DNA of 64,000 bases from positions 2,790,001-2,854,000 of the forward strand of contig CATNEN010000030.1 of assembly GCA_950097015.1 (NCBI GenBank). Reading direction: 5' to 3'. Positions 1 through 64,000 of the stretch are shown here, one piece after another (position 1 is the stretch's first letter; each line of letters opens with the position of its first letter). The notes under the pieces are model-generated. The model was not told the DNA's origin. It was given only the letters and a program-made list of their open reading frames with translations, and did no database searches. Origin of the DNA: Macrostomum hystrix (taxonomy: Eukaryota > Animalia > Platyhelminthes). The position numbers were made by a program, and so were the translations under genes.

Positions 1-135
1 GCCCGTACCGAGGAGATCTTCGACAAGATGGACGACAACGGCGACGGTGTGCTGTGCCGCGAGGAGTTCATGAAGGGCTGCATGGCCGACAAGCAGCTCT
101 ACTCCATGCTGCTGGCAGACGAGCCCGCCGAGTGA
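1..135 (+). CDS. 3' end (EF-hand 4) of a neuronal calcium sensor family protein (NCS-2/neurocalcin-like); gene starts upstream of the window
   Basis: Frame 1 reads ARTEEIFDKMDDNGDGVLCREEFMKGCMADKQLYSMLLADEPAE*. Canonical EF-hand loop DDNGDGVLCREE followed by the NCS-type EEFxxG..D...ML tail. Confidence 0.85.
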   Translation, partial: ARTEEIFDKMDDNGDGVLCREEFMKGCMADKQLYSMLLADEPAE

Positions 136-369
136 CCCGCTGAGAGACTGTCCAGTTGGGAAAGTCCGCCAGCCCCTTCATTGTCTCAGCCACCTGCCCA
201 GATATGCTTTTTCCCTTTCTCGCGACATTCACTCATTGTTATTCATTTAGTATGCTAAAGTAAATTTATTTTTTATTGTCTCTTCTTAACTGCTTGCGCA
301 AGTTTTAGGGTGGGGCTTGGGCTTTTAGGGGAGCAGAGCATGTTTCTTTTGGAGTAGAGAGTAGGCTAT

Positions 370-1407
370 TGTGTTGCAGAGCTGAAGGCGAGTGTGTTGC
401 AGAGCTGAAGGCGAGTGTGTTGCAGAGTTGTAGGCGAGTGTGTTGCAGAGCTGAAGGCGAGTGTGTTGCAGAGCTGAAGGCGAGTGTGTTGCAGTATTGA
501 AGGCGAGTGTGTTGCAGAGTTGAAGGCGAGTGTGTTGCAGAGTTGTAGGCGAGTGTGTTGCAGAGCTGAAGGCGAGTGTGTTGCAGAGTTGAAGGCGAGT
601 GTGTTTCAGAGTTGTAGGCGAGTGTGTTGCAGAGTTGAAGGCGAGTGTGTTGCAGAGTTGAAGGCGAGTGTGTTGCAGAGTTGAAGGCGAGTGTGTTACA
701 GAGTTGAAGGCGAGTGTGTTGCAGAGCTGAAGGCGAGTGTGTTGCAGAGTTGAAGGCGGGTGTGTTGCAGAGTTGAAGGCGAGTGTGTTGCAGAGTTGAA
801 GGCGAGTGTGTTGCAGAGTTGAAGGCGAGTGTGTTGCAGAGTTGAAGGCGAGTGTGTTGCAGAGTTGTAGGCGAGTGTGTTGCAGAGTTGAAGGCGAGTG
901 TGTTGCAGAGTTGAAGGCGAGTGTGTTGCAGAGTTAAAGGCGAGTGTGTTGCAGAGTTGTAGGCGAGTGTGTTACAGAGTTGAAGGCGAGTGTGTTGCAG
1001 AGTTGAAGGCGAGTGTGTTGCAGTATTGAAGGCGAGTGTGTTGCAGTATTGAAGGCGAGTGTGTTGCAGAGCTGAAGGCGAGTGTGTTGCAGAGTTGAAG
1101 GCGGGTGTGTTGCAGAGTTGAAGGCGAGTGTGTTGCAGAGCTGAAGGCGAGTGTGTTGCAGAGTTGAAGGCGAGTGTGTTGCAGAGCTGAAGGCGAGTGT
1201 GTTGCAGAGTTGAAGGCGAGTGTGTTGCAGAGTTGTAGGCGAGTGTGTTGCAGAGTTGAAGGCGAGTGTGTTGCAGTATTGAAGGCGAGTGTGTTGCAGA
1301 GTTGAAGGCGAGTGTGTTGCAGAGTTGAAGGCGAGTGTGTTGCAGAGTTGAAGGCGAGTGTGTTGCAGAGCTGAAGGCGAGTGTGTTGCAGAGTTGAAGG
1401 CGAGTGT
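370..1407. repeat. Minisatellite, 23-bp unit GTGTGTTGCAGAGTTGAAGGCGA (~45 copies)
   Basis: Tandem unit read directly; explains the spurious ORFs at 305..1530. Confidence 0.97.
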
Positions 1408-2485
1408 AATTCTGTATGCGGTCATGTTTGTGAGCATACATGTATTCTCAACGGCACTGAACTCCAGCGCACCTGTTTCTCGATCGCCCCTGTCCAGACT
1501 CATCTGTATCATCGTCTTCTTCCTTTCCATTCTTTTTTCTCTCTTTTTTTATCAAAATGTTCACTATTATTATTAGAAGCGAATGAAAACATTGTTAAGT
1601 TCAGACGGAAGTTTTGCTCGTTAGAAAAGAAAGGAATAATTATGAGATTCGTTCTTTGCCTTTGTCGCTTAATTATAAGTACATATAGCACACGCTTCGG
1701 ATAAATTTGAATGTTAAACAAACAAAATTAAAAAACTCTAAAACGCGCACTTTGTGTTTTGCTGACATCACTCAGTGATCAGTGATCCCCAGTTCGCACT
1801 TCTTTATTGCACACCTTGCTAGCTGTTTCTCTCCCCTGTAATTTCTACCTGGCCACTGAACGGATTGATTGTTTAAAAAAATTCGTCCCTTTTTAAATGT
1901 GATTTAATTACTAAAAACTACGAGTGTAGTTTAAATTTTAGAACAGAGACGCTCTCACGTGCAGCTAAGCCTGTATAATTGGAGCACAGTTGACTAATAT
2001 TCAACTTATATTATGTGAACGCAAGCGAAACAAAGAATTAAAGAAACTAGACATTTGCACATACCTTAAGCGAGAACACACAGGCCCAAAAATATGACAT
2101 TAATAAATAGCAAGAGTATCACATACATGTATGTAAAGGTATAACAATCTATGCTACTGCTATATGTTCCTTTCTGTTCCCCGATATTATTTGTGTAACT
2201 ATGTGGCTCTGCTTACTAAATGCGTCTCTGTTTCTCTTCTTCTGTCACGCGATCTCTTTTTTAATCTGTTTATTTATTCAGCTCCGTGATGGCGCCGGGG
2301 ATCCCCTGTTAATAATCACTGAAAACTCAAATTCCGATTCCGCAATCATATTAATAATTCAATAAATGGGACAATGCGTGCAGTTCTATTCTCTGCGCTT
2401 TTAATCGTGATTTACTTTCGGTCTGTCTAAATATCAGTTGCGACTTACCTGGACTCTATCGCAAGTGTGCTTAGCATGAGCATGG

Positions 2486-2860
2486 TGTTTATCAGTCACG
2501 TGCTTATACATCAGGTGCTTATCTTCCTGCATGGTGTTTATCAGTCACGTGCTTATACATCAGGTGCTTATCTTCCTGGTGTTTATCAGTCACGTGCTTA
2601 TAAATCAGGTGCTTATCTTCCTGGTGCTTATCAGTCACGTGCTTATAAATCAGGTGCTTATCTTCCTGGAGTTTATCAGTCACGTGCTTATAAATCAGGT
2701 GCTTATCTTCCTGGTGTTTATCAGTCACGTGCTTATAAATCAGGTGCTTATCTTCCTGGTGTTTATCAGTCACGTGCTTATATATCAGGTGCTTATCTTC
2801 CTGGTGCTTATCAGTGGGTGCTTATCAGTGGGTGCTTATCAGTGGGTGTTTATCAGTCAT
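2486..2860. repeat. Minisatellite, 45-bp unit built from three 15-bp GTGYTTAT subunits, each unit containing GTCACGTG
   Basis: Unit GTGTTTATCAGTCAC-GTGCTTATAAATCAG-GTGCTTATCTTCCTG, ~7 full copies. Confidence 0.95.
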
Positions 2861-3474
2861 GTTCTTGTAAATCAGGCGATGGTTTATAAGTCGCAGATTT
2901 CATTCAATCCAGGTAGTCAAAGGTTTCAATCGAAATGTTTCATTCAGCTTGAGCCAGATAATATTAGGGTTTTAGCTGATCTCCAGACATCACAAACCTA
3001 CCTAATCAAATAAAGCAGTGTTAGCCAGAGGCACAATTTCACAACAAACGCGCCTTTACGCACCCAGGAAACACAGCATCAGACATTAGACTAACTGGGG
3101 ACTGGTGGCAATTTAGTTTGCTCATAGAATTTCCCCTCCCCAGGGAGCTGCATGGCAACTCGCGACAGTTTTTTCTTCCCGCCGTGCAGGCAGCTAAAAT
3201 TGCAGCAAAGTGCTCAAAGTTTGCGCATAGCAACAAGCTTCTGCTAAAGGCGTGTGTGGCCTTGTTCTACCACAGCTGGCAGTTGTGCGTGTTGGATAGG
3301 GATCAGGATGAAAGTGAAACTCGATTATCCCAATGCCGCCGAGCAGGGATGCTTTTGGCTAATGGGATCAAAACAGCAATTCTTGGAGGGGTTCGATTTC
3401 ACTGCTAGGTTTTTTGTGAAAGTACAACCTGCGCCAAAATACATCAAGATCGGCTCGTTTTCCATCCGCTTCTG

Positions 3475-3535
3475 TATAGCCGCCACAGCCTATGCGTTAA
3501 GGTCCCGAGTTCGAATCCCTCAATATCAAGTGACT
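3475..3535 (+). mobile_element. Degenerate tRNA-derived SINE head fragment
   Basis: B-box-like GAGTTCGAATCC; no complete cloverleaf. Confidence 0.35.
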
Positions 3536-4096
3536 GAAAGTGCATTTCACTAACTACACATTTATGTTTTGTGTTACCTTGCTCCTACTAATGTGATAGT
3601 ATTAGTGAAAACCTAGCAACTACAGTTTGTACAGTTCCTCCACTTAACCGGCGAAGTGTTTGTATAGCCATCGCCTAACTTTCATAGCGACACCTGACAC
3701 CTGGCCTTAGGCAGCTCTATGAGCATAGCAATGCATTAGAATGTGCCTCTTCTCCAAACAGTCAACCAAGCCTCAGCACATGTAGACATCGGGTTTTTAT
3801 ATACCTCCTACTAACTGCATTGGGTGAGCATCCAGCCGAAAATCTTGGAATCAATCCTGAAGTTTGTACTTTAGCTGGGCTCTTACTTTCGTCCGGAGCA
3901 ACGCAAGCACACGAAACTCAAGAACACACGCCAACTTTTTGTTGCGCACCTTTTGAAACAATAATCAAGTCGCCAGCTCTTCAGACCGTCGAGATATTCA
4001 ATGGTTCTGGCCGAAAGTCGGATTTTTTCCATAAGCGCTAGTGTATTTTATACACCCCTATACACGAATTAGCACTGCGCCTCAGTGCGGCCTTGC

Positions 4097-5674
4097 CAGG
4101 CATTCAAAATTTATCAGCATGTCAGTCAGTGGGCCGCATTGAATGTAGAAATATGAGACACGGGAGAGATGAGAAAAGGTAGAGTTGAGACACGGGATAG
4201 ATGAGACACGGGAGAGATGAGACACAGGAGAGATGAGACACGGGATAGATAAGACACAGGAGAGATGAGACACGGGATAGATGAGACACAGGAGAGATGA
4301 GACACGGGATAGATGAGACACGGGATAGATGAGACACGGGATAGATGAGACACGGGATAGATGAGACACGGGAGAGATGAGACACAGGAGAGATGAGACA
4401 CGGGATAGATAAGACACAGGAGAGATGAGACACGGGATAGATGAGACACAGGAGAGATGAGACACGGGATAGATGAGACACGGGATAGATGAGACACGTG
4501 AGAGATGAGACACGGGAAAAATGAGACACGGGAGAAATGAGACACGGGAGAGATGAGACACGTGAGAGATGAGACACGGGAGAGATGAGACACGGTAGAG
4601 ATGAGACACGGGAGAGATGAGACACAGGATAGATGAGATCAGGAGAGATAAGGCTCAGGAGAGATGAGGCTCAGGAGAGATGAGACACGGGAGAGATGAG
4701 ACACGGGAGAAATGAGACAAGGCAGAAATGAGACACGTGAGAGATGAGACACGGGAGAGATAAGGCTCAGGAGAGATGAGGCACAGGAGAGATGAGACAC
4801 GGGAGAGATGAGACACGGTAGAGATGAGACACGGTAGAGATGAGACACGTGAGAGATGAGACACGGGAGAGATGAGACACGGTAGAGATGAGACACGGTA
4901 GAGATGAGACATGGTAGAGATGAGACACGGGAGAGATGAGCCACGGGAGAGATAAGGCTCAGGAGAGATGAGGCACAGGAGAGATGAGACACGGGAGAGA
5001 TGAGACACGGTAGAGATGAGACACGGTAGAGATGAGACACGTGAGAGATGAGACACGGGAGAGATGAGACACGGTAGAGATGAGACACGGTAGAGATGAG
5101 ACATGGTAGAGATGAGACACGGGAGCGATGAGACACGGGATAGATGAGACACGGGATAGATGAGACACGGGAGAGATGAGATCGGGAGAGATAAGGCTCA
5201 GGAGAGATGAGGCTCAGGAGAGATGAGACACGGGAGAGATGAGACACGGGAGAAATGAGACAAGGCAGAAATGAGACACGTGAGAGATGAGACACGTGAG
5301 AGATGAGACACGTGAGAGATGAGACACGGGATAGATGAGACACGGGAGAGATAAGGCTCAGGAGAGATGAGGCTCAGGAGAGATGAGGCACAGGAGAGAT
5401 GAGACACGGGAGAGATGAGACACGGTAGAGATGAGACACGGTAGAGATGAGACACGTGAGAGATGAGACACGGGAGAGATGAGACATGGTAAAGATGAGA
5501 CAGGGGAGCGATGAGACACGGGATAGATGAGACACGGGATAGATGAGACACGGGAGAGATGAGACACGGTAGAGATGAGACAGGGGAAAGATGAAACTGT
5601 AGGTTCCGGATGGCACAACGGGCCGGATTTGGGAGCTTCGAGGGCCGCATCTGGCCGGAGTTTGCCGACTCCTG
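4097..5674. mobile_element. hAT-Charlie-like MITE whose interior is occupied by a minisatellite
   Basis: Right end GGGCCGGATTTGG..GAGGGCCGCATCTGGCCGGAGTTTGCCGACTCCTG resembles Charlie-type MITE ends. Left end CAGG..AGTGGGCCGCATT is degenerate. No TSD found. Confidence 0.45.
4154..5592. repeat. Purine-rich minisatellite, 16-bp unit GAGATGAGACACGGGA, with higher-order block duplication
   Basis: Tandem unit; variant blocks (ATAAGGCTCAGGA, GAGGCACAGGA, ACGGTAGA) recur in the same order. Confidence 0.96.
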
Positions 5675-6392
5675 GTGTAAATACAAAACCAGCGGAACTT
5701 ATCAAAGTGATCAATAGTCGGTTCATTCCCATCTTGTATTTCGTCAAATCTATGTCTTTGACACGTTAATTTTTTAATACCTCATTTTGGATTGTAAATT
5801 AGTTACTGCAGTGTATACGAGCTACTATCATGGATCGATGCTTCCGCGATGCAGGCCTGCAAGCAGCCACGCCAAAGTGACAAAATTTCAATTCAGATAA
5901 AAAGCAAATAGCTTTTATCTCTATAAGAATCATAAAAAACGTTTTTCGGCTACTCCATTGTACTATGCATGTAATATTTCATAGCTATGAAAATCCCTGC
6001 ACCAGCTTTGTGCTGATACCTCTTAGAAGGTCTTCAGCATAGAATACACTGTGTATTCTGTGGTCTTCAGCTTATCTTTTTCAATTAGCCTCTTTCTTTG
6101 CATTTCCTCCCCATATGCCATACATAGGCGCAACTTAAGTCTTAAAGCCGAAAGAAACCTAATCTGGATTTATTTTTTTCAGAGGATTACAGTATATTAG
6201 ATATATTGTGGCAAAAGAGAGAGAGAGTGCTACACTCCGATCTATAGAATATTTAAAATGTGACAATGAGATCCTTTTAAAAATGGCATTTAGTATAATT
6301 CGACACTTCGTTATATAATGTTAATATTTGTATTACATTATCTTATATGTCATATTCTAGTACAACTCCAGATTTCTTTTAATCTGCTCAGT

Positions 6393-7097
6393 TGTGACGT
6401 TGTCACTTGTTGAAGGCATCCCTGCGCCCCTACAATATTACTCTATGCGTTGATTATATGCTTAATTTCCAAATTATGTACTTGCGAGGGCCGTTTTAAC
6501 TCATCGTATAATATTATCCAATTCTGTTAATTTATATTAGTAAGTCAAATTATTAGTGCGCTACTGTCAGTAACCATAAACGTATATCGCGCCATTCTAG
6601 CTACTTACTACGCGTATCTTAATGTATTTTCCCCCCGGCCAATGAGCGTGCGAGCTCTGGCTGGCCGGAAGTATCGATCGCTTTGTTTTTCAATCAGCCT
6701 AGTTTACTTAATCAAGGGCTTCAGGCCCGCTCGCGTCTCACTTTCTTTCCGGCCCGCTCGCGCTCCACTGGTTCTGCGCTCCACTGGTTCTGGTTCTTTC
6801 TTTCCGGCTGGTTCTGCGCTCCACTGGTTCTTTCTTCCTCACTTTCGTTATCGCCATTCTCGCTCTTCTACGTTTCGTGCCGTGACTTTTCTCACTCACT
6901 ACACTCCACTACATTCGGTTCTGACACTCACCATTACGAGCTCCTACGCCTTACATTACGCCCTGCTTGTCGACGTCCCAGTGCATACAGAATAAAAGTG
7001 CTACCGCTACGTCACCCACATTACTGACTTTGAATTGCCGAACTTACAATTGCCGCTGCTCAGACTTCGACTTCGTCCTTTGTGTTTAATCGTCACA
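6393..7097 (+). mobile_element. Solo LTR (705 bp), probably Gypsy/Ty3
   Basis: TG...CA ends with a 7-bp terminal inverted repeat TGTGACG/CGTCACA. 4-bp TSD CAGT on both sides (6389-6392, 7098-7101). Internal CCAAT (6639), CCGGAAGT (6665) and AATAAA (6991). Confidence 0.8.
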
Positions 7098-7850
7098 CAG
7101 TGACTCAATAGCTGAGGGTATTCATGTATTTGTATTCTGCAAGGAAAATTTTCAGCATGCAGCTTCTTGGCCCCACCCTAAACATATTGTATATTCGATC
7201 ATTTACGTGTTAATCGATGCAGCTAACATAAATAACAAAATCCCAAGAATAATAGTTAATACATAAAACCTCTGACTGTATCGCAGAGATATTGCAGTGG
7301 ATCATTTATTGCTCTGAAAGAGGATCAGAGAATGGCCAAAAGCATAAATAAAAAGGTTTAACTAGCTTTCGTTTAATGCGCCGCGATTTCAACCTCTATT
7401 ATAGGTCCAGCGGATAAATTTATATTAACTTTCAAATGACCCGCTGCAAATATAAATAAAATAAATAAAATTGTAATAATTCGTTAACTTTATTTAACTA
7501 ACAGCATGTCGAAGGCAAACTAAATTTAAAGTGTATATGTTTCTCAATATAAGTTTTGATCTTATCGCGGGGAGGAGTCGCCGCTCTAGGCGCGCTTCGC
7601 TCGTTCTTTTAATTAGTAATCATTGTTGGAGAGCTTAGCGTCTAGCTTATTATCCCAGTGTGGGTACAAAGATAGCAGCGCTTATATCTAAAAAATAAGT
7701 TCAAATAAAAAAATGGGTTAAAAAGCATAAAATGTTAACAAACAGCTAAAAACTAAAATATTTATTATTTAGTACGCGTAATACGTGTAACTACGACGTT
7801 TTTTTATAAACACAAGCGAGAACGTATTTTTTTAAATATAGCTACTTCTA

Positions 7851-8894
7851 CTACACCTTTTAACTTTCTATTATAGAAAAGGTGCACTCGATATTGACAT
7901 CGTTGCATCCAATTTTGACAGTCTGTGGCAGCGCTAGCTAAAATGTTCAACCTATTTTGACACACTTTGGTTCACTTCTGACAATTTGCATCCGATATTG
8001 ACAAACTTCAAGCTTTGTTGACACTTTGCAAGCAACTATGACATCGGGCAATCGATTGACACCGGGTTACAAATCAATGCCTTTTTCTCGCTGTCTATGG
8101 GAACAAGTCTGCTCATATGCATCCATCTTTGACACTGTGCATCCAAAATTGACACAACATGATTGACACAACACAAGTAATGACTTTTCCACAAACTATT
8201 CCTTTTTGCCATAGACTACGTGTACCATATACGAGCAATGTGGCCTACATGTAACATGGATTTAGGTTTCCGATGAATACATAGTTGTTGTCCTATTAAA
8301 CATTTTCTCGGTTAGCCCTGCCGTTTAGCCTTTTGTATGGCCGGGGCGCGTGTCAACGTCAAAGTCAGCGAAGACGACAGGAGGCGCTTAATGAAAATGG
8401 TGACGACTTCGTTCACCTTGCTCATGCTTTAGGTATCAAGAGAACCACTGCGTATGCTATTGTTAGCAGTGAACGAGTAGAAAAGTTACCAAAAGGTGGC
8501 CGTACATTCATACGAGTGGAATTTGTTCGTACGTGAGGAAAAGTTATTACTTGAAGTACATTAGAGCAATATTATGTGAATAATGTTGTGTCAATTTTGG
8601 ATGCACAGTGTCAAAGACGGATGCATATGAGCAGACTTGTTCCCATAGACAGCGAGAAAAAGGCATTGATTTGTAACCCGGTGTCAGAATCGATTGCCCG
8701 ATGTCATAGTTGCTTGCAAAGTGTCAACAAAGCTTGAAGTTTGTCAATATCGGATGCAAATTGTCAGAAGTGAACCAAAGTGTGTCAAAATAGGTTGAAC
8801 ATTTTAGCTAGCGCTGCCACAGACTGTCAAAATTGGATGCAACGATGTCAATATCGAGTGCACCTTTTCTATAATAGAAAGTAAAAAGGTGTAG
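7851..8894 (+). mobile_element. Internally deleted Tc1/IS630-like DNA transposon with ~310-bp TIRs
   Basis: 7851-8160 is the near-perfect reverse complement of 8583-8894; both ends contain TA. The interior (ATG 8337) encodes a frameshifted transposase N-terminus MAGARVNVKVSEDDRRRL/ENGDDFVHLAHALGIKRTTAYAIV..LPKGG (HTH plus GRPR-like motif). Confidence 0.85.
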
Positions 8895-8981
8895 CAAGTT
8901 TGGGCCCCCTTCGAGGAGCAGAAATATCTTTCGTCCAGTATATACTTTTTAGCAGCTGTATTTTCAGCTTTTTGTAAGCTA

Positions 8982-9492
8982 CAATGATCCCCCAGTTGAC
9001 AATGATCCCCCATTTGATGATGAACCCCTATTGATGATGATCCCCAGTTGACAACGATCCCCCAGTTGACAATGATCCCCCAGTTGACAATGATTCCCCT
9101 GCAGTTGACCATGATCCCGCAGTTGACAATGATCCCCCAGTTGACCATGATCCCCCAGTTGACAATGGTCCCCCAGTTGACCATGATCCCCCAGTTGACA
9201 ATGATCCCCCAGTTGACCATGATCCCCCAGTTGACAATGATCCCCCAGTTGACAATGATCCCCAGTTGACAATGATCCCCCAGTTGACAATGATCCCCAG
9301 TTGACCATAATCCCCCAATTTGATGATGACTCCCCATTGACAATGATCCCCCAGTTGACAATGATCCCCCAGTTGACCATGATCCACCAGTTGACAATGA
9401 TCCCCCAGTTGACAATGATCCCCCAGTTGACCATGATCCCCCAATTTGATGATGACTTCCCATTGATGATGATCCCCAGTTGACAATGTTCC
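8982..9492. repeat. Minisatellite, 18-bp unit GATCCCCCAGTTGACAAT
   Basis: Tandem unit read directly. Confidence 0.95.
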
Positions 9493-9663
9493 GCAGTTGA
9501 ATTTTTATATTAACTGCTTTTGTAGAAAATTGAGAAGAACAACATTTAATTTATATTAGACAAAATTAATATCATACAAATATATATCATTATGAGTTTT
9601 ATGAAGTTATAAGATAACAAAATCTAAATGTAGAGAATTCCATTCAATGACAAAAGAATAATT

Positions 9664-9970
9664 TTGCCATGATTCAAACTCTGGTTGGCTATGATTTAAA
9701 CTCTGGTTTAGCCATGATTCACACTCTGGTGTAGCGATGATTCAAACTCTGGTTTAGCCATGATTCAAACGCCGGTTTAGCCATGATTCAAACTCTGCTT
9801 TTGCCATGATTCAAACTCTGGTTTTGCAATTATTTAAACTCTGATTTTGCTATGATTCAAACTCTTGTTTAGCCATGATTCAAACTCGGGTTTTGCCATG
9901 ATTCAAACTCTGATTTTGCCATGATTCAAACTCTGGTTGGCTATGATTCAAACACTGGTTTTGCCATGCA
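9664..9970. repeat. Minisatellite, 23-bp unit GCCATGATTCAAACTCTGGTTTA
   Basis: Tandem unit, ~13 copies. Confidence 0.93.
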
Positions 9971-10729
9971 AAAGTTAATTAAATTTTTCCCCTTTATTTT
10001 AAAAATTAAATAAATATTTATCGCTTCGCATCCACCACTACTGACCGACAATTAGTTTCAATGATTTGACGCAGTGCAGAGTCGAACCAGGGACACTTCG
10101 CCTAGCCTAGCTTAACCTATTCCTAGTGCCTACACATCGGCTACTCCGAATTCTGGCTTTGTACAAATAGAGTACACTTAGGTTGTGTACCTTTATTTCA
10201 AATTTGTGTCCAGATCGTGCAGGCTTCTAACTCAGGCAGCTAGGGGGTGTTGCACAAGTTGACGACGCAATTCCAATTCAGCGGCAGTCAGTGAAATTCT
10301 CAATAGGCGAAGATGGTTTGACCTTTGAAAATATGGGCACAAAATAATGGTTTAGAATGAAGCAATTTTTTAAGCAAAAAGTTGTGTACCGTTGCTGAAA
10401 AAATTGGCATCTTTTGGCGAAAGAATGGTGAAAATCGGTTCAGCAGTTTTTTTATAATCAGGGATAGAAAGTAGAAATGTACACACAGTATAACAGGAGA
10501 GCGCTGAGGCAGTGTGCCCACTAAAAACAGAAGCCAGCTCAGCCTGTACACATTTGGGCAGTAATTATAGTAATTATCTCGCCAGTGGGGTTGACACAGC
10601 TATGCACATTTGGGTGAGAAATTTCTTATCAGTACGCTCGCCTAACAAAACTGGCTCTGATGCAATCATAAAAATTGGCACTGGAGCCTCACTGTGCACA
10701 AGTTGAATAAATGAATCCATTGAAAGGTC

Positions 10730-10910
10730 TATGTAAACCAGTTTTTTCGAATATTTAATTCCCTTGGCAATGGAATTAAGCTTAATAAAAATATGTGTAC
10801 CGATTCGGGACCATTTGACATATTTTGGTGAAGGAATTGTGAAAATTGGTTGAGCCGTTCGGAAGATAGTTTGATTGCAAACATACAAACAAAGATACAT
10901 GTATACATAA
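10730..10910. mobile_element. Dispersed repeat fragment (Helitron/HINE-like), copy 1
   Basis: Shares GTTTTTCGAATATTTAATxCCCTTGGCA..AAAATTGGT..CAAACA-microsatellite with 11895-12075, an arrangement typical of non-autonomous Helitron ends. Confidence 0.35.
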
Positions 10911-11894
10911 AATATTTTTTGTTGCAGTTCTGAATCTGATAACGCCTGCAGCTATGCTCAAAAACTCTCCTTAGTTTTTAGTATTGAATAAAACTTGCTG
11001 CTTCACTCGAAAATACTTATATTCTTTTCTGAGAGCGAGTACAGTAATAATAAAGCTAACAAATATCTGCTTCGACAGTAGCTAACCAAAAGCGCTTACT
11101 ATTTATACTCGAACCCAAAAATGGCCAATAAAAAATACTAATAAACAGTAACTTACGTTTTTAACTGTTGATGATAGAAGATTTGAAGAAAAAGAAGAGT
11201 AACAAAGCTAATGCTGAAATTGGATCTGCATTCTGCAGAATAATAAAAGTACTTTACTTCGGAGCTAGATGAAAAGAAAGCGGCACAACGATCGAAGTCA
11301 AGACAAGGTTTGACAATAGAAAGGCTGCAGTTTTATGGATAGTGTGAGAGATACAATTCAGACTACTGACAACAGTAGAAAAGCAAAGACTTGGCTGTAA
11401 AACTCTCACATAACACTAAAAAAGTATCGCCATAAAATTGCAAGGTTAAAGGAGACTTCTGTGCACACTAAGAGTGGTGGGAGAGGACGGCGTGTGGCTA
11501 TGGCTGACTGACGAAGGCAAACAAGCCAGAAACCGGTCTCGGTCTGCCAGCGCGAGGTTCGTTCCCCACTTTTAGTGTGTTTCAGATAGAAAGGAGGAGG
11601 AGAGGTCTCGCTGGCATTGAGCATCATAAAAGCCCAATCATGAAATCTGCTATGTACGAGATTACGTTTTACTTATTCAAATCAAATCACTCAATCAGCC
11701 AAGAGACAAATTTATAAACGTACGCACGGGTCGAAAAGCAGTGACGCAATCCTATTCAATTGAGAGTATCGGGCCCTGTTCTGTGCTATACCAATGCACG
11801 CGCGGGCGTGAAAAGGCACCGATGCAATCTAATAAAACTGACAGTGTCCGGACCTATTCCAATTTAACCTTGTTTGGCCTCCTATTGAAAGCAA

Positions 11895-12075
11895 TAGGAA
11901 AACTAGTTTTTCGAATATTTAATACCCTTGGCATTGAGACAGAATGATGAAATTTGATCAGTCTAATCCTTGGATGAATTGGCACTTTTTGGTGAAAACA
12001 GGAAAAAAATTGGTCTAGCCATTCATTCGCTAGAGCATTTCAGATGGACAAACAAACAAACAAACAAACAGTTTG
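11895..12075. mobile_element. Dispersed repeat fragment (Helitron/HINE-like), copy 2
   Basis: Homologous to 10730-10910; ends in a (CAAA)n run. Confidence 0.35.
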
Positions 12076-13417
12076 TTAAAACTCGGGAGCGATTGTTTTG
12101 AATATGTGTCTGATCTGTCGGGAAACAGGTACATCTAATTCTTTCCCGAATTAATGAGATGACAGCGTGGCGCTTTCTTGCAGCATCAGGGCTTTATTCC
12201 TAGATATGTATGCATATGTATGCATAGATTCGCACGTATCACACATGCTTTAACATAATAATTTAATAAATCAACACATTGTTGTTTCTAACAAAATATA
12301 CGCTCGAAAAGTAGACAAATTTTGTCTAGGTACCAATGAGAGGGCAGTAGGTTTTTAGTTTTTCCTGTAGCCATAGACCAAAGTAGACAAAATGTTTTAG
12401 CTAGGAGTTTGGTATATTTAAGTTAACTTCTATGAAATTAATATTACCTTTAAAGCAATAGATATTCGACATTATTCTAATGAAATTTTAGCCTGGTTCT
12501 TATGCTAATCATGCTAACTGTAAGTCTGCAACAACTCGCATTATTTAGAAAATTCCTCTATTTATAGGTTAGGCCCATTATCTACAGAAGTATGCTTTGC
12601 TATCGTTATGCTGTTTATGTTTGCTCAGCATTGCAATTTTTTTAGATGTGTTTCAGAGACTACACCCAAGCAACAGAATTCACTTTTTGCAGCTTTCTTA
12701 TGTATAGGCCTAGCTCAGCTGTAGCCTGTATAGTAACTGCTTTAAGTTTAATGATGAAATAAGTTTTTATTCTTGCAATATTCCCATGTTAGGTGTGTTT
12801 AAAAAATCTTCATAGGCCTAGCTAACAAAGCGGCAAAGCCCTCCTCAAATGTACCAAAAATTTGACTAAACCCATTGAATTCATTTATCTATATAGATAT
12901 AGGCCTAGGCCTAATATACTGTCACAATGTACTATACTGTCACTTAATGCACTTTTAAGCTTTGAAATGAACTTTTGAGAACCCAAAAACTTTAGTAGTT
13001 TTTTTTCAGATATTTTACTTCAAAGTGCTTACAGTGCACCAAAAATATAATTTTTGTGTCTATTTAGTTGTTGCTTTGTGTTTTAATATTGCATCAAATA
13101 TTAGGCACTGTGGAACAGGGGGGCAACAGCTGCTCCCCTTGACATCAAGTTGGGGGGCATTGCTCCTCTCAAATATCATTCAGTAGCATAATTCTTACAT
13201 TTATTCTTAATCTTATTCTTATTCTTAGCATAATTCTTTACTTTTCTTACATTTCAATTGGTTCAAATACAGGCACCATGGAACAGGGGGCTTTATATTT
13301 TACAAATTATAGACTCTTTCATCTACACTGTAAATTCTAGATACACAGTTTATTTATTTGAAGAAAACAATTTTTTTTCTCTCCTACCATTACTACTTCC
13401 ATGTTTTTGCAGCTTAA

Positions 13418-14101
13418 ATGCCAAAGCGCGGCTGCCCCTTTGTTGAAAGTGCAAATCAGCTGAAGGTGCATGTCTCACAGAAGCTGGTTGATACTGGAGT
13501 CAACTCAGACCAGAATATGACTGCTGTGTATGGTAAATTGAGAGTACTATGGTATTTTCTGCACTTCTAAGACTACTTTACATGTGTATAGGTGTATCCC
13601 CCTAAGTAGTTTTTTCAACTATTGGTTTTTGCATTCTAAGTGAGACTTTTTTCAAGCAATCTGAGACTGAATAGCAAAATAGAGGTAGAGGTACAAAAGC
13701 ATTTGTGATTTAAATAGATGCGAGTTTATAAGTAGACGGGTATCAGATAATCATATTTGATGTTGTCTATGGTCAAAACCGATTCACTTCGTGTTGAGCG
13801 GAATAAATTAATTAGAGAGGTATGGTCATAGGGATGACTGTTTTACTTTGCTCCCCTGTACCTTGCAGACCGAACCATGCAGCTCTTAAATAGCGGAGCT
13901 CGCAAATTCTACAGCTCGCCAACTGTTTCGGATGCCTCTCCTATGGCTAGCGACGCCTTCTCGCCAGAAGCAGTCAATATTGGCGTTGCTAATGACAACA
14001 GTGATTTAGCCAGCCAGTCGGGTCAGCAGTGCCGGCTGGAGCAATTCGGCTTTGTGAGGTCGCCTAGCAAGACTGCAGCAGCTAGTTCGGCGAAGCATTA
14101 G
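13418..14101 (+). CDS. SIVA1: Siva-like apoptosis/PCNA-associated protein, 2 exons, 115 aa, no C-terminal zinc finger
   Basis: Exons 13418-13532 and 13869-14101, joined by a phase-1 GT-AG intron. Protein MPKRGCPFVESANQLKVHVSQKLVDTGVNSDQNMTAVYDRTMQLLNSGARKFY matches the Siva N-terminus (human MPKRSCPF..QLKVRVSQ..VFEKTKRLLFLGAQAY, from memory). Confidence 0.8.
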
Positions 14102-14599
14102 CTTCTGTTTACTGCAATTATCAATAGTTTGGACTGATCTGATAGGCCGATTTACCTCTTATTTATACACATGCGCATCACTCTACTTAGCGTTATTCTA
14201 CCATAAGTAGTACCTATCGTAAAAGTTTATTGTTGCGTTGCGTTCTGGTGATTATTTTTATCAGGCTCAACGTAAAGTGTATGCATGCATATTAATGCAT
14301 ACCTGTCTGTATATATATATATACAGTATCCACTATTTTGTATTCCGGTTTAGAATAAATTTATATGTTAATAGTAAGACCAACTTTTATATAGACTGCC
14401 CTTTTCTGCCCTTGCCTTCTGTAAAACTCCATGGTCATTGGTGCAAAAAATAGTTCTAACAAACTTTCGACATGATCAACTTATTTTTTACTACATATAG
14501 AAATCGATTGAAGACGATGCTTGGTTGTTTATTTATTTCGTATCGAGTTTGTAGACAATTAGAAAACCCCGGTATTTTAGTACCCATTGTTTTCTCTAG

Positions 14600-14760
14600 G
14601 AAGCTATAAGTCGATTTAGGATCTAATTCAGTGAGTTCAGGGGTTCGAATTTTACGTTCTTTAGCAAAACACTAAAAATACTCTAGTGCTTTAGGTACTC
14701 GTAGCAGCGTTAGCTGGGGTAGAGATTAGTGTTGGTGTCCACGGACTGTACTCAGTACTG
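14600..14760 (+). mobile_element. Degraded tRNA-derived SINE between Siva and MPV17L2
   Basis: GGGGTTCGAAT B-box; CACTAAAAATACTCTAGTGCTT and GTCCACGGACTGTA match the SINE copy at 19330. Confidence 0.5.
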
Positions 14761-14827
14761 TATTGTTTACTGTACACAGGCTGTTATCCAATTGACTGGC
14801 ACACTTCAGGCAGGTAATTGGCGCAGC

Positions 14828-15400
14828 ATGATATCTGTGGCCCGCCGGGGCGGTCATGCGCTATTTAATCGCTATCTATTGCTGACTAACTGTGCCATCT
14901 GTGGTGTCAGCTCGTGCTGCGGCGATCTAATTAGCCAGAAACTGGAACGCAAACAGTCCTTATTGTCTGCGGTCAATTGGAAGAGGACATTAACAATAGG
15001 CTGCTGCGGTTTCGTGCTAGGCCCGGTCACACACTACTGGTATGTGTTCTTAGACAAGCGATTCCTAGGCAGCACGGCGCGCGCCCTCTTTTACAAAGTG
15101 TCCGCCGACGCGTTAATATTCTCGCCAGTTTACATCACACTGTACGTTGTTAGCCTCGGCCTAATGCGGGGGGTTGATCGCGAGACAATCAAACAGGACC
15201 TTTGGGAAGCTGGCTTGGAGATCTACAAATACGAAGCCACGATATGGAGTGCCGCTCAGGCTTTCAACTTCTACTTTCTGCCAATCAGATTTCGAGTGGC
15301 ATTCGACAATTGCGTCTCTTTGGCATTCGACACCCTGTACGCCAACCAGTACTCAAGTGCGCCTAGCAACTCGAAACCTGAGAAAATGGATGAGGACTGA
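14828..15400 (+). CDS. MPV17L2: Mpv17/PMP22 family protein, MPV17L2-like, intronless
   Basis: Motifs LLLTN..GDLISQ, GFVLGPVTHYWYVFLD, IW..AQAFNFYFLP.RFRV.FDNCVSLAFDT. First ATG at 14828; in-frame acceptors at 14779 and 14809 could extend the N-terminus. Confidence 0.9.
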   Translation: MISVARRGGHALFNRYLLLTNCAICGVSSCCGDLISQKLERKQSLLSAVNWKRTLTIGCCGFVLGPVTHYWYVFLDKRFLGSTARALFYKVSADALIFSPVYITLYVVSLGLMRGVDRETIKQDLWEAGLEIYKYEATIWSAAQAFNFYFLPIRFRVAFDNCVSLAFDTLYANQYSSAPSNSKPEKMDED

Positions 15401-15405
15401 TTTAG

Positions 15406-15941
15406 AAGCTATGACCAACTGAACAGACTGTGGTGAGGTGGCTATGACCAACTGAACAGACTGGGATGAGGAGGCTATGACCAACTAAACAGACTGAGAT
15501 GAGGAGGCTATGACCAACTGAACAGACTGAGATGAGGAGGCTATGACCAACTGAACAGACTGGGATGAGGAGGCTATGACCAACTGAACAGACTGGGATG
15601 AGGAGGCTATGACCAACTGAACAGACTGAGATGAGGAGGCTATGACCAACTGAACAGACTGGGATGAGGAGGCTATGACCAACTGAACAGACTGAGATGA
15701 GGAGGCTATGACCAACTGAACAGACTGGGATGAGGAGGCTATGACCAACTGAACAGACTGAGATGAGGAGGCTATGACCAACTGAACAGTCTGGGATGAG
15801 GTGGCTATAACCAACTGAACAGACTGGGATGAGGAGGCTATGACCAACTGAACAGTCTGGGATGAGGTGGCTATGACCAACTAAACAGACTGGGATGAGG
15901 AGGCTATGACCAACTGAACAGTCTGGGATGAGGTGGCTATG
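15406..15941. repeat. Minisatellite, 33-bp unit GCTATGACCAACTGAACAGACTGGGATGAGGAG, starting ~6 nt after the MPV17L2 stop
   Basis: Tandem unit, ~16 copies. Confidence 0.96.
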
Positions 15942-16848
15942 AGCCTATTGGTGCTTTTCACCTTTCTATGCTGTATTGCTGTTGTTTTCTAAAACTATTA
16001 CCTAACATAATGCGTTTTCATGTAGCTTTAAGTTTAGGTTCAGTTTAAGGAGCAATTTTATCAATCGAATTGCTTGTTTTGTGTGCTTGAAAACTGCAGT
16101 GCCTAGAATCTTGACTTGAGTTTCTTTTACTTTTAGAAGTCGCACAGGACTTAAAAATTTGCACGCAGCTTTGCTTAAAAAATATTTTTTTTAAGTGTCG
16201 ATGATTTTTCAACATTTGACATCTTGAAAGGACAATGGAAAATTGGTGTAGAGAAGGGGATTTTCGGCACTCCAGAAACTTTTTCTGTGTTTATAATATT
16301 GTTAGCATTTTCTGTTTGCCTATTTTGCACTCCCCTTTAGCAAAAACTGTTGTCAAGAAACTGATAGTGCAAACTTATAAATTAGTACATTAATATATTT
16401 GTAAACTATTGTTTACCGTGCGATAGAAATAATGTGTTGCTAATATTGTATGCTACGAGCTACTTTCCGCAGTTGCTCATTGAATAGCCACTGTTGGAGA
16501 GAAAATTCCTTTGAGATGAAAATAAATGTTTATACATAAATAGGCACATAGATAATTTTAACAAGGAAAAGCACACATGAACGGACATTTCTGATTTCGC
16601 TAGCAAGTTTTTACGTAATCTTAACAGTAGGAATGTCAAGCTTTTTTCCAGTTGAAGTTCCAGAAGCTCCGACTAGTTGAAAATCAGTAGACAACGAAGG
16701 CTGTCATGATGCAGACACTCATGTTCGACAAGCTGATGAAAACTACACTGTTTTGAAGAGCTGTACTGAGGTGCCGTACTTAATAATCGGCATACAGGTG
16801 TGTACATTCCTTACGAAGACGTCCGAACTCAATTATTGCTAGGATTGT

Positions 16849-17012
16849 GGACGACTCAGCTTTCATTGATGTTATAATAGCTGCAAAGATGAACAGCGAG
16901 GTGATGCTTAACAGCCCAAACCACAAATCCGGACGACTCAGCTTTCATTGATGTTATAATAGCTGCAAATATGAACAGCGAGGTGATGCTTAACAGCCCA
17001 AACCACAAATCC
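16849..17012. repeat. 82-bp tandem duplication (2 copies)
   Basis: 16849-16930 and 16931-17012 differ by about one base. Confidence 0.9.
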
Positions 17013-17059
17013 AACTTTGAGGCCCAACTTCGAGACGGCGGATTGAAAAATCATCCAAG

Positions 17060-17400
17060 CTAAGCCATTTCTACTACACTTTTAAAACTTTGCATTCTCC
17101 GGGAAAATATTTGGAAAGGGTATCGCTGCCAAAGCATAGACAGGCACTCGCTGCATTTCGACTCAGTAACCACAAGCTGGTCGGCTCAAAGTGCCCGGCA
17201 GAGGTAGAGAACGGAATCTATTTTCTTTTTAGATGCGAATGGGACAGATATATAAATATTCTGGAAAAATTTACTGCTGAAATTTCCAACAGAGTTGAAA
17301 TCGACATTGCATGAATTATTAAGTGCATCAGACAAGGTCTTCTACTTGATGGTGCAAGGAGAGAGAATTATCAGAGTTATTAGCAAATTGCATAGCACAG
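17060..17400 (+). mobile_element. 3' remnant of a CR1/L2-group non-LTR retrotransposon
   Basis: KYLERVSLPKHRQALAAFRLSNHKL..C..EVEN..YFLFRC resembles the C-terminal YL..R..L..FR.SNH.L..C..E.E.HF...C motif of CR1/L2-like ORF2. Confidence 0.6.
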
Positions 17401-17879
17401 ACGATAGAGGCTCGAGAAACCGATGCGATAGATGTTGCCAACTTTCGCTACCTTAGCAACATGCACTTTTTATAACCTAAATATTATGTTTAAATGCCGG
17501 TATAATTGCATTCATTAGTCCACATAAAAAATAAATTTATTTTTCGACTTTAATCGTTGCACCTTCAGTATATATATCATTGTTTCGAATTAACTCTATA
17601 AAAAATTATTATATATCAGCACCTTATATTGCATGCGCAATCCGATATAGTACATAATAAAACTTTTTACTTAATTAGCGCTTATGGGGAAAGTTGACTT
17701 TCAGTCAACATGGTTTAATCTATCAACGTTCTGCATGGGAGATTGCGAGTTGCTTTTTTGCTGCTTGCGTTCAAGTGCAGCAAGAAAGGTCGGGATGATA
17801 CACATTGTTTATACGGACTGTTTAGTATTGTCGAATCTCAACTCTATGCTAGAATAGTTGATGTCTTGACTAAGCTGCA

Positions 17880-18600
17880 GGGTGCGTCCGACCGGCGGAT
17901 GCAACGAGGAGGCGGAGGAACCGCCCATTTCGCTAACCCCTGGCGACCAACGGCTCGCAAACGAGGCAGTGCCACTCAGGGGGATCCGGTGATCTCGCCC
18001 GCAGTCAGGAATCAGGATCTTCCTCGCCGGCGATGGGGAAGAAGTTCGCGCGCCCGTTGTCCTTTGGGTACCGGGCTAGCAGATGGATGTCTTCGGGTCG
18101 GAAAACCTCGGAGAGGTCCGGGTTTGGTCCGAGTTACTTGAGCCTGCTCCGCATTTTGGCGGTCAGAGTTGCAAAAAGGGCACCGCTCCTCCGGCACATT
18201 GCCTTGGAGGAAACGGTGGCGGGAGAAGCAGCCATGTCCCGAAAGGGCCATACTGACCGCTCTAATGAGGCGCCGGGTGCTCTTGGCCGCTTCCTCTTTG
18301 ATAAAAATGTCAATCGGGGGCACTTGACACCTTGTATGGCGCAGGCCCATACAAGGCCGGACAAGCGATGGAGGGGCGGATAATAGCAGCGTAAATCCAC
18401 CAGAGCTTTTTTGGTGAGAGTCCCCAGGTGGTTCCCATGGCAGGACTTCCTGATCTGAGCCAGGACTGCCAGGGCCCTTCTGGTTTCGGACTTGATATGC
18501 GGGGCCCAGCTTTCGGTTCACAATCAGACAGGCATCGGACCTGCTTTTCCATGGTGATTTCCTTACCATAGAGGTTAAGAAGCTTCATTTTCCAGAGCAG
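17880..18600 (-). mobile_element. 5'-truncated, multiply deleted R1/LOA-type non-LTR retrotransposon
   Basis: TWGLSPKKLWWIYAAIIRPSI..LVW (RT thumb region), PPIDIFIKEEA..RL, ALSGHGCFSRHRFLQG..RCPFC (zinc knuckle); frameshifted. Confidence 0.75.
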
Positions 18601-19329
18601 CCTACTGGTAAACATAACCGCCGTGGTCTTGGACTCTGAAAGCCTTAGCCCACATTGGTTCGCCCAGCTTTCTATTGAAGCACTGAAGGTCTCTGGTGGT
18701 TTCCGCCGACGGGCCCGCGCAGGAACACAGGGTAGATGCCGTCTTGCCCTGGCGCCTTGTACGAGTTACGAGGATCTCACCGCTCGGCTGACGTACTTTC
18801 TTGATGATGTACTTTCTATAGATTCTACCGAAATATACTATGGGTATGACTCAGTCAGGTAATAAACTTTGTACTTGTTTGTTTGTAAGTGGGTTTGTAA
18901 TGAAAGTTTGTAGTTTAGTTTAAGTAACTGATTATCGTAATAGTATTACATGTACTTACAGTTTATTTGGGTACTAAGGCGTCTTCTTATCTGATTGAAA
19001 TCGGAAAGTACTTGCAGATATGTAAACTAAACATTTTCTTTCACAATTTTGGCGCTCTCTGTGCACATTGGCTTGCCAAATCCATAGCTATATCATCGCA
19101 GATAAGTGACTGCACAGCTCTGTGTGTTTGAACTCTAATCTGTCACCTGCTTAGCACACCTGATTCTTAAACAGAACAACTAAATATACATGCCATGCGA
19201 AAGTAAAGTTTAAAACATTTCATCCAGTGGAATCTCTGTACTACATCTGTATTCAAGTGTTTAAGGTGATACAGAAAAAAAGAAAAATGTGGGTATTTGA
19301 AATACCCCAGTGGTCTATCTAGCGTTAAT

Positions 19330-19650
19330 GGAACTTTTAGTTCAGTGGTTAGAGCTTTAGACTTCTGAATGAGAAGTCTTGAGTTCGAATCTTAGCCTAA
19401 GAGAAATTTTTTTGTGTCCTTGAGCAAGACACAAAATACTCTAGTGCTTCAGTTCAACCCAGGTGTAAAATCGGGTTTCAGAATTAGCTGGACTAGAAAC
19501 TTTGAAGGGTGTGGCGGCGTCCCCAGTCCGCGGACTGTAAAGGGCTGCACACAGCCTTTGGAAGCGACGCGCAATGGGTGCGGCTGCGCCACTGGCTATG
19601 GGATTAGTAGCATGGGAAAGGCATGCATCGTAAAAGACTATTGCATTTAG
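19330..19650 (+). mobile_element. tRNA-derived SINE with CORE-like central domain
   Basis: A-box TAGTTCAGTGG, B-box GAGTTCGAATC, then TGTGTCCTTGAGCAAGACAC..CTTCAGTTCAACCCAGGTGTAAAA. Homologous to the 22481 and 26326 copies. Confidence 0.8.
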
Positions 19651-20051
19651 TCTTTGTATATTTAGTAATGTCAACGAGTTGGTAACTAGTATAGGGAGAG
19701 GTAAATAACAATCTCTGCTTAAAAAACTCAAAGCTTTCATGACCCCAATGTACACTGTAGCAATATCACATTACACAGTATTGGACACCAACAATTATCT
19801 ATTCGACCAATGTCAAGTTCTGTGCTAGGCTGTCTCATTTTCAGTCCAAGGGCAGTGCATAGTACACAGCACACTAGAAATACATATTAAAGCCTGCATA
19901 GCAACTGGGTTTGCTACTGCGCTGACAAGTACCATCTCTATAAACGGTATAATCACTGTGATCATATATATTTTTATTCACTTTGCACGCCTGCACACTG
20001 GCCCTTTATAAGCAATCAGAAGAATAGTAGAGAGAAAATAACCTGTTTGAA

Positions 20052-23000
20052 ATGGTAAGTCTCACTTCTACAATAATTACTTCAGCTTCACTTCTTCTGG
20101 AAAATTGGCTAGATATCAAGCAATAGAGTGGCTGGATATCAAGGTAGAAAGTAGCTAGATATCAAGAAAGAAAGTGGCTAGATGTCAAGGTAGAAAGAGG
20201 CTAGATGTCAAGGTAGAAAGAGGCTAGATGTCTAGGTAAAGAGAGAGGCTAGATGTCAAGGTAGAAAGTGGCTAGATGTCTAGGTAAAGAGAGAGGCTAG
20301 ATGTCAAGGTAGAAAGTGGCTAGATATCTAGGTAAAGAGAGAGGCTAGATGTCAAGGTAGAAAGTGGCTAGATGTCAAGGTAGAAAGAGGCTAGATGTCA
20401 AGGTAGAAAGTGGCTAGATGTCAAGGTAGAAAGTGGCTAGATATCAAGGTAGAAAGAGGCTAGATGTCAAGGTAGAAAGTGGCTAGATGTCAAGGTAGAA
20501 AGAGGCTAGATGTCAAGGTAGAAAGTGGCTAGATATCAAGGTAGAAAGAGGCTAGATGTCAAGGTAGAAAGTGGCTAGATGTCAAGGTAGAAAGTGGCTA
20601 GATATCAAGGTAGAAAGAGGCTAGATGTCAAGGTAGAAAGAGGCTAGATGTCAAGGTAGAAAGTGGCTAGATGTCAAGGTAGAAAGTGGCTAGATGTCAA
20701 GGTAGAAAGTGGCTAGATGTCTAGGTAAAGAGAGAGGCTAGATGTCAAGGTAGAAAGAGGCTAGATGTCAAGGTAGAAAGTGGCTAGATGTCAAGGTAGA
20801 AAGTGGCTAGATGTCTAGGTAAAGAGAGAGGCTAGATGTCAAGGTAGAAAGAGGCTAGATGTCAAGGTAGAAAGAGGCTAGATGTCAAGGTAGAAAGTGG
20901 CTAGATGTCAAGGTAGAAAGTGGCTAGATGTCAAGGTAGAAAGTGGCTAGATGTCTAGGTAAAGAGAGAGGCTAGATGTCAAGGTAGAAAGAGGCTAGAT
21001 GTCAAGGTAGAAAGTGGCTAGATGTCAAGGTAGAAAGTGGCTAGATGTCTAGGTAAAGAGAGAGGCTAGATGTCAAGGTAGAAAGAGGCTAGATGTCAAG
21101 GTAGAAAGTGGCTAGATGTCAAGGTAGAAAGTGGCTAGATGTCAAGGTAGAAAGTGGCTAGATATCAAGGTAGAAAGTGGCTAGATGTCAAGGTAGAAAG
21201 TGGCTAGATGTCAAGGTAGAAAGTGGCTAGATGTCAAGGTAGAAAGTGGCTAGATATCAAGGTAGAAATTGGCTAGATATCAAGGTAGAAAGTGGCTAGA
21301 TGTCAAGGTAGAAAGTGGCTAGATGTCAAGGTAGAAAGTGGCTAGATATCAAGGTAGAAAGTGGCTAGATATCAAGGTAGAAAGTGGCTAGATGTCAAGG
21401 TAGACAGTGGCTAGATTTCAAATTAGAAAGTGACTAGATGCCGGTAGTGCAGTTAAGTAAGGAACGTGGCCTCTTGGGCCGTATAATTAAGTGCTTATAT
21501 AGTCGCAGCCCCACAGTGTCTCCCGATGCGCAGCCCAGTCATGACCCTATTACGCAACACAAAGTGAATGGAAAGAGTGTTGCAGGTTGACAATAATGCT
21601 ATGCCAGCCTGGGAGGGAGAGGGTAGGTCAGTGCACTACAATGTCAAAGTAAAAAGTTGCTGGATGAAAAGCAAAAAATTGGACATGTAAAAAATTACCA
21701 ATCCCCAAATCATACCATAAACACTGTAAAACAGGACAGAGACGACGAGCAGCCCATTGTGAAGCCGGAGCCGCAGACCTACGTTGCCTACAAATCGCGA
21801 TGGTTTATACTCACCATCTACGGCCTTCTAATCACATTTCAAGGTTCTCTATGGAACACCTGGGGACCGTTGCATGACAACATGAAGCTGGCCTACGACT
21901 GGGACTCCGTCACATTCGGCCTGCTGCCATTCTGGGGTCCGTTCTGCTACGTCCTGTCCTTCCTGCCCTGGACGTGGTTCATGAACGCCAAAGGCCTGCG
22001 TCTACCCATACTGCTCAGCGCCGTCTTTGTCCTCCTCGGCTGCCTGGTGAAGGCCCCGGCGCCGCTGGTTAGCGACGATGCGTTCAGAATTCTGTGCCAC
22101 ATCTGCGGCTTCCTCAATGGCCTGGCCGCGCCCGCCCTGTTCACCACACCGCCGATGCTGGCCGCGCTCTGGTTTCCTAGAAACGAGCGGGTGACCGCCA
22201 CGGCCATCGGCGGCTCCTGCCAAGGACTGGCCATCGCTGCCTCTTTCATCATTGGTTGGTTCTCAAAATAAAAGGATTCCTAGCGAGTCCAGTATCATTT
22301 AGGGAGCTGCCGCATAGAGATGGCTTGAGGAAGCTCTTCGTGCAAATTACATTTGTACGAAACCCACAATGTCGGGGCAGAAGTGCAAAACCTGTGGTAG
22401 TCTATGTAAAAATAGGGGTGTACACAATTTGATGTCGAGAAGCTTTGGTACATGTAAATTCGTTGTTTGTGCGGTTGTCTGGCTGTAGCCTAGTGGTTAG
22501 TGTTAGAATCACAACTTAAAGATCGGGGGTTCGATTCCCGACTCCACTGGAAGAATTTGTGAGCTTTAGCACACTTAACTCTGCATTGCTTCAGTTCACC
22601 CAGGTGTTAAATGGAGGGTGGGTGTTGCGCCCTTAGTCCATGGACTGAACAGCCGTACGCGGCCTTCAGACGCGCCCGCGCAATAGCTGCGGCTGTGCTG
22701 TCGGCTGCACATCTGGCCCTATTGGGGCAGGTGTAATCAAAAAATTATTATACTGTTAATGTTGCGGAAAAAACTTTTAAAAGAATCTTAATCAGTCACT
22801 TGCGTAAATTGCATTTGTCAGGACCATTGTTCGTGCCTGAGGTAAACAACAGCACATTGGTAGACGCCAACTCAACCGACCATATTATTCAGTGAGTATA
22901 ACTGAGTTTTTCAGAGCACTATTTCGAATCGCGAAATAAATAATTTTAAAAGTCACCAGTTCAACATGATCAATCAAGATGAACTAAAAGCTAATTAATT

Positions 23001-23826
23001 TTAGCACAATTCGCACAGAAACATCAAGAGCCAAGTGTACGTGCTGAACTACTCCCAGCTGGGCATGGCACTGGCCATCTTCCTGGCCATTCTCGCCTAC
23101 TTTCCAAACCGGCCACCCACTCCGCCAGCCTTCTCGTGTGAAATCGAGCGCGTCAACCTGACCACGGGCCTGAAGTCGCTGTCGATTAACACCTGGCTAG
23201 TGGTGATGGCCTACGGTATCCCGCTGGGCATCTCGGCCGGGTTCAGCGCCGCATTCGACGTAAACGTGAGCCAGTACGGCATTGGCCAGACACAGGCCGG
23301 CTGGATGGGCTTCGTGGCGGTCATGAGCGGCACGGTCGTCAGCCTGCTGGCCGCCAGGCTCATCGACTGGTTTCCCAACGTCTCAATGAAATGGTTCAAC
23401 ATCGCCTTCCTTGGCATGGCCACCCTCTGCTACGTGTGGTTCACCCTAATATTCGACAAGAAACTGCCTGGTGACACCGCTTCGATCTACGTGGCCAACG
23501 TGCTGGCGAACACGGCGCTCTACGCATCGCTGCCAATTTTCTACGAGATGGCCTGCGAGTCGGCTTTCCCCATAGCCGAAGAGGTGCCCGCCATGCTCAT
23601 CACCAGCGTGAACTGCTTCTTCGCCAGCGCATTTCTGGCCCTATTCTTCCTGCCGCAGATTGGCACTCTGTGGATGAACTACGTCATGACCGGAGCCTGC
23701 GCATCCGCCGTGCCGCTGCTCATCTTCTTCAAAGAGGTGCACAACAGGCGCAACCTGGACCTCACCAGTCAGGTGCAGGCGGCCAGCTTTTCTGGCGACG
23801 GCGCCGCTGGAGGCCGCCTGCAGTGA
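20052..23826 (+). CDS. SLC49A4: MFS transporter, SLC49A4/DIRC2-like (FLVCR family), 4 exons, ~466 aa
   Basis: Exons 20052-20054 (ATG only, inferred), 21735-22254, 22822-22891, 23019-23826; phases consistent, total 1401 nt. Motifs RWFIL..QGSLWNTWGP, GLR, LNGLAAP, WFPRNERVTATAI; dileucine-like DEQPIV near the N-terminus. Confidence 0.88.
20107..21440. repeat. Minisatellite, 23-bp unit GTGGCTAGATGTCAAGGTAGAAA (25-bp variant), in SLC49A4 intron 1
   Basis: Tandem unit, ~55 copies. Confidence 0.97.
22481..22750 (+). mobile_element. tRNA-derived CORE-like SINE in SLC49A4 intron 2
   Basis: TAGCCTAGTGG A-box, GGTTCGATTCC B-box, shared body, ATT-rich tail. Confidence 0.85.
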
Positions 23827-23987
23827 AGTTTAAAGTGCAAACTATTTTTCCGATGCTGACGAGCTAGAACTCCGTCAAGGGACTTCAATGGCTCAGCAGC
23901 ACGAGGTGGCTTGACCCTGTAATTTATCGCTTGACTGGTCTTTGGTCCGCTGTTCATAATAAACTGACTAGGCGCTTAGCTTACTAG

Positions 23988-24280
23988 GCCTTCTCATTGG
24001 CAATCCACAAGCCTTCTCATTGGCAATACACAAGCCTTCTCATTGGCAATCCACAAGCCTTCTCATTGGCAATACACAAGCCTTCTCATTGGCAATCCAC
24101 AAGCCTTCTCATTGGCAATCCACAAGCCTTCTCATTGGCAATCCACAAGCCTTCTCATTGGCAATCCACAAGCCTTCTCATTGGCAATCCACAAGCCTTC
24201 TCATTGGCAATCCACAAGCCTTCTCATTGGCAATCCACAAGCCTTCTCATTGGCAATCCAGTGCCTTCTCATTGTAATCC
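23988..24280. repeat. Minisatellite, 23-bp unit GCCTTCTCATTGGCAATCCACAA
   Basis: ~12 tandem copies. Confidence 0.96.
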
Positions 24281-24626
24281 ACAGATTCCACAAACATATA
24301 TTTTGTGATCTAAATTAACGTTCAGATACTGCAAAATTTTTAATCGATAGCTTCAAAATCAAATTGCACGTTATAAGTTTTCTATAGTTTTTTATGCACC
24401 TATTCTCTCCACATTTACTCAAATCATGATTTGCAAAGAATGCATCGCAATCTGCTGTGCTCAATATTAGCGATAATTCGGTTAATGAACCTGTAAAAAA
24501 TTTCTCGGAGAAAAAAAAGAATACAGAGGTACACAAAAAGCCACAAAAAGCATAATATTGTGTTGAATATAACTATCAAGTTCTGTGGACTATCTATGAT
24601 CTATAACTAATTGTCAGGCAGTGGTG

Positions 24627-25050
24627 TGTAGGAGGGAATCTACCTGTCAGAGAGAGATGCGTAGGAGGGAATCTACCTGTCAGAGAGAGATGCGTAGGAG
24701 GGAATCTACCTGTCAGAGAGAGATGCGTAGGAGGGAATCTACCTGTCAGAGAGAGATGCGTAGGAGGGAATCTACCTGTCAGAGAGAGATGCGTAGGAGG
24801 GAATCTACCTGTCAGAGAGAGATGCGTAGGAGGGAATCTACCTGTCAGAGAGAGATGCGTAGGAGGGAATCTACCTGTCAGAGAGAGATGCGTAGGAGGG
24901 AATCTGCCTGTCAGAGAGAGATGCGTAGGAGGGAATCTACCTGTCAGAGAGAGATGCGTAGGAGGGAATCTACCTGTCAGAGAGAGATGCGTAGGAGGGA
25001 ATCTACCTGTCAGAAAGAGGTGTATTGCGTAGAAGAGAATCTACTTGTCA
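24627..25050. repeat. Minisatellite, 33-bp unit GCGTAGGAGGGAATCTACCTGTCAGAGAGAGAT
   Basis: ~12 near-identical copies. Confidence 0.97.
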
Positions 25051-25562
25051 GGTGCATAGGTGCATAGGATGCATAGGATATGCGTAGGAGGTCAGACAGT
25101 GGTGCGTAGCACATCCAATGCGCGTCAAAAAGTTTTCGTTTACTTCTTGGAAAATTCTAAATGATTTCTTTTAACACAAAATTAATTTTGCCAAATCTTG
25201 TTTAATTTTTTCTCTCAAAGACCGCTGTACAAGAGTCTAGATGCCAGACTATATTTTCTTTAAAAAAAATACGTTTACAATACAGAAAACCAAATTTAAT
25301 TTTTTCGTATATGGCATAGCAGATATAAGTACTAACGATTTCTTTTCGTAGGAGCAACAGAAGATGACAAAAAATATAGCAATGTAGCTCTTCATTTTGT
25401 AGCCCCGGATGCAGCGATACAGCGATTTTTTCCAGTAACAATGAACAAGCGATTTTGAGGATATGAATTCTTTCTCAGCTAGCATTTATTTATCTGTCTA
25501 TCCGTGTACATAGAAAACTAGCGAGACTAGCGTAGTCTGAGTGAGAATCGGTTGAGCACACT

Positions 25563-25967
25563 TTAGTTCTGGCGCATTTGTCGCCTGAGCATGCCGACAA
25601 TCTCCATTTCAATGAAGCTGCTAATAGCCGGGTCGTTAACCTCCTTGGCCACGCGGGACATCACTTCGGCTTTCAGCTGGTCGCAGTCTGGCGCGGAGGA
25701 GGCTGCCATCTGATGGCGCAGGACGGCGGCCGCGTACTGAACCCAGACACAGTCCAGGCAGCCAGATTCACAGCACAGCCCGATTGGCGGCGGCGGTGGC
25801 GGCTGCATCGGCGGCTGCATCGGCGGCTGCATCGGCGGCTGCCGATGTAAAACGCCGGTAGAATCGTCAGAGGCCGACTTGGAAGACGATGAATAAAACA
25901 CTGTGGGGCAGCGGCGCGACGACTTTGAACAGCGAAGAATCACTGCCCGTAGGCTGGCCGCGCTAAG
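25563..25967 (-). CDS. OXLD1: Oxidoreductase-like domain-containing protein 1; the exon lacks its own start codon
   Basis: PPPPIGLCCESGCLDCVWVQYA..DPAISSFIEMEI matches the OXLD1 CCxSGCxxCVW motif. Exon opens at a strong acceptor (CTTGTACTTTTCCAG) in phase 0: LSAASLRAVILRCSKSSRR. Confidence 0.85.
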   Translation of the reverse strand, partial: LSAASLRAVILRCSKSSRRCPTVFYSSSSKSASDDSTGVLHRQPPMQPPMQPPMQPPPPPPIGLCCESGCLDCVWVQYAAAVLRHQMAASSAPDCDQLKAEVMSRVAKEVNDPAISSFIEMEIVGMLRRQMRQN

Positions 25968-26325
25968 CTGGAAAAGTACAAGTTAAGGACTCAGGGACTG
26001 AATAGGAGAATGTCAAACAAAACTGTCTTTAATTGGAAAATATTCAACAAAATTAAGAATATCAATATTTTGTACAAATGATATACACTAGTTTATTACA
26101 TCTATCAAAGTGTAAAAGTACACAGCTGTAAAGAAACTAACTTCAGACGTGTGTAAAATGATAATACAAGAAAGCTAAACATGTATTTCCATTTTTTTAA
26201 ATCTGATTTCTACAAACTATATGTAACACACTTGTATAGAGATTTCTAACAATTTTTTACCACAAGCTCAGTTGTTAAGATAGTTTTATGTAAATTATCT
26301 TTTATTACACATGCACTGATGTGCA

Positions 26326-26638
26326 GCTGGATGTAGCCTAGTGGTTAGAGCATCGAACTCACGACTTGAATGTCGAGGGCTCAATTCCCGACTCCACTGG
26401 AACAATTTGTGTCCTTCAGCAAGACACTCAACTCTGCATTGCTTCAGTCCACCCAGCTGTTAAATGGGTACCAGCATTAGCTGGGATAATTGAAGGTGGG
26501 TATGGCGCCCCCCCAGTCCATGGACTGATCAGCTGTATGCAGCTTTCAGATGCGCCGCCCAATAACTGCGGCTATGCTGTTGGCTGCACATCTGACCCAA
26601 TGGGGGCAATTGAAATCAATTATTTTAATTATAATTAT
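26326..26638 (+). mobile_element. tRNA-derived CORE-like SINE, full length
   Basis: A/B boxes, TGTGTCCTTCAGCAAGACACTCAAC..CCACCCAGCTGTTAAATGGGTACC; body shared with the 22481 copy. Confidence 0.85.
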
Positions 26639-26987
26639 GTGCAGCTGACAGCATAGTTGCAGCTATTGTGCCATAAATCTGAAGGCTCAGCTACATATAG
26701 CTGTTCAGTCCATGGACTGGTGCAACACTAAACCCACAATTAATAGCTGTAGCTTATTTTGGTACCCATTATAAAAAATTGAACAGAAACAACACAGAGT
26801 TACTTGTTTCCAGTTAAATGGCATAAATTGTTCCAGTGGAGCATCAAACACCTGACCATCAATTGTTGTGAGTTAAGACTTCGACACTCTTGGTATACAT
26901 CAAATAGCCACAAAAAACTACCACAAAGCAAAATGTCCAGAAAACATAAGGGCCACTCACAAGAGTTGACTACTATTGAATTATAAC
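26525..26987 (+). repeat. Left copy of a ~450-bp direct duplication flanking the hAT element
   Basis: Aligns end to end with 29481-29910, roughly 80-85% identity by eye. Confidence 0.85.
26636..26775 (-). mobile_element. Inverted partial copy of the same SINE (tail-to-tail)
   Basis: Reverse complement matches CCAGTCCATGGACTGAxCAGCT..GCTGCACAT of the adjacent copy. Confidence 0.75.
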
Positions 26988-29480
26988 CAGTGTCACCACC
27001 ACTGCGCTATTGCTGGTTGCCTGCGGTATTGCTCTATTTTCAGCGCCATTTAATGTATCTGCGCTATTTTTGCATTGCACTGTAATTTTTTCATTTTAAA
27101 TGAAATATGCAAAATGAAGTATGCAAAAATACTTTAAAACATCGTGTTAATTGAGTTATATTGCCTTATTTATCTATATACTAAAAATGATATATTCTAA
27201 AAGTTGTCTGCCCCCATTTCTCCCAAACACTTCAAACGCAGCTCAATACTTAGGGTAAAATTTATGTCGATGTCGATGCCTCATTTTTATTAGCTGGTCT
27301 ATAATGCCGGTCAGCTGGTCTATAACTCCGCAAAATTGCAGCCCAAAACTTGATGTCCTCCAAATCAAGTCCAGCTGCTAATGCCAATCATCAGACTACT
27401 TGGAATGATGAATGTCTTAATAAGCTCGACAAAAATGGGCAGCGAATTGGCGATTGGTGCCGCCATGGTGTCTGCCCTGGCAACGCGTTTTGCAATCTCT
27501 GTTCGAAAACTTTCTCTATCAAGCAGCACGGAATCACAGCGGTGAATCAACATGCTGATGGCAGCAAGCACAAACAACAGGCTAACATCAGCACTAGGAC
27601 CAAAGACTCAAGTGGTCATCCAATGAACATAAGGCATTTCTTCCCAATGCAGCAGCAGCAGCAAGATCAGCAACCCGCCAACGCCGCTAATGAACAGCCA
27701 GTCAGAACGGAAGACTTTCGCGAAAAAGTTTTTGATGCAGCAATGGAAGCAAGTCTCCGCTTCGCAGCTGCGGTAGCAAAAAAGGACTTCTCATTCTGAG
27801 CCATGGACGAGCTGTCAGAGCTCATGCCAGTCGCTTTCTCTGACAGTAAGATTGCGGAAAAGTTTACATGCGCTCGAAGTAAAACTGCCTATCTGATTAA
27901 CGAGTCTCTAGCGACACACGCCAAAAAGGACATGGCGCACACATTGAGGGACTCATTCTTCTTGATTCAGCTTGACGAGAGCACAAAGGGAAATCGATAA
28001 TGGTTGGTGGTTGTGGCGCGCGTCTTCCACCAGCAGCGCATAAAAGGTACAGCTGCTATTTTTAGGTGATGAGGAACTTGTCGCCGGTACCGCTGAAAAT
28101 ATGAAAAACATCGTAGATGAGCTTCTTCGTAAAGCCAATCTGCCTTCTGAGCGCGTAATTTCTGTCATGACGGATTCCTGCTATGCTATTAGAGATAAGA
28201 TTTAAAGCAACTAACCAATCACTTTTATTTGTCGGTTTCGGTGCTCTTTTGCTCATCATATTTTTAACAACAAAACTTTTGTATTTTTAGGGAGCAAAAA
28301 TGGACTTGTCACTCGCCTAAAACGTGAAATGCCCCATCTTGCTGACGTTGGTGGATGCAGTTTGCACCACGTGCAAAGAGCTTGCAATACGCTGTTTGAG
28401 CTTTTGATCTGGGTGGCGAAGCGAAGGGCCTGATGGACGATCTCTACAATTTTTTCCGATTTGAAGGCCGTCTTCACGATTTTAGAGAATTGCAGCGAAG
28501 TATGGAGGATGCCGAACACGTTTTCCTGCGGCGCGTTGACACGCGATGGATTCAAATCCTCCAAGTAGTGAGACGCCTTCTCGAGCAGTGGAAGGTACTA
28601 GTTAACTTTGGCAAGGCTACGCCTGACTTCTTGGCAAATGTAAGAGCACAGCGAATCAAGCAGGCCCTGAACAACAACGTGCTTGCTTGCCTACAATTCC
28701 TAGAGAAAGTCTTGCCGCGTTGCGACAAGTTTGAGAAGGTGTTTCAGCTTGAGTCAACCCAAGTCCATCATCTTGCTGCAAGTCTTGATGAACTTCTCAG
28801 CGATATTTTGCTGAGCTTTCTTCGCGGCGAGGTGGTGCAGGACTGCTCAACTGTTGGCTAGATTGCCGAAAAGGCCAAGGACCGGGCAAATCAAGTTGCG
28901 AATAAGAGTTGGTAATCGGAAATAATACACACAACAAAGCCGAACGCGAAAAGGCTGACGAGGAGGAGCGAGAGCGGCGAAGGAATGCGGAAGAGGTGCA
29001 GGCTGAGCAGCACAAAATTAACGAGGCGCGTAAAAAAGCCTTCTGGAAGCAGAGAAGGCCGAGGCTCAGCTTCGCAAGCGGATGAGTTCCAGCAGCAACA
29101 GCAAGACTGGTGGCAGTGGCTTAAACGCACCCGCTCCCAAAAAGTTCAAGTAGAAGAATAGAGAATCAATTTAACACTTCCCATCGCAGTGACAATTGCA
29201 GTAATCTTTTACTTTATCACCATAAGTGTTTTACATGTTTTACACGTTTTTCTTTGCTAAAGCAGCCTGTCTTCTTCTGTCTTGTTAAGTCGAAATAGGC
29301 CCCTTTTTGAAGTTTTGAACTCCAAATAAAATATCAATAACTCAACATCTTATAGTTGTATAAATTCTAACTTTATACCTAATTTTACTGTGTCCAAAAG
29401 GTATTTGTTGTTTGATTTTGCCTGCTCCATTTTTTTCGTGCTGCGTTAATTATTTCTTGTAATTTTTTGTGGTCACACTG
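26988..29480 (+). mobile_element. Decayed hAT-superfamily DNA transposon
   Basis: 12-bp TIRs CAGTGTCACCAC / GTGGTCACACTG (1 mismatch). Transposase pseudogene with BED-like FCNLC..H..H, LDEST, MTDSC, CSLHH and DTRW motifs; in-frame stops at 27797 and 27998; 96-nt intron 28195-28290 with its donor mutated to AT. Confidence 0.88.
27350..28861 (+). pseudogene. hAT transposase pseudogene
   Basis: Stops, frameshifts and a broken splice donor; catalytic C-terminal/dimerisation region not recognisable. Confidence 0.85.
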
Positions 29481-29910
29481 CTGAACAGCTGTATGCAGCC
29501 TTCAGATGCGCCACGCAATAGCTGCGGCTGTGCTGTTGGCTGCACATCTGACCCAATTAGGGCAGATGTAATCAATTATTATTATTATTAATTATGTGCA
29601 GCTGACAGCACAGCTGCAGCTATTGTGCCATGCATCTGAAAGCTCAGCTACATATAGCTGTTCAGTCTATGGACTGGTACAACACTAAACTCACAATTAT
29701 TAGCTCTAGCTTATTAGGGTACCCATTAAAATTTAACTGAGGCAACACAATGTGTCAAGCATCAAACACCAGACCTTCAAGTTGTGACTTGGACTTGGAT
29801 ACTCTTGGTAGGCCTACACATCAAATGGCCACAAATAAAACAGTCACGAAGCAAAATGACCAGAAAACATAATGGCCACTCACAAGAGTTGACTACTATT
29901 GAATTATAAC
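29481..29910 (+). repeat. Right copy of the direct duplication (contains the SINE foldback)
   Basis: Begins on the base after the right TIR and ends in the same GAATTATAAC that precedes the left TIR. Confidence 0.85.
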
Positions 29911-31979
29911 TTCAAAAAGCAAAAGGATCACCCAAATATTCAGAATTTTTTCCTAACAACATTTCCTTTATAAATTCCTTAATAAATAAATTGGCAAGAA
30001 TATTTTTATGCTACAAAAAAATAAATTAGTAATAAGCCTATTGGTAAAAGTAAGGCTTAAAAGTGTGAATTTGTGGTCATTTTTTGTGGCCATTATGTCA
30101 AGTTGCCTTTTTGACATGGAAGGGGATATATACCAGTGCAACAACACCTTTTTAGCTATACAGCAAGCTACTTATAAAGGAATATAGTACCCAGTATTAT
30201 TATGTTGTTTTTATGCTCTCTTAATAATAGCTAAAAGCTTTTGAAACGAACCATTAACTTTTTTTCTAATACATTAATTAATCAAAGTACAAATGCCTAT
30301 TCAAAATAGAAAGCTACATACAAAGGCACCGAATTCAAGCAAGTGTAAGACGTGTAAGATAAGTAAAAAAATAATGCAAAATAGTGACGACACCAAATAG
30401 GCCTATTCTGTTTCTTGTAGGCCTAGCAAAGGAAAAACATAAATTATTTATAAAGTTATAAACCCATCTAAAACTTTATTTGATATCAACTTCATCCATA
30501 AATTAATGTTTGATGTCACAACAGGATGGATAGAAGCATGTAAGCTGGCCCAAGTTTTAAAGGACAGCTACTCTTTCAGTCTACTTCATTAGTAAGTCTT
30601 AAGTCTAGTTCGAAAAATACTTTTATCTTAGAAAAAACTAATTTCAACTAAAAATGCTAACTGATTATAACAATTTTATTCCGACAGCAGAATATTTCAA
30701 TCTATTGCCCAACACTACTTAAATATATTTTAGAAAAACCCAGTTTAAATAAGTTCTGCATATTTTAAAGTTCTATCTAAATAAAACACATTTGTAAAAG
30801 ACTACAGCAGTATTTCAGTTTTTACTGAGAAGATTCAGAAGAGAATCAAGACGTGCTGCTCCTCTCCCTTTAAAGTCCGGGATGGCGCTTCAAACCCTGG
30901 AGCTCTAGCATTTCTCAGCTTCGCTGATCTTCGCTGTTGTGCGCCCTTTAAAAGCAGCCTAGACAGGCTTGTCCAGATGTGCTGTTAAATTAAATAGCTA
31001 CGTCTTGAGCGCACATGTAATCTTGCTTTTTGGACCCGTTATATTCTGCTGTGATTTAACTTTAAAATAATGGCCAAAGGATCCAGCAGAGATTAGACCC
31101 ACATTGTCTTGTATTCTCTTGTATTGTATTAACAAATTAGTCAAACTTTTAAAATGTACCCGTACAGTGGAAGCTGTTCGACAAAATGTTGATTATATAT
31201 AATGCTCGAAGATCAAAGTTTAATATAGCTTTAATTTTTGACAGATTACTTATAGTTGAGTCACATGGACAAGATACGGATGTGCGCATTGCAATGGAGA
31301 CTAATAACACTAGGCTTATTGGTCACGAACGAATTAAAGAAAGAAGAATGCTTTATTTTTCTTTTAATTGATGCTATATACTACAATATGACGCAGAAAA
31401 CAGAGCAAAAATTTGTGCTCACATGATTTTTTACCCATAAGTCATTATATTTGGATCTCAATGCTAAGGTGTTATTATTATTTTGACCGGGACTAATAAT
31501 AGGAACAATAATAGTAATAATAAAGTATGGATAACGTGAGCGCAAAAGAATATTCTGTGAAATTCAGAAAGCAACAAAGAAAGGAAAATTTAGAGCTGAT
31601 GTAACGTATACGCGATTAATTAAAAATATAATTATGTACACAAAAGAGACTAAATTACATAGAATTTGACGGTGAAACTACGTGAGCCGAGTATAGTTAG
31701 TGGCCTCTTCTGTGTTTGTGCTAAAAAATTCCCACCTAAAAGTTAGACTGGGAATACATAATTGGGAGAATGATAATAAAGAATTCAACATTCACAGAAA
31801 ACAAGAAACGCAAATATATAATGCAATCGTAAACAAAGAAAGCATGATTACAAACTATATTATTACACTGATTCAGATATAGACGCCGATAACAGAAAAT
31901 CACGCACGACACAGTCTCGCCGTAGTCATGCAGTTAAAAATAACAGACTACATTAATAAAATAATTAGCATTACATCAT

Positions 31980-32693
31980 TTACTCGTCGCCATCTTCATC
32001 GTCTTCGACGGCATCGTCGTGGTTGGCGGCGCTGTCATCTGGCCTGGGGCGCTTGGTCGGTACGAAAGTGCCTTGTCTGAACTGGTTCATTTCCTGTGGG
32101 TTGAAGGGTAAGTGGGTAACAGAAGCGTTACAAAAATGCGACTGAGTTACTGTAAGTAGTAATATAGTAATGACAACCGTTTTTATTAATAAAATGCTTA
32201 GAGAAATGATTAGCAAGCTTACGTCTTCATAGCGCTGTTTATCGCGAACTGCGGCCGCCTCGTATTTAGGACGATCCTTGCAGGTTTCCCACATTTTTCC
32301 AAGCTCTTTCGCGACGTCGCTAACACGCCACTCTGGATGATCGTCCCGAATCCGCTGGCGGTGCTCGTCAGAGAACAGAAAGAATGCCGTCAGGGCGCGC
32401 TTGGGCATGTTCGGATCCTTTGGCTTCTTGCGCTTCTTGCCCTTGCTGCCATCAGCAGGGACGTAATCGTCCATCTCGCGGTTGTACCTATCTTTGTCCC
32501 GGGACGCCATGTCTTCAAATCGTTTTTTCTCCTTGGGGTTCATTGTTTTCCACTTCTCGGCGCATTTCTTGGAGAACTCAGCGAAGACAACAGTCTCCTC
32601 GGGATGCTTCTTTTTGTGCTCTTCCCGAATGACCTGAACGAAACACGCGTAGGCGCTCATAGGCCCCTTGGGCTTCATCTTGTCTTTCACCAT
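31980..32693 (-). CDS. HMGB: HMGB/DSP1-like protein with two HMG boxes and an acidic tail, 194 aa
   Basis: Exons 32693-32223 and 32093-31980. Box [25 protein letters not shown]; box [16 protein letters not shown]; tail EDDEDGDE. Probable 5'UTR intron (acceptor ~32704, donor ~33162). Confidence 0.95.
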
Positions 32694-33329
32694 CCTTAAG
32701 TACCTATTGAAATAGTTGCGGTTTTGAAGATATGTCATTATACTATACTCTAGATTAGTTACCATCAAAACTAATATATAGAATCTAGACGTAGAATTAA
32801 GTCATAAGAGATAGGCCTAGTTAATACAGTCGAAGCATACCAGCAAAACGATGATGCAGTATTTTTATTTAGCACACGTACTATTGATACTCTTGGGATG
32901 GAAGAATGGAAGAATGGATGGAAGAATTGAACATCAGTCATCAGTACAGCAATGTCCTAATGTCCCAGCTTTATTTCGAAACTTAACATTAATTAATACT
33001 AATATGATACAGATGTTTGATATTTAATTTACATAACACTTTCAATGACAACTGTCTAAACTCAATGTATCTGCATAAGGCGGTGTATCAGCATTCAGCA
33101 ATACATACGTCATACGGCAATGAACAGTGTAAGTTAAATAAATAGACCAGCAATCGCGCTTACCGAAGCTTCAGAAATATAGGTGTAGGCCAATGCAGCT
33201 AACACAGTAGAAGGCTCTCTGTGTCTTCCTAGATTCAGACAGTGTAAAGGGCCGAGCAATGCTAAACATAGGCCGCATTGGAAAAGCTTTGGAAGAATTT
33301 AGCACTGAGAAGGTTTGCGGCACTTTCTA

Positions 33330-33380
33330 CTGGCTGACAGTGAATCACGTGATAAAAACTAGAACCAATAAGATTTTAGA
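33330..33380 (-). promoter_or_regulatory. Probable HMGB proximal promoter (E-box plus CCAAT box)
   Basis: ATCACGTGAT at ~33344 and AACCAAT at ~33363, just upstream of the inferred non-coding first exon. Confidence 0.4.
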
Positions 33381-35420
33381 TACTCTATTATAACAAAAAT
33401 AAAAGTTCATGAAAACTTAACTTTTTAACCGTATTCTAAAATAAATAAATAAATTTATATTATATTGCAACCATCGAAAGAAGCCAAACTGTATTTATTT
33501 AAATATGAAATAGGAATTTCTATAATTTCTCTTGTTTTATCGTACCTTTTAAAATGATAAATTTCTGCGAAATGGAACAATCCGACACGTGACAAGAGAA
33601 ATGTATCAGACATAGCAGACATATAGATACCAAAATATCATTTTAGTATAGTGGATTTTTAAACAGAAAATACAATGAAAATTCTTTATGCATCTACTTG
33701 CTGTATTTTCGTATATAAAATTCCATTTTCTCTACCGTAAGTCGCTTATAGATTTGTATTTTAAATTTTTATACCTTGCACGATTATGAGGAATCCCACA
33801 GAATTTTTAACACATTTATGAAAACCATTATTATTTTATGATGGAAACATACAAAATAATGCTTATTTTTGTTTCCGGTCAGATAGAGTTCAATAAAAAT
33901 TTTTTTACTGCTGTACATTGTGGTAGAGAGTGAGTTTTGGTTGATAAATGTGCAATCAGGATAAAAAACAAGAAGGCTTAAGCAACCTGCACAAATGAAA
34001 GTTTTTGCCGAGAGAGAGGACACACAAGCCAAAATTAGAGATTAGAAATTTTTGAGCTGCAAACTGGCTTCCCCATATTGTAAGTTGTATGTTCAAGCTA
34101 TGTATTCATACTTTGAACCTAATATTTTGTTAGTGTTTTTAAATAAATTAGTAAATTTGAAACAAAGTTGGTTATTTTTTGCTATTTTTTAAACAATATT
34201 CATCAATCATCATATTTTTGTACATTTACTCTTGATAAGTAACATGTTTGATACTAAATATATGGTCTTTAGCATTCATTTTTAATGATGCAACAAATCA
34301 TTACAAGTTTGATAATATGCCTCTAAAATGATGATATAAATCACAGGTCTTTTTTTTTAAAGGCCATTATCAGAATTGACTAAAAATGCAAAATATTATA
34401 ATGTTTTTGAAGAATTACTCTCAAGTACATGTAACTAACTGCTTTGGATATATGTAAACAATATAAAGTCATGGTTTGCTTCGAAGGCCTCGGCAACGCC
34501 AAATTGTCCCAAGTTTTCCTTACTCGCCTTCTTCTAGGGGCGCGGGCGGGCCTCGCTAGGAAAGGAAAAGAAAAACACAGTCTCGCGTCGGCTTCTGCTC
34601 GCTTCCTGTTACAGCAGATCCCTTCGATCGCCCCCCGCCGCTTTGCTGCTAATGAGAGTCGAGATGGAGACGCTGGAGCCTGAGACACTCTAGCGAGCTC
34701 CAGTCCAGGTGGCGGCCTGAGAATGAGCTTAATATGTTCTCGTCTTCTGTTTCCCCCTGTCAGCATTGGGGCGTGTCCGGCGCATTTTCTGGACGTGCCG
34801 CTGCAACTGATGGCTCAGCGGCCAGTCCGGGGGGGCAGGCATTGAGGAATATAAAGGATAACAGGGAAGCGAACCTGCACCTACCTCCAACGAGCCTCTG
34901 GCTTTGGCGGGGGGGATGCTCTCGAGCCTGGCGGTCGCTCATTAACAGCTCAGTTATAGAGGCCGGTGTCTCGTTTTTCTTCTTTCACACCCGCTCCGAC
35001 TTCCCGCGCCGACTAGTGGGCTTGGCCTAGCCCAGCTCCTGGGACGGGCCGGTGAGGCGGCGGTGCCGGTAGAATCCCGCATTAGCTTAATTAAACTTCC
35101 TTCTCCGTGGCCTAAAACCGGAAGCACCATGGAAGCAGCTTTTGATTGGGAAAATTTGTGCCGCGGGGATGCCTTCCCAATGATATTGGAACTGATGGGA
35201 AGCTCGATGCTGTCTTCCAGGAATTAAGAGCCGGGAACTGGCTGCGAAAGCGGCTGGTGTTTTGATAAAGGCCGCAAATTATCATTTTATTATTTGCTTG
35301 CGCTTTGAAAATTCAACAGGTGTCAACATTTAAACAGATTTCTGTTTCAGGTGTCAACAACCTGATGTCGCAACAAGCTTGTAATCTGCCTAGATTCGAT
35401 TCTTGAAATCGCGATACCCA

Positions 35421-35800
35421 ATCATAGATTAGCCTCTCTAGTCATAGATTAGACTCTCCAGTCATAGATTAGACTCTCCAGTCATAGATTAGACCTTCCA
35501 GTCATAAATTAGAATCTTCAGTCATAGATTAGACCTTCCAGTCATAGATTAGACTCTCCAGTCATAGATTAGACTCTCCAGTCGTTGATTAGACCTTCCA
35601 GTCATAAATTAGAATCTTCAGTCATAGATTAGACTCTCCAGTCGTTGATTAGACCTTCCAGTCATAGATTAGACTCTCCAGTCATAGATTAGACTCTCCA
35701 GTCATAGATTAGACTCTCCAGTCATAGATAGACTCTCCAGTCATAGATTAGACCTTCCAGTCATAAATTAGAATCGCCAGTCATAGATTAGATTCTTCAA
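35421..35800. repeat. Minisatellite, 20-bp unit GTCATAGATTAGACTCTCCA
   Basis: ~19 copies. Confidence 0.95.
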
Positions 35801-36362
35801 TCCCAGAAAAGCGTGCATACATGAAGTTACTCGATACTCTTCAGTCATATTTACCTCGCATGGCCCTAGCGATTCTGCGCGAACGCAAATATATCCTCCA
35901 GCTTCTCAATGGACATGTTGATTCGAGGGCCGCAACTTCGCCGACAAACTGCAGTAGGCAGAAAGGAAAATATTCGCCTTTTGCTCTTCTAGAATTTCAC
36001 AGAGCAATTGAGCTCAAAGCTGAGATGCAGCCACTCGAACCCCTTTTGTTGCTTTGAAGAAGCCGGCAAATTGAAGGTTTGGGATAATAATCCCTAACTT
36101 CCCTTCATCGCAGCGGGGCACAATGGGGGTTCGAGCCAAAAGGGGATCCTTCACCTGTCATTTTCTGCCAGCAATTTGCCTGTCGCCAGCGCAGCGCAGA
36201 TGCACAAAAGACGAAGATTCGCCGCTGCCGCTGCTGCTGTCTCCAATTTACCTCGTCTCACTGAGCTAATGAGAGCTGCGTGTGTTCGCAACTCGCTGTC
36301 TGGTTTGTTGATAACTCGACAGATTTGTCTCTGCATGAGTTTTTTTGCTCTGCACGCACTGG

Positions 36363-36657
36363 TGTGCACACAGTTTTCCCACTGCACACAGTTTTCCCAC
36401 TGCACACAGTTTTCCCACTGCACACAGTTTTCCCACTGCACACAGTTTTCCCACTGCACACAGTTTTCCCACTGCACACAGTTTTGCATAGCAGTGGTCT
36501 ACTGCACACAGTTTTGCATAGCAGTGGTCTACTGCACACAGTTTTGCATAGCAGTGGTCTACTGCACACAGTTTTGCATAGCAGTGGTCCACTGCACACA
36601 GTTTTGCATAGCAGTGGTCTACTGCACACCGTTTTGCATAGCAGTGGTCCACTGCAC
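36363..36657. repeat. Compound minisatellite: 20-bp unit switching to a related 30-bp unit
   Basis: CACACAGTTTTCCCACTGCA x6, then GCACACAGTTTTGCATAGCAGTGGTCTACT x6. Confidence 0.95.
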
Positions 36658-36659
36658 TG

Positions 36660-36905
36660 GGGCGTGCAGAACTGGCCCACACGCACCCAGATACTGTACA
36701 CAGGTGTGTACATCTGTCCTGACTTTCGCATCGTCAGGCAGTTTACATGTCACTGTGCCTTGGAGGTTGGCCTTCATGGGCGTAAATTGCACGACAAGCC
36801 CCCAAGCCTTCTCTCCGCGGTTGCGCGCCAAATAAATGTGGCCTCGCCGCGGATTCGAGCTCAGGAACCTTGGTGCGAGAGGCATTAACCGCTCTGCCAC
36901 CGACC
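36660..36905 (-). mobile_element. tRNA-derived SINE (second family)
   Basis: Minus strand GGTGGCAGAGCGG A-box and GAGCTCGAATCC B-box; body homologous to 59085-59200. Confidence 0.7.
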
Positions 36906-39051
36906 CAGTAGCAGCTCTGCCAGTAATTCCTCCATGGCTCCTATCGGTGTCTCAATCCATTTTTGAGCACATCGGCATGCTCAAGTGTCTTTACCCGGCC
37001 TGCGTGCGGCAGGATAAGAAGGCCCACCGTAGGCCCTGCACGCCACCGCTCCGGAGCCCGATCGGTTGATGTTCCGCGCTGATCGAATTACTAGCATCTC
37101 CGGCCCGCCAATTCCGGTGCAAATGGCAGGCAGGTGACTCGATATCCCTATTGCGGCCCGATCCTCCCCCTATACTACAAACTGGGAAAAATGCTTATCT
37201 CTCCCTAGGAGAAAGATGGCCCAATTCGTGTTCTCCTCCCTACTCGTTTATTCTTTGCCTTCCGTGTGTGAGAGCGCATGGGGAGTCGAAGCTCGGGTCG
37301 TCACCATTCCCTGTATCGCCACTCCCACCCATCCCCCCCCCCAAGGAGAAAGGCAATTTTCTCGTCATCTCCGACTCTTATAGCTGCTGTCTTGCGCTCC
37401 CGGTTTTCAGGGCCTGAACCCCACCACCCCACGCCATGGCCGCAGCTGCCGCTCCTGCCATCACCGCCGATGCCGCCGCAGCCGCCGCCGCCGCCGCGGC
37501 TACATCTCCTGGGCCCGGAAATTGGTAGGGACTGGGCTTGTTGGTTTGGTATCTGCGCAGCTCATCCTTAGATCACCCCTTGTCGCTGCTAGCCTGCAGA
37601 CTCCGGCTGACAAGAGGGAGAAGGGGAGACAGCAACCGGCAGGAAGCGAGCAGACCGCGTCTTTGAGACCATGCGCGGCCTTTTTAAATCTTGGCCGCCC
37701 AGGCAAGACAAGGACAGGACGGATCGCACGCAAACTGGCACAGTGAGACAGGCCGGAGAGATGAGTCGCGCATGTTGTAACAGGAGGGGAGTCAGTTCGT
37801 CAGAATGCAATGGTCTGACAAAAAATGGGCCTGGGTCATGCGATGCCGGGGCCTGCTATTATGAGGCTGCACCACCCCAGCCTCCTTGCTGCAACTGGAA
37901 TGGGGCAATCACAGGGCGCGCGCTATTAATGCTCCCTAACTTTTTCGCCTGTCGGGATTTTCTCGCTGAAACCCTCTCCCCCCTACACCTGGCCGTGTGT
38001 CATTGACTTCGCCGCTTTCCCTTTTCATTTCTAATAGGCGAAGGGGCAAGGCTGTGCGCGGAGTAAAACACAGCCTGCTACTCCGCTCCGCCCACCAAGG
38101 CCGCGGCGCAGTCCTTAATTTTTATCCTCTCTTTTCGTCAAAACTGCTCCGAGTCTCTTTGTTTTTCTTTTCCTCTCCGTTAGTCCGCACCTGCACCACC
38201 GTAACGGTTAGCGGGACCAAGTCTTAGCCTAGGATTGGAGAAAAATATAAGTTAGGCCGAATGACAGACCCCAGCCTAACATGTGGCCTATTTGGGCCCT
38301 TCTAAAAAGACAAGATAGCAGAGGCTTCAATTTGCTCCGGCCAGGAGAAGTTGCATAAGTCTCCCCTCTCCTATCATCTTCTCTGCGTTTGTGGCGACTG
38401 TTCGTTTCAGGTTGATTAAAAATCGCTTTGAAACGCGGATCGGAGCGGCAAAAACCAAGGGACCTGCTGGTTGATTGTAGCGGTAGCGAAGCAGACTGCT
38501 TTACCTGTGTGTGTGTGTGTGTGTGTGTGTGTTTGATGCCCTAAAACACGAGCCCAATCTCGCTGAGGCATCACGCCAGCTTCTCTTTTGCTTTCATTTT
38601 TCGTCTATTTTTTGGGAGGATCCGTGCCGTGGGTTTCCCCACCTGTTCGTCTCTTTAGCCATGCTCTGGTGGGAAACGAGAGATGGGGCATCAAACACCG
38701 AGCCAGATATACGCCTGTGATTGACGTTTGTTGCCTTCTTGACTTATTTCCCCCCTCCAGCCTTCGCCAGACCTTTCTTTCTTTCTTTCTCACGAGTCGG
38801 CGCCGAAGACCTGCAACGGACACCGGACCCGAATTTCGAAGCAAGCGGGTGAAATTAACGGATTAAAAATAGTTTTTTTCTTTGGTGAGGTTTGCGGCAA
38901 CGGTCACGTCTTTGGGGCTCAGAAATTTCTGGACCCAATTGAAGCCAAAATTGGAGAATTTACACAGAAAGGCTTCTTTAACTGAGTTGCGTGGTGCTTT
39001 TGAGGCCACCCCAAGCAGAGTTCGCTCTGACTGACTTTCCTCCGTTCACTT

Positions 39052-39700
39052 CTTATCCCACCTGTCTCATATCTCACTCTGTTTCTCATACATGTCTCAT
39101 ATCCCACTCTGTTTCTCATACCTGTCTCATATCTCACTCAGCTTCTCATCCCACCTGTCTCATATCTCACTCTGTTTCTCATGCCTGTCTCATATCCCTC
39201 TCTGTTTCTCATACCTGTCTCATATCTCACTCAGCTTCTCATCCCACCTGTCTCCTATCTCACTGTCATTCTCATCCCACCTGTCTCCTATCTCACTGTC
39301 ATTCTCATCCCACCTGTCTCCTATCTCACTGTCATTCTCATCCCACCTGTCTCCTATCTCACTGTCATTCTCATCCCACCTGTCTCCTATCTCACTGTCA
39401 TTCTCATCCCACCTGTATCCTATCTCACTGTCATTCTCATCCCACCTGTCTCCTATCTCACTGTCATTCTCATCCCACCTGTCTCATATCTCACTGTCAT
39501 TCTCATCCCACCTGTCTCATATCTCACTGTCATTCTCATCCCACCTGTCTCATATCTCACTGTCATTCTCATCCCACCTGTCTCATATCTCACTGTCATT
39601 CTCATCCCACCTGTCTCATATCTCACTGTCATTCTCATCCCACCTGTCTCATATCTCACTCAGGTTCTCATTCCACCTGTCTCCTATATCACTCTCATTA
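39052..39700. repeat. Minisatellite, 33-bp unit CCCACCTGTCTCCTATCTCACTGTCATTCTCAT
   Basis: ~19 copies. Confidence 0.96.
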
Positions 39701-40534
39701 TCATCCACCTGACTTGTCTCTCATACTACCTCTATTATTCCGCCTCTCCTAGGAAAAAAACAAAAAATCCAAAGAAGATTTCATGCAGTTTCAATGCACA
39801 AAGCTTTCAAAACAGACTCAAAGCCGAGCAGAGGTAATGCCACTCCAGATGAGCCGTGTTTCTCCCATCACCTGTGGGTGTCTGCTCTCGGCGGGTGGCC
39901 AGATGGGTGGCCGCTAATGGTGCCCCCAGCATGCTCAGGCAGGGCTCCAAAAGACGTGAGCAAGATTTCACGGCCCAACGGGCTTGGATGCGATATGGAA
40001 CTGAAGCTAGGGGCGATAATGACCCCAGAGCCGGTGAGGGGAGGGTTAGGGAGGCTCTAATCAAATGCGGCTTCACTCCCGCTCGACCGCTGCCACGCCG
40101 CGCTCCCATTCCCTCTGCTCCGAGCAGATAAACCTGCCAAACTTGGTGGATTAGCCCCGTCACATCCTCATTCTCCTTTCTCTGCCGAACGAACTCTTCG
40201 CAAATCTTTTCTCTTCCCGATCTCCGGTCCCGTCTGGGGGGAGAATTTCTCCCACCGATTGCCAGTTTTCTCTCTGTTTTAATTCCCTCCTAATCCCTTC
40301 CAGGCATGGGCTCAGGTAGATTGGTAGCGGCCTCAACGCTATCTGGACATTGGCACTGCGCAGACATCAGAAATTATTTGCAACTTTTGTGCTAGACAAC
40401 ACTCGACACCCGATGATTTGTGTCTTGACCCGCGGGACCGGCTAGCGATCATCCGATTCTTTTATTTGGGGATAAACTTGAAGGCTGGGTTGATGATTGT
40501 GGTTGCAGCTCTGGGCTAAGGTTTAGTCTCATCT

Positions 40535-40757
40535 CAGTGGAGACTGGACTGGGCTCGGTGGGGACTGGACTGAGCTCGGTGGAGACTGGACTGAGCTCGG
40601 TGGAGACTGGACTGAGCTCGGTGGAGACTGGACTGAGCTCGGTGGAGACTGGACTCAGTGGAGTCTGGACTGAGCTCGGTGGAGACTGGACTGAGGTTTA
40701 GTCGCAGCTCAGTTAAGACTGGACTGAGGTTTAGTCGCAGCTCAGTTGAGACTGGAC
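40535..40757. repeat. Minisatellite, 21-bp unit GTGGAGACTGGACTGAGCTCG
   Basis: Tandem copies, degenerate at the right end. Confidence 0.92.
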
Positions 40758-42856
40758 TATTAAAGCCAATGTTTCGAAGCACAATGGGACGCGTCGGTTA
40801 TTACCTATTCTATCTGGGGGCACATGCCGGTGCTCTGAAGGCGTGAAGATGACGCCAAGGGGCAGTCTTGGGGTCTGGACCCAGCGAGCAGAGAGAAAAA
40901 GCGGAGAAAGTAAATGAGGCCAGGCCGGGTTAAGAAGAAATTCACGCTTGGCCTGGCGGATAAGTAGCGGACCGATCAGCGCTAGCTTCCAGCCCGCCCT
41001 GAACCACCGGCGTGGCCGCCACCTTGAGCACTCCCCGCTCCACTTTGCACTCAACACTGGCCTCTTGGAAAAGGTGGCATTAGGCTAATTAGATGAGCCT
41101 GAGGGATGGGAACTGAGAGCGGGAGGAAGAGCTGGCGGAGGCTTTTGACTCTCGCTTGGTTTTAGCGAGATTTCTTTCCCGCAGAAGCGGACTTGACCTT
41201 GACGTCCCAAGCTGCTTTCGCGGACCACCAGCGATACTTGCGTCTTCCTTTCCACAGACTGACAGACCTTCCGGTCGGGAACTGGCAGCTTCGGCGGAAA
41301 AATCTGGAAATGGAAAAATGGGAAATCTACTGTGTCACTTTCTTCTCCGCTCTGCCTCCTCTCTCTCTCTCTCTTTGAGTTCCGGTCTCTCGCCGTAGAC
41401 CTGTGTGCTCACCCTAAAAGCTCGATTATAGGCTTGAGTGCATTGGTTTTTCCTAGCTTGTTCAAAATCGATGCACGCCTGGCTGGAAGGTGAGTGTGAG
41501 TGCCACGTCCGTCGACCGTTCATCTCGCGACGGGACCAACGCCTGTTTGGGACACCAAAGCTCGACTGGGCTTAAAATGTTAGAAAAATCATAGTTGAAT
41601 GAGACGGATCTGGTGGAACAGCTTTGTTCCGAGAGGCCCGCGAGCGACTGTGTGATTGGCAGCGCCAAATGAATGGGCCTTCTAAACGAGTCTGGAGTCT
41701 TCTAGTAGAGATCGCACCTATAGGAGTGGAATAGGAAGCCCTGTTGAATGGCTTGCATAATGTTTCATTGGGTGGTTTTGATTGACGATAACAGATTTCG
41801 CGACCAATTTCGAGTGTATAGTGTGTTTATTGTTAGCTAGCTTTCGTAATTACCTGAGCAATTTGGCTGTGCCAAGTTGTATTTGCCTTCGACCAATGCG
41901 CTTTCGAGAAGCTGGCCTTTGTTGGTGAGTTTCGAGAATTGAAGGACGGATAAATACTTGGGTGAGATCGTTAGACGTCAGTAAAAATCCAAAAGTTTTT
42001 GTTAGGGCCATGAACAATCTTCCGATCCAAGATCATGAGCAATTGTGCCCTGCAGCTTCTCGTGTTTTGTTAGAAGTAAATCGGTTGCCTCGTAAATCGC
42101 AGATTAAAAGGCATAAATCAGTTCTGGGAGCGATAATTAATGGGCAAATTTCTTATAGCAAAAGATCCATTCCTTTTCCACCCGCCTCCTCCCAAAGCCA
42201 GTAGAAACACCTGCCTTGCATCAATCAGTTCATCTGTTCGATGGGACAGCTTTGTCGGTGGGACAGCGATGTCGAGGCGGGATCACACAGGTGCAAGCAA
42301 GGTATGGCAGCGGCTGCTTTGGATGTTCTGGCCGGCTCAGGCGGTGGGAGGCTGGGCGCCTGCTGATAGAGGAAGCGCGGTCTCAGCCAGGTGATAGGCC
42401 CAGACCCAGGCCTGGGGTGAGGAGATTCGGCCAGCCGAGGGATATTGTTGAGGAGTAGGCTGGGGTATGGGGATGGAGGCAAATCAGTGTCCGAGCTAAC
42501 CGGCTGAGGAGGGGCATCGCCTCGCCCCAGCAGCAGCGGGCCTTTGTTACCAACCTTGAGTCGAGGCCGGTCATTGGCCACCAATGCTAAGACGGCGAAC
42601 CAACTGCTGCTCTCCCAGTCGCAGTTCTCTGCCCCCCAAAATCCTCTTTTCTCTCTCCCTGCCTCTCAAGATTTACATCCTCCAACTTGTCGGCGGGCAT
42701 ATTTTTCCGCCATTTCTCAAGACTCACGCTTTCGCTCTCTCGCTGACATCTCTCCGGCGGAGCTCTGATCCCGGCAGTGGAAATTGTTGCTTATTCTCAA
42801 CCAACAGCAGCTACTCACTATCTTGTCTTTCTCTCTCTACTGAGCGAGAATCGAGC

Positions 42857-62421
<19,565 letters not shown>

Positions 62422-64000
62422 ACTGCCATTGTACTCATTGCCCATTGTTTACTAACTGCCCATTCTTGATTGGTTCATTATATTTGATGTACCTTTGCTG
62501 TTTCTAATTTACATCGTCATTTTTTTTCAAAAATGTGTTTTACATAATCCGATACTGTTGTACATCACCTTTCGTCAATTAATTTTTTTTACCTGGCAAA
62601 TTGTAAATCATTGTCGCTTACAATATTAACCTCCTAGCGCGCTTTTACTAACAATTTTTACAAGCAGTGCTTCAACCATTCAGAATCTACTGAGCTATGA
62701 AGATTGACACCTGTCACCTGTTGTCTGGCAATTCCTTGTAATTAAATGCACTAACTTGTTACCCTAGTATACTACTGTTAGGATTATATATAGGCATTCG
62801 CCATTCGAGTTGCTAGATCTGCAAAGTAAAAGTACACAAATCACTGCACCTGCTTCATTTAGCTTGCTGCTTTCCTCATTATTTGCTTCTGTTGTTTACT
62901 AGAGGTGATTTTTTATTGCTTTCCGTTGATCGCCGATTCGCTTTTAGCTAAGCTTTTAATTATAAATTGTGCGTTCATACTACTGCCGACTATTTCGATA
63001 AGTAGTAGCTTAATTGCCTAAATTAGCGAGAAACGAAACAAAATTCTTCAGCTCACATTTGCAAATGCTACTACTCACCAGCTATTAAGTCAGTAGTTTG
63101 ATTGCGTTTTGTTTCCAAAACTGTGCAACTATGCTTGTTCTGACAAACTTTTATTTAAAAAAGGAGAATAACCTTTTGAGAAAACCCCCTTTCGATGTAA
63201 AATCATTATTTGTACTGATCAGTATTGAAAATATTCAAAGAAATAATTAATCTTGAACAAATTTCAGTGCCGTCTCCCTGTTGCAGAATATTTCTGTCAT
63301 CAAACCATATCGATATCTAATGCTTGCTATAAACTGTGAATTATCGCGTGTGTTGTTAAAACGAAAAAGTTTACTACGAGTACATAGAAAATATGTCGGA
63401 AAAACGTATTGTATTTGGTTTTTGTTAAAATCGGTTTTTTCCACAGTCAGCTTATCAGAATATTGATTGATATATAAGTTTGAGCCAAAACAAAAAATTG
63501 CTTGCACCAGAAAAAGACAAAAAAGAAGAATAAAATAGAAAGCTGGAAATTAAAAGATCACAGCATGGGGATACAGTTTTGATTTAATGAAAAACTTTCT
63601 GGAAAACTTTTTATCTTTATGAAGCTGTTGATTTCAGATTCAATGGACAACAAATGTTTTTTACCTGGAATTGAAATCAGCTTTAAAATTCTGCTTCAAG
63701 CTGAAACTAGGCTAAAAAAAAACAACTAAAATTGACAAGACAATAAATTAAAGAACCAAAAGTCTTTAAATACTATGATAATATAACATTTTCAGATTAT
63801 ATGTGGAGCTGAAAAGTTACAATTTGCAATCGGCAGCTGAAGGTGAAAATACTTTTAATCTAAATTTAATTATGCATGCTATGTGATTGAAGGAATCAAT
63901 GCATTTGAGGAAGTACGAGATTGTTTAAGGGTGTCAGAGGTCATTTTGAGGGTGTCTCAAAAGGGTGTCTCATTGAGGGTGTCCGAAATGTCTGATTGTT

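What the first reader, a model, noticed from the sequence alone, without database searches (positions are those of the whole stretch)
25563..25990. OXLD1 has no start codon of its own and may take its AUG from the flatworm spliced leader
Seen: the exon opens at a strong acceptor (TTAACTTGTACTTTTCCAG|, 25967) in phase 0. It reads LSAASLRAVILRCSKSSRR.., an Arg/Ser-rich, acid-free stretch resembling a mitochondrial presequence. The first in-frame ATG lies after this stretch (PPMQ). I found no convincing ATG-bearing upstream exon in the TE-rich DNA up to HMGB. Established: platyhelminth spliced leaders end in AUG, which can act as the initiator. Inference: trans-splicing gives M-LSAASLRA.., so mitochondrial targeting would depend on SL addition. 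HMGB lies upstream on the same strand, so an HMGB-OXLD1 polycistron expanded by TE insertions is possible.
Basis: partly seen in the sequence, partly recalled or inferred. Interest (0 to 1): 0.7.

Follow-up and report, generated by a model that had tools for sequence, protein, structure and literature searches.

The report
OXLD1 start codon from spliced leader
In the flatworm Macrostomum hystrix, the small mitochondrial-type gene OXLD1 has no start codon of its own at its 5' end; transcripts show that the trans-spliced leader's final AUG sits directly in frame with it, a mechanism known in flatworms since 2006.

Summary
The minus-strand exon 25566-25967 encodes a 134-codon Oxidored-like (PF09791) protein. 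It opens at a TTCCAG acceptor, has an in-frame TAA five codons upstream, and has no ATG before codon 46 of the exon.

Contigs from three public runs (two studies) end at 25968 and continue with 23 letters. Together with the G at 25968, these are the last 24 nt of the Macrostomum spliced leader (..TTGCATG). The mRNA therefore reads AUG-CUU-AGC.., giving M-LSAASLRAVILRC...

The genome is the M. hystrix assembly and carries at least 20 SL RNA genes ending ATG|GTAAG. The M. lignano orthologue also begins right after an AG, and its exon has no Met before the conserved domain.

Three steps are inferred, not shown: use of the SL AUG for translation, mitochondrial import, and dependence of import on trans-splicing. 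They rest on the basic, acid-free N-terminus and on the cleavable presequence of human OXLD1.

The HMGB-OXLD1 operon idea is not supported. The spacer is 6 kb with at least 2.4 kb of unique DNA, no RNA contigs lie on its single-copy parts below 31249, and M. lignano shows no synteny.

The mechanism is known, and this scan has already reported it for other genes in this genome (POP5, mt-TyrRS). This is a sound but ordinary new example.

The parts
25968..25986 (-). Polypyrimidine tract plus AG trans-splice acceptor (TTAACTTGTACTTTTCCAG). It fits the M. lignano trans-acceptor motif [T/C]TNCAG. The G at 25968 is identical to the last G of the SL.
25983..25985 (-). In-frame TAA five codons upstream of the acceptor. 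It closes the frame in unspliced RNA.
25566..25967 (-). Single coding exon of 134 codons (stop at 25563-25565). With the SL AUG it gives a 135-aa OXLD1-like precursor.
25833..25967 (-). The 45 codons before the first genomic ATG. The first 33 are acid-free, Arg/Lys/Ser-rich and presequence-like. GC is 58%, like the CDS, against 28% upstream and 35% in the 3' UTR.
25798..25842 (-). 12-bp repeat encoding (PPMQ)n. It carries the only in-frame ATGs ahead of the domain (25832, 25820, 25808). Copy number differs between runs, and M. lignano has no Met here.
25692..25802 (-). Oxidored-like domain (PF09791), residues 56-92 of the exon translation, with the motif CCESGCLDCVWVQY.
25250..25562 (-). 3' UTR. 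RNA contigs continue at least to 25250, the end of the stretch laid. There is an AATAAA near 25495. The true 3' end was not determined.
25968..31979 (-). Outron and spacer up to the HMGB stop codon. It holds a high-copy ~310-bp repeat (26329-26873, 29481-29731), low-copy DNA with plus-strand ORFs (26990-29480), and single-copy DNA (25968-26328, 29911-31979).
31980..32768 (-). Upstream neighbour HMGB (two HMG boxes), same strand.

Best explanation
The gene is the Macrostomum hystrix OXLD1 homologue, made of one coding exon. Its primary transcript starts somewhere upstream and is processed by spliced-leader trans-splicing at the acceptor 25968/25967. The 35-nt SL ends in AUG, and this AUG lands directly in front of codon CUU in phase 0. 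The first AUG of the mature mRNA therefore opens the only long ORF, M-LSAASLRAVILRCSKSSRRC.., of 135 aa. The SL-initiated N-terminus is a basic, acid-free stretch that most likely acts as a cleavable mitochondrial presequence. Without trans-splicing, the frame is closed by a TAA upstream and no presequence-bearing protein can be made. Shown here: the SL-exon junction in RNA, the frame, the SL RNA genes, and the domain. Inferred: initiation at the SL AUG, mitochondrial import, and monocistronic origin.
For: 1. Junction: contigs in X15, X16 and X1 (two studies) run from the exon to 25968 and continue with ATGCAATAAATTGAGTCTTCGCA on the plus strand. Its reverse complement plus the G at 25968 equals the last 24 nt of the published SL, CGGTCTCTTACTGCGAAGACTCAATTTATTGCATG (SL from PMC8629364).
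2. Frame: the first ATG of the contig translates to MLSAASLRAVIL.
3. RNA origin: the same runs have no contig on the single-copy outron (26050-26249) or on 29911-31249, so they behave as RNA. The genome holds only one copy of the gene, so no SL-bearing retrocopy explains the junction.
4. SL genes: the genome has 20 exact SL RNA genes with ..TTGCATG|GTAAGAC and a Sm-like AUAUUUUUAG.
5. [quoted passage not shown]
6. Orthologue: M. lignano P0001 is annotated as partial, begins immediately after an AG (..ATCCAG|TTGGTG) in phase 0, and its first Met in the exon lies after the domain.
7. Presequence: the N-terminus has its first acidic residue at 35, 6 basic residues in the first 34, and a maximum helical hydrophobic moment of 0.65.
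8. Human OXLD1 is imported into mitochondria and processed in a membrane-potential-dependent way (PMC8664129).
9. Precedent: the flatworm SL AUG works as an initiator. In S. mansoni 28% of SL transcripts are in frame and more than 40 cDNAs need it (Cheng et al. 2006, pmid 16230357, as cited in PMC9851317 and PMC12582326).
Against: There is no protein-level evidence. All runs were Logan contigs, not raw reads, so minor isoforms (cis-spliced or unspliced) cannot be excluded and nothing can be quantified. Three in-frame ATGs (codons 46, 50 and 54 of the exon) lie ahead of the domain and could also be used, because the SL AUG must be leaky for many other trans-spliced mRNAs. No dedicated targeting predictor was available. 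The N-terminus is poorly conserved with M. lignano, which is usual for presequences but gives no constraint evidence. The open frame of 45 codons is not significant by itself. The Pfam score is only just above its cut-off.
Confidence: 0.82

Rival explanations
1. The protein starts at one of the genomic methionines in the PPMQ repeat (25832, 25820 or 25808). The stretch from the acceptor to there is then just a 5' UTR that happens to be open.
For: These are the first genomic ATGs, all in frame 0 and ahead of the Oxidored-like domain. A 45-codon stop-free run arises in 30% of shuffles. The SL AUG has to be bypassed on many other SL-mRNAs.
Against: The SL AUG is the first AUG of the mRNA and is in frame. 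The M. lignano orthologue has no Met at this place or anywhere before the domain in the exon. The Met-bearing repeat varies in copy number between runs. The stretch has CDS-like GC of 58%, against 35% in the 3' UTR. It is presequence-like, and human OXLD1 needs a cleavable presequence.
Confidence: 0.08
2. A cis-spliced upstream exon with its own ATG supplies the start, and the SL form is a minor or alternative product.
For: In parasitic flatworms, acceptors are often shared between cis- and trans-splicing (PMC12582326). Contigs drop rare variants.
Against: In three runs the contig passes the junction straight into the SL, with no branch. No joint links 25967/25968 to any place in 25968-31249. 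No upstream ATG within 530 nt opens an ORF that reaches the acceptor.
Confidence: 0.05
3. HMGB and OXLD1 form an SL-resolved operon whose spacer was inflated by transposon insertions.
For: The two genes are adjacent on the same strand and the downstream gene is SL trans-spliced. In M. lignano, repeats are known to inflate operon spacers (PMC8629364). Part of the spacer is a high-copy repeat.
Against: The spacer is 6012 bp, and at least 2430 bp of it is single-copy. That is well above the repeat-adjusted 1-kb threshold used for M. lignano. No RNA contig lies on the unique spacer parts below 31249. No HMGB match lies within 8 kb upstream of either M. lignano copy. About 60% of SL trans-spliced genes in M. 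lignano are not in operons.
Confidence: 0.08

Closest known systems
Flatworm mRNAs that use the spliced leader's 3'-terminal AUG as initiator (Cheng, Cohen, Ndegwa & Davis 2006, J Biol Chem 281:733, pmid 16230357; Schistosoma mansoni)
   Same: The SL ends in AUG, is joined in phase 0 to an exon with no ATG of its own at its 5' end, and opens the main ORF.
   Different: This is a different species (a free-living macrostomorph) and a different gene. Here only the RNA junction is shown, not translation.
Echinococcus granulosus thioredoxin glutathione reductase, where trans-spliced alternative mRNAs encode mitochondrial and cytosolic variants (Agorio et al. 2003, pmid 12538593, cited in PMC12582326)
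   Same: Trans-splicing decides whether a flatworm protein carries a mitochondrial leader.
   Different: In that case alternative mRNAs give two isoforms. Here a single SL form is seen, and the presequence is opened by the SL AUG itself.
Other SL-AUG genes noted by this scan in the same genome (POP5, mitochondrial TyrRS, a thimet-type peptidase)
   Same: Same genome, same SL, and the same ATG-less first exon at a phase-0 acceptor.
   Different: Different genes. I did not re-test them.
Human OXLD1 (C17orf90), a mitochondrial protein with an Oxidored-like domain
   Same: A small protein with one PF09791 domain behind an N-terminal targeting stretch. The human protein is imported and cleaved (PMC8664129).
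   Different: The human gene has its own ATG. Orthology rests on the Pfam domain and architecture only, and no reciprocal search was run.

Membership tests
SL-AUG-initiated flatworm mRNA | The organism has an SL RNA whose leader ends in AUG, followed by a GU donor | tested here: met
   20 exact genomic copies of ..TTGCATG|GTAAGAC with a Sm-like site. Identical to the published M. lignano SL.
SL-AUG-initiated flatworm mRNA | The SL is joined to this mRNA at the proposed acceptor | tested here: met
   Contigs in X15, X16 and X1 (two studies) carry 24 nt of SL joined at 25968/25967.
SL-AUG-initiated flatworm mRNA | The SL AUG is in frame with the main ORF, with no stop between | tested here: met
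   ATG|CTT AGC GCG translates to MLSAASLRAVIL.., open for 135 codons.
SL-AUG-initiated flatworm mRNA | No genomic ATG can supply the full-length N-terminus | tested here: met
   A TAA lies five codons upstream. No upstream ATG ORF reaches the acceptor. The first exon ATG is at codon 46.
SL-AUG-initiated flatworm mRNA | Translation actually starts at the SL AUG | not testable with these tools
   Needs ribosome profiling, N-terminal proteomics or reporter assays.
OXLD1 / Oxidored-like (PF09791) | Pfam PF09791 match above the gathering score | tested here: met
   27.7 bits against a cut-off of 24, E 2.3e-6, residues 56-92. The nearest Atlas clusters are all PF09791. The M. lignano homologue carries PF09791.
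OXLD1 / Oxidored-like (PF09791) | One-to-one orthology with human OXLD1 | not tested
   No reciprocal search was run, because the large protein searches were spared once the family scan had settled the family.
Mitochondrial presequence protein | Basic, acid-free, amphiphilic N-terminus | tested here: met
   First acidic residue at 35, 6 R/K in the first 34, muH 0.65, shuffle fraction 0.0045.
Mitochondrial presequence protein | Import into and cleavage in mitochondria | not testable with these tools
   Shown only for human OXLD1 (PMC8664129).
SL-resolved operon HMGB>OXLD1 | Repeat-adjusted intergenic distance of at most 1 kb (criterion of PMC8629364) | tested here: not met
   At least 2430 bp of the 6012-bp spacer is single-copy.
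SL-resolved operon HMGB>OXLD1 | Polycistronic RNA across the spacer | tested here: inconclusive
   No contigs lie on the unique spacer parts below 31249 in four runs. Contigs cannot show absence of a short-lived precursor.
SL-resolved operon HMGB>OXLD1 | Gene pair conserved in a relative | tested here: not met
   No HMGB tblastn hit in 8 kb (L007) or 4.4 kb (L008) upstream of the M. lignano orthologue.

The most novel reading that the evidence does not exclude
SL-donated start codons may be concentrated on mitochondrial precursor proteins in Macrostomum. OXLD1 here is one case, and this scan's unchecked notes list mt-TyrRS and COQ7 in the same genome. Under this reading trans-splicing is an obligatory step for mitochondrial targeting of a gene set. 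For OXLD1, leaky scanning past the weak-context SL AUG to the copy-number-variable PPMQ methionines could then give a second, non-mitochondrial isoform.
Probability: 0.15. Interest if true: 0.55.

Novelty: new member of a known kind. Interest (0 to 1): 0.28.

Why it matters
The case shows with transcript evidence that gene models in Macrostomum genomes can be truncated or marked partial when the SL's AUG is trimmed or ignored. The M. lignano orthologue is annotated as partial for this reason, and the M. hystrix paper left the ATG on reads to avoid such problems. A truncated model would also hide the organelle-targeting signal. For annotation and for targeting predictions in flatworms, ATG-less first exons at phase-0 trans-acceptors should be completed with the SL methionine. 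Biologically it is one more example of a known mechanism.

Tried and rejected
- Rfam scan of an SL RNA gene: no curated family matched, only a chance snoRNA hit at E 0.79. It adds nothing.
- Pfam on the plus-strand ORFs in the spacer, 27350-27799 and 28433-28861: no transposase family. I therefore do not call this part a transposon, and it is low-copy.
- PDB sequence search: only a weak hit (E 0.024) to a chain named Oxidoreductase-like domain-containing protein in 7zm7, 7zmb and 7zmg. It is too weak to build on.
- Word-based protein search: it found only the M. lignano homologue. I did not run the large HMMER search or further word searches, because the family scan had settled the family.
- The stop-free 45-codon run as evidence of coding: rejected, since 30% of shuffles reach it.
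- GTG at 25943 as a start (listed by the bacterial-code ORF tool): irrelevant for a eukaryotic mRNA whose first AUG is in frame.
No spliced multi-exon model had to be joined, because the gene has a single coding exon.

Full report
**What is there**

On the minus strand the sequence reads ..TTAACTTGTACTTTTCCAG|CTTAGCGCGGCCAGC... From 25967 one frame is open for 134 codons, to the stop at 25563-25565. It reads LSAASLRAVILRCSKSSRRCPTVFYSSSSKSASDDSTGVLHRQ(PPMQ)3PPPPPPIGLCCESGCLDCVWVQY...

- Five codons upstream of the acceptor there is an in-frame TAA (25983-25985).
- Within 530 nt upstream, no ATG opens an ORF that reaches the acceptor.
- The first genomic ATG in frame is at 25832, inside a 12-bp x3.8 repeat.
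- Pfam finds the Oxidored-like domain PF09791 at residues 56-92, with 27.7 bits against a cut-off of 24.
- The nearest ESM-Atlas clusters are small animal proteins that carry only this domain.
- GC jumps from 28% upstream to 58% in the exon, and falls to 35% in the 3' UTR.

**Which organism**

The window's assembly has 220,453,370 bases in 42 contigs. This is exactly the Macrostomum hystrix assembly of Table 1 in PMC10468722. [quoted passage not shown]

The published M. lignano SL is CGGTCTCTTACTGCGAAGACTCAATTTATTGCATG (PMC8629364). The window's genome holds 20 exact copies of ..GAAGACTCAATTTATTGCATG|GTAAGAC. They have a Sm-like AUAUUUUUAG downstream and are arranged in arrays spaced about 11.6 kb apart. 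No Rfam family covers this RNA.

**The decisive test**

One run search and one read-laying run were allowed. I laid Logan contigs of four runs on 25250-31249.

- In X15 and X16 (study P12) and in X1 (study P1), a contig covers the exon up to 25968 and then runs on for 23 letters that fit nothing here: ATGCAATAAATTGAGTCTTCGCA on the plus strand.
- Reverse-complemented, and joined to the G at 25968, these letters are the last 24 nt of the published SL. That G is shared between the acceptor AG and the SL's final G.
- The contig's first ATG translates to MLSAASLRAVIL.
- No joint links 25967/25968 to any other place of the 6-kb stretch.

The same runs have no contig on the single-copy outron (26050-26249) or on the single-copy 29911-31249, so they behave as transcriptomes. 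The gene is single-copy in the genome, so an SL-bearing retrocopy does not explain the junction.

The limits of this test are that contigs show presence, not absence, and cannot be used for quantification.

**Comparison with M. lignano**

The only relative found by the word search is M. lignano BOX15_Mlig031694g1. It is 134 aa, is annotated 'partial', and is 58-60% identical.

- In both genomic copies its CDS starts immediately after an AG (..GCATCCAG|TTGGTGATT..) in phase 0. This is what an SL-trimmed transcript model would give.
- In that protein there is no Met between the acceptor and the conserved domain. The first is in ..GVMARV.., behind the domain. An internal start therefore cannot give a functional protein there.
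- M. lignano does have an in-frame genomic ATG seven codons upstream of the acceptor (MLRASIQ|LVIRH..). M. hystrix has a TAA in the equivalent stretch.
- The PPMQ methionines of M. hystrix are not conserved. The repeat that carries them differs in length between runs: the X1 contig is 24 letters shorter and the X3 contig 12 letters shorter.

**How it most likely works**

- Shown: the mature mRNA begins with the SL, whose AUG is the first AUG and opens the 135-codon ORF.
- Established elsewhere: the flatworm SL AUG can act as the initiator. [quoted passage not shown] 2006, pmid 16230357, as summarised in PMC9851317 and PMC12582326).
- Inferred: translation starts at the SL AUG and the N-terminus is a mitochondrial presequence.

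The inference rests on two points. The first acidic residue is at position 35, there are six Arg/Lys in the first 34 residues, and the helical hydrophobic moment reaches 0.65. Only 0.45% of shuffles of the protein give such an N-terminus. Human OXLD1 is imported into mitochondria and cleaved in a membrane-potential-dependent way (PMC8664129) and co-localises with TOMM20 (PMC12413873).

A link between trans-splicing and a mitochondrial leader has a precedent in Echinococcus TGR (Agorio et al. 2003, cited in PMC12582326).

**The operon idea**

HMGB (two HMG boxes) ends at 31980 on the same strand, 6012 bp upstream.

- A ~310-bp element at 26329-26638 is very high-copy. It gave 4472 first-look candidates at about 90% identity. 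An inverted partner follows at 26637-26873 and a further copy lies at 29481-29731.
- 26990-29480 is low-copy, and its ORFs have no Pfam transposase hit.
- 25968-26328 and 29911-31979 are single-copy.
- At least 2.4 kb therefore stays unique. The M. lignano study used a repeat-adjusted threshold of 1 kb, with a mode near 100 bp.
- No RNA contig lies on the unique spacer parts below 31249.
- There is no HMGB match within 8 kb upstream of the M. lignano orthologue.

The operon is not excluded, because outrons and precursors are short-lived, but nothing supports it.

**Novelty**

The mechanism has been known since 2006. The M. hystrix genome paper mentions the SL's ATG as a start codon. This scan's earlier notes report the same arrangement for POP5, mt-TyrRS and a peptidase in this genome. 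I did not re-test those notes.

This is a well-supported new example, useful mainly for annotation. The M. lignano orthologue is filed as 'partial' for exactly this reason.

One reading remains open. Several of the cases noted so far are mitochondrial proteins, so SL-donated starts might be enriched on presequence proteins. For OXLD1, leaky scanning to the variable PPMQ methionines could give a second isoform. Neither was tested.

The gene has one coding exon, so no spliced model had to be joined. The large HMMER search and further word searches were not run, because the family scan had settled the family.

Noticed in passing
G000 contigs C15, C17, C42 (loci L002-L006), also C1 (L001) and C37: SL RNA genes lie in tandem arrays spaced about 11.6-11.7 kb apart. 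20 copies are exact, and the 3-kb flanks are identical between several units. What else the 11.6-kb unit carries was not examined.
   Followed up: partly
G000 C7:8556418, C7:8561406, C8:629355, C24:365104, C25:3941598, C38:27887531: Six SL 3' ends are followed by GGC or GCT instead of the GT donor.
   Followed up: no
window 25798-25842: The 12-bp repeat encoding PPMQ varies in length between runs: the contig is 24 letters shorter in X1 and 12 shorter in X3. The number of internal methionines is therefore polymorphic.
   Followed up: partly
window 26329-26873 and 29481-29731: A ~310-bp very high-copy element (thousands of candidates, about 90% alike) is present as a head-to-head pair plus a third copy. 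It is heavily represented in the RNA runs (summed depth above 1000). It is SINE- or MITE-like and was not classified.
   Followed up: partly
window 26525-26987 and 29481-29910: A direct repeat of about 460 bp (88-90% identity, spacing 2957 bp) brackets low-copy DNA with plus-strand ORFs (27350-28861) that have no Pfam hit. One partial second copy lies on contig C39.
   Followed up: partly
L007 7980-8000 (M. lignano): The M. lignano orthologue has an in-frame genomic ATG seven codons upstream of its acceptor (MLRASIQ|LVIRH..). An untrans-spliced transcript could therefore still encode a full protein there, unlike in M. hystrix.
   Followed up: partly
window 21657-23826 (+) and L007 16377-16405: An MFS-transporter-like gene lies tail-to-tail with OXLD1. 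The M. lignano locus also has a convergent MFS_1 gene downstream, so microsynteny may be conserved on that side.
   Followed up: no
window 24000-24283 and 24628-25019: Two clean tandem arrays (23 bp x12.4 and 33 bp x11.9, 95-99% matches) lie between OXLD1 and the MFS-like gene.
   Followed up: no
window 25511-25967: All nine ATGs from the acceptor to 25511 are in frame 0. Eight lie in the coding exon and the ninth lies about 50 nt into the 3' UTR. The first out-of-frame ATG is at 25485.
   Followed up: no
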